The position numbers and the translations under genes were made by a program. Positions 1-64,000 of a DNA stretch of 64,000 nucleotides are shown piece after piece. Origin of the DNA: Flaccisagitta enflata (lineage: Eukaryota). Under the pieces are notes generated by a model, which had not been told where the DNA came from, made no database searches, and saw only the letters and a program-made list of their open reading frames with translations. Location of the stretch: positions 1,178,001-1,242,000 of the forward strand of contig OZ231126.1 of the NCBI GenBank assembly GCA_965153355.1, in the 5' to 3' direction. Each line of letters starts with the position of its first letter. The stretch's first letter is position 1.

Positions 1-49
1 ATGGTCTAAAATTCTTTTTCCCGTTATCATTTTGTCGTAAGCCCATAAC

Positions 50-163
50 CAAATCCAATGCGTAAATTTGGTAATCTTGAATTAATCAGAGCTAAGTTTG
101 TAGATTTTTCTAGAGAGGATAACAAAGCAAACGCCATGCATATCGAAACAGTCCAATCCAAAT
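50..163 (-). CDS. Candidate internal exon resembling the TRPC S4 helix and S4-S5 linker (second, divergent TRP-like gene)
   Basis: Strong acceptor ttttttctttctctcag| and donor G|GTTATG; 114 nt, phase 1-1. Translation xLDWTVSICMAFALLSSLEKSTNLALINSRLPNLRIGFG aligns without gaps to the TRPC motif [31 protein letters not shown] as I recall it. Visual alignment only. Confidence 0.45.
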
Positions 164-316
164 CTGAGAGAAAGAAAAAAACAGAATTAGGAAAGTATAC
201 ATGTCGCTTAGCTCAATCAACTCAGAATTATAAGAGCTTTGACACGCAACACTATAAGAGGCTTTGTTCGTCGGTCCATCGGTCCCTTGGTCTGTCAGTG
301 TGTGTGTGCGCTCGTT

Positions 317-400
<84 letters not shown>

Positions 401-585
401 AGTCTGTCCTGACTCACTCGTTTAAATTACTAAGGGCCTGTTTCTAGTCACAGATAGTCCGGTTTTTAACGGGCCACTCAGTCACTATGTTCTTTAGCTG
501 ACTTGCTTTACTTTGCTATGCTCTCTCTGCTTTCTCTGGTGACTGGCTTGCTTATCTACTTCACTCACTCCCTCGTGGGAAGGCA

Positions 586-1095
586 AAACAAGGCCGGATA
601 CACGGCTACCCCAGTCGCGTGTGGGTGGTCAGGGGCTATGATTGAGGTCACCAGATCATTTGCGCAAGAGCAGTGAAGCCAAAAACTGCAAAAACCCAAA
701 AAAAGTAAAGTGTGACGGATGGACCGACGGACAGACCGAGGGACGGACCAATGGACGGAAGGACCGACAGACCGACAATGCGGGGTGTAGAGTCGCGTAG
801 CATGCGACTAAAAATATCAATCATGATATATCTCAATGATTATTATAGTTCAATCATTCAATTTCAATCATTTTAAGTTTTAGTCGCGTGCTACGCGACT
901 CTAGACGCTTTGTCAGTCCGTCCGTCTGTCGGTCCGTTCGTCGGTCCGTCCGTCCATCCATCACACTTTACTTATTTTGTTTGGCATTAATGGGGGCTTT
1001 GGCCTAATGCTCCTGCCCAAATGTTCCACTGACCTCAATTATGGCCCCTGCCCACCCGCACGCGACTGGGGTAGCCGTGTATCCGGCCTTGTTTA
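586..1095. mobile_element. Two head-to-head DINE-1/HINE-like non-autonomous Helentron copies (586-814 minus, 878-1095 plus)
   Basis: 5' T-run plus palindrome agtcgcgtg..cgcgact, a (GTCC/GTCG)n microsatellite, 3' subterminal cacgcgact, a hairpin-like gccgtgtatccggcc and terminal ttgttt. No TSD; inserted in T runs. Confidence 0.7.
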
Positions 1096-1336
1096 CTTTG
1101 GCTCCTGTTGAAACACAAATGTTGCCCTCTGAGGAACGCCGTCTTATGTAGTTGAGGACGATGACTGAAATACTCATTTACCTTTTTTGGTTCCACCTTA
1201 CGATGCAATACAACCTACGAATTATTGCTTCCATTCCTTGGCAGTCTTTGGATGCGCCCCTCTAGCAACAACAAGTGTGCAATCGCAGCTACCCTAATCG
1301 CAATGGCAACGGCATTTGGGCAGAGTTAGTGATGGT

Positions 1337-1569
1337 AAACAAGTGACGCGGGGTCACAATATCGTTGCGGATGGGTGGGCAGGGGCAGCCAAACCCCAGC
1401 CTCACCCCAACCCCCTTCCCACACATTATCAAACACCCACACACATTCAATGACAACTGCAGCATTGTAAATGCGCGTTTCTTGCATTTTCAACTTGAGC
1501 GTGACGGACCGACGGACCGACCAACGGACGGACAAGCCTCTTATAGAGTTGCGTGTCCACAACTAAAAA
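1337..1569 (-). mobile_element. HINE-like element (ttagttgcggacacgcaactctataagaggc subfamily)
   Basis: Same architecture. Related copies at about 1870-2025, 10556-10805, 11350-11540, 25263-25444, 29485-29610 and 62452-62608. Confidence 0.65.
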
Positions 1570-2383
1570 CATAGGCGCCAAAAGAGCTGTTTCCAAGAGA
1601 CATCGACTGACCAACTGACCAATACGAAAAGTTATCATATTTCATGTTGTGTACCGCTGACCAAAAAAGGTGCGGGTCTGCAACCACAATTGTCACTTGT
1701 CTTATTTTTAGTCGCGGACACGCGACTGTACTCCTTGCTGTGTCAATCTGTCAGTTGGTCCGTCCGAGCATAGCATTATTGAAATATTGTCTTTTTTAAA
1801 TTCTTTTTAATGTTATAGCTTATAGGTTATTGCAAGGTGATGTAACTTTGCAGCACTGCAGTATTGCCCCCCCCCCACACACACACACACACATCCAAAT
1901 GCGCGTTTCTACAACTTTTGACTCGCGCGTTATGGACCGACTGACAAAACGACGGACTGATGGACCGACCAATGGACGGACCGACGGACAAAGCCTCTTA
2001 TGAAGTAGCGTGCCCACAACTCAAAATGGAGTTCTTTCACAATCAACCACTACCATGGTAAAGTTTTGGTAAACAATGCCAAGGCTTACCTCGTAGCATG
2101 CTTTTTGTGCATGGGAGAAAAAGGAGATGGCCATCGTTACATATGCGGCATGGACTTAGTGATGCAAAAAATAATCATCAACCCCAAAAGATCTGTTTTC
2201 AAGGGAGATTTTGTCTGATTGATTGACTCAAATGGCAAGTTTTCACATTTCATCATCATCAAGGATGTTTCAATCGCATTTGTGCATGTGAATGCATGTG
2301 CGTGCATGTGTGCGTATGTGGGTGGGTGCGTGCGCGCGCGTGTGTGTGTGTGTGTGTGTGTGAGTGTGTGTGTGTGAACGTAC

Positions 2384-3240
2384 ACTCAAGCAGCTGAACA
2401 ACTCATACCGGTAAAGATCCAACGATGCGTCGCTTTCCAGTGGACTAGACAAATCTATACACATATCTGAGACACGCGATCGCCAACGCTTACTCTGGAT
2501 ACTCATTTTGTCAACCTGAAACAATTTGCCATATGTTTTCATTTGTTTCCCCGTTTGTTTGCTAGTTTCTTCCTTCAAGCATTCATTCTTTCGTTCGTTT
2601 GTTCAATTGTTCGTTAGTTCATTGATTCATTCATTTGTTCATTCATTCCGTTGTTCATTTGTCTGTTTGTTTGTTTGTTTGTTCATGCATTCTTTTATTC
2701 ATTCGTTTGTTTGTTTGTTCATTCATTCATTTGTTTGTTTGTTGTCACATGAATTGGTGGCTTACTTGGCAATTTGACAGCCTCTGTGTCCTTGTGTAGA
2801 AACATAGTCATCAGCATGTGTCGCTTCCTAACAAATATGATCTTTTTAGGAAAAATTGAAAAAGAAAAAAAAATCAAAGCAGATAAGTTTGAAAGGAAGG
2901 ACGATTAATCATAACTACAAGTGATTTTTTTCAATGCAAAGTAATAACGTTCTTGTTGTGGACATGAACAAAAGCGTCATTTTCACTGGATGACTTTGAT
3001 TTTGCGTGCTCTGCTATCAAAGAAATGAAAAGTTGACCGTAGATATTAGAAACGGGTATAAAAGGTTCCTCTCATGATTGTCAACAAAAGCGATTTTCCC
3101 AAAAAAGTCTATAGTGAACAAGGTGAGTGAAAATTTTTTTTGTATTCGTATGAGTGAGAGCATTCCATATCAAAAACTAGCTTGACCTTGTTCCTCTTGG
3201 AAGTCTAAGATCGATTTTTTTACTCCCTTTTCCTGAAAAG
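2384..3240 (-). CDS. Candidate small exons (3240-3187, 3108-3038, 2515-2409 or 2384) of a divergent TRPC-like gene, linker/pre-S1 region
   Basis: AG/GT-bounded and phase-compatible (1-1, 1-0, 0-). Joined translation xFQEKGVKKSILDFQEEQDFFGKIAFVDNHERNLLYPFLISTVDKMSIQSKRWRSR resembles VKAILFSSQDGDEFLGTISYAIRFEEKAFISHP of the + strand TRPC-like gene. Donors GTCAAG and GTCAAC are weak. Confidence 0.35.
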
Positions 3241-3559
3241 CTAGAAAGATTTGTATTGGATGATGGAATTCTGTATGTTTGGGCAGGGGCATGGCAGGGT
3301 CAGCCCTCAGACCTCCAGCGAGCCCAGCGAGCCCAGCCCCCTCTGGACCTCCGGCAATGTAGCCCACTCCTTGGGCACCCTGTACCCCACCGACCAATGG
3401 TCCCTGGTAGCCAGATACAGACCCACCCTTGCTGACCTGGTCCCATACCCTCAATCCTGCCCAACATAGCTGCCTGGTTTTCTGGTAGCCGGCCATTCCA
3501 GAAACGCCAGGCATGGACCCGGAGCTGTTGCCTATACAGGTCCTCAACCTTAAGCATGC

Positions 3560-5700
3560 CATGCATACCTTAAAGACAATGATGACATACCTCAAAGTCC
3601 ACATTGGCATACCTCAAAGAATGATGACATACCTCAAAGTCCATGATGACATACCTAGAAGTCCATGATGGCATACCTTGAAGTCCATGATGGCATACCT
3701 CAATCTCCATGATGGTATACCTCAAAGTCCATGATGGCATACCTCAATCTCCATGATGGCATACCTCAAAGTCCATGATGGCATACCTCGAAGTCCATGA
3801 TGGCATACCTCAAAGACCATGATGGCACACCTCAAAGACCATGATGGCACACCTCAAAGACCATGATGGCACACCTCAAAGACCATGATGGCATACCTCA
3901 AAGACCATGATGGCATACCTCAAAGACCATGATGGCATACCTCAAAGACCATGATGGCATACCTCGAAGTACATGATGGCATACCTCGAAGTCCATGATG
4001 GCATACCTCGAAGTCCATGATGGCATACCTCGAAGTCCATGATGGCATACCTTGAAGTCCATGATGGCATACCTAGAAGTCCATGATGGCATACCTAGAA
4101 GTCCATGATGGCATACCTAGAAGTCCATGATAGCATACCTAGAAGTCCATGATAGCATACCTAGAAGTCCATGATGGCATACCTTGAAGTCCATGATGGC
4201 ATACCTTGAAGTCCATGATGGCATACCTTGAAGTCCATGATGGCATACCTTGAAGTCCATGATGGCATACCTTGAAGTCCATGATGGCATACCTTGAAGT
4301 CCATGATGGCATACCTTGAAGTCCATGATGGCATACCTTGAAGTCCATGATGGCATACCTTGAAGTCCATGATGGCATACCTTGAAGTCCATGATGGCAT
4401 ACCTTGAAGTCCATGATGGCATACCTTGAAGTCCATGATGGCATACCTTGAAGTCCATGATGGCATACCTTGAAGTCCATGATGGCATACCGTGAAGTCC
4501 ATGATGGCATACCTTGAAGTCCATTTTGGCATACCTGGATGTCCATGATGGCATACCTTGAAGTCCATGATGGCATACCTTGAAGTCCATGATGGCATAC
4601 CTTGAAGTCCATGATGGCATACCTTGAAGTCCATGATGGCATACCTTGAAGTCCATGATGGCATACCTTGAAGTCCATGATGGCATACCTTGAAGTCCAT
4701 GATGGCATACCTTGAAATCCATGATGGCATACCTTGAAATCCATGATGGCATACCTTGAAATCCATGATGGCATACCTTGAAATCCATGATGGCATACCT
4801 TGAAATCCATGATGGCATGCTTTGAAATCCATGATGGCGTACCTTGAAATCCCTGATGGCATACCTTGAGGACCATGAGGGCACACCTTGAAGTCCATGA
4901 TGGCATATAAGTCTCTACACGACAGAATTTACTACCACACAGACCGTGTCAAATAATCGGTTTTACGTGGTCAAAAAGTCAAGAACACGAGTCTACTTTC
5001 AATTTGAGGAATAAGTATCTTTTACTAGCATCGAGATAGACAATTATTGCGCTCAATTAGTTGCAGTCAGACAGTTGAATTTCACTCATGTTAGTCTAAC
5101 TCAAATACAGTTGGAGTCAAACTCGAATACATTTGGAGTCAAACTAGAAAGCAATCGGAGTCAAACTCAAATAGTGAGTCAAACTCAAATAGTGAGTCAA
5201 ACTCGAAAAGTTGGAATCAAACTCAGAGAGTTAAGAGTCAAACTCGATTATTAAGAGTCTAAAAATTCGACTAAGGTTTTGACTCTAAAAGGTAGTCCAA
5301 AAATTCGACTCTAATTTTTAGACTCTGAAAGTTAGAATCCAACTCGAAAAGTTTAAGAGTCTAAAAATTTGACTAATTTTTACTCTAAAAGTTAGAGTCG
5401 AATTTTTAGACTCTAAAAGTTAGAGTCTAAAAGTTAGAGTCTAATTTTTAGAATCCAACTTTTAGACTCTAAAAGTTAGAGTCTACAAATTTGACTAACT
5501 TTTAGACTCCAACTTTTCGAGTTTGACTCTAGCGCCGAGCGCCAGCTTAAAATGTCATTAATTTCGCAGAAGACGGCGTACTCCACCTGCGCGATCAAAG
5601 ATGGCATACCTCAAAGTCCATGACGGCGTACCTTGAAGTCCATGATGGTGTACCTTGAAGTCCATGATGGTGTACCTTGAAGTCCATGATGGCATACATC
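3560..5700. repeat. 22-bp minisatellite (ccatgatggcataccttgaagt)n, about 60 units at 3560-4907 and a few more at 5600-5700
   Basis: Directly visible head-to-tail array without spacers, interrupted by an unrelated repeat-rich insert at about 4908-5598. Confidence 0.95.
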
Positions 5701-6180
5701 GGGGTTAGAAAATGAATTCTGAAAATTAGAGTTCAAGCTTCAATTTGAAAAATCAGAATTCGAAATCTAAAAATTAGAGTCCATACTTGAATTCTAAAAA
5801 TCAGAAATCGAATTCCCAAAAGTAGAGTTCAAGCCTGAATTCTAAAAATAGAAGTTGAATTCTAAAAATTAGAATTCGAATTCTGAAAATTAGAGTTCAA
5901 GCTTAAATTCTAAAAATTAGAATTCGAATTCTAAAAATTAGAGTTCAAGCTCTAATTCTAAAAATTAGAATTTGAATTCTAAAAATTAGAGTTCAAGCTC
6001 AAATTCTAAAAATTAGAATTTGAATTCTAAAAATTAGAGTTCAAACTCGAACTCTAAAAATTGGAATTCAAGCTCGAACTCTAAAAGTTAGAGTTCAAAC
6101 CCGAACTCTAACAATTAGAATTTGAATTCTAAAAGTTAGAGTTCGAATTCTAACAATTAGAATTCGAACTCTAACTTTTC
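5090..6180. repeat. Degenerate ~20-bp tandem repeats (gagtcaaactc / ttagagtctaaaa at 5090-5530; aaattagagttcaagct..gaattctaaaaattag at 5705-6180)
   Basis: Visible periodic, partly palindromic AT-rich units. Confidence 0.8.
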
Positions 6181-6479
6181 AAGCGGAAAATTTCCGCGGC
6201 TCATTTTTCGCGGAAAACGTTGATAAATGAAACCCCTCGCGTCGGGACAGCGTTCGCGTCGACGGGTAATCAACTCCAACAAAAAGGAAAAGTCGGAAAA
6301 ACGCCCAAGTCCCGGTGCTAAAAATGCGCTAAAAAGTGCTAAAACTTTATTACCGTTCCCCCCCCTGTGTAATACCTTCAATATGCCTTCAGATATTTAA
6401 AGTTTTTACTCCAGCGATTCTCCTCATTGACGGTGAACATCCTAAGGCCTTTAATTACTCCCACATGTTCCATGTTCAG

Positions 6480-6652
6480 GCGTATATGGTTTTTGCATGG
6501 ATAATCGAGATGGCAAATTCGTGGAGAAGCTTGTCTTTTTCTACTTGAGTGGTTACGTGGCCGAGTCGTGGGCGATGAGCGAGGGAGAAATTGAGAAGTA
6601 CGACGAGCAAGCGCAAAATATCACCTCGTCTTTGCAGACCGTTGATAATCAA
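6480..6652 (+). CDS. p24/TMED (emp24/gp25L) family exon: end of GOLD domain and start of coiled coil
   Basis: Acceptor catgttcag| and donor CAA|GTAAGG; 173 nt, phase 1-0. Translation (G)VYGFCMDNRDGKFVEKLVFFYLSGYVAESWAMSEGEIEKYDEQAQNITSSLQTVDNQ matches the p24-gamma pattern G-x-Y-x-F-C-x-D-N...E-K-L-V-F-F. Not in the ORF track. Confidence 0.85.
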
Positions 6653-6820
6653 GTAAGGCATATAAGGCCCTTATAAGGGGGTACGTGCAAAGCGTAAGAG
6701 GCCTTACTGACCGATGTTGTAGTATAGAAATATCACAGCTGGATGGTGCGGATTACCGTAGCTATTTTAAAAGTCATTATCCTTACTGAGGCTATTTTTC
6801 TGTTTACTTTTCTTTAACAG

Positions 6821-6890
6821 ATACAGAAAATGATGAATCATCAGACAGTCAGTCGGATGCATCTAGTAACGGACTGGTATCTTATATCAG
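6821..6890 (+). CDS. p24/TMED family exon: coiled coil preceding the TM helix
   Basis: Acceptor tttctttaacag| and donor CAG|GTGAAT; 70 nt, phase 0-1, in frame with the previous exon. Translation IQKMMNHQTVSRMHLVTDWYLIS fits the p24 pattern Q-x3-R-x5-D. Confidence 0.8.
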
Positions 6891-6971
6891 GTGAATGGAC
6901 CTCTCAAAAAAAATCATTTTCGTTAATTTAAAATATTGGTCGTTTTGGATATAACTTATTCATATACCTCC

Positions 6972-9365
6972 ACACTGTCCGCCAGAACACGGAATGAGTT
7001 GACTTGAAATGATCATCTACAACTCTGATAGATTTTGAGTCCTTGTTTGTATAATACAAATCTAAAAAGAACTAAATCATTTTTGGGGCGTTTTTTGAAA
7101 TATATACAAAAATAGTACAAATCTAGTACATTTTTCATCATAACTCTTTGTGATGATTTATTTTAGTATTTTTGACCGCAGATTTGGACTCAGTGGGTGG
7201 CTTGCGGTTCGTTTGATATGTCACACTATATACTTATGAAAAAGAAGTAAAAGCTTATTTTTTTATAAAATCATTAAGAGTAAATGTATTTCATAGCAAT
7301 ATGAAGAAAAAATTAACTTTTTATTTCTTTTTCAGAAATATATAGTGTGACATATCAAACAAACCGCAAAGCACTCGTTGAGTCCGAATCTGCAGGCAGT
7401 TTCTCCTATAAACCGGCCCACTGTGGGCTGCATTGTGCGCTAGGTGGCTCATTGGGGATTAACATTACATCTTTTCCATTACATTGTTCCTTATAAAATG
7501 TAAAGAGTGAAAAACATTTTTCTGCATATTTTCAGATGTTATCAAACTATTCATATCCAATATTGAGTCATTTCTATTGGATTAAGAGCTTTATGAGTTA
7601 AGAGTACAAAAGAAGAGAAATTTGAGAAAATAAAGTGAAAAATGCTGCTAAACTCTCTTGCATTTAGTATTTGAATTGTCTAATGTTTTGACCAAATCAA
7701 TTAGATTTTTGTCTTTGTTCAATAGGATGCCTTAAGAAGGTGCTCAAAAAAATCATTTTTTTGCTCATTTAGCTCATTTTGCTCATTTTTCTTTCAATCA
7801 AATAAAAAATTTTACTTTTATCCACATTATTAGTTGTCCATTTTAGGCCAAGAAAATCACAATTTGGACGTCAAAGGCCCGCTTGAGCCATAGCATTCTG
7901 GATTCAGGACCCCTTGAACTACATTTTGGCATAGGTGGCTCATTGTGCGTCCTTGTGCGATTTTTTATATTTATAGGGTAATAAAAGCATGCAAATTAGG
8001 TCAAATATGTAGTAATAGTAGACTAATTTAATAGTGCTAAAAATGTAAAAAATAATGATTTTTGAAATTTTTCCAGATATTTAAACATTAATGAAGGAAT
8101 CCAATCCAATATTGAAGATATCATGAGCTTTTTGTAATCTTAATAGATAATCAGAAAGATTCATTGATTTTTCTTGAAATTTAGCATTTTTTGTTGTAAT
8201 GTCCACTTAGGTCGCCTTTTTTCACTCTAAATTGCCATAAAACCTGTCATATGGACCGGTAATATATGCTAAAATGCTACTATGACCGTTCTACTTAGTT
8301 TGAGCCATATAGCAGAAATGAAAATTTTCACCTAAATACCCAAGGAGCCATCTAGTGCAATCCGTGGCCCTTAGTGCGGCCCGGCCAAAATCAAGCGCCT
8401 GATTGAGTTAATATTGAAAAAAATAACATAAAATGATAGTTGCATCTATCAGCTTCAAATTTTGGTTGCAGGCTCAGAATTTGATACTTTTTCAAGTCAT
8501 ACTGAAAAAATCACTTAAAGTCTTGAACTAAGTTCAATTATATACATTTTTGTGAAAAACAGTGTGACATAAGTGTGACAAGGTGTTAACTCGACACTTT
8601 CTTAAAAAATCAATAACTCTGGCTAGAAATGACATAAAGTTCCGAAATTTGGCATGTAACCTGGGTTATGTCTTTACTACACAGGGAACAAAAAAAAATT
8701 TTACATCATACTTTAAAATATGTTTTATCATGTATTATATGATAATATATCAAGATAAGATATTTCATTATTTTTGATAAATCAACTATAAATGAAATTT
8801 TTGCATAGTAAATTTCCACCAGTCCTCATCAAATTTTTGATGCTTCTTTAGGGATCACAATGGTACAAAAATGATCTATCGTTGGAAAGGCTTGACAATT
8901 CTTTTATAGTTTTATCGTAGTAGATATGAAGTGTGACACAAGTGTGACAGGGAAAATAGACTGTTTTGGCTCTACTTTTGGCTTCCTAACCTATGAAAAT
9001 CTTGAGTTTGAAGGATGTATGTTGAGAACTTTGTCTTAAAAGATGTCTAAGAACAGCTTTCATTATCAACAGAATGATAAGTAGAAGAAAACAGTGTTTT
9101 TTTTGCTGCCAATTCATATTTTTCAGCCGGCCCACTTTATAGGAGAAATTGCCTGCGGTCAAAAATACCAGAAAAGATTACCACAAAGAGTTATGATGAA
9201 AAATAAACTAAATTTACACCATTTTTGCATATATTTCAAAAAGCGCCCCAAAAGTGATTTAGTTTCCTTTAGATTCATATTGTACACACTACAATGACCC
9301 AAAAACTATCAAAGTGAGAGACGATCATTCTACCTTAACACATTCCGCGTTTTGGCTGGTAGTGT
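6972..9365. mobile_element. Foldback MITE (about 640 bp, ~300-bp inverted arms) split by a nested insertion
   Basis: 6972-7240 is the reverse complement of 7335-7393 plus 9155-9365 (e.g. gatatgtcacactatata / tatatagtgtgacatatc; ttttggggcgtttttt / aaaaagcgccccaaaa). Confidence 0.8.
7394..9154. mobile_element. Non-autonomous TIR DNA transposon nested in the MITE
   Basis: TIRs AGGCAGTTTCTCCTATAAA ... TTTATAGGAGAAATTGCCT. Removing it restores gagtccgaatctgcggtcaaaaa, the inverse of 7170-7191. No transposase ORF seen. Confidence 0.8.
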
Positions 9366-9523
9366 TCAGGGGCAAAACTTTCCGTTGAAATTTCTAAGAG
9401 ACTCCATTTTCAATTTCATTTAACGACTTCATCACTGGCAAGTACTAACATTAATATTTCCCTCCTCACCTTCATTTTGGTAATTGCATTCCAAATTACG
9501 TATTCAAAATTCCCGGAACTCAC

Positions 9524-10306
9524 CAGTAAGTGGGACTTCGGTAAATTGGCTCATTTCTCCATTAGACGAGTCTTTCGCTCCTCTTCTTCCTCCTCCTCCT
9601 CCTCCTCCACCTCCCCCACCGCCTCCGCCCCCACCGCCTCCTCCCCCTCCCCCTTCGTCTCCTCGACGTTCCTCCTTCCCTTTCGTCTTGGCTTCGTAAT
9701 CAGAGGAAACTAATTGCGGTTCCTCGGTTTCCTCCATGATGGCTGTCGAGTTCTTTTTGGCCGTGTGAGGGAGAGACGTTACGGAAGCCGCGGCGGGAGC
9801 GGGAGCGGTGGCAGCGGCGGCGGAGGAGCAGGAGAGTGGATTTGAATTGAAGGAACTCGAAGGCGCGATAACGGCTGCGGCAGCGCCAGCCGACGAAGCC
9901 GCTATCATTTGAGAAGAAGAAGGTTGATGATAAGAGTGGGGCATCGTGACGTCTGACTGAGACAGCGGCAGCGCCGACGCTGTTATGTAAATGATGATAG
10001 GCGGCGGCGCCATCGACGCCGCCACCGCCGCTGACGCGTGATTGACGAAGAACGCCGACGCCAAACGCCGAGGCGAACAACGAAGAGGCAGACGGGTAGG
10101 AGGAGGAGGAAGAGGAGGCGGCGGAGGGGATGGAGACGAAGCTGTGGTCGTAGTGGACTGCCGGGGATGCAGTGTCGAGCAGCGGCGCCAAATGCTGCTG
10201 CGGCGAAGACGCCGAAGGCTGAGGATTGTCGGCTAAAAGACGCATTGACGCCGTAGGAGAGGACATGTTCGGCGTGTGGAGGAAAGGAGGGGGTTAGGGG
10301 GGAGAT
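9524..10306 (-). CDS. Large exon carrying the probable start codon; low-complexity Ser/Ala/Gly-rich N-terminus of an unidentified protein
   Basis: GC-rich island bounded by acceptor (CT)n ctccag| at 10306 and donor ACTG|GTGAGT at 9524. The frame from ATG 10013 (MAPPPIII...EETEEPQLV...poly-G...MSQFTEVPLT) is open to the donor, phase 1. An upstream ATG at 10266 is in another frame. Confidence 0.65.
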
Positions 10307-11299
10307 CTGGAGGAGAGAGAGAGAGAGAGAAAGAGAGAGTAATTTAAGAAAAGGATTGGGAGAGGGAAAAAAAGAGGAATGGTAAAGAACGGAGATTTCA
10401 AAGTCTGATTGGAAAAACTATATATTTTCATTTTCTGAATTGTGCGTTGCCATTTGCAATTCAAGAGCTGGAACTTCATCCCTCGATATAAATTTTTCAT
10501 ATATTGTTGCTGAAACTGACAGAAATTCTTTCTTGTATTCATGGGATGTTGGTTAAAAACAAGTGACGCGGGGGTACAATATCGTTGCGGATGGGTGGGC
10601 AGGGGCATCCAACCCCTATCCACACCCCAACCCCCACCTTCCTTCCCCCCACACACAAACTTACACAAACAGTATCTAAAACGCTCGTTTTTTTCACTTT
10701 TCGACTCGATCATCACGGACGGACGGACAGACGTTAGACAGACAGACCGACGGACTGACAGACGGACAAAGCCTCTTATAGAGTTGCGTGTCCGCAACTA
10801 AAAAACTCATTTATCAACTGATTTGTTTCTGTTGGCAATTTACTGTTTCAGCAATCTGAAATTCGTCATGGATGAATTCGAATGAAGTTATTTCCTCTCT
10901 TCGTCGGCGTTACTCGCTTTCGATGTGTTCTTTTTAGATGCGTCCTCGCATCTCTATAATAGGCTGTGTTCGTTGGTCTGTCGGTCGGTCTGTCGGTTGT
11001 TAACGCATTTGTAAAACATCAAAATCAAGCATTTTCAACAGAAAAATGGTTCTGACCCAGTAAAAGAAGCCCGCATCTAGTAATTCATTCATTACGTCGT
11101 GGTATTTCACCAAATGACATTCATTCATAAAAAAAATTCATTCATACAAAACATTCATTCATACTTAACGTTCATTCATAAAAAGGGTTCGTTCATAAAA
11201 AACGTTCAGTCATACAAAACGTTCATTTCCGTTAGTCAGTGTGTGTCTGTCCATCCGTAATATAACTTACGACAGCAGGAACAACATCAACAAAAACAA

Positions 11300-11337
<38 letters not shown>

Positions 11338-11735
11338 GCAAAATGAAGAAAACAAGGCCGGATACACGGCCACCAGTTGCGGACGGGTGGGTAGGGGCGG
11401 AAATGCAACTGTCCGCAAGTGAAAATATTCTAAAACGCTTGTTTTCCCACTTTTAAACTCGTGCTGATGGACGGACTGACGGACGGACCAACAGACAGAC
11501 GGACAAAACCTCTTATAGAGTTGCGTGTCCGCAACTATAAACATATAGAATATGACGTCGTCGATGTAAGTCAACTTCTACAAACAACGCCAACCACAAC
11601 TAAGCCAACAACAACCTTTCATCTAAATTCCACGATCCAAAGCCACGTGGTGTGACAGCTCAACAGAAAATGGCATTATTTGTGTTTCCTGGGCAATGAC
11701 GACTGATAAATTGCTGTGACGGATTTTTTTCATAT

Positions 11736-11839
<104 letters not shown>

Positions 11840-13783
11840 GCGCTCTTCGTCGAGACTCATGGTTTATTCAAACACGATTCGTTCTTCTTCTCTTTCTTTT
11901 CTTTTTCTTCTTCTCTTTTTTATATCTATTTTCTTTCTACCTTTTGCAACGCCGTCTTTTGTGCGTGTGAATGTTACCAGTAATGGCGGCTGTCGCCGTG
12001 AGGAAAAGTCATGGGCGATGGTCACTTTTTGCAAGCTGTTTGTTCCTAGTAAACTGCAAATCTTTTTCTAATGGAACCAATCAGAGCAATTGCTTGTGTA
12101 TTGAATGCACTGAAAATCAGAAAAAATGGGACTGAGCCAAATGAGCTTGATGAGCTAAAATGCTCATAACCACTCAACCAGACAACCAGCTTAACTCTCT
12201 AAAATGCTCTTGTATCACCCACATGCTCCCATCAAAACATTTATCTATCCCATTAAAAATCAGGAAAAAAAAACAGCTAAATGAGCTAAGTGAGCTAAAA
12301 TGCTTAAAAATGCCCTTACAGATGAGCAGCTAGCTCACTGATATGCTTTTTAGTATCTGCTTTATTAAACAAGTTTCAAAATATTTATCTATTTGTCACA
12401 TTTGAAATAAAAAAGAAATGAGCTAAATGAGCTAGAATCCTCTAAAACACCCAACTTACCGATGAAACTAGTTTGCTCATAAACATATTACCTGCTTATA
12501 TTTGCCATTATCAAACAACCATAAATACGCTCCTTTATTGATCCTACATAAAATCATGAAAAATCGAAAAAAAATTCAATTTGCATTTTTCGTAAATAAA
12601 TCTTAAAAATTCATAACACGAAAAATATTTGTCCCAGAGACTTCTGCTTGGCGCCAAATGAAAGGAATTATTAAAATTTACTCTCACCCTATAGATTTCA
12701 TGGAGGCCACAATCTGGCAGTTAGGTTCCCAACTTTCTAATAAGAAAATGAAAACCCTGTTTCTCTTGAATATGTCAAAAAGTCGAAGACAGACTTCGAC
12801 TTTTTTCCCGATAACTCCCAACAATGAGGGAAAAAGAGTAATCATGCGGGCATTTCAAAATTAAGATCCCGTTACATAAAAGAGAATCAAATTTTGTAGT
12901 TTACTATAAATATTCTTTCAAATGCAATAAATGGTCATTACCAGCAAGAAAATGGTATGAACAGCAAACATATCGCAATATTTATTATCACTGGAACGAT
13001 CGTAATCATCCTCTGAAATATAATTCAGAGCAAAAATAGGGCAAACATGTGTAACAAAAAATGTGATAAGTCTATCTTGAAAATAACAAATCTGTGAAAT
13101 GAGTCAAAATTTTGCATTTTCTAAAACATACAACTTTAGATATACTAATTTACAAGAGTCGCACGTTCTTGGTTTTTGTAATTTTTGATTCTCTATGCAA
13201 ATTTGTTATTTTCAGTAGATACAAGTCAGGTGATAAAATTGAAAAATTCTGATCTCAATATCTCTCATTTTCAATATGAATGTCAAATTTTAATGAAAGC
13301 AGATAAAGACTTGCAGATTTCACTGATGGCTTGATCAAGGGATATGTTTTTATTTCTTATCAATTCTCAATGGATGACTGTAAATTGATATTTTTGAATT
13401 AATGTTTAACAATAGCTAAAATGTTCAAAATTATAGATGATTAAGAGAAAATTATTTTTTGAAAGTTGTAGGGGCAATTGAACTTGCCAATATGCAAAAT
13501 ATATCTTTACTAAAGGTGTAAAAAGGCCCTAATCAAAAATTTTGGGAAATAATCAGCAATCATGAAAAATTTCTAACTTTTGCATGAATAAGAAATTCCG
13601 CCATAAATTATTCCGTGTCGTAAATGTATTAGGGAGGTTGCGTGCAAGAAAGAAAACAACCGTGTACACATAACACGCTTGCTGCGTATATACCTACAGA
13701 TTCTACAGAATATGTAGTACACACTACACATTACGCCAATTGTATCCCGGGCCTTGAATCGCTCCTATGCGCCCCCTTCATAA

Positions 13784-14303
13784 TGTGACACTCGGGTGTG
13801 TCAAAATTTAAAAAACTTTTTTGATCAGATCGTCATCATCAAGGAGTGTTGGGACACTAATTCTAAAGTACTTACCATTTTTGTTTTTCTTAATTTCATT
13901 TATCTTCCGTATTTTTAAATCTCCATTTAGCCCCTAATTTGTATATTGTAGTGCAGCTGGTATTGCACCGGGATTCTTGATCATAAGAATAAAAATCAGA
14001 ACCCATTTCCTATCTTATTCTTTGATCTAAAAAGAATTGGTCAAAATATTTTACTTTTCATAAGAAGAAATATAACAAAAAAATAATTTTTGAATGATAT
14101 ATCAGTCGTTCAACAAAATTGGGTAGAAGTCGCTAAAAGTATATATATTTTTGACAATCTTACAAGCGCTAAAAAAAACGGAAGATGATTGAAATAAAAA
14201 AGAATAGAAATGGTTAGTGTTTTATAAATAGTAACTTCATAGTCCCTTATGATGATGAGCTGATCAAAAGACCTTTTATATATTGACACACCCGAATGTG
14301 ACA
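13784..14303. mobile_element. MITE with inverted termini
   Basis: tgtgacactcgggtgtgtcaa ... ttgacacacccgaatgtgaca; also gatcagatcgtcatcatc / gatgatgagctgatc. Confidence 0.6.
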
Positions 14304-14436
14304 CTCATGATTTTATTTCAAACGAGCCAATGCGCAGCTTTCTAGCTAAATGGAAACCTTTTTTAGGGCCCGTTTAAAGTTTACACTGAAATTAATGGGA
14401 AAAAAATCCCCTTCAGAATCCCCTTGAGAAAATCCT

Positions 14437-15453
14437 TTTATTGTCCGCGACGGAATATCATTCCGATGCGGACTAAAATTCAAGGCGGGTGGGTGTCGTC
14501 GTCGTCGTCGTCGTCGTCATGCGTCGTTGTTGTTGTTAAACGGATTTTAAAAAATGGATAACTTTTATGCTTTGACCGATTTGGTTCATATTTGGTGGGA
14601 AGTTGTACTAAGGTAAGGCACTTTACATCCTATCCGCTCTTTGTATCCGACCAACCTTGACCAGCAACTACGGCCCAAAAAGTGAAAAACGTGCATAACT
14701 TTGGTATTTTTCAGCCGATTTGGTTGAAGTATATGGAGTCTCTAAATGGAAGGACTCAACATATGTATGTGATTTATTTACGTTTGAGTATGCTAACAGG
14801 CCAAACCGACCTACCACCCAACCAGCTTACCGTCCTAAAAATAACAAACTTGCATAAATTTTACATTTTTCAACCAATTTGGTTGAGACTTAGTATGGAG
14901 TCTCTAAATGGAAGAACTCAACATATGCACACTATTTATCCAAACCAGCCTGCCACCCAACCACCCTGCTAGCCTTAAAGTGAAAAACGTGCATAACTTT
15001 GGTATTTTTCAACGATTTGGTTGGGGAATTTTTTATGGAGTCTCTAAATGGAAGGACTCAACATATGTATGTGATTTATTTACGTTTGAGTATGCTAACC
15101 GGCCAAACCAACCTACCACCCAACCAGCCCACTGGCCGAAAAATGAAAAACTTGCATAACTTTTACATTTTTCAACCAATTTGATTGAAACTTGGTATGG
15201 AGTCTCTAAATGGAAGAACTCAACATATGCACACTATTTATCCAAACCAGCCTACCACCCTACTAGCCTAAAAGTGATAACGTGCATAACTTTGCCATTT
15301 TCAATGGATTTGCATGAAACTTTGTATGGAGACTCATAAATGCTCTAAGGAACTTATAAGACTTACAGGGTTGGCGATCTTTGTGATATGATCTTATGGA
15401 ATTGGTGATCTTTCACCCCCCTCCGTCGCGGACCCAGATACTGTTCAGATTTT
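14437..15453 (+). mobile_element. HINE-like element with ~300-bp central tandem repeats, inserted within an inverted-repeat element (arms at 14318-14348 and 15497-15525)
   Basis: 5' ttttattgtccgcgacgg..., (GTC)n tract, repeated units containing tatggagtctctaaatggaag, and 3' ccgtcgcggac, which is the inverse of the 5' motif. Confidence 0.6.
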
Positions 15454-16152
15454 TTCTTTGTTAATTTCAAATTGACCCTAAAAAAGTTCCCATCAAGCTA
15501 GAAAGCTGCGCAATGGCTTGTTTGATATATACACCGTCTTTAGATCAATTTGAAAAATGTTAAACCTTTATAACTCCTAAACTACTGCGCAAAGAGTCTA
15601 CAAATCTTTAGTGAACATTGCTAACATGTGACGGTTTTGTTAGATACTGAATGATTGAGGAACAGCAAAACCCAGAAAAAACGGTCATTTTTGAAGCAAA
15701 ATAAACCTTTTCCTTCCTTTTTTTGGGAGAAGCTGTCTTACGCTGCTGAACTAATTGAACTGGAACCCCAAAAACACTTACAGACTTATGATGAACATAC
15801 ATACACTTCCATTTTGCTTGAAAATGTAATGATTTTTATTAGTTTTGAAACGAATTGATTGATTTTTCATGTTTGCCATTAACAATTCTCAAAAACACCC
15901 AAAATTAGTGAAAATCCCGTTGAGTATCCAATTTTTGTTTTAATTATGAAAAAATGTGTTCTCTACAACTAATTACCAATGATTTTATATCAATCCCAAC
16001 ATTTTAGTTTGATTTGTTTGAAAAAAAAACAAGAAGAAAAAGACAGCTCCTTCAAAAACAGCGGAGGAAAAATCTACCATGGCTTGAAAATGCTGATTCT
16101 TTCAGTGTTTTGTTGTACCCCAATTAATCAATATCTATATCTAAGCTTTTGC

Positions 16153-16607
16153 ATAATAATGATTCTATTTTCGTCAACATAAAATGCGACAATCCAAGCA
16201 GCAATCAAACAATTACACAGCTACGAGTCTACTACATGGAATCATGTAAGAATGGAAATAGGGAAGTAGGGGAGAAAAAAAAATAAATAACATTAGGGGA
16301 TTCTATTTAATTCCGTTTCTTCGTCTATTCGCAAGAGAGCGGCCAAAGACTTCAAAACAACATTAGCATGATTATCAATAGAGATGGTAAATCGACGTTT
16401 GGCATTACCAATCAATAGTTCCATTGATTTAAATCCGTAACAATCTCTAATTTGGCGAATACTCTGCCAGTAACGAAACCCGAATATTCTGCGAATCGCG
16501 CCATTCAAAGCGACATTCAATTGATTTCTTTCTGAGGCGTTATAATCTTTTATCTCGGCACCGTATGTTAATTTAGGGACACAATTAGAGTATAATAAAA
16601 CCGTCAC
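16153..16607 (-). mobile_element. 5'-truncated non-LTR retrotransposon (LINE): ORF2 C-terminus plus 3' UTR
   Basis: ORF 16293-16607 (LLYSNCVPKLTYGAE...NGAIRRIFGFRYWQSIR) is homologous to 57800-58306, and the 3' ends are similar (gacgaa..a.aa.cat.at). Confidence 0.8.
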
Positions 16608-16913
16608 CTGTCAGCGATGTTTGCTGAAAATTTGAAAACTTTTTGCCAAGTAGTTTAGGAATTATAAAGGTTCAACATTTTTCAATTCGATCTAAAGACG
16701 GTGAGTGTCAAATTATGAAGGGGCCACAAAACAACCAGTCAGCAAAGTCTCGGGATGCAATCGGCGTACTACTCATGCTTGTAACTTACAAGTTGTAAGC
16801 ATCACTGACATCGTCACGCAGGTCTTGTAAACTGACGTGCGCCCATGCCGTTCTGGTACTTTTGAAATTGCCATGCACCATCTCTTTTTGTAACACACCC
16901 ATGGTTAGACACG

Positions 16914-16976
<63 letters not shown>

Positions 16977-17072
16977 ACGCGCGCGCGTTAGTTTTTTCGC
17001 GTGCACATGCCCACGTTTAGACGCGGTTGCACCGGAAAAGGGCGAGATATAAGGCATTGACTACTGTTATAG

Positions 17073-17227
17073 CAACAGTCTCTGGTGAAGTCTGGTAATT
17101 ACAATTTCCTGCGAGGATATGAGAGGAGGATTATGGAGGAGAAAAGAAGAAGGGCTTGGCTTAGGTTGAGCCCAAGCGCAGTTGGGCTTGACACTGATTA
17201 TCTCGAAACCGACGCACCTGCTCAAAG
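17073..17227 (+). CDS. Candidate orphan exon, product unknown
   Basis: Acceptor ttatag| and donor AAG|GTAATG; one frame open for 51 codons (QQSLVKSGNYNFLRGYERRIMEEKRRRAWLRLSPSAVGLDTDYLETDAPAQ). No homology recognised. Confidence 0.3.
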
Positions 17228-17265
17228 GTAATGAGGAAAGCGAAAATGAAACAGTGCTGTTTGTA

Positions 17266-17872
17266 CAGTACCTTCCGAGCAAACCCGGTTAAAACTGGAG
17301 GATTAATTTTTGTTACTTTAATTTCATTTCCCAAACTTCATTTTTTGCATCAAACTTAATTAAAAGATACTTAATTCCTTGAACATATTTGGCTGTCAAA
17401 AAAAATAACTCGTGAAATCAAAGTGCATGAAGACATCAATATTGAGTGTTCTAACCCAGACCATTGGATTCGGCAGAAAATTTTACCTATCCTAGACTAT
17501 AAGAACAGCTCAGTCAGACAATTATTTCAGATTTTATGGCCATTTAAAGTTTTTAAGGACAATTGTCTCATAATTATTTTGAGACAATTGTCCTTAGAAA
17601 CTTTGCGTGGCTGTAAAATCTGACAGAATTATTTGACTGAGCTGTTCTTGTAGTCTAAGACAGGTAAAATTTTCTGCTGAATGTAATGGTCTAGGTTAGA
17701 ACACTCTAAAATTGATGTCTTCATGCTGATTTCACGGATGGCTGACAACCAAATATATTCAGGAATTAATATCTTTAATTAAATTATGTACAAAAAATGA
17801 AGTTTGTGAAATGAAAGTAAAGTAACAAAAATTAATCCTCCAGTTTTAGCCGGGTTTGCTCGGAAGGTACTG
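17266..17872. mobile_element. 607-bp palindromic MITE, Tc1/mariner-type (TA target duplication)
   Basis: TA|CAGTACCTTCCGAGCAAACCCGG ... CCGGGTTTGCTCGGAAGGTACTG|TA; self-complementary to the centre near 17570. Confidence 0.92.
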
Positions 17873-18369
17873 TAGAAGATTGATGAACAAATAACTGCAA
17901 AAACCTAAGACGGCAAAAGACTAGAAAGCATATTTTTTCGCTGAAACTCAAAACAACGACCGCCAAACAGATTCTTTGATGCTTTCTTTATTTATTCCTA
18001 ACCCTTTGCGCGTAAAAAGGGTCAAGTCTTAAGACCCCGTTTGAAGTTCCAACGGCGTTGGAACACGCGCATGAATTCAATTCCCGACGTCTCTCTGCCG
18101 CTATCGCTATGTTCGTGCGGTCTCATGATATTTTCTTCCGGTGAGATATGGCGTGTTTAGTTGACTTAGTCTTAGATAGTCTGCAGTAGAAACTCGCTTC
18201 AACGGACCAGTTTTTAACAGAATTTCTCCTTCAGAAGACACTGATTCTTGGTCCCTTGAACCTGTTTTCTTTTATCTCCTGTATTGGCAAATGGCAAACT
18301 CTGTGTGTGCGTGTGTGTGTGTGGGGGGGGGGGGGAGGTTTTGGGCAACGGCGAATCTGAGCTTTTCCC

Positions 18370-18990
18370 TTTTTGAGCAGCGGCCCCAAAGGGCCGATGT
18401 CTTGGGGTTTAAAGGAGGAATTTCCAGACGTCCGTCCGTCGATCCGTCCGTTAAACCATCAAAGTCCGTCCGTCCGTCGTCGTCCCTTCCGTCCGCCCCG
18501 GTTAGCCATCGAGGCCTCATATCCTCCTCATGAGCCCGATTTAGGCCCTCTAAGCCCTCAAATTAGCCCTCCAGGCCTCAAATCAGCTCTCCGGGCACTC
18601 AAATCAGCTCTCCCAGGCCTCAAATCAGCTCTCAAGGCATCAAAATCAGCTCTCCAGGCCTCAAGTCTCTCAGACCTCAAATCAGCATTCCAGGCCCCAA
18701 ATCAGCCCTCCAGGCCTCAAATCTGCCCCCAAGGCCTAAGGCCTTTCCCCAGACCTCAAATCTAATTTTCAGGCATAAATCTTCCCCCAGACCTCAAACT
18801 CGCATCAAAAGTACCCTCCTAGGCCCTGCTATATTCCCCCTCAGGACGTCTGGAAATTCCCATGTCCTACAGGACATTGGCCGCCCCGGGAGCCGCTGCC
18901 TACTCTCATTCCACTACTTCACTTGATCACCCCAAGCAGGGCATCGGGTACCGCTGACCATGTGCGATCCTTGGATGACTAGTTTTTTTG
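18370..18990 (+). mobile_element. Second interspersed family (HINE-like) with an internal ~21-bp minisatellite
   Basis: Shared ends tttgggcagcggccccaaaggg... and ...aagcagggca..gggtaccgctgacca. Other copies at about 19438-20025 (minus), 21900-22420, 34365-35010 and 44770-45350. Confidence 0.65.
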
Positions 18991-19176
18991 TTTAGTCATG
19001 TTCGAGCCTTAGAATTTACAAATATAAGTCACGTTCGATGGGATCAGTATTCAGTAATCAGATAACACCCAATCTTTTATTTCTTTTTAGTATCGTAAAC
19101 AAAATAAAAATAGCTCAACCACAGACTGCTTCCATTCATATTGCCTCAATTATCGCATTACTTCATTTTTTTTCTC

Positions 19177-19280
<104 letters not shown>

Positions 19281-20648
19281 ATCGCCCACTGCATTATTAT
19301 TCTTACGATTTTGATGTTGCAGCTAATGGAGCAGGGAAGGAGAAGAAGCGACGACGGACAGACAGATAGACAGACGAACGAATAAAGTTGGAAATAGCCA
19401 TAGTGCATGGCGACGATGAGGGGAAAATGGACAGACAATTGTCTGAAGCGTTAGATAGTCAGCGGTACCCGTGCCCTGCCTAAGTGAGTTGCAGTTGGGG
19501 TTGAGGGTAACCGGGGCAGCGGCCCCAAAGAGAGTGACCATGCTTTCTACATGGGGATTTTCTCCTTCTTCTCCTCCTCCTCCACTCCTCCTCCTCAAAT
19601 CCCTCCCCCTCAAATCCCAGTCTCCAGGACCAGAAATTCAGTCTCGAGGCTCAAATCCCAGTCTTGAGGCCCACATCCCAACCTCAAGGCCCAAATCCTA
19701 GCCTCAGGTCCAAATCTAATCTGTAGGCTGAGTTTTGGGCCTCAAAGACTAAAATCTGGGCCTCTTAGCTGAGGAATTTTGCCGGCGTGAGCTGAGGTTT
19801 GAATTTCAAGGCTGAAATCCTGAGGCTCCAGGCTGGGATTTGAGCCTTGAGGCTAGGATTGAGCCTTGAGGCTGGGATGTGGAGCCTCAAAACTGGGATT
19901 TGAGCCTCGAGACTAGATTTGGTCCTCGAGACTGGGATTTGAGGGCGTGGGAAGGAAGGAAGGAAGAAAAGAATCTACATATGTGTGAAAGCATGGGTCA
20001 TCGGCCCTTCGGGGCGCTGCCCAAAGTGCGATCAAGGAGGGTGTGAGGGGTGCGGGGAAAGCTTTCATAAATGAATAACAAGGATAACACGTATCCGCTC
20101 AGTTTTTGGGCAGTGGACGAAGTCCTGCAGAACACAGAGGACTTTCATTCGTTCGTTTGTTCGTCCGTCCGTTTGTTCGCTCGCTGACCACATATTACCC
20201 TTCGGCGACCTGTTTTTCTTCAGATCTAGTTTATTCAACGTCACACACTGCACAAACTCGATATGTTACATCATCCCTTAACTTCCAACTCCAAGATTTC
20301 AAAATTTCATCTCAAGTATTGAGTTTTTTTTCTTATTTAAATTCCCGAAAATAAAAGAGACTCATTCTCTCATTGGAGGATGAATATTGGATAAATTGAT
20401 TATTGGGCAATCGTAAAGAATTCTTTATTGCTGTTTCACTTTTCAACAGAGAAAAAAAATATTCATGCCTTTAAGATAGACATAGAACATCTGAGTATTT
20501 GTTAGACAAAATGTAGACGATACAGTGATGAGGTTTCTTCTTCCTTTCATTATCATTACAAAGAGAAGGAAGAATTATGCACAGGCAGTTTATTGAATCT
20601 CTTAGAAATTTGTTGTTGTTGTGGTTGTTGTCTATGTTTCTTTCTTAG

Positions 20649-20716
20649 TTGTTATTGTTATTGTTGTTGTTGTTGTTGTTATTGTTGTTATTGTTGTTGT
20701 TATTGTTATTATTGTT

Positions 20717-20779
<63 letters not shown>

Positions 20780-20780
20780 G
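20649..20780. repeat. (TTG)n microsatellite
   Basis: Directly visible. Confidence 0.95.
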
Positions 20781-21436
20781 CCACTCAAAAAAGTCAACAG
20801 CTTTCTTAGTCTAATGCAGCGGTGTATAAGATTCAGTATCTCGAGCAACATTAGGTCCAAGTGCAAGTCGATTAGTTAGTTGAGGTAAGATAAGGATCTT
20901 AATGTGAACTACATGTGATGTTTGTGTGATAGGATGATTATCAAATAGGGTTCGAGTAAATGAGTTTAAGGCATAACAAATCGTTCAAGCAATCTCATCA
21001 AAAAGATCGATTGAAACGAAACGATCCGAACATACCACAGAGAACGCAACAACAACAGGTAGCTTTCAAAACCTAATCTAATATAACGGTCTTTCTCTAT
21101 CATTCTGTCCGATGGTCCATCTTACATCGGTTCGTCTGTTTTATTTTTTGTCTGTCTGCCCGTTTGCCTGTCTGTCTGTCTGTCTGTCCGTCTGTCTGCT
21201 TTTTTGTCTTTCTGTCTATCAAACTATCTGCTAGCCTCTCCATCTTTCTCATTGTCTACCTGTCTGTCGTTATGTTTCTCTTTGTTTGTTTATTTGTTTG
21301 TTTGTCTGTCTGTCTCTCATTGTCTTCATCTTTGTCTCAGTCTGTCTTGTCTTCATCTTTGTCTCAGTCTGTCTCTCTATCTCTGTCTCTGTCTCTCTAC
21401 CTCAGTCTCTGTCACTCTATCTCTGTCTCTGTCTCT

Positions 21437-21544
<108 letters not shown>

Positions 21545-23929
21545 CACTTGCTCTTTTTTTCCGCATATTTCGATCATTCTGTTCTCCCATTAACAAAGCG
21601 CCCCATGTATTCCCTTACGTCCGCTACCCCTCCCCCCCCTTTTTCTCTCTCTCTCTCTCACATACACAAATCCCTTTTTTCACTCTCCATCATCACTTTT
21701 CAATTCCTCATCAATGCAATCGTTCAACGATGAGAGACAACGACAACAACGACGACAACTACAGCAGTACATCTCTAGGCAATGATCAACCGAAACGCGC
21801 AATCGAAAGTCAGTTTCACCTCATCAACGACGAAAGTCGTTTTCAACATCATTGTCATCATCATCGCCGTCATTGTCGTCGTCGTCGTCGTCGTCATCCT
21901 TTTTGGGCAATGGGTTCGAAGAAGACGAAGTCCTGTAGAACAAGGGAGGACCTTTGTTCACTCTTGTCAGACCTTAAATCACCAGGTTTAGGTCTCAAAG
22001 CAATTCTCTAAGGTCTCAAAGCAGCCCTTTCACCCCTCAAGCCACTTAAGCCCTAGAGTCAGTTCTCCCGGGCCTTTAATCGGCTCTCTTAGCTTTGGTC
22101 TCAACTCTTAACTCAACCTTCTTTTGCCTCAGAAAAGCCCTACAAGCTCCAAACCAACTCCCTACTAGCTCAGATTAGCCTTCTCATGCCTAGAGTCTAC
22201 TCTCTTCCAGTCAGCCCTTTCTGGCCTCAAATCAGGCGCCTTCTCACTATCATTGCCTTTTATCATCCTCATCCACACTATTGCATACTATTTGGCAGAA
22301 CGAAAGAAATTCCCCTTGTCACCTTGTGCTCTACAGAACTTCTGTCTCCTGAGGGCCGTTGCCCTACTTCCTCTTACAGGTATCGAGGTGTCGCTGACCA
22401 CATATTGCCCTTGAGCGACTGATAAACTTCATTGTCGATGTTGTCGTCGTAGTCGTCGTCGTTGTCGTCGTCATTGGCGTCGTTATTCATCTTCATTGTC
22501 GTCTTCATCGTCGTCATAGACATTGGCGACGTCGTTGCAATCGTCATCTTTGTCATCATAGTGATCGTGGTTGTCGCCGTCGCCGTCCTCATCGTCGTGA
22601 TCGTCATCACCATCGTCATCGTCGCCGTCGATGTATTCGTCATCATCGTCATCGTCGTAGCCTTGGTAGCTCATTGCCGTCGGGGCGGAAGGAGGACAAG
22701 TCTTTGATGGTGTTTCGACGAGGTGGTTCAGGGCCGAGAAAAGAAGAAGGGGGTTGCGGGGGTTCTCTCCTTGTTTTTTTTCTTCATTTTTCCCTCCATC
22801 TTTCTTTGCGCTTGAAAGAAAGAAAGAAAGAAAAAAAAACAAAAAACAAAAAACAAAAGAGAGAAAAAGAAAGAAAAAGAAAACAACAAACAGAGATTCG
22901 TGTGTTTGTACGACGATTTTCGGCCCTGTTAAGAAGTCATTAAGGTGAAGGAAAGCGCCGCAACCAAAACGTGGAAATCAACCGGCCGAAGATAAAAGGA
23001 AAGAGATTTGTGGGCACTGGAGAACCAGCGCAGTTTGCTTGTAAACGTGCCAACTCCCTTTTCATCATGGATGTGAAATATTTATGCGGATTAAACTTAG
23101 TGAATTAAGAAGCCTTTGAGAATGAAAAGGGATTCGAAAAACGCTTCACGCGCCAACTCAGATAAAGAAAAGAAAAAGAAATATTTTCGTCTATCAAATC
23201 GCGTGAATTATGTGAAATTCCAGAGCAATTTTACAAACTCGAATTTTTTTGAGTGCGAATTCATATCTCAGCTCTTTCTTCATTTAAAACTGAATACAAC
23301 TACAGTCTTCATAGAGCCAAGAGCAACTCCGCGCGCTCTACAATGAGCAAAGAGCGAGCGTGAGGGAAAAGAAGTTGTTATAACCAGACTTTTCTCCTTA
23401 ATGAAAATAAGAAAGAAATAAGGAAAGGAGAAAAAAAGAGATAAAGAAATGGACAGAAAAAGATAATTTTTCATCTCTGAGTACATCTTTATCAAAGTAG
23501 GAAAGGAAGAAGTTTTTCTCTTCTTTTTCATTGGATTCCACAGACATTTTTTTCAGCCCCCGCATCTTACAACTTACCTCAACCATAGCTATCTGCTTCA
23601 TGCTAAAAAAAAGAAAAACAACAACAAAAAAACAAAAAACAAAAAGAATGATTGAAATGATTGAAAATGAGGTGAAAAATAAGGAGGCATTTTGTTTTGA
23701 AATAAGAAATAAAGCAATGACCTTAACGTGGATGGATTAAAACTCGCGAACGTCTTGAATTACGATATTCTTTATATATATTTTCAGGAAAGAAAAAAAA
23801 ATCAAAAGAAAAAAAAACCCTCGAGAAGCGCCAAAATATGCCGGCGTTTTGTAAATTGAAAAACCCTTTTTTTTCCCGCTCTTCTTTCTCCCCGCTTAAG
23901 AAAAGAAAATACAGGAGGGGAAAAAAACC

Positions 23930-24220
23930 ACGGCAGTAGACGCCATCTGCAAATTGCTCATTTCTTTTACAAAGAAAAAAAAAGAGAAGCTCTTAACGTT
24001 GTCGTCTTCATCATCTCCGCCACAATCTACGCGTGCGTCTACGTGTAAAGGCAACTAGCGCGAGTGTGTGCGTGTGTGCGCGTGTACAATTCCAGGGGGT
24101 TGTAAAAGTTGAAGCCACGGGGGTGCACGTGCGTGCACGCGTGTACGATATATACTCGACACTGAAGGTCGTCGGCAGTTTGAAGAGAAAGCGAGAAGAA
24201 ATTGAAAATTTACACGCACG
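23930..24220 (+). promoter_or_regulatory. Putative CpG-rich promoter / 5' UTR
   Basis: Locally CpG-rich, with a YY1-like CGCCATCT at 23941 and an E-box CACGTG at 24126, directly upstream of an ATG in good context. Confidence 0.3.
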
Positions 24221-24323
24221 ATGGAGGCCGCGGGGGTGGCTGGATTCCCCGCGGGGGTGGCTGGAGGCCCCGTGCCTCGACCCCCAGCCAGAAAACGATA
24301 CACTTCCTTCGTCTATACGACAG
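24221..24323 (+). CDS. Probable first coding exon, possibly of the TRPC-like gene
   Basis: acgATGG Kozak context and consensus donor CAG|GTAAGT. Translation MEAAGVAGFPAGVAGGPVPRPPARKRYTSFVYTT, phase 1. Linkage to the TRPC-like gene is inference. Confidence 0.5.
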
Positions 24324-26182
24324 GTAAGTAAATGTAAGTTAATTGCACACGCAACAGCACTAAGAAACAGAAAAAGGCATGTTGAGTTTTTTTTTACTCT
24401 CCGGATTTTCTGTGTATGGTCATGACATGACAATCTGTCAAAAAAACGGAAAAGGCCCCAAAATTCAATATTGCTCGTGAAAAAAAAAATCGTTTTTATC
24501 AGTATTGAGATAATTTGCACTTCAAAAGGACTTGTTTCCAAAAGAGCAAAGAGAGTGTATGAAAAAGAAAAAGAAAAAGAAAAAGAGAGAGAAAAAGAGA
24601 GAGAAAAAAAAAGAGAGAAAAAGAAAAAGAAAAAGAAAATTGAAAAAGAGAGAAAAAGAAAAAGGAAAAGGAAAAAGAGAGAAAAGAGAAAAAGTAAAAA
24701 ATGAAGAAAGAAGAAGAACAGAAGAATACAGACTGCTAAAATAATGATGAATAAAAGCAAAAGATACACAGGAAAATGATATAAAGAGAGGCTCATCTCC
24801 CAAGTCACCATTTTCCATTTCCATTTTGACTTTGTTTTTCACCGTTTTCCGTTAGATAAAGAATTCCGGCCCATTTTTCCAAAATTCGTTTCGCTTCGAC
24901 GATCGTACCAACATCTTTATTGTTTTCTTCGTGTGCTTATGGGACATAGGTTGTGGGGATTATCATCGATCCCCCCTTCTCTCCGATTTTTAGTCGCGTG
25001 CATGTGACTCTACAACCCGCTGTGTCCGTTGGATGGATGGTCGGTCCGTCACATTTCTCGTTTTTTGGCATTTTAAGGTGTTTTTTTGCCATCCAGCTTC
25101 TGCTCAAATGCTTGGTCAGCCTTCTTTATCACTGCACGCGACTTGGGTAACCGTGTTTCTTTTTCTCCCTTTTCTTTCCTTTCCTTCCCTTCCCTTCCCT
25201 TCTCTTCTCCTTTCCATCCCTTCCCTTTCGTTCCCTCGCCTTGGTTTGCTGTTTTTTACATCTTTTTAGTCGCGGACTAGCGACTCTTTAAGAAGCTTTG
25301 TCCGTCCGTTGGTCAGTCTGTTGGTCGGTCAGTTGGTCAGTCAGTTGATCGGTTGGTCGTGGTGATCGAGTCGAAAAGTGGAAAACACATTCCGCCTACC
25401 CACACGTCCGCGACTATTATTGGCCGTGTATCCGGCCTTGTTTTCCATGTTTTGTCTCTCAGTCTTTTTTTCTCTTTTTCATAAAACAAAGAGTTCCTCG
25501 CGAGGATATAAATAAAAAAAGATTCTTACGAGCTCAAAACAAAAAGTCTGAATCCGGATAAGGCTGCCAAGGCTGCCCTCTTTTTGCCCTCAGAAATATG
25601 TACACACTCATGGCTGGAGGATAAAAAGAAATAAGATGCTTAGGGGAATTGGATCTGCTCGTGAGGTATCGAGGGCGAAGGGGTTAAGGTTAGGAGAGGG
25701 CAAAGGTGATTGAAGGAAGGGTATAGGGTTGAAGAGGGCCCTTCTTAGAGGGATGGAGGGCAAAGAGGTTGTGGTAAGTTGAGGTTGTGGTAAGTTGAGG
25801 GGATTAAGTGATGGTAGGTGGTAAAAGAAAGGTGATGGTAAAAGAAAGGTGAGGGCAAAGGGGATAAGTTATGATGGAGCGTTGAGGGGAGTGAGAGCGT
25901 AAAGTTGAGGTGAGTTAAATGCAAAGGAATGGGGTTGAATTGATGTGGAGGGACTATTGTAGTGGTTGAGAGCTAAGATGATGAAGTGAGGCCTGTGAGG
26001 GCAAAATATTGCATGTAGGTTGATAGCAGAGGGGCATAAAGGAGTAAGATGAGTTGGGTGTGAGGGAGACTTGTAAAGTGTTGGTAAAGGGGCATGATGA
26101 GTTACTATTTTCCTGGAGTCACCTGAAGAAAAATGAATCTGGTAAAATTTGGAAATCGGGCGGGCGTGTACGTGTATGTAAT

Positions 26183-26302
<120 letters not shown>

Positions 26303-26575
26303 GGGACTTAAAGCCAAGGAAAAACAATCAGCGACTGACAAGACTAAGAAGCAAGAGCACGACTGACGTGAGTAAGAACATGACCTGCATGACTGGAAAC
26401 GAAGGGGCCTGGCCTGACACGTTGCCGTATGCGCACATGTTCATGGAAAACACCAGCGTTTAAAAATGACACAACGATATGCCTGGAAGCCAGTTTGACT
26501 GGATGAAAAAAAAACACTGTCAGGAACGTAAACATCATCTAAAATGTTTACTGATGCGCGACGGGAGGTGTGCGT

Positions 26576-26645
<70 letters not shown>

Positions 26646-27128
26646 GAGAAGATAGAATTGTCAAATTAAGTCTCAGCCGAGTGCCATGGACAAAACCAGG
26701 TATTGGAAATTCAATAATACACGGTTTGTCTCGCTTAAGTCACTTTTTTGTCTTGATTTTCGATTACTAGTCGTGTACACGCAACTCAATCTGTCGCTTT
26801 GTCCGTCCGTCGGTTGGTTGCTTGGTCAGTCCGTCTGACGTCGATCGCATTTTAACGTCAGCGCTCATGTTTGAATAAATGATTCACTTTGGTGCTTTCC
26901 ATTTGTCAAACTAAACATCTCGGTTCTTAAAGTATGTCACATGGTGCACTCATGATGGGTTAGACCATAGCTCCCAGAGGCAAATATTCAAATTGACAAA
27001 GTGGATGTAACGGGAAATGCGTGCAAAAAAAAAAAAAAAAAAAAAGAGAGATCAAGGGGAAAAAATCTAGAAGAATCTGAATGAAAGAAATTTAAAGGAA
27101 GTAAAAGAATGGAAACGGGCAGAAAGAT

Positions 27129-27183
<55 letters not shown>

Positions 27184-28838
27184 AGGCAAGGTAGAGAACA
27201 CAGAAAGAACAACCCCCACAGCCAACTGCACCGTGCGTGCTTCCATTAGCTCGCGTGACCTCTCGACCCGATTGGAGCTTACTACCACGACCAGGGTATG
27301 CTGGGAAGGACACACTGCACTGAGAAGGTGTACGCACAACGCTGCCGCCGTTTCCGCCGTTTCTGCTGCCGCCACTACCGCCGCTGCAGCTACCACCACT
27401 ACCGCCAACATCGCCGCTGCCGCCTTTGTCCCCGCTGCCGCCACTACCATATGCACCACCGCCATCCCCGCTGCCACTGCCAACACTACCGCCACCACCG
27501 CTGCTGCAGCCTTCGTCCCCGCTGCCGCCACTACCGTCACCACCGCCGCCGTCGCCGCAGCCGCCGCCAACACCGCCACTACCCCGCCGCTGCCGCTGCC
27601 GCCGACACCGCCGCCGCCGCTGCGTCCGATTCTTCTGCACAAGAAACTGCCGGGATGTCAAAAAATGGGCACAGTTCAACCGCTCGAAGGACCTCTAATG
27701 TTGCACCCGAGTGCGCCTAGATGCCATGAAATAGGCATAATGGAGAAACAGGAGCCCGATTGGGCAACGATGGGTCCTGGTTTTGGGCGCATCGACGAAA
27801 GTTGGATGAGTGATGGTCAAAGGTTTTTTGGAAAGAGAGACAGGGTCACAGGAACAGTTTTTAGTTCCGTGTATGCGACTCTACATCCCGCTTCATCCGT
27901 TCATCGGTCCGCCGGTCTGTCTGTCCCATTTTTGCATGTACAGTGAGATTTTACGGAAACCTATGTCATCTTAAGTCGACCTAGATCATCTCAAGTCATA
28001 TCAAGTCATTTTGAGTTATTTTCGATCATTTCAAGTCGTTCTAAATCATTCAAAGTCATTCAACGTCATTTCAACTTGGAATTCAAGCCAATCGATTGAA
28101 TCAACAGCGTTTGGTCGATTCAGTTATTGTTGGTGTTGGCCTTGTTTTTACAGTTTCCGATGCGTCAAACGTAAGACATCATGTTTTATAAAGGTGTAAC
28201 GTACATACCGACGGACGTGCGTGTGGGTTTAGTCTCCTAATTTGCCAACCCGCGCATTGGTGTCCTCTCATGCTTGATGATTTTTTCATGCTTGATTTTA
28301 TGGCGACCTCTTTTCAGTGAGCAAGAATGCGCTTGGCCGGGTCTAATGAGTGGATGTAGACCACGGATTTGAATTTTGAGCTTTTGTCTTTTTATTTGAG
28401 TGGATGAAAGATGAAAGGATGTTGAAATCTCGAATCAGGAATAATTTGTCATTTAAGTATACTAATCGCATATTTTTTAAAACCCTCTTTTACATTTCCT
28501 TTTCAATCCTCGATTTAGGAGGTGAGGATAATCTCGGCTTTTTTACTTGTTCAAAATCGCACTGAGTTACATTTGTTAAAATATGGTGGATGAGATAGAA
28601 TCATAGCTCGTAATTCGTAACTATTGCATGATTTTGGTCGCGCTACCAAAGAAAAATGTCATGGACGTACTTGTTTTTGCACCGCAATGCAGTGACTGCA
28701 TGAATGTAAGATCAAGTGACCTGAAATACGGCTCCTGCCCACCCGCACGCGACTGGGGTAGCCGTGTATATATCCGGCCTTGTTTGTGCTGATTACTGAA
28801 AATGATGACTCGATATTATACTCTTTTATTTTCCTTAG

Positions 28839-28910
28839 TTGGTGACGACGAAGGAGATGAGATGCAGCAATCTCACATTTCCACCTCCTCCAATATCAAC
28901 TCGGATGAAG
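28839..28910 (+). CDS. 72-nt internal exon, acidic/Ser-rich, phase-compatible with 24221-24323
   Basis: Acceptor tttattttccttag| and donor AAG|GTAAGT. Translation (V)GDDEGDEMQQSHISTSSNINSDE, phase 1-1. Confidence 0.6.
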
Positions 28911-29428
28911 GTAAGTCAACACAAACATGTAAACAGTGTCATCCATCAAGATATAAACATTTTAGTAATCATAACCAATCAAGCAAGTAATCAGAGGTTA
29001 CAAAATCGTCGCGGACAACGGGCGTACAACTCCCTCCTCCTTCCCCTACACATGCTCACTTGACACATCACAGCCGCAGCATCTCAATTGTGTGTTTTCA
29101 CACTAATTGCCTCGTTCATTATGGATGGGCGGATAGATAGGTGGACGGACGGACAAAGCCTATTTAAAATAGAGTCGCTTGTCCGCGACTAAAAATGAGT
29201 TATTTTCCTATCAAACAACCGACAAACTCAGAACTTAGAACAAACACAGAGGCCGTGTATCCGGTGCTGTTTGATTACGCCTTCAAGGCAATCGTACTCC
29301 TTCAACTTTTACGCTCAGTTCATAGACTTTTAACTAACTCAACGAGATTTAATGTGAACATCGCCAAGAAAAAGAGGGGAAACAACTAAAGCGTCATCCA
29401 TCGGCCATCAAGGCAACTACTAGGGGAT

Positions 29429-29486
<58 letters not shown>

Positions 29487-29538
29487 GGGCAGGACGCCAG
29501 ATATGCATGTTTTCACATACTCAAACTCGTGCTCACCA

Positions 29539-29572
<34 letters not shown>

Positions 29573-29681
29573 AAAAAGCTCTTATAGAGTTGCGTGTCCG
29601 CAACTAAAAATGAGGGTAAAAACTAAAAGCCCCAAAGATCTAAAGCGGAAGCACTGGCTTTAGCCCAACACAATATATGAT

Positions 29682-29747
<66 letters not shown>

Positions 29748-30421
29748 TCCAAACAAGGACAAAGAGAGACAAAAAGAGATAGAAGGTTACTCAGAGAGCC
29801 ACGGAACGAAAAATGGACAGACAGAGAATGGAAAAGATTAACAAGGCTGAATACACGGCTTCCCAAGTCGCATGCGGGTGGGCAGGGGCAGAAATGCATA
29901 TATCGCCTGTAAACGCCGAAAAAGTAGAAAAAGTAAGATGTGACCAACCGAGCGACCGAAGGACAGACAAAGCGGAGTATAGAGTCGCGCAGCACACGAC
30001 CTAAAAGAGAATAATGAGTTGATAAAAAGAATAGAAAAAGAAAAAGACAGAAAAAGAAAGCCAGCATGTGGGAAACAAGGCCGGATACTCGGCAATCCAG
30101 TCGCGGACAGTCGGGCAAGAGCAGCACTGCGAAAACTGCTCAGAATTCAGAAATGTGACCGACAGACGGACCGACGGACGGACCGACGGACGGACCGACC
30201 GACACAGTAAGGTGTAGAGTCGCGTTCCCGCGACTAAAAACAAAAAGAGAGAGAAAAGAATGTGAGCGAGAAAAAGCTTTTGCTTGGGCTTTGGAGCACA
30301 CCAAAGAAAAAAAGAAAAATCAGAGCCAGAGAAGAAAAATGAGTTCAGAAAAATGAAGAGAAGGAAAGGATGATACCAGTGGAGGAAGGATGTAACAATA
30401 GATGGACACACACACACACAG

Positions 30422-30484
<63 letters not shown>

Positions 30485-30571
30485 CAAACAATCACAAAAA
30501 CAAACACACACACACTCACACACACACTCACACACAGACACACAGACACACACACACACACACACACATAT

Positions 30572-30624
<53 letters not shown>

Positions 30625-30783
30625 CTTACATCACTTTCGTTTCGCAACTGACATCTTTGCAAAAGTCAGATTGTGGCCGCAATACCATGAATCAATTCTC
30701 TGCAAATGGAGAGATGCTGCACAGTACACAAGATTACCCTATCAAGTGACACAGAATCAAAGGCTTTCCACGCTGATATGTTA

Positions 30784-31742
30784 ACTATGGCAAAAAAAAA
30801 CCGAACAGTTACTTCTTTTGCTCATAAATCCTTTGAAAATTCACCAGTGAGCTGAAATTTTACTGAGTTACTTTTTAGTATCATTGAGCATCACCTAAAA
30901 ATCAATGACCTGCTCTAAATAGTTTAAATTATAGTTTTTAGTGCTTGTCAGATGATCAGAAATTCAATACACACACATAAGAATTTACAAAGAATGAATA
31001 AACAAACTTTAAAAAACCGTACTAAATCTAGTCGGATTTTGATGAAATTTGTAGTGAAGGTAGACCACATTGTCAGCAAGCTGTGATAAAAATTTCATTA
31101 CGATACTCCGATTACTTTAGCAGAAACAGCAAGTTTTCCTAAACTTTTTTTATGGTTTTAAGAATGCAGTAAATGAAGATGAAACCTGAAATATAAATCA
31201 ACGCTAAGGCCATAGTTTTTTACCAATTATCATGATTTTTAAACTGGTAACTTTTGTACATATGGTGCATCTCCAGTAAAATTTTTGTTAAGATTGAAGC
31301 ATTTTTAGTGCCCCAAATCGCAAAAATATTCTAACAGGTAGCAGAATATTTCTTATGCTGAGCAAGCTTACAATCAACCAATATCTACCCCATTAGACTT
31401 CATCTGAGTAAAATAAAATTTTGCCTAGTATTAGTAAATAGCACCATCAGACTGCAGTTCAAAAATCATAACAAAACTCCCAAAACTGTTTGCACAATGC
31501 CAATTTTAATAAGAATAGTGTGATTTTTATTTAGGATAAAAGTTATCTCTGGCAGTCCAAAAAAAAGGTTACTTCAGTGAAAACGTGATAACGCTGAAGA
31601 TTTCAACGGATTTGGATGAAATTTTAATCAGAGATAGTCAAAATCATGATTATTATCCGCTATAAATTTTATGCAAATTAGTCAACATCTTCATACGTTT
31701 TTGCTCTCTCAAAATTTGTTCGGTTTTTTATTTTGCCATAGT
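30784..31742. mobile_element. Non-autonomous TIR element flanked by TA
   Basis: TA|ACTATGGCAAAAAAAAAACCGAACA ... TGTTCGGTTTTTTATTTTGCCATAGT|TA. Confidence 0.75.
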
Positions 31743-32035
31743 TATTTATCTAAAGCATGCAGGATTGGTTGAACAGTTAAGTGGTGCAAAAATTGCGAAA
31801 TAAAAATACAAAATGTATAAAATGGACTACAAATGACTCTAGGTGGTATCACTTCAACCGTATCAGAAAATTTAACCTAGACTCAATATTCAAATGGCAA
31901 TGCTATATGTCAAAGACACAGGACAAAACGAGGATAAAAGCGGGATTTAATCCCGTTGTGCTCATACTGGACTCAAAAAACCAAAAAGTCTTTTAAAGCT
32001 AAATGAGGAAACTGAAGTCAAAAGAGGTCAATTGT

Positions 32036-32076
<41 letters not shown>

Positions 32077-32466
32077 TCCAAACAAGGACAAAAAGAGACA
32101 ACCAAACAAGGACAAAGAGAGACAGAAAGAGATAGAAGGTTACACAGAGATCCACAGAACGAAAAATGGACAGACAGAGAATGGAAAAAGATTAACAAGG
32201 CCGAATACACGGCTTCCCAGTCGCGTGCGGGTGGGCAGGGGCAGAAATGCAAATACCGCCTGTAAACGTCGAAAAAGTAAAAAAAGTAAGATGTGACCAA
32301 CCGACCGACCGACCGAACGAAGGACAGACAAAGCGGAGTATAGAGTTACGCAGTACACGACTTAAAAGAGAATGAGTTGATAAAAAAAATAGAAAAAGAA
32401 AAAGACAGAAAAAGAAAGCTAGTATGGAGGAAAAAAAGAAAGAGAGAAAAAGATATTTCGGGCGAG

Positions 32467-35400
32467 ATTTTGCACACAAGTTGCCAAGCACCTGGGGGAT
32501 CTTCATGCAAAATTTTAGGCCATATGGCCAAGTTTAGGTTACATTTGTTGGCTAAAAATCCCTAAAAAACGCCCAAAAAATGCAAAAAACTGGTTTTTAG
32601 CCATATAGGCCAAACTATGTGTCTTACTATCATTAAATTTGGCATTGATGGACTTGACCTCAACATATACCTGCATTAAAAATTTCGTTGGCTTGTGATG
32701 AACCATTTTCTCTAAATTCAACTTTGAATTTTTTCAAAATTTTGCATTTTCATTTTTGAAATACATTTCTAGTTTTTTCAACCAAGATAGAGTGTATTTT
32801 GATGCACACTATGAGAATTTATTCTTCATAAACGTATTCACTTGGGTGCAAAATTTTACAATGGTCCAATAACACCAAAAACCTAAAATCACTGCTCAAA
32901 ATCATGATATTAGGGGTACAAAATTTTGCATTTTTGGACATCTTAGGACACATTGGCTCGCTACAGCCAAACGCCTTGAGTTAGTGGCCCAAAATTTTGC
33001 ACACAGCTTGCCAAGCACCAGGGCCATCTTTTTTGCAAAATTTCAGCTTATACCTCAAATGCTGAGAAGGATTTTTGGCCTAAAAATCCCCAAAAAAGGC
33101 CTTAAAATGCAAAAAAATGTTTTTAGCCATATAAATGACGATATGTCCACACTGTCAATAGAATTTTGCATGCCTGAACTTGACCTCAATATGTTACCTG
33201 CATGAAAAAGGCTGTTGGCCTGTGATAAACCTTTACTCAAAATTTACCTTTTAATTTTTTCAAAATTTTGCATTTTCATTTTTGAAATACATTTCTGATT
33301 TTTTCAACAAAGATAGAGTGTATTTTGATGCAGATTTTGAGAATTTATTCTTCATAAGCATATTCACTTGGGTGCAAAATTGTACAATGGTCCAATAACT
33401 CCAAAAACCTAAAATCACTGCTCAAAATCATGATATTAGGGGTACAAAATTTTGCATTTTTGGACATCTTAGGATATTTTGGCTGGCTACAGCCAAACGC
33501 CTTGAGTTAGTGGCCCAAAATTTTGCACACAGCTTGCCAAGCACCAGGGCCATCTTTTTGCAAAGTTTTAGCTTATACATCAAATGCTGAGAATGATTTT
33601 TGGCCTAAAAATCCCCAAAAAAGGCCCAAAAAATGCAAAAAAATGGTTTTTTAGCCATATAGGCCAAACGATGTGTCACACTATCATGAAATTTTGCATG
33701 CCTGGACTTGACCTCAATATTTACCTGCATGAAAAATTTCATTGGCCTGTGATAAACCAATTTTTTCAAAATTCAATTTTGAATTTTTTTCAACAAGGCC
33801 AACACCTATAGGTCACATGCGAGACTTACAGATTGACTTAAAATGCCTTAGAATGACTTGGAATGACTTAATATACCCTTTAAATGACTTAAAATCACTC
33901 AAAGAAATAAAATTGATAAAAAAAGTAAAAGTGTGACCGACAGACCAACAGACCGACCAACCGACGGACAGACAAATTTTATCACAGGCCAATGAATTTT
34001 TTCATGCAGGTACATATTCAAAAGTGATAAAAAGTAGAGTGTGACCGATCAACAAACAGACCGATGGACGAGAGTCGAGTGCTTGCGACTGAAAGTATTT
34101 GCTTAATTTTAGATCAACATTTCAAATGTTTTTCTAGGAGGTGATAAACTTTTGAGTAGGGTAGTAAGCAGTGCATTTATACCCTTATTGATGATGATGT
34201 ACAAAATTAGCCATATTTAATATCAGAGAGAAATACAGGGGTGTATATAGTTCCATGACCTCTGATTAATTTTCCCTCCTGCCTTTGATTAACTTCCCTG
34301 CCACACATTTTATCATATTACAAAATCTATGATTTTCTTCCCCAGATATGAATAAAACAGTGTTTTTGGGCAGCGGCCCCAAAGGGGATGAAGTCCTGTA
34401 GAACACAGGGGGAATATGTCCATCTGTCTGTACTTACGTATGTGCATCTATACGTACGTCTGTCCCACCCGCCTCATCCTCACGGCTTTGTCTCCTTTTG
34501 GGTCTATTCTGACCCAAAGACTGCCAAATAACCCAAATCCAAGCAATATGGCCTAAATTTAAGCAATATGGCCTAGATCTAAATATAATGGCCTAAATCA
34601 AAGCAATATAGCCCAAATTTGGCCCCAGGTACATGATTTTGGTCCCTTAGACCAATATTGTGTCTTCCCATACCTACATTCTGACCAGATCTGGGCCATT
34701 TTGCTTGGATTTGGGCCATTATGCTTGGATCTAGATCATTTTGCTCAGATTTGGGCTGTAATTCTTGGATTTGGGCTATTTGGAAGAATTTGGGTCAGAA
34801 TAGACTCCACAGGAGACAAAGCCTTGAGGTTGGATTGGGGGATGAACGGATAGAGGGATGTACATACAGAGGGACAGACAGATTCCCCCTGTGATCAACA
34901 TGACTTTGTCCACTTTGGGGCCCTTGCCCTGCTGACCCTCAACTTTATTCACATACCACTCAAGCAGGGTATAGGTACCGCTGACCACTTACTGTCTTTA
35001 GGCTGCCATTAAGGTTTAAATGCTATTAGAATGTGTTTTACTAATCAGTTTTTGTGATTTGGTACTGCAAAAAGTTTTTTTTTCTTTTTTTCTCTTTTTT
35101 CCTCCTTGATTTCCTTCCCCATTTCCAAACCCTTTGATCAATTTCCCCCTTCCCCCACCGAGGGGGTAGTGTAGAACTATATACAGGCCTGGAGAAATAT
35201 CCTTTTCATTGTTTATCCATAATACAATCTTCATCAATTTGGATTTTACAGCATGTTTTTTCTTATTCCTTCCATTTGAAAATATAGGAACTGAATTTAA
35301 TGTTTAGTATTGAACATATTCAAAATCTAAAAAAAAGTTCTTTAACTGAATGATATAGGATTTCTAACTATAGCAAAAATAAAGATAAAAACATACCTAA

Positions 35401-38400
35401 TTAAGAGAAAAATTTGGAAGCTTGCTCAATTGTTAGTTGGCGTATCAAAAATTGAAAAAAAATCTGATGTCTTAGGCAAAAACAGGAGTTTTTTTCATTC
35501 CATTTTTAGTCGCGTGCACGCGACTCTACAACCCGCTTTGTCCGTTGGTTGGTCGGTCGGTCGGTCAGTTAGTCGGTTGGTCACACTTTACTTTGTTTTA
35601 TGATTTTATTCTTTTGACCTCACTGCTCCTGCCCAAATTGCCTGGTGACCTCAAATATGGCCCCTGCCCACCCACACGCGACTTAGGTAGCCGTGTATCC
35701 TGCCTTGTTGATTATACAGACTGGTTTTCTGACATCATGATTTATAGAATTATGATGAATATTCTGGCTCAATGTTATTACAGTTCAGAAAAATCATGCT
35801 GTACCAAGATAACTTTTAGTATTTTTGTTCAAATTTTCTCTTTATATTTGTTGTTTGAAAAAAAATTAATTGACCATTTTAGGTCACATATTGATCTGTA
35901 TGTTGATCATTGTGATTATTTGATTTAATTTACCATTATACCTCCATTTGGGCAGTTGCATTACAATCTGTGATATTCTGAACCTAAGTTTCTTGTATTG
36001 ATTAAGTTAAGGTAGTCAGGAACAAATATTTGAGCCATAGACCTTAGAGATGCTCCATTTGATAGGCATTACCATGACTATGCAAAATATTATGATAGGG
36101 AGATATGTGATTTGGCAGTTATGGCTGAAATAGTAACCTAAACTTTGTCTTATAGCTTGAAATTTTGCATAAAGATGCTCCTGGTGCAAAGCAACTTGAA
36201 TGTAAAATTTGAGGCTAATGCTTGAATATAGCAAGACCATATGTCTGAGGATATTCAAAAATGCAAAATTTTGGATAGCTGATTTTATGCCTCTGAGTAG
36301 TACTTATGAGCTATTGGACCATTGTGAAGTTTTGCAGCCAAGTAAATATGCTTTTGAGGAATAGATTCTTAAAGCCTGCATCAAAATATAAGCTATCTTG
36401 GTTAAAAAACAAGATAACTGTATTTTGAAAAACGATGCAAAATTTTCAAAAAAAAAAAAAAAAAAAATAAAAAAAACAAAAACTAAATTGTGGAAAAATG
36501 GCTTATCTTGGGCAAATAAAATTTGTCATACAGAATTCATAAATTCCACACATATAAAATCTTTTGATAAAGAGACAGATATAGCAAAAAAAAACACATT
36601 TTCTGCATTTAACGGACATTGCTAGGCATTTCTAGGCTAAAAAACTTCAATAGCCTTTGATTTTGCAAAAAGATTTTGCAAAAAGATTTTGCAAAAAGAT
36701 GCACCTGGTGCTTGGTAACTTGTGTGCAAAATTTGGGGCCACTGGCCCAAAGCGCTTGGCCATAGCAAGACCAAATGTCTTAAAATATTAAAAAATGCAA
36801 AATTTTGGACCCCTAATTTCATGTTGAGCAGTAATTTAGATTTTCAGAGCCATTGGACCTTTAAAAAAATTTCCATCTCAATGAATTTACTCATGGAGAA
36901 TAGATTTTCAAAGCCTGTATCAATATGCACCCTATCTTTATCAAAAAAATGAAATTGATGAAAAATGCAAAATTTTTCAAACAAATTCAAAATTGAATTT
37001 TGAAAAAATTGGTTTATCACAGGCCAATGAAATTTTTCATGCAGGTACATATTGAGGTCAAGTCCAGGCATGCAAAATTTTATGATAGTGTGACACATCG
37101 TTTGGCCTATATGGCTAAAAAACCATTTTTTTTTGCATTTTTTGGGCCTTTTTTGGGGATTTTTAAGCCAAAAATCATTCTCAGCATTAGATGTATAAGC
37201 TGAAATTTTGCAAAAAGATGGCCCTGGTGCTTGGCAAGCTGTGTGCAAAATTTTGGGCCACTAACTCAAGGCGTTTGGCTGTAGCCAGCCAAAATGTCCT
37301 AAGATGTCCAAAAATGCAAAATTCTGTACCCCTAATATCATGATTTTGAGCAGTGATTTTAGGTTTTTGGAATTATTGGACCATTGTACAATTTTGCACC
37401 CAAGTGAATATGCTTATGAAGAATATATTCTCAAGATGTGCATCAAAATACACTCTATCTTGGTTGAAAAAATCAGAAATGTATTTCAAAAAAGAAATGC
37501 AAAATTTTGAAAAAATTAAAAGTTGAATTTTGAGAAAACGGTTTATCACAGGCCAATGAAATTTTTCATGCAGGTACATATTGAGGTCAAGTCCAGGCAT
37601 GCAAAATTTTATGATAGTGTGACACATTGCTTGGCCTATATGGCTAAAAAAACCTTTTTTTGCATTTTTTGGGCCTTTTTTGGGGATTTTTAGGCCAAAA
37701 ATCCTTCTCAGCATTTGAGGTATAAGCTGAAATTTTGCAAAAAGATGGCCGTAGTGCTTGGCACGCTGTGTGCAAAATTTTGGGCCACTAACTCAAGGCG
37801 TTTGGCTGTAGCGAGCCAAAGTGTCCTAAGATGTCCAAAAATGCAAAATATTGTACCCCTAATATCATGATTTTAAGCAGTGATTTTAGGTTTTTGGTGT
37901 TATTGGACCATTGTAAAATTTTGCACCCAAGTGAATACGCTTATGAAGAATAAATTCTCATAGTGTGCATCAAAATACACTCTATCTTGGTTGAAAAAAC
38001 TAGAAATGTATTTCAAAAATGAAAATGCAAAATTTTGAAAAAATTCAATGTTGAATTTAGAGAAAACGGTTCATCACAAGCCAACAAAATTTTTCATGCA
38101 GGTACATGTTGAGGTCAAGTCCATCAATGCCAAATTTAATGATAGTGAGACACATAGTTTGGCCTATATGGCTAAAAAACCAGTTTTTTGCATTTTTTGG
38201 GCGTTTTTTAGGGATTTTTAGCCAAAAAATGTAACCTAAACTTGGCCATATGGCCTAAAATTTTGCATGAAGATGCCCCAGGTGCTTGGCAACTTGTGTG
38301 CAAAATTTGGGGCAATTAGCGCAAAGGGTTTGGCCGTAGCGGTGCCGAATGTCCAAAGGTATCCAAAAATGCAAAATTTTTGGCGCCTAATTTTCAGACT

Positions 38401-39040
38401 TTAAACCGTTTTTTTGTGTTTTTTTGTTTTTGGACCATTATAAAACTTTGCAGTCAAGTAATTATGCCTATGGAGGACTGATTCCTGGAGCTGGCATCAA
38501 AAATTAGGCTATTTTTACCAAATTAGCTTTTTTTGAAAATTGGGTGCAGATTTTGCTATCCAGTTTTTTGGTTTCTTAGCCATAACGGGAGCAAAACTGA
38601 ATATTTTTTTGATCTGTTTTTTTCAGTAGGTGCCAAATGGTCAAAGTAATATCCATGCAAAATTTGGGGGTCTAAAAATGATTATTTCAATTTTTTTGGC
38701 CAAAAACCAAATATAGCGTTTTTTTGAAAAACGTACCCAGACTTTAAACAGCCATAACTCTGCTTTTTGTGAACGGATTTTGATAAAATTTGGTATGGAA
38801 GTAAAAAAAAGCTATATTTTGCTTCAACTAAATTTTTATGATGATCCGTTAAACGGTTTGGCGTTGGCGCTATTTTGAAATTTTTTTTTGAGAAAAAATG
38901 CATTTTTTAGGTAGGTCCATAAACAATTCAGACATGCACCGATCCTAGTCTTGTTCGGCATCAAAAACTGACCCTGTATGCAAATTTTCAAGCTTTGCTG
39001 CAGAATCGCCGATGCTTTTTTTTAAAAGCCTGGACTAATT
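32467..39040. mobile_element. Large foldback-type structure: inverted arms built of ~527-bp tandem units
   Basis: 32467-33790 is the near-identical reverse complement of about 36970-38308. The unit period is visible (gtgtgcaaaa at 37241 and 37768), with about 5 units in the right arm. Confidence 0.8.
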
Positions 39041-39789
39041 TCATTGAAAAGATTCATTTTGACCGGAATGTGGAGAAATGTCGGTCCTGCTGTATTTAAC
39101 AAACACAGGCCAATAAACTTAACTGCCAAAACAGCTAGAGCAGGGACAATTGGGCATTGATGTAAAAAGGGAAACTCACGGCATGGGCTGGGGTTTACGT
39201 ACAATAAATCACTACCTCAAAAATACAAGTCAACCTACTAACACAAAGTTTTTGATTTTTTTTTTCATGCGATTACTTCATTTAAATCAATTTACTTTTT
39301 TGATAATTTCTTGGATTAAAACAGCATTCAGCAACGCAGCAATCGCAGCATGAGCATGATTTGATTTTCTGCGAGTTTCCCTTGTAACTTAGCAGTCACC
39401 CCAGGGTGTAGCTGGAACAGAGGAGACACAAAGGGACAGGAAAGACACTATGGATGAATCTTGATGATTGCATGATAATGAGGCAAGAGACTCTGAGACT
39501 CAAGGCGCTGCCCAGAGCTGAGGAAGAAGAGGGGGCTTGGAATAGAGGGGGGGGTGAAAGCGGGAGGCGTAGCTTACGCTATGACTTTTCCTTACTTAAG
39601 CGTAAATTCTCCCGCGTGATAGCATCACCAATGAGCAAAAGTTGAAGGCTTAAAAGAAAAAAAAGTCTGATCCTCATAAAAGGCGTGGATTTCCATCTCT
39701 GATCTTTCTCTCGGCGCATGTTTACCGTTTACTTCGATCTCCAACTCCGAAAAAAAGAAAAGTAAAGAAATGCCATTGTCTGAAATAGT

Positions 39790-40025
39790 CAGGATGTGTC
39801 TGCCTAATTGTATGTCTCACTGACGTTTTTAGGCTGTGTCTGCCTGACTGACAGTATCAGGCTGGGTCTGCCTGATTGAGAGTGTCAGGCTGAATCTGCC
39901 TGACTGACAGCTGTGTCTGCATGACTGGCAATGTCAGGCTGTGTCTGCCTGACTGACAATGTCAGGTTGTGTCAACCGGACTGACAGTGACATGCTATGT
40001 ATGTCTGACTGACAGTGTCAGCCCG
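39790..40025. repeat. ~28-bp minisatellite (gtcaggctgtgtctgcctgactgacagt)n
   Basis: Directly visible degenerate tandem units. Confidence 0.85.
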
Positions 40026-41152
40026 ACAAGCGAGAAAATGTAGAGGCTCTCCGCGTTTGCGCAATTAAGGTGTCTTGAGCTCTTTTAAATCAATTATGAA
40101 TTCAAATCAATTATGAATTTTCTTTTGAATCTCTGCCTCAGTTGCAAAACCTCTCTTTTCATAGAATATGAGTTCATTGACTCGTTGGTAATTCAACTAC
40201 AGTTGGAAAGCTTAATTTTTTGCCTATACTATGGTTTGATCAATGTAAATAAAAGAATAGGGTTTATGTATGTATTTATAATACTGTGATACACAGAAAA
40301 TAACTAGGGCTTTACAATCATGTGGCATTCATGATAAATACCGCTGTTTCATTTTATCCGCCTTTGCTCGTCTTCTTTGCACTGTGCTTTCAGAGTAATT
40401 CTGAGTGAAAAAACATAAAACAATTAGTTTTTCTGCAGCTTTTTTTAGTATAGGGGTGTAATAACATATAACTAGCAAAAAACAAAATCATTCACAAAGC
40501 GCTTTTTTAATGCAGATTCTACTGAGTTGAATTGACTCATTTTCTGATTGAATATTGTCAATCCTTGCAAAATTCCTTTTCATTTGATAGGTCGCACATC
40601 TATATTTTTGTAAAGATTTAAAATTTTCATCTTTTGAGTTGCCATTACCATTACCATTTGATTTTTTGAGTTACCATTACTAAAGTAGCAGATTCAAAAC
40701 CCCATTGTCATATGAACTTTCACTCAGATTTTTTTGAAAGCACATTGTTTGGTGGGGGAAGGTTCAGGGCGTGTGTGTATATGGGTTTGCGACGGGCATT
40801 AGGTTGGTGTGCATATCAATGTATCCTATTTCTTATTGAAAAGCTTAGAACTTCTTTGACATTCAATCCATTTATCAATTTCACTAGTTCCGGCTCTTCA
40901 ACTGAAAATCCGCAGTATCAGTAGTCACGCGATCACGCGCGCGAGTAAAGACAGTTTTGAGCTGTCTAAAGTTATGTCCGTTCTCGGGTCGTAAAACTGC
41001 ACAAGATTCGCCGCGTCCTCCTCCTCCTCCCTCTCCTACGATCCTACCCTCCTCCTTCCCCCCCTCTTCATCTAACTTCTTAACGACCTTGGAGTTAAAA
41101 ATACTGCTGTCCAAAATTCGAGACTTTGGGGGAAAATTCTTCTTAAACATTT

Positions 41153-41766
41153 GGAGGTCCATAAATGAGGAGAAGAGAGGAGGAAAAGAGGAAGATGGGG
41201 ATGAGAGTACGTGAGGAACAAGCAATGATTAAGGCCATAAATGAGGAGAAGAGAGGATGAAAAGAGGAAGATGGGGACGAGAGTATGTGAGGAACAAGCA
41301 ATGATGGAAGTCCATAAATGAGGAGAAGAGAGGATGAAAAGAGGAAGATGGGGATGAAAGTACGTGAGGAACAAGCAATGATGGAAGTCCATAAATGAGG
41401 AGAAGAGAGGATGAAAAGAGGAAGATGGGGATGAAAGTACATGAGGAACAAGCAATGATGGAAGTCCATAAATGGGGAGAAGAGAGGAGGAAAAGAGGAA
41501 GTAGGGATGAGAGTACGTGAGGAACAAGCAATGATGGAAGTCCATAAATGAGGAGAAGAGAGGAGGAAAAGAGGAAGATGGGGACGAGAGTATGTTAGGA
41601 ACAAGCAATGATGGAGGCCATAAATGAGGAGAAGAGAGGAGGAAAAGAGGAAGATGGGGACGAGACTATGTGAGGAACAAGCAATGATGGAGGCCATAAA
41701 TGAGGAGAAGAGAGGAGGAAAAAGAGGAAGAAGAGGAAGAGGGTGTGAGAGGGACAAGCAATGATG
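41153..41766. repeat. 77-bp purine-rich minisatellite, about 8 units
   Basis: ccataaatgaggagaagagagg...gaggaacaagcaatgatggaagt repeated head to tail. Confidence 0.95.
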
Positions 41767-41831
41767 CGGTTTTTGCTGTTGTTTTATTTGTTTACGTTCA
41801 TTGGCATTGATGCCGCTTACACATGATAAAC

Positions 41832-41862
<31 letters not shown>

Positions 41863-41873
41863 AAAAGAAGAAG

Positions 41874-41905
<32 letters not shown>

Positions 41906-42220
41906 AGAAATCATTCATTAGGCATGACTTATTAGCAAATAGTTCAAGCTGTAGATGCGTTGCTTGGAGAAAATGGGATTTCTGTTGGAAAAAATCGTGG
42001 AAGAGGATTTTGATCGCGTTGTAAGGAGACCCATCTTGTTTGTGCCATAACATTGCTCATGTATTCATTTCATAATATGTCTGATTTGTAGGTTGTTTGA
42101 AGAACATGGGATTTCTGTTGTAGAACATCGACCAAGAGAATTTTCACGGCGTCATACAGAGAGATCCATTTGTGTCATAACATAAATTGATGTTTTCTTT
42201 ACCATGAAATTAATCTGTAG

Positions 42221-42366
42221 GTTGTTTGGAGAACATGGGATTTCTGTTGGAGAATATTGAGCAAGAGGATTTTCACTGCGTTGTAGAAGGACTCATTTAC
42301 GCCATCTCTAAAGGCATGAAAGAAGAAGCAGAATTCATCGCAAAACATCCAGAATTCCAAGACAAG
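42221..42366 (+). CDS. TRPC-like channel exon (ankyrin repeats 2-3)
   Basis: Acceptor ctgtag| and donor AAG|GTGAAG; phase 1-0. Translation xCLENMGFLLENIEQEDFHCVVEGLIYAISKGMKEEAEFIAKHPEFQDK resembles TRPC ...DALLHAI..EVV.AVE.LL.H. Confidence 0.85.
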
Positions 42367-43085
42367 GTGAAGTCTATCAACACTCGCTCACGAACTCACT
42401 CACGGACCCTCTTGCTTACTTTTTTGTGAGTCGCAAACTTGCGACTCACAAAAAAAGGAAAAGGAAAAAAAAACTCAAGGCTAAACTCCCCTCGCCTGCC
42501 AGCTGCTCTGCTATGCGAATCAAAAACAGAAGCCGGACCTTGTTATTAGTTGATAAAAAAGATAAAAAAAATTATCAAACATTTTTTTGTCATAGTGATA
42601 TTGAAAATTCTCAAGTTCTTTCATTCAAGACCAATATCAGGTCTGTATCTCAAACCATTTAGAAACTTGATGTTGTCAAAACGAACAAATATTTTCTAAA
42701 GATGCTTTTTGGGCGGCTCATACTCGCGCTTATTTCCACGCGTAGCACAAGGTTTTCACGTTTTAGGAAGAGTTGTAGCGGGCGCACGGAAGGATAGACG
42801 GATGGACAGATGGACGGATAAAAGGATGGATAGACGGACGGACAGATGCACAGATGCACAATTCTCCTCCGGAGATGCTGGGACGCATAGGAAGACTACC
42901 CCTCGAGTGGGTCTTAAGACGGTTCTCGGGAATAGCCAGTAAACAGTTGGGATTGGGCATGAGAGTCTCAAATTAAATTGGACACTAAACAGAATCAGAC
43001 TCAACGTTCGGAAATCCATGTGATATGAAAAAAAGACTTTTGACGACTTTGTGCTTCTTGAGAAAATTGATTTTCTTTTTATTTT

Positions 43086-43341
<256 letters not shown>

Positions 43342-43351
43342 CCCACTTCAG

Positions 43352-43383
43352 GACCGTGTTCGAGTCTCTATGAATAAACCATG
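43352..43383 (+). CDS. TRPC-like channel 32-nt micro-exon
   Basis: Acceptor cccacttcag| and donor ATG|GTAAGC. Translation DRVRVSMNKP(C), phase 0-2, which exactly bridges the phases of the flanking exons. Confidence 0.7.
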
Positions 43384-44558
43384 GTAAGCACAACTGCAGT
43401 CCATCGGCCTGTCCGACCGTCCATGGGTCCGTCCTTGAGGTCCGTCCATTACGCCTGTGCAAAAACCTGTTTTCTTGGCTTTTTTCGGCCACGGTGAGAT
43501 CCTGTACTGAAGCGAATGATCAACCAACTTGTTTTGAGAGCCTCCTTCACTACTCGTCCGTTCGTCCATCTGTCCTCCATATATGTCACATTATCAATAC
43601 ACGCATCGTTGCCCGGTCGGGCTTGTTCTTTTTAGATGCGTCAGTCAGGAGCGCATACCTATAAGAGGGTCTGTCCGTCCGTCTGTCCGTCCGTCCATTG
43701 GTTGGTCGGTCAGTCGGTCGTATGGTCGGTTGGTCGGTCGGTTGGTCAGTCGGTCGGTCGGTCGGTTGGTCGGTTGGTCGGTTGGTCGGTCGGTCGGTTG
43801 GTCAGTTGGTTGGTCGGTTGGTCAGTCGGTCGGTCGGTCCATTACGCCTTTACAAAAACCGCGTTTTTCGACTGTTTTTGGCCACGGTGAAATCCTACAC
43901 TGAAACAAATGATCAACATGTTTTGAGGGCCTCCTTTACTACTCAGTCGTTTGAATGCTCATCTGTTTGTCCATCTGTCTCTTCATATATGTCACATGAT
44001 CAATACATGCAGAGGCACAGTCCGGACGCATCGTTGCCCGGCCGGGCTTGTTCCATTTTCTGTTAAGCATGTGAGGTGGCCCATAATCCGAAATGGAAAA
44101 AGTAGCCCATTTTTTTTTGAATGGGAGTTCAACATTGCTCGAGCTTTATTCCCATCTTACTCACATCTCTTCCTAACAATTACGCCCGAAAAAGGAAGCT
44201 AAAATTTCTTTCTTAAAGAATAACCAAATATTTCCCGAACCTTCCCTTCCTTCCTTCCTTCCTTCCTTCCTTCCTTCCTTCCTTCCTTCCTTCCTTCCTC
44301 CCTTCCCTCATTTCTTTCTTCCTTCCTTCCTTCTTCCTTCCTTCCTTCCTTCCTTCCTTCCTTCCTTCCTTTCTTCCTTCCTTCCTTTCTTCCTTCCTTC
44401 CTTTCTTCCTTCCTTCTTCTTTCTTCCTTCCTTCTTCCTTCCTTCCTTCCTTCCTTCCTTTCTTCCTTCCTTCCTTCCTTCCTTCCTTCCTTCCTTCCTT
44501 CCTTCCTTCCTTTCTTCCTTCCTTCCTTCCTTCCATCCTTTCTTCTTTTCCTATCCAG

Positions 44559-44673
44559 CACTCCTGGAAAAGGTGGCTTATTTTTCGAAATGATGACGCC
44601 GATTTTGATGGCGGCGCAGAAAAATGACCACGAAGCTTACGAACTTCTCACTGACTTGGGCCACTCTATACCC
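44559..44673 (+). CDS. TRPC-like channel exon (ankyrin repeat 4)
   Basis: Acceptor ctatccag| and donor CCC|GTAAGT; phase 2-0. Translation TPGKGGLFFEMMTPILMAAQKNDHEAYELLTDLGHSIP matches TRPC F..DITPIILAA..N..EI..LL..G..IP. Not in the ORF track. Confidence 0.9.
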
Positions 44674-45538
44674 GTAAGTTGAGTCACTAAATATTAGTAA
44701 GTTGGGTCAATCAACTGTTGTTAATTGGGTCACTAAATCATTGTGGGTCGGTTGGTTGGTCGGTCCTCTTTTGGGCAAGGGGTTGATGCCCTATGCTTTT
44801 TTGGGCATCGTTTCCAAAGGGGCCGATGACCTATGCTTTCACACATATGGGGAATTTTCTCCTTCTTCTCCTTCTTCTCCTTCTTCTCCTCCATCGTAAC
44901 CCCCTCAAATCCCAGTCTCGAGGCCCAAATCCCAGTCTTGAGGCCCAAATCCCAGTCTCGAGGCCCAAACCCCAGCCAAATTCTAGCCTCACGGCCCAAA
45001 TCATAGCCTCAAGGCCCAGATCCCAGCCTTAAGGTCCAAATCCCAGCAAAGAAGCCCAGATTCGAGGCTGAGATTTTGGCCTTGAGGCTAGGATTTGGAC
45101 CTTGAGGCTGGGATTTGGGCCTTGAGACTGGGATTTGGGCCTCGAGACTGGGATTTGGGCCCTACGACTGGAATTTGAGGGGGGACAGAGGAGGAGAAGG
45201 AGGAGAAGAAGAAAATCTCCCATATGTGTGAAAGCATAGGTCATCGAACCCTTTAGGGTCACTGCCCTGCTTCCCCTTCAACTTTAGCGCAACCTACTTG
45301 GGCGGGGCATGGGTACCGCTGACCATCTAACGCTTTTGCGACTTTTTACTTTTTCAGCTTTTATGGGCTTTTTGAGTTCACCGCTCCTGCCCAAATACCT
45401 TAGTGACATTCACTTTCACTGCCCCTACCCACCCGCACGCGACTGGGGTCACCATGTATCCCGTCTTGTTTAAAGGAGGCTGTATTGTTGTGTTGCAGGC
45501 TGGATTGTTGTATTGCAGGTTATATTGTTGTATTGCAG

Positions 45539-45635
45539 GTTCCCCATCGGATCGTTTGCCAATGTGAAGCTTGCTTACGCCAGAGAAGATCGGATTATTT
45601 TCGCTTCATCACCAACAGACTCAACTGTTACAAAG
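45539..45635 (+). CDS. TRPC-like channel exon (TRP_2 domain, His/Cys3 zinc site)
   Basis: Acceptor ttgcag| and donor AAG|GTACGC; phase 0-1. Translation VPHRIVCQCEACLRQRRSDYFRFITNRLNCYK carries the TRPC signature PH-x3-C-x-C-x2-C...D....S..RLN.YK. Confidence 0.92.
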
Positions 45636-46209
45636 GTACGCACTTTCAACAATGGAATGTGTTCACGTGTTACAAAGGTACTCACTGTCAACTACTGAAT
45701 GTATTCACGTTGGGACTCAACTGGTACAAAAGTACGCACTGTTAACTATTGAATGCATTCACGTTGGGACTCAACTGGTACAATGGTACGCACTGTCTAC
45801 TATGGAAAGAATGCGTTCACGTGGGGACACATTTTCTATGCGTTTTTTCATACCATGTAGGAAAAAAGTATATCTACACCTGTTCAGAAGTATCAACTTT
45901 ATTATTGAGCTACTTCTAAACAACTACAGTTACTTACCCTATTTTAGTTGCATTTGAAAGAGATTTAACAATTCTTGAAAATTAGATCAATTTCAATTAC
46001 GTTTTTTCAGGTTTAGCTACTTTATTTCATTTCATTTCATTTCATTTCATTTCATTTCATTTCATTTCATTTCATTTCATTTCAATAACGTTTTTTCAGG
46101 TTTAGCTACTTCATTTCACTTTACTCGTTGTCGCTACAATCTTGTCATTTCATGTCATGTCATCTCATGTCACGTTCTTTTTACAGGTTTAGCAACTTCT
46201 GTCTACCTA

Positions 46210-48439
46210 CAGGGTCTTCAATTTCATTTGACACGAAAAGAACCTATGCTGTGCAAAAACAAATCAACTTTTCAATTCAATTTTTTTTTCTCCTAAAAGC
46301 ACTATGTATGACGTTTTTAGTCGCGTGCACGCGACTCTATACCCCGCTTTGTCCGTCCGTCGGTTGGTCGGTCGGTCGGTTGGTCGGTCGGTTGGTCGGT
46401 CGGTCCCCTTTTTACTTTTTTTATTTGTTTTATTCCTATCAAGTCATTTTAAGTCAATTAAGTGATTTTGAGTCCAATTAGATCATTTTAAGTCATTTTA
46501 AGTCATTTTAAGTCACTTTAAGTCAAATTAAGTCATTTGAGTCATTATTGAATTTTAGTCAATTTAAGTCAATCTAGGTCATTTTAAGTCATTTTAAGTA
46601 AATTCAAGTCAATTTAAGTCAGTTTAACTCAGTATAAGTCAATTAAAGGCAGTATAAGTCAATTTAAGTCATTTTATGTCATTTTTGAATTTTAGTTTGT
46701 TTAAGTCAATTTTGGTCATTTTAAGTCAATTTAACTCATTTTTGGTATATTCAAGTCATTTCAGGTAAATTCAAGTCATTCTAACTCATTTTAAGTCAAT
46801 TTAAGTCAGTATAAGTCAGTATAAGTCAATTTAAGTCAATTTAAGTCATTTCATATCATATCAGTCATTTTTTAAATTCGCGTAATATAGTTGTTATAGG
46901 TAATTATAAGTCATTATGCAATTTTGGTAATCATAGGTAATCATAGGTTATTATGCAATTATAGGTAATCATAGGTCATTATAGGTAATCATAGGTCATT
47001 ATAGGTTATTATAGGTCATTATGTAATTATAGGTAATTATAGGTCATTAAGGGTAATTATAGGTTATTATGCAATTGTAGGTCATTATTGGTAATTATAG
47101 GTCAGTATATAATCATAGGTAAATAAAGGTAATTATAGGAAATTATAGGTCATTATAGGTAATTATAGGTATTTATAGGTAATTATAGGTCATTATGTAA
47201 TTACAGGTGATCAAAGGTCATTAAAGGTAATTATAGGTCATTATGTAATTATAGGTAGTTATAAGTAATCAAAGGTCATTATAGGTAATTATAGGTCATT
47301 ACGTTATTATAGGTAATTATGGGTAATTATGAGTAATGATAAGTCATTATAGGTAATTATTGGTCCATATGTAATCATAGGTGATCATAGGTCTTTATAG
47401 GTACTTATAGGTCAGTATCTAATTATGGGTAATTATAGGTAATTATAGGTAATCATAGGTCATTATGGGTAATTATAGGTCATTATGTTATTACAGGTAA
47501 TAATTGGTAATCATACATCATTATAGGTAATTATTGGTCCATATGTAATAAAAGGTAATTATAGGTCTTTATAGGTACTTATAGGTCATTATTTAAGTAT
47601 GGGTAATTATAGGTAATTATAGGTTATTATAGGTAATTATAGGACATTATAGGCAATTATAGGTCAATAGGAAGTTATAGTTATTATCGTCAATACAGGA
47701 AATAACGTACTCATACAATTAGGCGATTACGTAATTAAGTAAGTCTCGCACGCGACTTATAGGTGTTGGCCTTGTTTGTATCAAATTTTCATAGGAGTGG
47801 GTCTTGAAATTCAGCAGAAATCCATGTTTGAAGTTATGCAGTAAATTCAACTAAAAAGGTGGTTTTCTTGCAAATTTTGACTTAAAAATGCAAAAAAAAA
47901 AAAATCACTCGGTTTCAAACTTCAAATGCTTGATTAGAATCAAGTGATAAATGCTAAGACCCCAATGTTAAAAATAGCCAGGTTTTATCACAGAACAGTG
48001 AAGTTTAGGCAAATACTATCAAAATTTTTACAAAAATCTTACAAAAACTTAATCAAAGATTGTTTTTTTTCCAATAAAAAGGAAAATGGTTGATCATGAT
48101 GAAATTTCAAAGAATGTTTTTACTCAGATACAAAAACTTTATGAAATTATCTGCCATTCTAGACCAATCTCATATCTGTAGCTCAATGCGTTTAAAAATA
48201 AGAGCAGTTTAAAGATGAAAGGTCAGAAATACAAAATCCAACAAAATCTCCCATCTCATTATGACATCTTACACTTTAAAATGGGTTATCTCCTAAAATA
48301 ATTGACCCAGTACCATGAAATTTGGACACAAAAAAAAACCATATGTAGTTCTTTTAGGAGAAAAAAAATCAAATTAAAAAATTAATTTGTTTTTGCACAG
48401 CATAGGTTCTTTTTGTGTCAATTGAAATTGAAGACCCTG
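46210..48439. mobile_element. Tc1/mariner-type non-autonomous element with TA duplication, intronic
   Basis: TA|CAGGGTCTTCAATTTCATTTGACAC..AAAGAACCTATGCTGTGCAAAAAC ... GTTTTTGCACAGCATAGGTTCTTT..GTGTCAATTGAAATTGAAGACCCTG|TA. Confidence 0.9.
46314..47777 (+). mobile_element. HINE-like element expanded by 10-bp satellites (aagtcatttt)n and (aggtaattat)n
   Basis: Ends ttttagtcgcgtgcacgcgactcta ... gtctcgcacgcgacttataggtgttggccttgttt. The same ends occur on shorter copies at 58689-59083 (minus) and 60855-61212. Confidence 0.8.
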
Positions 48440-48696
48440 TAGCTTGTTGATGCCACAATCTTATCATGTCATGTCATGTCATCTCATGTCATGTTCTTTA
48501 TTTTCAGGTTTAGGTACTTCAGTTTACTTGGCTCGTTGTCGCTACAATCCTGTGACATGTTATGTTGTCTCATGTCATGTTCTTTTTTTTCAGGTTTAGC
48601 TACTTCGGTTTACCTGGCTCGTTGTCGCCACAATCCTGTTATGTCATGTCATTTCGTCGTATTTCATGTTGTCTCATGTCATTTTCTTTTTTTCAG

Positions 48697-48806
48697 GTTT
48701 AGCTACTTCGGTTTACCTGGCTCGTTGTCGCCAAAATCCTGTCATGTGCGCCTTCAGACTTCGCTGTGATCTGCTAGAAAATGCCAAGAGAGAGAAAGAA
48801 AACGCG
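48697..48806 (+). CDS. TRPC-like channel exon (helical linker)
   Basis: Acceptor ttttttcag| and donor GCG|GTGAGT; phase 1-0. Translation (G)LATSVYLARCRQNPVMCAFRLRCDLLENAKREKENA matches TRPC LASP..L....DP.L.AF.L..EL..LA..E.E. Confidence 0.92.
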
Positions 48807-48812
48807 GTGAGT

Positions 48813-48860
<48 letters not shown>

Positions 48861-49294
48861 AAGAGGAGGAGAAATAGAGAAAGGAATGAAATGAGACTGA
48901 AAGAAACACGAGGGAAAGGCGTTTCAAAATTGCTAATCTTCAGGTGGAGGTTATTCATGAGTCGGTGCATATTAATCATAAGGCCTTATATCTATCATGA
49001 GGTCTTATATTTTGCGCGACAGGTTTTTGAATTGAGAAATCTTTCAAGGGGTAGACCAAGAAGGGAGACAGAGCTGAGGTGCACAAGGTTGACTTTTACT
49101 CGTTGATCGCGTCCACATTCTAATGAAAATGGCATATCAATGACGTGGAAGCAGTTTGATTTGCTATATTGATCAGGCTTGAAATCCCATGGTGTCGCGT
49201 CCATAATTTGACGGGGATGGCTATTGGCAAATCAATTATGCGGAGACGGATTGTTCTCCTTCCAAGATTGAGTTCACATTCTCAGGAAGATGGT

Positions 49295-49700
49295 AAATGG
49301 ATTATGTGGATGTGGTTGGTTTTCCTGTTTTGAGAGCGTTTGTATTTTCATGGGTATGGCTAATGATTTGGGAGTGAGGTTTGTTCTACTGTACTATTCG
49401 CGTTCATGTTCTCTTGAAGATCGCTGATCAATGATTTGGAAGTGGTTTGTTCTCCTGTATTGTTCGTGTTCATGTTCTCATGAAGATGGCTAATCAATAA
49501 TTTGGAAGTGGTTTGTTTTCCAGTACTGATTGTGCTCACGTTCTAATGCAGATCGCTAATAAATGATTTGTAAGTGGTTTGTTTTCCAGTACTGATTGCG
49601 TTCATGTTCTCATGAAGATCGCTAATCAATGATTTGGAAGTAGTTTGTTTTCCAGTACTGATTGCGTTTGTAATCTCCTAAGGATGAAGTGGTTTAATCA
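49295..49700. repeat. 66-bp minisatellite, about 6 units
   Basis: atgatttggaagtggtttgttttccagtactgattgcgttcatgttctc... recurs at 49431, 49497, 49563 and 49629. Confidence 0.85.
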
Positions 49701-50179
49701 TTTGAAAGATACTTCCTCCAAAGCAAGGGGGCCAGGAAGTAACTAAAAATGTTGATAACCTTTAGATCACGGCTATTGGGGATGTAGCGAGAGAAGCGAT
49801 TAGCGAGGAAGAACGGACCCTGTGATATACCGCTCAAATTGATACGACAGCAGCAGGCTTAGAAGTTTGAACTGCGCCTTACTAATAGCTCATTCCATTT
49901 TACGACTTCCACGTTTTACAACCTCAGCGCTTTGGTCTCCAAAGTGTCATCTAATGTAAGGTCGGGCGTCGAGATTCCCGCGTTGCATACACCGCACTGT
50001 ATGCCAATAAGTGGCAGATTCCAATTACCTTGTTTTGTGTTGTTTCTTGCATGCAAATAAATAGAAAATTCCGATGGCAATGGGAATTTCAAGTCAGTTG
50101 TGCTCTTAATTGTTTTATGGTTTACTCCGTGTACTAGAGAGTTTATTCATTGCTTATATGACATTGAAAACGTTCACAC

Positions 50180-50278
<99 letters not shown>

Positions 50279-50970
50279 TATCCTCCCCTCATTTCTCACC
50301 TCGACACACGTTATGCATTTTAGAGAACAGCTTTACTCTCATAGACTATATATCACCTCCACGTATTGCCACCATTTTACTGCCTACTAAAGGAAACTTC
50401 AAAACGATTTTTAGTCGCGGACACGGGACTCTACACTGGGGGCCGTGATAGAACATGACTTTGGCATTAACGCTCGGACATATGTATAATGTGTTTCTGG
50501 TGGCTTACCAAGACTCACTCTCAAATCAAAGGGCCCTTAGACATAAAGAACTACTTCCGTGCCACACCCTCATTCTCCATTGTAGATATAGAAGATTTTT
50601 CTTGCTCTTCCTCCTTATATATTCCTCCTTCTTATACATTACTATGCAAATATGGGGTGTGGCACGGAAGTAGATTTTGATATCTGATGCTGTTTTCCTT
50701 TTATTCAGATGATGTATATGTTAATGCACACTGTTCAATCATATGTCGAAGTAGCAAAGCCAAGATCATGTTCTATCGCGGTCCCACTCTACACCTTGCC
50801 GTGTCGGTCGGTCGGTCCGTCGCATCGGTATGTCCGAAATATTTCTAAGATTGCGAACGGTGTTTGCATTACTGCCCCTGCCCAGCCGTCCGCGACTGGA
50901 TTGCCGTGTATCCGGCCTTGTTTTTTTTTTTTTTAGTTTCCTCGCTAAGATCTTATATTCATGCCTGTGA

Positions 50971-53900
50971 TTTTTAGTCGCGTGCACGCGACTCTACACC
51001 TTGCCGTGTCGGTCGGTAGGTCGGTCTGTCGGTCCGTCGGTCGGTCCGTCCGTCACATTTTTAAAATTATGACTTTTTAAGATATTTTAAGGTAATTTAA
51101 TGTACTCTAGGGTATTTCAGGGGACTTTAGGGTACTTTAGGGTACTTTAGGGTACTCAAGTTATTCTAGGTATTTAAGGTACTTTAGGGTACTTTAAGAT
51201 ATTTTTGGGTACTTTTGGGTATTTTTGAGTAATTTTAGGTATTTTTTGGAATTTTGGGGTATTTTGGGTATTTTTGGGTATTTTTGGGTATTTTTGGGTA
51301 TTTTTGGGTATTTTTGGTTTTTTTTAGGTATTTTGGGTATTTTGTCAACTTTTTTTTGATCAGACGTTACAGATTTTTTTTTTTTGGACAGACGTTATAA
51401 ATCTTTAGTATGTAGTTATATAGTATGAAGTTGTAGTCTGTAACATTTTTTAACATTTTTAGCATTCTTAACATTTTTAACATTCCTAACAATTTTCAAC
51501 AATTTTTAACATTTTTCAACATTTTTAACATTCATAACATATTTAACATTCTTAACATTTTTTAACATTCTTAACATCTTTTAACAATTTTTAACATTTT
51601 TGACATTTTTAACATTTTTAACATTTTTAACATTTTTAACATTTTTAACATTTTTAACATTTTTACATGGCGCCATAACTCCGTACTTCGATCCTTTATT
51701 GATGTATTTGCGTCACGGCTAAAATCTGATGTTGTTTTTTTCTCGGATTTGGATGGATTCCAAGCGCCGCACGGTGGGACCATCCCTCCTGATATTTTAG
51801 TGACGTCATTCAGGCCTGACTTGTTTTTCATTGACCGATCTAGACGCCGCATTGCATTATTGGAACTTACTTGCCCATGGGATTCAAATGTAAATCGCAG
51901 CCACGAGTTCAAAGAAAACAAGTATGCCCCTCTTGTTGCCGACCTTTCTCACGATTATAAGGTTTTTCAATTCTCTGTTGAAGTAACAGTGCGTGGACAG
52001 ATCTCCAAAGAGAATAAATCGAGGCTCAAATGCTTTGCTTACAAATTCTGCAGTGATTCTAAGAATGTTTTTAAGCTTCTGGTTAAAAACGGTTCTAAGG
52101 CTGCGCTTCTTGGCTCTTATAGTTTATTTTTGGCAAGAAATGAGCCATCCTGGACAGCTCCACGCCTTTTGATTATCCGTTGAACCAATGATTCCTATTG
52201 CCGTTATTACTTTTTGCTTTTATTTATTACTTTTCGTTTTTATCTGCGCAACGATGATCTGTGTAGGACTAGTCATTGTCGTCTGGCAATTTTTACAATC
52301 CAACAATCTGTTGAGCTGCGTAGATACTGTTGTTATATTTTTCATGAAAATATAATTTTACTACTTTAACATTTTTAACATTTTTAACATTTTCAACACT
52401 TTTTTAAAACACACAAACTTTGCTTTTTAAGGTTTTTTAAGGTATTATAAGGTACTCTAGGGTATTTCTGGGTACTTTAGGGTACTTCAGGGTACTTTAG
52501 GGTACTTAAGTTATTTTAGGTACTTAAGGTATTTTAGGGTACTTTCCGATGTTTTTGGGAACTTTTTGGTATTTTTGAGTATGTATGGGTATTTTTAGGT
52601 GTTTTTGGGTATTTTTGGGTATTTTTGGGTATCACTGGGTAATTTTGGGAATTTTGGGTATTTTGGGTATTTTATCAACTTTTTATTGGACACTCGTTAT
52701 TGGTTCAGAATTTAACTTTTTTTGGGACAGACGTTATGTAGTATGAAGTTGTAGTATTGTAGTATTATACTTGAGTAAGTATGTATGTAAGTATGTAAGT
52801 AGGTAAGTATGTAAGTATGTGAGTATGTAGGTAAGTATGTAAGTATGTAAGTATGTATATAAGTATGTAAGTATGGGTATGTAAGTATGTAAGTAGGTAT
52901 AAGTATGTAAGTATGTAAGTATGTATGTAGGCACGTATATAGTATGTAAGTATGTAAGTATGTAAGTATGTAAGTATGTAAGTAAGTGTGTAAGTATGTA
53001 AGTATGTGAGTATGTAGGTAAGTATGTAGGTATGTGAGTATGTAGGTAAGTATGTAGGTATGTAAGTATGTATGTAAGTATGTAAGTATGTAAGTAAGTA
53101 TGTAAGTATGTAAGAAAGGATGTAAGTATGTAAGTGAGTATGTAAGTATATAAGTATGTATGTAGGTAAGTATGTAAGTATGTAGGTAAGTATGTAAGTA
53201 TGTAGGTAAGTATGTAAGTATGTAGGTAAGGATGTAAGTAAGTATGTAGGTATGTAAGTATGTAAGTATGTAAGTATGTAAGTAAGTATATAAGTAAGTA
53301 TGTAAGTAAGTAAGCATGTAAGTATGTAGGTAAGTATGTAAGTAAGTATGTAAGTATGTAAGTATGTAAGTATGTAAGTATGTAAGTATGTAGGTAAGTA
53401 TGTAAGTATGTATGTATGTAAGTAGGTAAGTATGTGAGTATGTAGGTAAGTATGTAAGTATGTGAGTATATAAGTATGTAGGTATGTAAGTATGTAAGTA
53501 TGTAAGTATGTAAGTAAGTATGTAAGTATGTAGGTAAGTATGTAAGTGTGTAGGTAAGTATGTAAGTGTGTAGGTAAGTATGTAATGTATGTAAGGGTAT
53601 GTATAGGTAAGGTGTAAGTATGTGAGTATGTATGTAAGTATGTAAGTGTATATAGTATGTAAGTAAGTATGTGTGTTATGTAGGTATGTAAGTATGTATG
53701 TATGTAAGTATGTATGTGGTATGTATGTAAGTATGGTATGTAGAACGTGCATGTGGGTATGTAGGTAAGTGTAAGTATGAAATAAGTATGTAAGTAGGTA
53801 GTAAGTATGTGAGTATAGTGAGTATGTAAATATAAGTATGTAAGTATGTAGGTATGTGTAAGTGTTATGTAGTAAGTATGTAAGTAAGTATGTAAGTATG

Positions 53901-54372
53901 TAAATGTGTAAGTAAGTAAGTAAGTATGTATGTATGTAAGTATGTATGTAAGTAAGTATGTATGTAAGTAAGTATGTATGTATGTATGTATGTATGTACG
54001 TATGTATGTAAGTAAGTATGTATGTAAGTATGTAAGTATGTAAGTAAGTAAGTATGTAAGTATGTAAGTATGTATGTATGTAAGTATGTATGTAAGTATG
54101 TAGTATGTATGTCGGTATGTATGTAAGTATGTAGTATGTATGTAAGTATGTAAGTAAATATGTAAGTATGTATGTAAGTATGTAATTGGGTAAGTATGTA
54201 ATTAGGTAAGTATGTAATAATGTAAGTATGTAAGTATGTATGTAGTATGTAAGTATGTAGTAAGTATGAAGTATGTTAAGTATGTAGTATGAAGTTATGT
54301 AGTTGTGTGTAGTATGAAGTTGTGTAGTTTTGTGTAACTTAGCACGCGACTGTTGGCCTGTTGGGCTTGTTT
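50971..54372 (+). mobile_element. 3.4-kb HINE-like element filled with simple repeats, including about 1.6 kb of (aagtatgt)n at 52740-54335
   Basis: 5' tttttagtcgcgtgcacgcgactcta plus (GTCG)n; 3' gcacgcgactgttggcctgttgggcttgttt. Confidence 0.75.
51665..52365 (+). mobile_element. 5'-truncated non-LTR retrotransposon with a restriction-like endonuclease (RLE; R2/NeSL/HERO-type C-terminus)
   Basis: Frame 51665-52183 reads TWRHNSVL...RPDLFFID...IALLELTCPWD...KENKY..L, giving the RHN and PD-(D/E)xK-type RLE motifs. Flanked on both sides by (tttttaaca)n. Confidence 0.85.
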
Positions 54373-54673
54373 TCTGGTGAAATGTCATTCTCTTTCTGTC
54401 GCTTCTTTATCTGTCTACCAGTCTCTCACTATGTCTTTCTGTCTGACCTTCTGTCCATCTATCTGTCTCCGTCTGCCTCTGTCTGTCTGTCCGTCTGTCT
54501 GTCGGTCCGTCTGTCTGTTTGTCTGTCTGCCTATCTATCTATATGTCTGTCTGTCCGTCTATCTGTCTGTCTGTCTGTCTGTCTGTATGTCTGTCTGTCT
54601 GTCTGTCTGTTTGTTTGTCTGTCTGTCTGTCTGTCTCTTGTCTCTTGTCTCTCTCTGTCTCTGTTTGTCTGTC

Positions 54674-54723
<50 letters not shown>

Positions 54724-54786
54724 CGTATGTCTGTCTGTCTGCCTCTCTGCCTGTCTGTCTGTCTCTGTCTGTCTGTGTCTGTGTCT

Positions 54787-54866
<80 letters not shown>

Positions 54867-54947
54867 CAGATCGAGTATGAGCGGCTCGCTCAGTCATGTA
54901 CTCAGTTCACGAGTGACGTTCTCGACCTTTGTCCCTCTCTCATTCAG

Positions 54948-55109
54948 ATCGAGTATGAGCGCCTTGCTCAATCATGTACTCAGTTCACGAGCGACGTTCT
55001 CGACCTTTGTCGAGACTCAAACGATGTCAAAGCGATTTTGTTCAGTTCTCAAGATGGAGATGAATTTCTTGGAACCATTTCCTACGCAATAAGATTCGAA
55101 GAAAAAGCG
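54948..55109 (+). CDS. TRPC-like channel exon (linker helices), with an alternative in-frame acceptor at 54870
   Basis: Acceptor cattcag| and donor GCG|GTAGGA; phase 0-0. Translation IEYERLAQSCTQFTSDVLDLCRDSNDVKAILFSSQDGDEFLGTISYAIRFEEKA matches TRPC EY..L...C..F..DLLD..R.S.E...IL...AI....K. Confidence 0.93.
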
Positions 55110-55362
55110 GTAGGAATAATTGAATTCTGAGGAACAGATTGATAATTGAATGAATGAAAATATGAATGAAGGAATGAAATAATGAATGGATGAATGAATG
55201 AATGAATGAATGAATGAATGAATGAATGAATGCATGCATGCATGCATGCATGCATGCATGCATGAATGCATGAATGAATGAATGAATGAATGAATGAATT
55301 ATTGAAAGAACACGCAAAATGAATGAATGAAACAATGAATGAACTAGTCCATTGATTGATTG

Positions 55363-55426
<64 letters not shown>

Positions 55427-55451
55427 ATTGATTTACTCATTTCTCTTTCAG

Positions 55452-55553
55452 TTCATATCGCATCCGGTGATACAACAGTCGATCGCCACAGCTTGGAATG
55501 GCGATGGAAATATTGAAGGTTCAACCTCCTTACCCGCGCTCACAAATGGACGG
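55452..55553 (+). CDS. TRPC-like channel exon (FVAHP..QQ..W motif)
   Basis: Acceptor ttctctttcag|, then FISHPVIQQSIATAWNGDGNIEG. The donor is either CGG|GTAAGT (55553) or AAG|GTTCAA (55518). Confidence 0.85.
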
Positions 55554-56771
55554 GTAAGTCAACGAAATGGACAGGCGGACAGACGGATGACAGATGGCAG
55601 ACAGATGGACCCGCGCTCACAATTAGACGGGTTAGCTATCAGATTAAGAGGGCTAATTTTGGTCTTCTAAGAGGGGGGGGGGAGAACCCAGAACCGGAAA
55701 GGGGGGGAGACTTTTTCCGGGTTAAATTTTAGGGGGCACTCCGGAAACCCAAAATTGCAGATGATTGTCCTGTTTGGAATTAAACTTATTGAGCAGTACA
55801 CTCTGCTCTTCCTGGGCTGCTGTCCAAAAGGCAGGGAAGAGAACCAGAAAGAAAGTGCAAGAAAGAGATAGAATGAAAGAAAAAGATAGAATGCAAGAAA
55901 CGAGAAAGAGATAGATGGAAGGCGAGGGAACGAAAAAGGAAAAGAGGAGAGCAGCTTATAACTTAATAAGATTTCGTTTTATGGACAGGACATCAAATCG
56001 TCCGGTGAAAACAGCAGCATTGGGCTGTAGGCACATGAAAGGGAAATCGGTGGGGCAAAATAGGAAGTTTCAAGCAGAGTGTGAAGCGGTAGGATGAGAT
56101 GGGTTAAATAGGAAGTGTGGAGGATGGAGGGGAGGAGGATGGTAGAGGTTTGCCATAATTAGAGGCTGTGGAGGGGGGGAGGGGGGTGAGATGAGGAGCA
56201 GGTTCGGAAGTGTGCAGATTTATCAGATGGCGTTGAAGATGGAAGAAGGGGGAGAAGGGACTTTTTTAAATGATGCATAACTTTTGACCAGTCTTGTGAT
56301 AATTTTCTGCAGAGGGAATATTTCTTTAGAAATTTAAAGGATAGTTGTGATGGGTCCGGATTAAACACCAGTGAGAGCTCCAAAGGCTCTCATCCTTTAG
56401 TAAAGTAGGGTTGAGTAGTAATGTTGTCCAACTTTCATATGAGGTTTGGAAGGATTGTGGGAGTATGGGTGTGGCTGTTCGCATTTGTGGGGAAGTGGAA
56501 GTCTGTGTTTTGTTATTGTTTGCGGTGCGTGGGCCTGATCAACTGATCGTTAATGTGGGAAACGGAGTTGTCTCGTATGGAACGGCAAAGAGATCTGTGT
56601 TAAAGTGAAAGAAACAAAAAAGAAACACTATTCGCACTATTAACTTGATCGCTAAAACAAGGCTTAAGTGACAATGTCAAAGCGAAGTCATCTCTACCAG
56701 AGCTAAAGTGTCCGGAAATCGGCGATGTTATGGGCTCAGGGTTCTGAATCAGCATTGATACCAGAAAAAAA

Positions 56772-56918
<147 letters not shown>

Positions 56919-57741
56919 GCACAGGCTAAAGAGGCAGAGACCACAGAGAATTTTAAATTGTACAGAATAATAAATGGTGACAAATAGGAGGGCAAGATCG
57001 AGGTCATTTTGAATCACGACTGGAATGGAAAATGAATGTGTGAGGGTGACTGGTTGAAAAAAAGCCTATGGAAAACCGGGGAAAAAACTATTTCATTGAA
57101 TATCCCTTTTAGATGCAGCCTCGCATCTCTGTAGGATATTTTGTCTGTCCGTTGCGCTGGTTCGTCGGTCCATCCGTTGGTCCGTTGATTTATATGTTTA
57201 TCTATCTGTCCCTCCCACCATCCAAGTCCATCCCCATGTTTGTTCTTTCGTCTCACGTAGATCGGAGAGTGTATCATAACAGGTCAAAAATATAAGCCAG
57301 TGCCTAGAGATGACAGCTATGGCATAAGAATGTTCTTAAGTATGTGTAGATCACACCTTTACGGGGTTTTGCCTGCGTCATGATTCATCTAGGGACATTT
57401 TTTTGCTCTTAAACTCAGTAGGTTCAACATTTTGGAGGCTCTGAATGGACAAGATTTTTTTCATCTGAGATTGGAATTTTGCGATTTTTTTTTATTAGGT
57501 CCTACAAATTTAGGAGCAGGCTTACCAAATTTTACACATGGCGTATTCAATAAATCCTGAACCTTTGCTAAAGATTTGGCATCCTCCCTCTTATCATACT
57601 ATCTTGGTCAAAATAAGAGTGCTCGCAATTGAATTTAGTTCTTAAACCTTGAATATTGATCAGAAAAGCCTGTTTTCTTATTACAGAAGTTTATTTAAGC
57701 ATATTTTGGCATTAGATTTTGCTTGCATAGTGATTTTTATA

Positions 57742-58450
57742 GTGTGCGGCATATTGTAAAGAGTACGGTCTCGCATTCAATGCCAGCAAATCAAAGATAA
57801 TGGTCTTCTCAAAAAACAATGTCAATTTGGATGATCTCCGCCCCATACGTCTTAATGGCAGTAATGTGGAATTCACAGACGCAATCACATACCTGGGAGC
57901 CTCTATTGTCAGTAAGAAAGGCATTGCGTTTTCTTCTTCCAATGACTTGACTAAATTTTACCGTGCTTCCAATTCGATTCTACGAGCAAATAACAAACCT
58001 AGTGAAGAGGTATTAATGCAACTGCTCTACTCATGTTGCATTCCTATTCTATCGTATGCCTGTGCAGTGAAAGTTTATCCATCGAGGGAAATGCAAAACT
58101 GCAGTACGGCGATAAATGACGCTATTCGCTTTGTCTTTGGCTACAACCGCTGGGAAAGCATAAGAACTTTGCGAGAATCCTTTGGCTACTCGTCTCTCAT
58201 CGACATTTTTCACAAATCAAAACGAAAGTTTGATGCCTCGTTACCCATGCATCGTAACCCAATGATCTCTCACATTGCGCGCAACCTGATCATTGAGCAA
58301 AAGTAGTCGTTCTATGTGATATCCCTTTTTTAGTTATCTTTTTTTCTTTATTCTCGCTTCACTCTATCGTTAAGGTAGTAGTTTATAGTTGAGTGTTGAT
58401 TTGTACGTTTCTGTCTCTTTATTGATGACGAATTAAAAGAACATATATAT
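57742..58450 (+). mobile_element. 5'-truncated LINE: RT C-terminal/thumb region plus 3' UTR
   Basis: ORF 57800-58306 has NASKSKIM, YLG, PILSYA and RWESIR motifs typical of LINE ORF2 ends; the element terminates in (at)n. Confidence 0.85.
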
Positions 58451-58478
58451 AGCAGCATCACTAATTTTCATATCACAG

Positions 58479-58521
58479 GTTTCTCATCTCTTAAATCTGT
58501 TTTTGCCACTTTGGTTCTATG
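58479..58521 (+). CDS. Candidate 43-nt TRPC-like pre-S1 exon
   Basis: Branch-like cactaat, acceptor atcacag| and donor ATG|GTGAGG. Open in both frames offered by the two upstream donors (VSHLLNLFLPLWFY or GFSSLKSVFATLVL); both peptides are hydrophobic, as expected here. Confidence 0.55.
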
Positions 58522-59734
58522 GTGAGGCTTGTACTAATATTGTAGTAAAATCTAAACGATTCAAGCAAATGAGCTCTGCTTGGTGGCAAATGAAAGCTCT
58601 TTTGAAGCTCTTTACAACGGTCACCGATTTTCTTATGTTTCTATAATTTGTTTGGACAGAAAATATCCAAATGAAGCTGCTGTAATTTCAACAAGGCCAA
58701 CACCTATAAGTCGCGTGCGAGACATAAATAACTTAAGATGACTTAAAATGACTCAAGATGACTTAAAATGACTCAAGACAACTTTTAATGACTTAAAAAG
58801 ACCAAAAATGACTGAAATGACTACTTTGACCTATTTGACTTAAGTGATTTAAAATAACTTAGAATGACTTAGAATGACTTAGAATGACTTAGAATGACTT
58901 AGAATGACTTAGAATGACTTAGAATGACTTAGAATGACTAGAAATAACTTAAAGTAAAATAAAAAAGTAAAGTGTGACGGACCGACAGACGGACGGACGG
59001 ACGGACGGACGGACGGACGGACGGATGGACGGACCGACGGACGGACAAAGCGGGTTGTAGAGTCGCGTGCACGCGACTAAAAACGGAAATCAATGATTTT
59101 TACCTTAGAAATCAAAATAAAACATTTTACTTTTTTTGCTGTGAAATCTAAACGAATTGAGCTACAGAGGTCTGCATGGTGGCATAAGATCGCATTTTCG
59201 CAGAGCTTTTTAATGGTCACCAATTTTCATATGTTTTTTTGAAAAATCTGGCTATAATAGGAGAAAACATGGCGGACTCTTAATTCGACCAGGATAGTAA
59301 GTACCATTTTTCATTTCTAGAATAGTACCATATGAAATGGAAAAAACATTTTTTGCCGCATTTTAACTTCAGAATAGTACAGGGTGTTTCATGCCAAATT
59401 AGATATAAGAAAACGATGCCATTCTGCTTCTAAAAATGCAAAAACAATTCTGAAAAAAGATTCAAAGAGCACTTAAACTCCGATTTTTTTGTAAAAATTG
59501 CATGGGTTTGGGTCAAATATCTTAGCCACAACATCAATTTGAAGTTATATGAGCATTTCAAGGAGAAGCTTTTTTCACACTATATTGATTTTGAAAGTTT
59601 TTCTTTGAAGTGCTCTCATTTCTAAACGGCTTGAGCCCTCACATGCATATCTTCAGCTAGCTGCGTTATTTCTTGTAAGAAAAAAAAAATCGTTGAGGGT
59701 GGCAAAAAAAAAGTGATTTCTATGTAAAATTGCA

Positions 59735-61599
59735 TCAGGAATCCATTTTTGATGTTTTTAGGGCCCTACGAGGGGGCCCCTAGAAACGCACCAAAAAAAC
59801 CAGCCAAAAATAGCCTATTTTGGCTATTTTTGTTGAAAATTTTTTGCTGTATGAGATCCCAACCCCCAAATTTTTTTGGTGGTAATACTTCTTGATGTAA
59901 GAGACTGAAAAAAAATGATCATGATAGTAAGTGATGGTTGGGGTACCTAAAAAGGCCCAAAAAGGGCCTGTAAAACATAGAAATATCACTTTTTTATTCA
60001 TTGCGCATCTAGAAATGCTTGGATTCCTACAAAATTTGAAATGGAACTTCTCATTTTATGCAACAAGCTTCCTGCAAAGTTTGTGTCACTTTTGAACAAC
60101 ATGTTGAAATTATGCTCCAAAAAACAAAATTCGACCAAAAAAAACTTTTGAGTATTCTTACATGAAAACACTATTTCAAGGTCCCTGAATCCATTTTTTT
60201 TTCTGAAAATGGTTAGTCATGCATCTTGAGAGATCCCAGAAAAAATTTCAGCAGATATTTCCAAAAAATGGCCGAGTTATTACGGTTCAAAATGACCTGG
60301 TAAATGAAAAAAAACACAATTTTTTAACTTCAAGGCTGTAGAACTGAAAAATTATACTAAAAGTACCTGGAAAATAGACAAATTAAAAAGAAAATGCATG
60401 GGGAATCCATTACTGGTGGTTTGGGGGCTCTACAAGGGGGCCCCTGGAAACACCCCCCCCAAAAAAACTAAAAATAGCCTATTTTGGCTATTTTTTGAAA
60501 AATTTTCTTGTTTAAAGAGACCCAATCCTTCCAATTTTTTTTGGGCTATACTTCATGATGTAAGAGACTGATGGAAAGAGAATCATGATGGATGATGGTT
60601 GGGGTACCTAAAAAGGCCCGAAAGGGGCCCGTAAAACATAAAGATATCATTTTTTTATTCACTGCGCGTCCAAAAATGCTTGGATTCCAAAAAAATTTGA
60701 AATGGAGATTCTCATTTTATGTAAAAAGCTTCTTAAAAAATTTTGAACAGTTTCATGGTAAAATTATGCTCAAAAAACAAAATTGGCTCCAAAATAAGCC
60801 AATTTTTGAGTTTTCTCACATGTAGACACTATTTCAAGGTCATGGAATCCAATTTTTTGTCGCGTGCACGCGACTCTACAACCCGCTTTGTCCGTCCCTC
60901 TGTCTGTCCGTCAGTCCGTTGGTCAAACATTATTCTTTTTATTACTTTTAGTTATTCTTAGTCATTTTTGGTCATTTTTAATCATTCTAAGTCATTCTAA
61001 GTTATCGTAAGTCATTGTAAGTCATTTTGAGTCATTTTATATTATATTAAGTCGGTTATGTCAATTTGGTCAATTTAGTCATATAAGTCATTTATCATCA
61101 TTTTATGTCTTTTTAAGTTATTTTCAGTCATCTTAAGTCATTTTAAGTCAACTTGAGTCATCATAAGTTATCTATGTCTCGCACGCGACTTATAGGTGTT
61201 GGCGTTGTTTTTTCTAAATTGTTTCTCATGTATCTTAAAAGGTCCCAGAAAAAATTTAAGCAGATATTTTTAAAAAATGCTAGTACTGTTTAAAATGACC
61301 TGGTTAATGAAAAAAGTAAAGAGGCTGTTTGCATGAAAAATTCTACTAAGAGTACCTGGAAAAAAGTTAAATGTATTTAAAAATGCATGGTGAATCTATT
61401 TCAGATGGTTTAAGGGCCCTATAAGGGGACCCCTAGAAACGCACCAAAAAGACTTGCCATAAATGGCCTGTTTTTGCTATATTTGGTAAAAAGAAATTTA
61501 TCAATGAGACTCCAACTTTCTAAATTTTATGGTAAGAATACTTCTTGTCGAATTTTCTTTTTACGTATCACCAGTCTCCTACTCCCCACTACCTCCCCC

Positions 61600-61644
<45 letters not shown>

Positions 61645-63415
61645 CCTCCCTTGTCACTCACTGCCCTCTTTCCATTTTTATCCCTCCCGCTATTGTGAGA
61701 TTCCTTTGTGTCTGTATAGTTGTAACCCACTATATCAGAGCCAAGAGTAATGATTTTAGGGGCCCTTTTTGGGCCCTCTCAGGTATCCCAAACATCACCT
61801 ACTATCATGATTCTTTCTTTTTCAGTCTCTTTAGGTATTACCACCTAACAATTTTTAAAGTTCAGATCTTAGGGGGTGTTTCTAGTCAGAGACAATCGCG
61901 TTTTGAACGGGCCACTCGGTCGCTGTACGTTCATTCGTTTGCACCACTCACTCGCTCTGCAGCGCTCTGCAGCGCTCTGCTTCGCTACACTCGCTTTGCT
62001 AGTTTGTTCCATTCACAGGCTTGCTCACTTGCTTCGCTCACTCCCTTGTGGGACAGTGGAAATTCTTGAGTATGTGTTCCCGCTGTTATCGCATTTCACA
62101 GGTTCATACGCGTTTTTCATTTTCACTAGAAACACGCCCTTATAAGGAAAAAATTAAAAAAAAAAAATAGTCAAAATGCGCCATTTTAGCCTCTTTTTTT
62201 GGGTGCTATTCTAGGGGCCCCCTTGTAGAGCCCCCAAATCATCAGTAATGGATTTCCCATCATTTTTAGATAAATTTTACTATTTCCCAGGTACTTTTAG
62301 TTTAAGTTTTAGTTACTTTTACTTTTACTTTTACTTTAGTTACTTTTACTTTTACAGTTACTTTTAGTTTTAGTTTCATTCTTACAGCCTTGAAAATACT
62401 TGTTTTTTTTTTCATTTACCAGGACATTTTTGATTGGAATGACTAAGTCATTTTTAGTTGCGGACACGCAACTCTATAAGAGGCTTTGTCCGTCCATCGG
62501 TTGGTTGGTTGGTTGGTCCGTCACGCTCAAGTTGAAAAGTGGGAAAACGCGCATTTCTGCCCCTGCCCACCCGTCCGCAACTGATGGCCGTGTATCCGGC
62601 CTTGTTTTTAAACATCTGCTGAAATTTTTTCTGGGGCCTCTTTATATACATCATGAGTAACCATTTACGGAAAAAAAGATTCAATTACCTTGAAATAGTG
62701 TCTAAATGTGAGAAAACTCAAAAATTGGCTTATTTTGGGGCGAATTTTGTTTGAGCATAATTTTTCCATGAAGCTGTTCAAAAGTGGCCAAGAAATTTTG
62801 CAGGAAGCTATTTACATGAAATGAGAATTTCCATTTCAAATTTTTTAGGAATCCAAGCATTTTTGGACGCGCAGTGAATAAAAAAATGATATCTTTATGT
62901 TTTATGGGCCCTTTTTGGGCCTTTTTAGGTACCCCAACCATCACCTACCATCATGATTCTCTTTCCATCAGTCTCTTACATCATGAAGTATAGCCCAAAA
63001 AAATTTGGAAGGATTGGGTCTCTTTAAATAAGAAATTTTTACAAAAAATAGCCAAAATAGGTCATTTTTAGCTTTTTTTGGGGGGTGTTTCCAGGGGCCA
63101 CCTTGTAGAGCCCCCAAACCACCAGTAATGGATTCCCCATGCATTTTCTTTTTAATATGTCTATTTTCCAGGTACTTTTAGTATAATTTTTCAGTTCTAC
63201 AGCCTTGAAGTTAAAAAATTGTGTTTTTTTTTTTCATTTACCAGGTCATTTTGAACTGTAATAACGCGGCCATTTTTTGGAAATATCTGCTGAAATTTTT
63301 TCTGGGATCTCTCAAGATGCATGACTAACCATTTTCAAAAAAAAATTGGATTCAGGGACCTTGAAATAGTGTTTTCATGTAAGAAAACTAAAAAATTGGT
63401 TTTTTTTTTGATCAA
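59735..63415. mobile_element. Inverted-repeat structure made of ~660-bp tandem units (DNA-transposon-like)
   Basis: 60150-60850 is the reverse complement of about 62680-63390 (e.g. catgaaaacactatttcaaggtccctgaatcc / ggattcagggaccttgaaatagtgttttcatg). Units start near 59760, 60424 and 61413. Confidence 0.8.
61720..61746 (+). CDS. Possible 27-nt micro-exon continuing the TRPC-like pre-S1 region
   Basis: Acceptor ttcctttgtgtctgtatag| and donor AGA|GTAATG; phase 1-1. Joined reading LFLPLWFYVVTHYIRAK resembles TRPC LLFPVFSVCYLIAPKS. Short, so it may be chance. Confidence 0.25.
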
Positions 63416-63619
63416 ATTTGAGGCAGTGACAACCAGCGGTCCACCCTGGTTTCTTTTACTTCCCTTTTCTGTCTCTTCCTACCTCCCAGCATCCTTTCCA
63501 TCCCCTTTACCTCTTCCGCCGCCACTACCTCTGCCTCTACCTACCCTTTGGCATCCTTTCCATCCCCTAAACCTCTTCTGTCGACGACTATACTGCCTCT
63601 ACCTATCCTCATTTATCCT

Positions 63620-64000
63620 TTCTACCCCTTACACCTCTTCTGCCGCTGCCGCTAGTGCCGCTACCTACCCCAAATCATGCCCCCATACCTCTTCCGTTGC
63701 CGCAGTGCCGCTACCTAACCCAAATTATGCCCCTACTACTCTTCTGCCGCTGCCAGTGCCGCTACCTATCACATATCATGCCCTACACCTCTTCCACTGC
63801 CGCCGCTAGTGCCGCTACCTACCCCATACCATGCCCTACAACTCTCCGCCGCTGCCGCTGGTGCCGTACCCACCTCTTCGCTGCTGCCAGTGCCGCTAGT
63901 GCTGCTAATGTCGCTAGCTGCTACTGATGCTAATTTTTGCCCCTACACTTTCCGCTAGTGCCGCTAGTGCCGCTATTTGCCAAATTTTTGCCCCTACACC
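63620..64000. repeat. ~50-bp C-rich minisatellite (ccctacacctcttccgctgccgctagtgccgctaccta...)
   Basis: Visible degenerate tandem units running to the window edge. Confidence 0.8.

Follow-up and report, generated by a model that had tools for sequence, protein, structure and literature searches.

The DNA analysed here, called the window throughout, is a stretch of 64,000 nt, and within it three exons of a TRPC-like channel gene were identified on the plus strand, here called N-2, N-1 and N (Table 1). Judged by its fragment-level scores, exon N is part of such a gene: 34 PDB sequences match it at E<=1 and 33 of these are TRPC1, 3, 4, 5 or 6, the best match being to residues 258-293 of TRPC3 (E 3.8e-4), and the solved chains of TRPC3, 4, 5 and 6 align with it free of gaps across the end of the repeat unit described below (..LDLCRDS..). 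The two exons ahead of it match successive stretches of the Pfam TRP_2 domain (PF08344), with an E of 2.2e-4 for exon N-2 and of 1.9e-5 for exon N-1, and their scores of 21.8 and 25.2 bits lie under the 27-bit gathering cut-off because each exon is a fragment of the domain. The order found, again with fragment-level scores, is TRP_2 and, after it, the linker-helix sequence that TRPC proteins have in common. The phases also fit, as exon N-2 ends in a split codon which exon N-1 completes and exon N-1 then ends in phase 0, and the donor placed at 48806 by the preliminary description of this DNA is right. The form of exon N that aligns with known TRPC proteins is the single-copy form starting at 54948.

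Ankyrin repeats, a six-helix pore and a TRP box were looked for among 141 + 106 plus-strand frames (30018-63955) and none was found; the TRPC exons that carry them may be beyond the window, or so short that they escape scoring. The next downstream exon was not found with short TRPC motifs or with Pfam, a domain search with the largest reading frames of the window returned nothing relevant, and Rfam gave 0 matches on the window.

At the acceptor of exon N a 78-nt unit occurs twice, head to tail, and each unit comprises the intron's final 13 nt, AG included, and then 65 nt from the start of the exon. Tandem Repeats Finder reports the array as 54857-55011, with a period of 78, 2.0 copies, 94% matches and 0 indels, and a second repeat search finds the same pair of copies (its family D7) with the register shifted slightly. 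The sequence ctctctcattcag followed directly by ATC is present at 54857-54872 and again at 54935-54950, with two candidate exon starts 78 nt apart, and a 20-nt core of the unit has exactly 2 matches in the 64-kb window where 0.01 would be expected. From the upstream candidate start the frame is open over 54870-55109, giving 80 residues and no stop, and the longer form would keep the reading frame, since 78 nt make 26 codons free of stops. In the resulting read-through peptide IEYERLAQSCTQFTSDVLDLC occurs twice, joined by a PSLIQ linker that is the translation of the copied intron end.

The two units differ at 5 of 78 bases, of which four lie within the 63 coding bases (21 shared codons) and the fifth is the final base of the unit, at the breakpoint. 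The coding differences, written as unit 1/unit 2, are G/C at 54884/54962, C/T at 54887/54965, G/A at 54893/54971 and T/C at 54914/54992; every one of the four is at a third position and synonymous, and two are C/T changes at CpG. What the preliminary description had read from the duplicated sequence, namely its acceptors, its peptides and these four codon differences, all holds on rechecking.

Table 1. Coordinates in the window of the exons, splice signals and boundary repeats of the TRPC-like gene (a slash marks the exon-intron boundary).
Feature	Position	Strand	Remarks
20-nt repeat, ~3 copies each ending ..ttgcag/g	45477..45539	+	before exon N-2
Exon N-2	45539..45635	+	TRP_2 positions 1-27
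42- and 54-nt repeats, 'exon N-2 end + donor'	45626..45807	+	
Two extra copies, 'intron end + start of exon N-1'	48470..48696	+	
Exon N-1	48697..48806	+	TRP_2 positions 22-61, donor gcg/gtgagt
(TGTC)n then (CT)n microsatellite	54432..54862	+	intron 3' end, pyrimidine tract of the upstream acceptor
Unit 1, upstream copy	54857..54934	+	variants CGG, CTC, CAG, AGT
AG, upstream acceptor	54868..54869	+	exon start 54870 would add 26 aa in frame
Unit 2, continuous with the unique exon remainder	54935..55012	+	variants CGC, CTT, CAA, AGC
AG, downstream acceptor	54946..54947	+	exon start 54948
Exon N, ortholog-like form	54948..55109	+	162 nt, 54 aa, phase 0-0
Exon N donor	55110	+	gcg/gtagga

The 78-nt duplication is real DNA and not an artefact of assembly. 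Eight of the 15 public sequencing runs listed contain part of the stretch; they come from three studies, and each is a marine metagenome or a run of organism A. Four runs were compared over 54840-55146, namely X1 and X3 (marine metagenomes of study P1), X2 (organism A, study P2) and X15 (RNA). Contigs cross the unit-to-unit junction at 54934/54935 in all three of the DNA runs, and so in two studies: record 1 of X1 covers 54904-55011 and spans it, as does record 7 of X3 with 54904-54961, and records 4 and 5 of X2 cross it too. In X1 and X3 the tail of the unit runs on into the unique part of the exon and the intron as well as into the junction, with record 2 of X1 corresponding to 54982-55114 and record 14 of X3 to 54982-55126 (1 and 2 differences respectively, synonymous), so that contigs extending so far belong to this locus, either in the species of the window or in one very close to it. 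The poly-A RNA of organism A (X15) had 0 reads on 54840-55146 among the ~12.2 million sampled, which are ~6% of the run, and is uninformative on expression or on acceptor use.

The preliminary description had offered a haplotype-merging assembly error as one origin of the two copies, that is to say two haplotypes of one exon start merged in tandem. Long microsatellites flank the region, the species is apparently very polymorphic (the runs differ from the window at 1-2 positions per ~100 nt of exon), and the available part of PMC3087553 describes one published boundary repeat that was mis-assembled in a draft genome, all of which would suit such an error, but with the head-to-tail junction present in contigs of X1, X2 and X3 from two studies it is hardly credible. 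It is also quite improbable that the run contigs, above all those of the high-depth X2, derive from some other locus or from a dispersed satellite family of the unit. In favour of another source is that X2 covers the unit alone (54876-55011, at a word depth of 59-390) and nothing of the unique 55016-55146, and that at 54942, an A in the window, every contig of the three runs reads C. However the unit tail in X1 and X3 enters both the junction and the unique exon and intron, the hole in the coverage of X2 proves nothing, the unit has no further copy in the 64-kb window and searches of the protein collections gave no multi-unit reading frame.

The 20-nt core of the unit had 0 matches in JGI metagenome contigs, a protein-guided scan of the same contigs gave 363 pattern matches of which 0 were confirmed, a word-indexed search for longer proteins gave 5 candidates and none that scored, and the ESM Atlas returned only low-recognition, unrelated clusters. 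Two features of the run contigs may be recorded alongside. The window reads A in ..ctctcAttcag of both units (54864 and 54942) and the contigs of X1-X3 that cover 54942 all read C, which could reflect homogenisation within the array or a difference between lineages. Further, X1 agrees with the window as far as 55114, beyond which it departs from it (10 loose letters), whereas X3 stays in agreement up to 55126, and therefore the intron behind the donor differs between wild samples.

The number of units at the locus is not fixed. Record 3 of X2 (150 nt) comprises a unit tail, a whole unit, 20 nt of the expected junction length and the start of the next unit, and since this makes two junctions in one record there must be at least three units there. 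The junction depth in X2 (104.1+58.8) divided by the unit-tail depth (191.6+58.8) is 0.65, which fits ~3 units; this estimate uses the internal ratio and the two-junction contig only, the absolute depths being set aside. A count of hundreds of copies, suggested by the X2 depth of 59-390, was dropped because the baseline depth is missing and the unique part of the exon is uncovered. At the other end of the range is the relative P0002, an 83-residue frame on a 987-nt metagenome contig and found in two protein collections, which is single copy. It reads MLAPFSYSHFQ and then IEYERLAQAC..., the former being intron-like text ahead of the exon sequence, and 53 of its 58 aligned residues are identical to the exon in the window; from this single copy the ancestral state would therefore be one unit. 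With one unit in P0002, two in the window and at least three in X2, which may be another species than that of the window, the description of the locus as a copy-number-variable minisatellite is supported.

Unit variants occur in the runs as well. In the unit contigs of X3, G at 54962 has a depth of 9.27 out of 16.6 and C at 54965 one of 5.67 out of 16.6, three combinations of the unit-1 and unit-2 states are present at the first two of the four sites, and record 9 has a G-type unit after a junction as well. The unit-1 states at the remaining two sites, G at 54893 and T at 54914, were seen in none of the X1-X3 contigs and look private to unit 1 of the window. The internal unit in record 3 of X2 has three changes among the positions listed, one of them synonymous and two that replace a residue, 54951 G>A (E to K) and 54969 C>G (Q to E), and with two non-synonymous changes in this one unit it follows that upstream units are not uniformly held as coding sequence. 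The end-points of the X3 contigs, at which the first unit is of the G type and the last of the C type as in the window, are only suggestive, the Logan contigs behind that order being simplified graphs; such an order would make part of the difference between units positional and old, and not freshly allelic. The unequal crossover put forward in the preliminary description thus survives in a wider form, as a VNTR with at least three units (X2) versus two and with variants common at two of the four sites (X3), and what falls away is the merging of two alleles as an assembly error. Two other records contain repeated TRPC-like pieces. P0006 has the whole 59-residue exon equivalent of the TRPC-like piece twice, identical and contiguous, and P0004 has decayed partial copies of the TRPC-like exon piece with intron-like text between them; in each case a genomic repeat, a transcript or an assembly loop could be responsible.

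Between -13 and +65 the two acceptors do not differ, and across -42 to -3 the upstream acceptor is 97.5% pyrimidine versus 72.5% for the downstream one, in agreement with the longer tract at the upstream site that had been pointed out in the preliminary description. No A occurs between 54728 and 54863 (136 nt) and no AG between 54430 and 54868 (438 nt), the nearest A for the upstream acceptor being 54727 at a distance of 142 nt, and so the upstream acceptor is limited to a distant branch point. The 3' end of this intron is an unusually long pyrimidine/GT microsatellite, for which a distant or non-canonical branch point is needed. The downstream acceptor has a candidate branch sequence of the yUnAy type inside unit 1 (A 54909, 38 nt upstream), further A residues at 54916 and 54925 also lie inside unit 1, and no usable AG comes before the downstream acceptor. 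Under the branch-point-to-first-AG rule it is the chosen branch point that sets the acceptor. A branch inside unit 1 would then give the normal mRNA, and a distant branch the form longer by 78 nt.

The following course of events can be proposed. A tandem duplication would have copied the final 13 nt of the intron together with 65 nt from the start of the exon, in a genome extremely full of tandem repeats, and the number of units would then have changed by unequal exchange or replication slippage. Normal mRNA would be made from the last acceptor, the sole one continuous with the remainder of the exon, and unit 1 would serve this acceptor by supplying a branch candidate at a canonical distance, being itself a 'mirage' of the exon start that stays within the intron. 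Splicing at published boundary minisatellites uses the authentic site and leaves the copies silent, and on that analogy the downstream acceptor is taken, with some reserve, as the main one. A copy-number-variable splice-site minisatellite with normal mRNA coming from 54948 is accordingly the reading that we favour with moderate confidence, acceptor use being judged from the DNA, and the duplication would probably leave the protein unchanged. Counting against a silent unit 1 are the identity of the acceptors from -13 to +65 and a pyrimidine tract that is far stronger at the upstream one. Furthermore, as the unit is in frame and stop-free, use of the upstream site would not trigger nonsense-mediated decay.

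The acceptor of exon N is one of several boundaries so affected, as another three splice sites in these exons, not noticed in the preliminary description, have tandem copies of their boundary. Ahead of exon N-2 there are three acceptor-like sites 20 nt apart, and behind it donor GTs occur at 45636 (authentic), 45678 and 45732, the extra donors being in frame and open to 45742. The array at exon N-1 (48470-48745) has three copies, each made of the intron end and the first ~47 nt of the exon, and the exon starts at 48508, 48594 and 48697 (authentic) are spaced by 86 and 103 nt. Starting at 48508 leads to a stop and starting at 48594 to a frameshift. The upstream copies have 7 changed codons relative to the authentic one, 4 of them synonymous, and as these copies are untranslatable a synonymous excess can therefore arise without translation.

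Repeats are abundant here in general, tandem repeats making up 25.7% of the window and 40% of 45000-55200. Of the 6 authentic splice sites that the three exons have between them, Tandem Repeats Finder places 3 inside a repeat of period >=15, and a fourth, the acceptor of exon N-1, was added by alignment. An enrichment of repeats at splice sites was considered and rejected since the background in the gene region is already 40%, and with that background the repeats at splice sites are taken as chance in a repeat-rich genome, with no preference for such sites. Elsewhere in the window there are a 22-nt unit repeated 61 times at 3563-4907, a 77-nt unit repeated 8 times at 41152-41766, a 10/58-nt array at 46894-47664 and a 1.5-kb array of (AGTATGTA)n at 52774-54301.

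How four out of four coding differences between the units came to be synonymous is the point on which the accounts of the locus differ. The probability of this is 0.002-0.006 if both units drift freely and ~0.026 if unit 2 alone is constrained and a difference is given a 0.4 chance of being synonymous, values which carry a look-elsewhere effect because the case was picked as striking. A neutral tandem duplication in which the four synonymous differences are coincidence is helped by the small numbers, by the choice of a case for its striking look and by two of the four being C/T changes in CpG, a hot spot of mutation, but set against a probability of 0.002-0.006 it is very unlikely. If instead the array is a splice-site minisatellite with normal mRNA from the downstream acceptor, changes would arise in, or come from, the functional exon copy or its alleles, past a coding filter. 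That copy would accept synonymous changes only and would exchange sequence with its neighbours, and a synonymous excess would result; since the functional copy would filter the changes beforehand, differences that are all synonymous would need no translation of unit 1. That G 54893 and T 54914, apparently private to unit 1, are both synonymous counts against unit 1 being silent.

A contrasting view, raised in the preliminary description, is that both acceptors are used and that the upstream one gives an isoform with 26 aa inserted in frame (the helix IEYERLAQSCTQFTSDVLDLC a second time, with PSLIQ), purifying selection keeping unit 1 coding. This would account directly for four third-position, synonymous differences (with the low probability under neutrality given above), including the two that appear private to the upstream unit of the window, and it has in its support a frame open across both units, the shared splice context and upstream pyrimidine tract already described, and a 438-nt zone lacking AG, through which scanning from a distant branch point would arrive first at the AG of 54868. 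Nevertheless, of the 3 coding changes listed for the internal X2 unit, 2 are non-synonymous, and a copy number that varies, together with a relative that has one copy, speaks for extra units being dispensable. The structures of TRPC3, 4, 5 and 6 have no insertion at this place, and just one helix of 21 residues, added within a linker domain that is itself helical, would presumably be unable to return the chain to its start. Splicing is regular in the published mirages, as far as the available text of PMC3087553 and PMC3902484 goes, and the synonymous excess is found also in the neighbouring and untranslatable array of exon N-1. An AlphaFold2 model of the 80-residue read-through peptide, made with no alignment, has helices at 2-20 and 26-49 and a break at 21-25, and its mean pLDDT of 54.9 is too low for it to be used as evidence. 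On balance the use of both acceptors seems unlikely, if worth keeping in view. The same doubtful standing attaches to the further idea of a coding innovation caught in the act, in which the upstream acceptor would be used in some tissues and a second linker helix would be under purifying selection. Were that so, all four synonymous differences would be explained, the two private to the upstream unit included, and an unstable copy number would tune the length of a TRPC linker.

Overall, what appeared to be an exon-start duplication is real DNA and part of a more general habit, that of minisatellites which copy splice sites. For annotators and splice predictors this means two identical acceptors at exon N and similar traps at three other boundaries, and choosing among such acceptors requires RNA evidence. 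Use of the upstream site, if it occurs, would make this a natural example of a splice-site repeat that lengthens a protein in frame, a test bed for the spliceosome's choice between 3' splice sites of identical sequence, and the acceptor-side counterpart of the donor model provided by the human F7 gene. As it stands the locus is a further case of a phenomenon described since 2002, the original paper on 'mirages' reportedly being that of Canestro et al. 2002, on Adh3.

Mirages are minisatellite-like duplications of intron-exon boundaries in amphioxus, and those covered in the available parts of PMC3087553 and PMC3902484 are in Adh3, the globins BflGb6 and BflGb9, troponin C and PGBD5, with unit lengths of 10-160 bp. 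At BflGb6 the array is made of the '3' end of the intron + 5' part of exon 2', there are 6 and 3 units in two haplotypes, the units undergo concerted evolution and splicing is regular by RT-PCR (PMC3087553, in the sections available). The likeness to exon N is close. Here too the 78-nt unit holds intron and exon of one boundary and repeats the splice signal, with an AG in both units, and as in BflGb6 it joins an intron 3' end to an exon 5' part and lies in copies upstream of the authentic exon. A difference in unit number, 6 and 3 at BflGb6, has its counterpart in two versus at least three in X2, the published range of unit lengths brackets 78 nt, and several boundaries on both 5' and 3' sides are hit, as in the TRPC-like gene (amphioxus data as in the same parts of PMC3087553 and PMC3902484). 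Different from amphioxus is that regular splicing was seen there (PMC3087553), the comparison on our side being of DNA structure alone, and that the name mirage has been used for cephalochordates alone. A mirage unit that is in frame, stop-free and different only by synonymous changes is not reported in the available parts of PMC3087553 and PMC3902484. By all its sequence-level features the locus is of the wider kind, a VNTR over a splice site, and in the narrow amphioxus sense it is a candidate member.

Intron 7 of human F7 contains a 37-bp VNTR, the first unit of which lies across the exon 7-intron 7 boundary, and its pseudo-sites are functional and normally silent, according to the accessible portion of PMC1557585. 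Both it and the array at exon N are polymorphic minisatellites in which a splice site is present in identical, successive copies, and in F7 the site is chosen by its position and not by its sequence. However the F7 repeat is on the donor side, and there 5'-to-3' scanning selects the site lying furthest upstream, in contrast to the acceptor side here (F7 data from the same portion of PMC1557585). For the 78-nt repeat, and in this unlike F7, acceptor choice would depend on the branch point used, given the general rule set out earlier. Rogers' model, as it is cited in the available part of PMC3087553, has introns gained or exons extended by internal tandem duplications that carry AG/GT. With it the present locus shares a tandem duplication over a splice signal that makes a second usable signal, by which exon can turn into intron or intron into exon, and it differs in offering the raw material alone, with no new intron or exon shown. 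In the TRPC channels themselves the part of the protein concerned is the linker-helix region that comes after the TRP_2 domain, and it is this region that exon N would encode.
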